A stretch of 20,309 bases of DNA, taken from the IMG/VR virus record IMGVR_UViG_3300010379_001190; one strand, given 5' to 3'. The notes under the pieces are model-generated. The model was given only the letters and a program-made list of their open reading frames with translations. It made no database searches and had not been told where the DNA came from. This document shows, one piece after another, positions 1 to 20,309 of this stretch (the stretch's first letter is position 1; each line of letters starts with the position of its first letter). The DNA is from a virus. The translations under genes were made by a program, and so were the position numbers.

Positions 1-393
1 ACAAACGGAGGAGGAAACCAAGATAGAAAGAAGCAAAGTAGCGGTTATACAATCTTTCGCAATTTAATACGCAAAAAATTTCCGGATGGGTTCAGAGTGC
101 TTTGTCATAATTGTAATTTTGCACATGGCATGTTGGGATATTGTCCGCACAAGTCGGGAACCAAAATCTTACCTGAAATCCCCCCAGCTGTCGTCTATCC
201 TCATTATTCAGAAAATGGACGCAAGATGCGGGGTGTTCAGAAATCGGGTTCCAGGCTGACAGATGAGGCCGTACGAAGTATAAAGGCCAGTCGAGAGACT
301 CACGCATATTTATCTCGGAAGTTTGGGGTGAGTGCCGTAGCTATTTGCAAGATCAGGAATGGCCAATTATGGGCACATATCACCCCAGCTTGA
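1..393 (+). CDS. HNH homing endonuclease, C-terminal portion (5' end lies outside the window); C-terminal HTH-like tail
   Basis: Frame 1 is open from nt 1 (TNGGGNQDRKK...). The motif ...NGGG...FRVLCHNCNFAHG parallels ...DHIHGGG...QVLCFNCNFGKG of the 7450..8157 ORF (HNH signature: DH-x-H ... LC-x-NCN). The tail LTDEAVRSIKASR..LSRKFGVSAVAICKIRNG is HTH-like. Confidence 0.6.
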   Translation, partial: TNGGGNQDRKKQSSGYTIFRNLIRKKFPDGFRVLCHNCNFAHGMLGYCPHKSGTKILPEIPPAVVYPHYSENGRKMRGVQKSGSRLTDEAVRSIKASRETHAYLSRKFGVSAVAICKIRNGQLWAHITPA

Positions 394-697
394 TGAAAGG
401 CCTCTTCGAAAGCCGTTCTTCATCGGCCTTCTCTACTTCAACCATTCTACGGGCAAATTCTTCGGTATGTTCCTCGAGGGCTTGCAAAGCTTCGGTTACC
501 CGTTTGAACTTCTCTGGATCGCCACCCGTATCGGGGTGGTGAGCAGCCAAAAGCCGTTTGGCAGATTTCTTGGCTATTTCAAGCTCTTGGCGGGCAGCTG
601 CCACTCGCTGGGATTTTGGAATCTTGGCAAGCTTCGATACGACATTGTGGGCGTCAAACCCAAGGGTCGTCCATGCGATACCAACCGACATACTCAA
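380..697 (-). CDS. J-domain-only co-chaperone (DnaJ N-terminal domain protein)
   Basis: Translation contains AKKSAKRLLAAHHPDTGGDPEKFKRVTEALQAL, a J-domain helix II/III with the invariant HPD. TTG start with an in-frame ATG 2 codons later. The antisense ORF 359..859 has no motif. Confidence 0.65.
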   Translation of the reverse strand: MSMSVGIAWTTLGFDAHNVVSKLAKIPKSQRVAAARQELEIAKKSAKRLLAAHHPDTGGDPEKFKRVTEALQALEEHTEEFARRMVEVEKADEERLSKRPFIKLG

Positions 698-855
698 AAC
701 AAACCTCTGACTGATTTCAAGCCCTTGGTTCTAGGCCGGATAACCCGAGCTTCGGTGAAAGCTATCAACTCTTCTAGAGTTGGAGCCTTACCCCGTGACT
801 TCTTGAAGTCAGCTACGGTTTGGTGGAGCTTAGTCAGAAATTCGTCATATTTCAT
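694..855 (-). CDS. Small hypothetical protein (53 aa, MKYDEFLTKLHQTVADFKKSRGKAPTLEELIAFTEARVIRPRTKGLKSVRGLF)
   Basis: ATG-initiated ORF below the track's length cutoff. Its TGA sits 2 nt before the start of the J-domain gene (ttTGAgtATG), suggesting coupling. The composition looks protein-like. Confidence 0.35.
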   Translation of the reverse strand: MKYDEFLTKLHQTVADFKKSRGKAPTLEELIAFTEARVIRPRTKGLKSVRGLF

Positions 856-899
856 GTAGCTTCAAAACACGATACAAATTATCGTAGTAAAGTGGGATC

Positions 900-1151
900 A
901 TGCAACCATATCGGATGCCAGCTAGGAATTTCAAACGTCAGCTTCCGGCTCCACGACCGGATTTCCAGGCGCTTTGGAGGATGCTAGTAGGTGTGGCCGA
1001 AGATGCCAAGAACGACCGGGTTAAGGCAATTTTGACCAATCACTCTGGCAAACAGGAATATATCTGCCGTAAATTGGGGGTCATATGTGCAGCAGATGTA
1101 GCGCGATTGGCTAAAAAATTTCACAAGCCAATTGCAGCACCCAAAGCGTAA
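900..1151 (+). CDS. Hypothetical protein with HTH-like segment (ILTNHSGKQEYICRKLGVICAADVARLAKKF)
   Basis: 83-aa ORF. The segment resembles the C-terminal HTH tail of the HNH ORF at 1..393. Confidence 0.4.
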   Translation: MQPYRMPARNFKRQLPAPRPDFQALWRMLVGVAEDAKNDRVKAILTNHSGKQEYICRKLGVICAADVARLAKKFHKPIAAPKA

Positions 1152-1342
1152 ATCTAACTGCCCCTCGTTGTAAGGAGTTTTTAGATGACGCCCATGGGCG
1201 ATTTCCCGGAGACTCGAACATCATGAAGACGCAAACGAAGACCGAAATCCGCAACAACACCGCCAAGGCGACCAAGTTGCTTCGCGGGATCGATAACTAG
1301 ACTGCCTCCATTACCAAAGCACAAAATGCCCTGAACAAGCGT

Positions 1343-1921
1343 GTGGCAACGGTGCAGAAGACAGCAGCTCAGGTGACTTCCCTCTTGGTTGGTATCTCGA
1401 ACACTGCGTTGGCCGCTCCCGTGACCGCGCCGAAGCCTGTCGCCAAGAAGCCCGCCAAGCCCGCCAAGAAAGTCACGAAGACCAAGGCTGCGAAACCAGC
1501 CAAGAAGTCCACCCCCAAGAAGGTGGCCAAGCCGGCCATGAAGGCCAAGGCAGCTCCCAAAAAGGTGGCCAAGCCTGTCGCCGCAAAGGCTCCGAAGTTG
1601 ACCAAGACTGGCGAACGGCCCCCGCTCATCTCGCTCATGAACGCGATCCTCGACAAGACGCCTGGTGTGACAGCCGCTGCGATCAATAGCGCACTCGTCG
1701 CCCAGGGGTTCAAGTTCTCGCGCCAGTCCCAATACAACCAGCTCAAGAAGACGGAGCTGTACGCGCGGACGGGTGAAGGCGCAGCGGCTACCTTCAAACG
1801 TGCTGCAGGCGCAAACTCTGCGAAGGCGGCTCCTGCCAAGGCTACCAAGACCTCGGACGAGGAAGCGGAGGCTTTCGTCGAGAAGTCGACTGCCAATCCG
1901 GTCACCGCAGCGGCGACCTAA
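1343..1921 (+). CDS. Lys/Ala/Pro-rich histone H1-like / nucleoid-associated DNA-binding protein (minimal GTG-start model; see finding on in-frame TAG upstream)
   Basis: Tandem PAKKxxK / AKPVAKK repeats (…APKPVAKKPAKPAKKVTKTKAAKPAKKSTPKKVAKPAMKAKAAPKKVAKPVAAKAPK…) typical of H1-like tails (Hc1/AlgP/BpH1-like proteins). GC-rich. The antisense ORFs are repeat artefacts. Confidence 0.6.
   Translation: MATVQKTAAQVTSLLVGISNTALAAPVTAPKPVAKKPAKPAKKVTKTKAAKPAKKSTPKKVAKPAMKAKAAPKKVAKPVAAKAPKLTKTGERPPLISLMNAILDKTPGVTAAAINSALVAQGFKFSRQSQYNQLKKTELYARTGEGAAATFKRAAGANSAKAAPAKATKTSDEEAEAFVEKSTANPVTAAAT
1426..1608 (+). repeat. Degenerate tandem 12-15 nt coding repeats (gccaagaag/cccgccaag...) encoding the AKKPAKP units
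   Basis: Directly visible iterations of gccaag/aagaag/cccgcc units. They are responsible for the long spurious antisense ORFs 1181..1972 and 1369..1905. Confidence 0.6.
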
Positions 1922-1931
1922 GACTCGGGCG

Positions 1932-1978
1932 ACATGTTTGCACCCAACTTCTCTTTGGTAGGTTGGGTGCAAACATGT
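1932..1978. terminator. Perfect 17-bp inverted repeat (acatgtttgcacccaac ... gttgggtgcaaacatgt) with 13-nt loop, 10 nt after the H1-like stop
   Basis: Seen directly. It forms a strong hairpin between two plus-strand transcription units. There is no U-tract after it, so it may be an intrinsic-terminator variant, an RNA processing site or a protein-binding site. Confidence 0.45.
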
Positions 1979-2046
1979 TGGGAAATTCTAAAAACTACGT
2001 CGTATGCGAAGGACAACGTTGTTAGACCTGCGTTGTATGCTACTTC

Positions 2047-2409
2047 ATGACCGTGGCAATCGACTCAGCTTACGAATTCGGCGGAATACCAGTATTGCGC
2101 ACATATGCCTGCCGTATCGCACGTCAACTCCTGCTCCACGCCAAACTCAAGAATGCCACAGTGGAAAGTGACCCCATTCTGGCCATAGAAGCAGACCTAG
2201 TAGAGATGGCAAAAGCGCGACTTCAGGAGTTTCTGCTGGCCTCGTTTCCTGATAACCAAAATATTGTCCGCTTGATAGCCATAGTTGCCGTCAAGAAGGT
2301 CGCAGCATCCAGAATTACGTCCGAAGATATAGATTCGGACGCTAAGAAATTCTTGCTTAGCCAGCTTGGAGATATGTCTATGGAGGATCTGATTCCACAG
2401 GTGCACTAA
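2047..2409 (+). CDS. Hypothetical protein (120 aa), first gene of a 5-gene plus-strand operon
   Basis: ORF with a 1-nt gap to the next gene (stop 2407-2409, ATG 2410). No motif recognised. Confidence 0.5.
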   Translation: MTVAIDSAYEFGGIPVLRTYACRIARQLLLHAKLKNATVESDPILAIEADLVEMAKARLQEFLLASFPDNQNIVRLIAIVAVKKVAASRITSEDIDSDAKKFLLSQLGDMSMEDLIPQVH

Positions 2410-2706
2410 ATGGAAGTCGAGTTTTTCAAATGGGAAGATTTCACTATGGCGAAGCTCCATGAGCAGATCCAGGCGAAATCGGTTAGCATCGGGTTCCAGT
2501 CCCAAGGCGTGACTGTGCGAATCCATGGCCGGCCGGGAACGGACAAAGACCGGCCTGACTATTGGACAGTCTACGCTATCTTCGAACAGGGCGGCAAAAA
2601 GCGAACAATGTCGAGGATTCTGCCACCGAAAGACGTGACTCAAGAGCTTGAAAGATCTGTCACTACGGCCAGGTCTATGATGTCAGCGTCACAACCTCCA
2701 GTCTGA
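2410..2706 (+). CDS. Hypothetical protein (98 aa)
   Basis: Its stop overlaps the next start by 1 nt (gtcTGATGg). Confidence 0.5.
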   Translation: MEVEFFKWEDFTMAKLHEQIQAKSVSIGFQSQGVTVRIHGRPGTDKDRPDYWTVYAIFEQGGKKRTMSRILPPKDVTQELERSVTTARSMMSASQPPV

Positions 2707-3158
2707 TGGGCGTCGAGATTGAGCGTCGCTTCCTGGTCATTCGGGAAAAGCTTCCAGACCTTTCAGAATGCCACTCATGGATGATGAAGCAGGCATATCT
2801 CGCACGTGACCCATGGGTCCGCATTCGAATAGTCGAAGGGAACACTCCCCAAGCAATTCTGACGGTCAAAGGCAAGGGCACGCTCACAAGGCCCGAAGTC
2901 AACTGCTCTATTCCTGTAGACAAAGCCCTCGAGATGTGGCCGATGGCTCGATGCGGGATAATCCATAAGATCCGACACAGCTGCGGACAGTGGGAAGTTG
3001 ATGAGTTTATGGATTCACTCGCCGGTCTTTGGCTCGCTGAGATAGAGCTCGCAAACGAAGACACGAAGTTCGACCGGCCAGAATGGCTTGGTCAAGAAGT
3101 GACCGAAGATATACGGTATTCGAACGCGTATATGGCAGAGCACGGTCTACCCAAGTAA
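2706..3158 (+). CDS. CYTH-domain protein (triphosphate tunnel metalloenzyme / class IV adenylate cyclase-like / thiamine triphosphatase-like)
   Basis: N-terminal MGVEIERRFLV matches the CYTH signature (M-x-EIERKFLV). The C-terminal WLAEIELANEDTKFDRPEWLGQEVTEDIRYSNAYMA matches the CYTH C-terminal acidic strand pattern (E-x-E-x-E ... EVT-x-D-x-RY-x-N). Confidence 0.65.
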   Translation: MGVEIERRFLVIREKLPDLSECHSWMMKQAYLARDPWVRIRIVEGNTPQAILTVKGKGTLTRPEVNCSIPVDKALEMWPMARCGIIHKIRHSCGQWEVDEFMDSLAGLWLAEIELANEDTKFDRPEWLGQEVTEDIRYSNAYMAEHGLPK

Positions 3159-3211
3159 AGTCTCTTGTGGACTTGAATCTGGCGAGCGCTCTCATGTCGG
3201 TGAGGGTTGCA

Positions 3212-3775
3212 ATGAAGGAAACTGCGGACAGGTCGTCCTTCCGCCGACTCCAGCTCTATTCAGAAGACGTGAAGTGCAAGCCCGGGTGCTCGGCGTGTTG
3301 CAATAGGCAGGTCTACATCACAGTTGCGGAAGCGCTCATCATCCAAGATCATCTCGAAAAGTCGGGTGAATGGCCGATAGTGGAGCAGCGGGCACGTGCC
3401 GTAATGATCATAGCTAGAGATGCACCGGCCGTAAGCTGGTTCAAGATGAACATTATGTGCCCAGTACTTGATCCGCTCTCCCGACTGTGCACGGCATATG
3501 AAGTAAGGCCTTCACCATGCTCCGTTCATTTCGTGCGCTCGGACCCCACTCAATGCGACCCGTGGGCCATGACCAGCTCGAAATATGATCCTGTGGATTT
3601 TACGGATCTACACGATCAGTTTCGGCAGACGCTCGAAAAAGTCATTGATGGGTATGGAATCTTAGCACTCAAATTCCCCATGCCGATTGCATTGGTATTC
3701 GCGTCCCGAGTCAAAATGCAGTCAAATCTTGGCCCGAATGAGATAGTTAATCTCATTTTCAACGAACTGCAATGA
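3212..3775 (+). CDS. YkgJ/UPF0153-like putative Fe-S or Zn-chelating Cys-cluster protein
   Basis: CKPGCSACCNRQVYIT cluster plus downstream CPVLD…CTAYEVRPSPCSVHF (the C…YE-x-RP-xx-C pattern of the family). The start is taken at ATG 3212, preceded by GAGGG at -10; ATG 3194 is the alternative. The track ORF from 3083 overlaps the CYTH gene. Confidence 0.5.
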   Translation: MKETADRSSFRRLQLYSEDVKCKPGCSACCNRQVYITVAEALIIQDHLEKSGEWPIVEQRARAVMIIARDAPAVSWFKMNIMCPVLDPLSRLCTAYEVRPSPCSVHFVRSDPTQCDPWAMTSSKYDPVDFTDLHDQFRQTLEKVIDGYGILALKFPMPIALVFASRVKMQSNLGPNEIVNLIFNELQ

Positions 3776-3996
3776 ACTGCGAATACTGCGCTCGACCAGC
3801 ACGTCCGCGAGAGGGGCTAGAGGATACCGCTGTGTGCGATTCATGCTATTCTTTGCTGCAGAATCCAGTGACGGCGCTGCCGCTCATACGTGGGCATTTG
3901 ACGCTGACATTGCGTGGTACAATGCCGGACGCCGAGCTCAAGAAAAAGATCGACGCCTTTATGCAGATGATTTCCGGCTGGAAAAGGCCCGGATGA
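3772..3996 (+). CDS. Small zinc-ribbon protein (CxxC…CxxC)
   Basis: MNCEYCARP…VCDSCYSLL gives two CxxC pairs. ATGA overlap with the upstream gene. Its stop forms TGATCA with the stop of the convergent sigma gene. Confidence 0.45.
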   Translation: MNCEYCARPARPREGLEDTAVCDSCYSLLQNPVTALPLIRGHLTLTLRGTMPDAELKKKIDAFMQMISGWKRPG

Positions 3997-4662
3997 TCAG
4001 GGTGCGGCGTTAGCACGTAGTAGATTTTGGACCTGCGCGCGAATGTCGCGTATTGTCTTGCTTGAAACTTTTCGACTACCCCACGAGAGCGCTTCGCGGA
4101 TGATGTCGGGGTTGGCACCAGAGCGGGCAACGCGTAGATAGCGAGCCACGTCCCACATCCCCTTCTTGCGGAGAGTCGATTCGACTTCTTCCATGTGCTC
4201 TGTAAGCGCATCGGTGGCCAGCGGGTCAGGGGCTGCCACATCAATTGTATCGAGCATTGTGCGACTATCGTCGGTGCTGTGCGGAGCGTCGATTGAATCG
4301 CGTTCCTTATCGTAGCGTTTGCGACGATGCACGAGGTTGATGCACACGTTGTTAGCCACCATATAGACGTAGTGGCCAAAGCTTGATTTGCGCGGGTCGT
4401 GAGCACTCCGCGTGTAGTTCTTGTGGATGATGGCGACGTAGACTTCTTGGATCAGCTCTTCCATAGGCACATCTTCAACCTTGAAGAACTTGTGCACTAT
4501 GCGAATGATATCCTTCTCTTTAGCGACGACATCAACGCCCAGTTGGGTCTTTTTGTCATCTTCTGCTAGTCGCGGCCACGGTAACCTATCCGGAACTTTC
4601 TTGAGGGGTTTGCCCGGGACTTGAATGGTTTTCGCCCGTTGTCCACCGCTTACAACAGTCAT
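3997..4662 (-). CDS. Sigma-70 family (ECF-like) RNA polymerase sigma factor
   Basis: Region 2 reads EELIQEVYVAIIHKNYTRSAHDPRKSSFGHYVYMVANNVCINLVHRRKRY (ECF consensus LvQEtf…sF.tWL..IarN..id.lRrr). A C-terminal region-4-like HTH is present (DIIREALSWGSRKVSSKTIRDIRAQV). The start is chosen at ATG 4662 (MTVVSGG…) behind GGAGGA at -8; the ORF is open up to 4695. Confidence 0.7.
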   Translation of the reverse strand: MTVVSGGQRAKTIQVPGKPLKKVPDRLPWPRLAEDDKKTQLGVDVVAKEKDIIRIVHKFFKVEDVPMEELIQEVYVAIIHKNYTRSAHDPRKSSFGHYVYMVANNVCINLVHRRKRYDKERDSIDAPHSTDDSRTMLDTIDVAAPDPLATDALTEHMEEVESTLRKKGMWDVARYLRVARSGANPDIIREALSWGSRKVSSKTIRDIRAQVQNLLRANAAP

Positions 4663-4726
4663 TATCGATATCCTCCGACTGCGAGGATTCATCATCCCCG
4701 CCCACCAGTCGCCTCAGTCGCACAAT

Positions 4727-4754
4727 TTGCGGACTGATCTATGCAGTCTAACAT
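4727..4754 (+). promoter_or_regulatory. Candidate sigma-70-type promoter (TTGCGG-16nt-TAACAT) for the plus-strand genes starting at 4785, in the divergent region shared with the sigma gene
   Basis: Hexamers and spacing read directly from sequence; the match to consensus is weak. Confidence 0.2.
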
Positions 4755-4784
4755 GCCAATTGAGTCGATGCAAGGCCGCTTGTA

Positions 4785-5366
4785 ATGTCTAAAAACATGG
4801 AAGGCAAGCTTGATTTCCTCCGGGAATGTATGTCGGACCCGGCATTGGTGCAGCGCCCCATACCTATTGACCAATTTGGAAAGGCATTTTGCATAGTCTG
4901 CGCCTACAAGCCCTGCGTCCGGAGCAGGGCCAACACCATGTTGTTTACTGAAAGAGTTGCCAATTGGGAAGACCGAATGTTCCGGAAAGTCCCAAGGGCG
5001 CCAGAAAATGATGAGAGATACGCTCAAATACGGGGCAAACGCTTCTTAACCGTAGAGGAGCCCCTCATAGTCAATACCGATCCGGAAAGTGTTCCAACTG
5101 TGGAGCAACCACCGGAAGCCCCCGTACATTCCACACCCCCACAACCTACGAAACCTCCCATTCAAATAATTCCCGTTCCGCCGGCGGCCGCTCCTTTGGT
5201 TATGACGCAACAGTCTCCGCCCGTTGCCGCACCGCATCAGGGAGAGCCTACCCTCAACAACACCCCATTCCAAGGCGGAATTGTACTCCCAGGCAAACCC
5301 GAGGACAAGAAAGAGGACCAGTTTGTAGAGCCTGGTTCGACTTTCACATTCGGTGAAGACGAATGA
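4785..5366 (+). CDS. Hypothetical protein with Pro-rich C-terminal half
   Basis: 193-aa ORF. Contains a CIVCAYKPC cluster followed by PPEAPVHSTPPQPTKPPIQIIPVPPAAAP. ATGA overlap with the next gene. Confidence 0.5.
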   Translation: MSKNMEGKLDFLRECMSDPALVQRPIPIDQFGKAFCIVCAYKPCVRSRANTMLFTERVANWEDRMFRKVPRAPENDERYAQIRGKRFLTVEEPLIVNTDPESVPTVEQPPEAPVHSTPPQPTKPPIQIIPVPPAAAPLVMTQQSPPVAAPHQGEPTLNNTPFQGGIVLPGKPEDKKEDQFVEPGSTFTFGEDE

Positions 5367-6235
5367 GCAAGAAGATAAAGAAGGCCCCGCCCATTACCAC
5401 ATCTTGGGGCGAGGATATATTTGCTCTAGTGGCAGCGCAGAAGCTCGGGTCTAAGAAGCTTGCTCAGTCTGCCGAACAAACAATAGAGAGACGCTATAGG
5501 CTCGAGCTCCGAGAGAAATTTCAAAAAGACGAAAGAGTCCACAAAGCGCTTGTGGAATCAGCCGAATGTTTGCTCACAGACGGCACGTTTGAGTCTATCT
5601 GTGGACTGGTAAAAGACTTGATTCGGGTCGGAACTGAAGAAATTTTCTTCGGAATCTTGCACGAACTTCTTGAAGAGCTCGATGCGATGCACAATCGCGA
5701 ACCATCGGCTTATCTAATTGCCAATTCGGATGGCAAAGTGCTGATGCCGATCAGCGCCAAGGATATCTATACGCCTCCGCCATACGTTGGCGAAGATGGG
5801 ATTACCCGTCCAGCCAAGCCGATACTGCATCCAGCGATATCTGCCCCGCTCATCATGTTGGCTCACGAGAAGGGCCGAAAAAGCGAAGCCATCGAACGAG
5901 CCGTTGAAGCTGGTTCCCCAGCAGCAGTTGAGCATCTCATCCAGGGTCCAGAAAGTATTCTCGAGCGTGCGCGGATCCTTCTCCAACATCAAGGCATTGA
6001 GGTTGAACCTATTGATGCGGGTACCACTCAAACAGTCGAAGTTGGTAGAGAGCGTGTAGATGATATGCTACAGGCTCCGAATTATGGATTTCACCGTTCT
6101 CAGATGTACGGGTCCCTCCTTGCAAAGAAGGTCATCGACTTGCTACAGGGGCGTCGCAAGTGTGATTTGAAATCAGCTACTCTGAAAAAGGGTTCGAAAG
6201 AACAGTGGTATTCTGTAGTTCTAATGCTACCTTAG
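5363..6235 (+). CDS. Hypothetical protein (290 aa)
   Basis: Long ORF, translationally coupled on both sides. No motif recognised. Confidence 0.55.
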   Translation: MSKKIKKAPPITTSWGEDIFALVAAQKLGSKKLAQSAEQTIERRYRLELREKFQKDERVHKALVESAECLLTDGTFESICGLVKDLIRVGTEEIFFGILHELLEELDAMHNREPSAYLIANSDGKVLMPISAKDIYTPPPYVGEDGITRPAKPILHPAISAPLIMLAHEKGRKSEAIERAVEAGSPAAVEHLIQGPESILERARILLQHQGIEVEPIDAGTTQTVEVGRERVDDMLQAPNYGFHRSQMYGSLLAKKVIDLLQGRRKCDLKSATLKKGSKEQWYSVVLMLP

Positions 6236-6238
6236 AAT

Positions 6239-6928
6239 ATGCGCTGGACAATTTATTGTCATACCCACATTGCAACTGGGCGTCGGTACATTGGGCTCAC
6301 CAAAATGAGCATGATGAAACGATGGAATAGGCATGTTTATTCATCAAAAAGCTCGAAAGACGGATTTAGGAACAACTATCGATTTGCGAATGCAATTCGT
6401 AAATACGGGAAAGAAGCCTTTATCCATGAAGAATTAGCTCAGTGTAGAACTCTAGAAGATGCTAACTTAACTGAGGAAGCGGTCATACTTCAGTATGACG
6501 CCCGAAATCCCGAGAAGGGATTTAATGTCATGCGAGGCGGATTGTCCATCCCAAATTCTATTCGTAAAAATCCGTGGAATGATCCTGTCTATCGTGCAAA
6601 ACAAATATTAGTAAATTCAGATCCGGCTGTGAGAAAGAGAAAAAGAGACGCCGCAAACCGCATTTCTCCGGAACTTCGGCAATTGTTAAATAACAAACTA
6701 CGTGGTAGGAAGCTTAGTCATCAGTCAATAGCAAACCTGAAATTGTTCTATGAAAAGAAGTATAAAAAACGAGCATTGGAACCTATCAAATTCCGATGCA
6801 AGAAGCATGGAAATTGTGGGTTCCGCATGAAACGACGAGCGAATGGCAGGTGCTTTCCAAAATGTGTGGAATGCCATAAGGAATATATGAAAGTCTACAA
6901 CCTTAGCCACCTGAGGGAAGGGCTTTAG
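6239..6928 (+). CDS. GIY-YIG homing endonuclease (Seg/I-Tev-like)
   Basis: N-terminus WTIYCHTHIATGRRYIGLTKMS…RWNRH is the GIY-(10-11)-YIG…R…H motif. The C-terminal region is basic with repeated DNA-binding-like modules. The composition is AT-rich relative to neighbours. Confidence 0.8.
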   Translation: MRWTIYCHTHIATGRRYIGLTKMSMMKRWNRHVYSSKSSKDGFRNNYRFANAIRKYGKEAFIHEELAQCRTLEDANLTEEAVILQYDARNPEKGFNVMRGGLSIPNSIRKNPWNDPVYRAKQILVNSDPAVRKRKRDAANRISPELRQLLNNKLRGRKLSHQSIANLKLFYEKKYKKRALEPIKFRCKKHGNCGFRMKRRANGRCFPKCVECHKEYMKVYNLSHLREGL

Positions 6929-7475
6929 GCTGTCTCTCTTCCCATCGGGCGTAATCCTCAAGCACGCATTGGAGCACGCACGCGAGGGCCCATTGGAACT
7001 CAGCCACTCCGGCAATGTGTGCTTGCTTTTGAATCCCTTCCATAACCTTCAGAATATCATCGACGCGGCACCGCCACCGGAAATCAATGTAGACCCCGAG
7101 CGGAAGCATCGGAATAATATCGGACGGGTCCTTGAGAAAAACTGTCAGCCGCTCATAGATCTCTAGAAGCTGCTGTAACCAACCTCGGACTGCAGTGTTT
7201 ACCTGTGTGGCGCCTCCCGACGATCCGCCAAGTATGTTCATTCGCTCAGTCGTTACTTGTGGCATCCACACAGCCACTGGCTGATGAATGCGTGGATGAT
7301 CAATAAGACCAGCGGCAAGTAGCTGCGGGATTACTGCCTGGAAAAGACAGCACGGCATCGTAATGTCCAGCGATGCTTGGCGAGATGCAAAGTCGCGGGC
7401 TGCGAACTCCACTTGTCCGTGCTCGAAGAATCTGGTGTCATCTTGGGGCTCAATCTTTCTTTCCATCAAAATCAA
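6903..7475 (-). CDS. Hypothetical protein (190 aa), sandwiched between and overlapping two homing-endonuclease genes
   Basis: ORF only; no motif recognised. It overlaps the GIY-YIG 3' end by 26 nt and the HNH 3' end by 26 nt. Confidence 0.45.
   Translation of the reverse strand: MILMERKIEPQDDTRFFEHGQVEFAARDFASRQASLDITMPCCLFQAVIPQLLAAGLIDHPRIHQPVAVWMPQVTTERMNILGGSSGGATQVNTAVRGWLQQLLEIYERLTVFLKDPSDIIPMLPLGVYIDFRWRCRVDDILKVMEGIQKQAHIAGVAEFQWALACVLQCVLEDYARWEERQPKALPSGG

Positions 7476-20309: not shown

Follow-up and report, generated by a model that had tools for sequence, protein, structure and literature searches.

The in-frame TAG at positions 1298-1300 of the DNA analysed here (20,309 nucleotides from a virus, IMG/VR record IMGVR_UViG_3300010379_001190; the whole of this stretch is called the window below) is very probably a non-programmed difference of one base, located within a conserved gene whose reading begins at ATG 1223. 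The best explanation would be a single conserved gene of 232 codons, read from this ATG, in which a G-to-T difference at base 1298 turns the GAG (Glu) of codon 26 into TAG. Two origins of the change appear about equally likely: the sampled phage population may carry a nonsense allele that is very recent or still segregating, or the assembly may contain a base error. The finding is of an ordinary kind, and its practical outcome is a corrected annotation: the start should be placed at ATG 1223 and the gene described as 232 codons interrupted by a single stop, flagged as a possible pseudogene or as a low-quality base. Protein databases now carry a 192-aa ORF beginning at GTG instead of the 232-codon gene.

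Layout of the locus

The elements described in the original prediction were all found in place. A TAAGGAG (1171-1177) lies 7 nt ahead of ATG 1185, which opens a mini-ORF of 13 codons whose TGA overlaps ATG 1223 (ATGA). The frame from ATG 1223 reads MKTQTKTEIRNNTAKATKLLRGIDN up to the TAG at 1298-1300 and continues with TASITKAQNALNKRV... as far as the TAA at 1919-1921. Past the TAG, the frame indeed offers its first canonical start at GTG 1343, with no GGAG-type motif in front of it, and it is followed by a second in-frame candidate, GTG 1352, these two lying 43-52 nt past the stop; an in-frame ATG comes no earlier than codon 106. The features to which we refer are the following.

900-1151, + strand: upstream neighbour gene, conserved, 83 codons; a synteny anchor with orthologues in relatives
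1169-1177, + strand: TGTAAGGAG, containing the 'perfect SD' TAAGGAG; aligns with the TGTAA-purine-rich motif of relatives without the uORF
1185-1226, + strand: mini-ORF of 13 codons (MTPMGDFPETRTS), with its TGA (1224-1226) overlapping ATG 1223
1208-1211, + strand: GGAG, a poorly spaced Shine-Dalgarno remnant of the main gene, 11 nt before ATG 1223
1223-1921, + strand: family gene in its full extent, 232 codons plus TAA, interrupted by TAG at codon 26; homologues align end to end from Met1
1298-1300, + strand: in-frame TAG at codon 26, G-to-T at base 1298 relative to GAG (Glu), from the codon comparison of 30 loci and from L048, L001 and L002
1343-1921, + strand: GTG ORF of 192 codons (P0002), as called by the gene caller of the source; an artefact of the premature stop and not a natural start
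1930-1980, + strand: strong stem-loop just past the TAA of the gene, from its fold energy against shuffles

A stop codon private to one contig

Homologues were compared at the TAG, as the original prediction had proposed. DNA was collected for 30 homologous loci, the window included, and the codon that follows RGIDN is GAG in 14 of them, GAA in eight, GAC in four, AAC in two, GAT in one and TAG in the window only. The position is thus occupied by a sense codon in 29 of the 29 other loci, and the TAG is one base away from GAG. In the DNA alignment with the closest relatives, the window has AAC-TAG where L001 has AAC-GAG and L002 has AAC-GAA.

A near-identical genome carries the sense codon as well. 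The second member of the 90% cluster of the window's truncated protein, P0035 (JGI sample 3300032160), has the same 232 residues as the window's read-through protein, residue 26 being Glu. The contig that encodes it (Ga0311301_10927663, from the same sample; L048) matches positions 975-2141 of the window at 1165 of 1167 bases, and the only two differences are a G at 1298 and a G at 1959, the window having T at both. A second contig from this sample, L049, matches positions 2110-6915 with three differences. In a third assembly, a Logan contig (L050) is 100% identical to the window over 1145 bases and ends short of the gene and of base 1298; because of this identity, the window contig is not generally error-prone.

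Taken against the sister contigs L048 and L049 together, the window differs at 5 of 5,941 bases, four of these five differences being G/T or C/A pairs. Polarisation with L001 shows that the window carries the derived base at 1298 (E26stop), at 4179 (A162S in the sigma-like gene) and at 5456 (E32K in a 290-aa gene), and none of these three differences is synonymous. G-to-T is also the classic artefact of oxidative damage, 8-oxoG being recognised by an unequal share of such changes in read 1 and read 2 (PMC3616734). The five differences fit changes that have not yet been filtered by selection, be they new mutations or errors, which, with five sites only, is a hint and not proof.

At position 6904, it is the sister contig that is the odd one, since L049 (at about 4795) has a G where both the window and L001 have a T, 12 nt from the end of the contig. 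This base changes the TAA stop of the gene at 6903-7466 (- strand) to TCA, and it may correspond to a strain-variant bubble or to a contig-end error.

A nonsense mutation and a sequencing error were both among the explanations listed in the original prediction, and they are jointly favoured here, the stop being absent from L048 and from all 29 other loci. Because the one-letter change from GAG to TAG is private to this contig, we attribute it to ordinary nonsense mutation or to an error of base calling, and not to programmed recoding. If the change is real, translation would end after 25 residues; a restart at GTG 1343 would then give a product deprived of residues 1-40, and thus of RGID and of two thirds of the N-terminal helix.

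The codon changes of the gene speak for the age of the lesion. Compared with L001 and L002, the window lineage has accumulated 23 synonymous and six non-synonymous changes, the latter all conservative, and the intact relatives show similar proportions (31:11 and 23:4). Apart from the TAG, this codon comparison with L001 and L002 revealed neither a frameshift nor a further stop in the window's gene. The 23:6 ratio and the lack of any frameshift or second stop therefore suggest that the gene was under purifying selection until very recently.

The N-terminus is the best-conserved part of the family

A search of a large protein collection with the read-through translation as query retrieved about 30 relatives of 128-271 aa. 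The N-terminus was aligned for 25 of them, and homologues of 208-271 aa align with the window protein end to end from Met1. All 25 aligned homologues begin at the Met equivalent to 1223 (MKTQTKTEIRNN..KLLRGIDN), with the block KTEIRNNTAKATKLLRGIDN in each; in all, about 25 homologous proteins and 30 homologous loci begin like MKTQTKTEIRNNTAKATKLLRGIDN. Residues R21, G22, I23 and D24 are invariant in the 25-protein alignment, and the 25 codons ahead of the TAG form the best-conserved block of the family. Since they are the most conserved part of the family, the continuity of the frame upstream of the TAG cannot be attributed to chance. Judged by this alignment, the segment from ATG 1223 to the TAG is genuine coding sequence.

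Read-through, suppression and alternative starts

The alternative that survives best, although we consider it very unlikely, is that the TAG is decoded as an amino acid, by programmed amber read-through or suppressor-dependent expression, owing to a suppressor tRNA of the phage or its host or to a weak termination context, such that the full-length protein is still made. In its favour, the sequence past the TAG is still under purifying selection and carries no second lesion; a very recent change accounts equally well for this intact downstream sequence. Likewise, most of the genome lies outside the window, and large phages often carry tRNA genes. Recoded phages do exist (bioRxiv 10.1101/2021.08.26.457843; PMC9523058). 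Against decoding of the TAG, no homologue has a stop at this position and the near-identical L048 has GAG, and the homologues carry Glu here and not the Gln expected for code 15.

The search for further in-frame TAGs that had been suggested found none in conserved genes: in tblastn comparisons of the called genes of L001, L003 and L007 with positions 380-11763 of the window, which hold about 15 conserved genes, the stop at 1298 is the sole in-frame stop. TAG also serves as a normal terminator. The 26 confident genes end in TAA (11), TGA (10) or TAG (5), and those ending in TAG include PolA and the gene located two genes downstream of the sigma-like gene. The original prediction had noted that the Pol gene and the DnaC-like gene terminate at TAG, which they do, and had judged genome-wide reassignment of TAG to be unlikely; we find no support for it. 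Reading TAG as a sense codon lengthens the ORFs less than reading TGA as sense does, and it does so via extensions in the wrong frame; the gene-by-gene comparison also speaks against such a reassignment.

ARAGORN detected no tRNA gene in the 20-kb window, which is part of a genome that is probably larger than 180 kb. No suppressor tRNA with a CUA anticodon was found in 24 partial related loci, where a single doubtful 88-nt tRNA call was obtained. Programmed read-through or suppression, the first explanation offered in the original prediction, thus finds no support, given the lack of a stop in any homologue and of any other in-frame TAG in the conserved genes compared, the use of TAG as terminator and the lack of a tRNA gene in the window. 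Equally improbable is that the amber allele is genuine and is maintained in nature, in a population of a large environmental phage, because an amber suppressor tRNA of the phage or the host decodes it. If this were true, the window would capture the very beginning of a move toward TAG recoding. More generally, the relatives should be checked before a lone in-frame TAG of a phage contig is taken for recoding.

Even less likely is a real nonsense allele that has acquired a function of its own, with both the 25-residue peptide and a restart product being used. GTG 1343 and GTG 1352 lie a short way past the stop, and reinitiation after premature stops is known in bacteria. However, the split is present in one contig only, no relative shows such an arrangement, and it would sever the invariant RGID motif and the continuous helix 6-62.

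Last, and close to negligible in our view, is the possibility that GTG 1343 is the true start, the upstream frame being a coincidence or a leader and the strong-SD mini-ORF controlling expression: the gene caller did pick GTG 1343 (P0002), and the mini-ORF with TAAGGAG at ideal spacing is found in the three closest genomes, but every homologue begins at the Met equivalent to 1223 with its first 25 residues best conserved, GTG 1343 lacks an SD, the mini-ORF has an unconserved peptide and is broken or missing in L003, in L007 and in every distant relative, and the pattern of an SD followed by an ATG occurs at chance frequency. The N-termini of the homologues had been named in advance as decisive for this question. 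The idea of a uORF followed by the exclusive use of GTG 1343 fails because the homologues carry the MKTQTK...GIDN N-terminus; their start corresponds to ATG 1223 and not to the GTG, and the stretch MKTQTK...RGIDN hardly varies among them. We thus return to the preferred explanation, a single conserved gene with a non-programmed change at codon 26.

The mini-ORF and upstream signals

The mini-ORF is best explained as an accident of one clade and not as a conserved regulatory device. The window, L001 and L002 have it, L010 and L016 have a 12-codon version, and L021 has a version starting at GTG. The corresponding register reads MTP-stop in L003, the ATG has become ATT in L007, and more distant relatives have no equivalent. 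Direct reading of the alignment between the window and L001 gives five non-synonymous changes and one synonymous change in the mini-ORF. Across the family, no conservation of a leader peptide or uORF was observed, the mini-ORF being confined to the nearest clade and its peptide unconserved. Its overlap with the main gene is automatic because the conserved start Met-Lys is written ATGAAG. Moreover, the window has two cases of AAGGAG with an ATG 4-10 nt further on, where 1.44 would be expected, and 44 of 100 shuffled sequences contain at least two. The mini-ORF signal is no more than chance.

A role for the mini-ORF in the window clade is nevertheless conceivable. L003 and L007 have GGAGG 4 nt before the main ATG, whereas the window clade has extra bases between GGAG and ATG. 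Because the GGAG of the window lies 11 nt from the ATG, as compared with 4 nt for the GGAGG of L003 and L007, translational coupling through the mini-ORF can be envisaged in this clade. The mini-ORF may then load ribosomes for termination-reinitiation at the ATGA.

The 'perfect SD' itself may have another meaning. Relatives, including those without the uORF, carry TGTAAAAAT, TGTAAAAGT or TGTAAGGGG 43-68 nt before the ATG of the family gene. Because TAAGGAG aligns with this TGTAA-purine-rich motif, it may be a variant of a conserved promoter-like element. The more general motif TGTAA[AG][AG][AG][TG] recurs 40-68 nt upstream of gene starts, and it is found before the family gene even in distant relatives. 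Sites of this motif are located as follows.

Window, 1169-1177, + strand
Window, 17721-17729, - strand
L003, 9958
L007, 9953
L025, 2935
L026, 2937
L030, 2901

The motif may represent a phage-specific promoter element, most of its instances being orthologous and their independent support thin. The promoter and terminator scan revealed nothing relevant on the + strand, and the 5' leader (1160-1300) folds no better than shuffled versions of it (z = 0.06).

Downstream of the gene, the hairpin at 1930-1980 has a near-perfect stem of 23 bp, with a folding energy of -35 kcal/mol (z = -7.6), and none of 200 shuffles folds as well. It is probably a transcript-end or stabilising element. No T-run follows the stem. 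Base 1959, the second position at which L048 differs from the window, is an unpaired bulge within this hairpin. In an Rfam search of positions 800-2200, a single sub-threshold chance match was obtained, on the terminator hairpin.

The protein family

The structure of the closest intact homologue was predicted with AlphaFold from 27 aligned sequences. The model comprises a long helix (residues 6-62, pLDDT 80-90), a disordered linker rich in Lys, Ala and Pro (63-133), a winged helix of three helices and two strands (135-193, pLDDT 79-87) and an acidic C-terminal helix of low confidence. The predicted order of the parts is therefore an N-terminal long helix, a basic linker, a winged helix and an acidic tail, and the position of the TAG corresponds to the middle of the predicted N-terminal helix.

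The gene had been labelled H1-like in the original prediction. The Lys/Ala/Pro-rich tract and the winged helix do bear this resemblance; the label finds no support in the Pfam linker-histone profile, which matches neither the window protein nor the 27 family members, and the domain order differs. A Foldseek comparison with the PDB recovered generic winged-helix regulators only (Fur, MarR and ArsR, with E values of at least 0.016), and the linker histone H5 appears at rank 36 (E = 0.15). One of the 27 members matches HARE-HTH (PF05066) at 3.5e-7, the window protein having no match to it. Searches of Pfam and PHROGs with the protein gave nothing meaningful, and a sequence profile search of the PDB gave nothing below E = 0.028.

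This is a conserved, uncharacterised family of large uncultured phages. Quite apart from the TAG, it might deserve study as a predicted DNA-binding or chromatin-like protein.

Genomic setting

The GenBank phage collection contains no match to the whole window (megablast) or to the protein (tblastn). IMG/VR gave no match when searched with the single protein; when searched with the alignment, it yielded four contigs of 36-308 kb, three of them of 184-308 kb. The family also occurs on contigs of up to 445 kb. No relative was detected in the 185,579 species-representative bacterial and archaeal genomes of GTDB. Because the family resides on viral contigs of 184-308 kb in IMG/VR and is absent from the species-representative genomes, the window most likely comes from the genome of a large uncultured phage.

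The family gene belongs to a conserved syntenic block composed of the 83-aa gene, the family gene, CYTH, CxxCxxCC, the sigma-like gene, dCTP deaminase, PolA and DnaJ. In L003, L006 and L007, an 83-aa orthologue is the gene immediately before the family gene; L001 has a shorter call at this place.

We noticed several other peculiarities in this region. A GIY-YIG endonuclease gene at 6239-6928 (+ strand), with a borderline Pfam match (E = 2e-4; 22.0 bits against a cut-off of 22.6 bits), separates two genes that are direct neighbours in L001, L003 and L007. L001 shows 100% identity over the last ~50 nt around the 3' end of this gene, which looks like a homing-endonuclease insertion. The dCTP-deaminase gene at 8054-8728 (- strand) is 28-31% identical to the gene at the same position in L003 and L007, as compared with 80-82% for the flanking PolA; because of this disparity, the alignments suggest a gene replacement at that position. 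Finally, the gene at 15050-17689 (- strand), within a phage replication block, encodes an 879-aa protein that matches the shoulder domain of the major vault protein (1.7e-24) and a vault repeat (3.4e-07); the gene is preceded by AAGGAGG and by a TGTAAAAGT motif.

Comparison with known systems

The protein family resembles the linker histones H1/H5 and the bacterial H1-like basic proteins in combining a Lys/Ala/Pro-rich low-complexity tract with a winged helix. Unlike in the linker histones H1/H5, its parts follow the order of helix, basic linker, winged helix and acidic tail.

The mini-ORF is reminiscent of translational coupling (ATGA) and of leader-peptide uORFs, as it has an SD, an ATG and a TGA overlapping the main ATG. 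It differs from them in that the overlap follows from the ATG-AAG start, the mini-ORF is restricted to one clade, its peptide is unconserved and its occurrence is statistically unremarkable.

Programmed read-through of stop codons is exemplified by the A1 protein of Q-beta and by UAG read-through in retroviruses and tobamoviruses. The window shares with these cases a stop followed by an open frame that looks coding. In cases of programmed read-through, however, the stop is conserved in relatives and divides a complete short product from its extension, whereas the stop of the window is unique to one contig and falls at codon 26, inside a conserved helix.

Recoded phages contain numerous in-frame TAGs; they typically possess suppressor tRNA genes and have TAG codons aligned to Gln in their relatives. 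An in-frame TAG after which the gene continues is what the window has in common with phages in which TAG is recoded to Gln (code 15; crAss-like and Lak-type; bioRxiv 10.1101/2021.08.26.457843; PMC9523058; PMC10607447). In the recoded phage phAss-1, in-frame TAGs are reported in 41 ORFs (PMC10607447). Unlike the code 15 phages, the window has a single TAG, aligned to Glu, uses TAG as a normal terminator and has no visible suppressor.

The last comparison is with amber mutants of the classical kind, known from phages T4 and lambda, and with consensus base errors of metagenome assemblies. Unlike the T4 and lambda mutants, the window comes from an uncultured population and its allele is putative. 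As in an ordinary amber mutation or a base error, one base turns a conserved sense codon into TAG in a gene that is otherwise intact and under selection, and a near-identical genome retains the sense codon.
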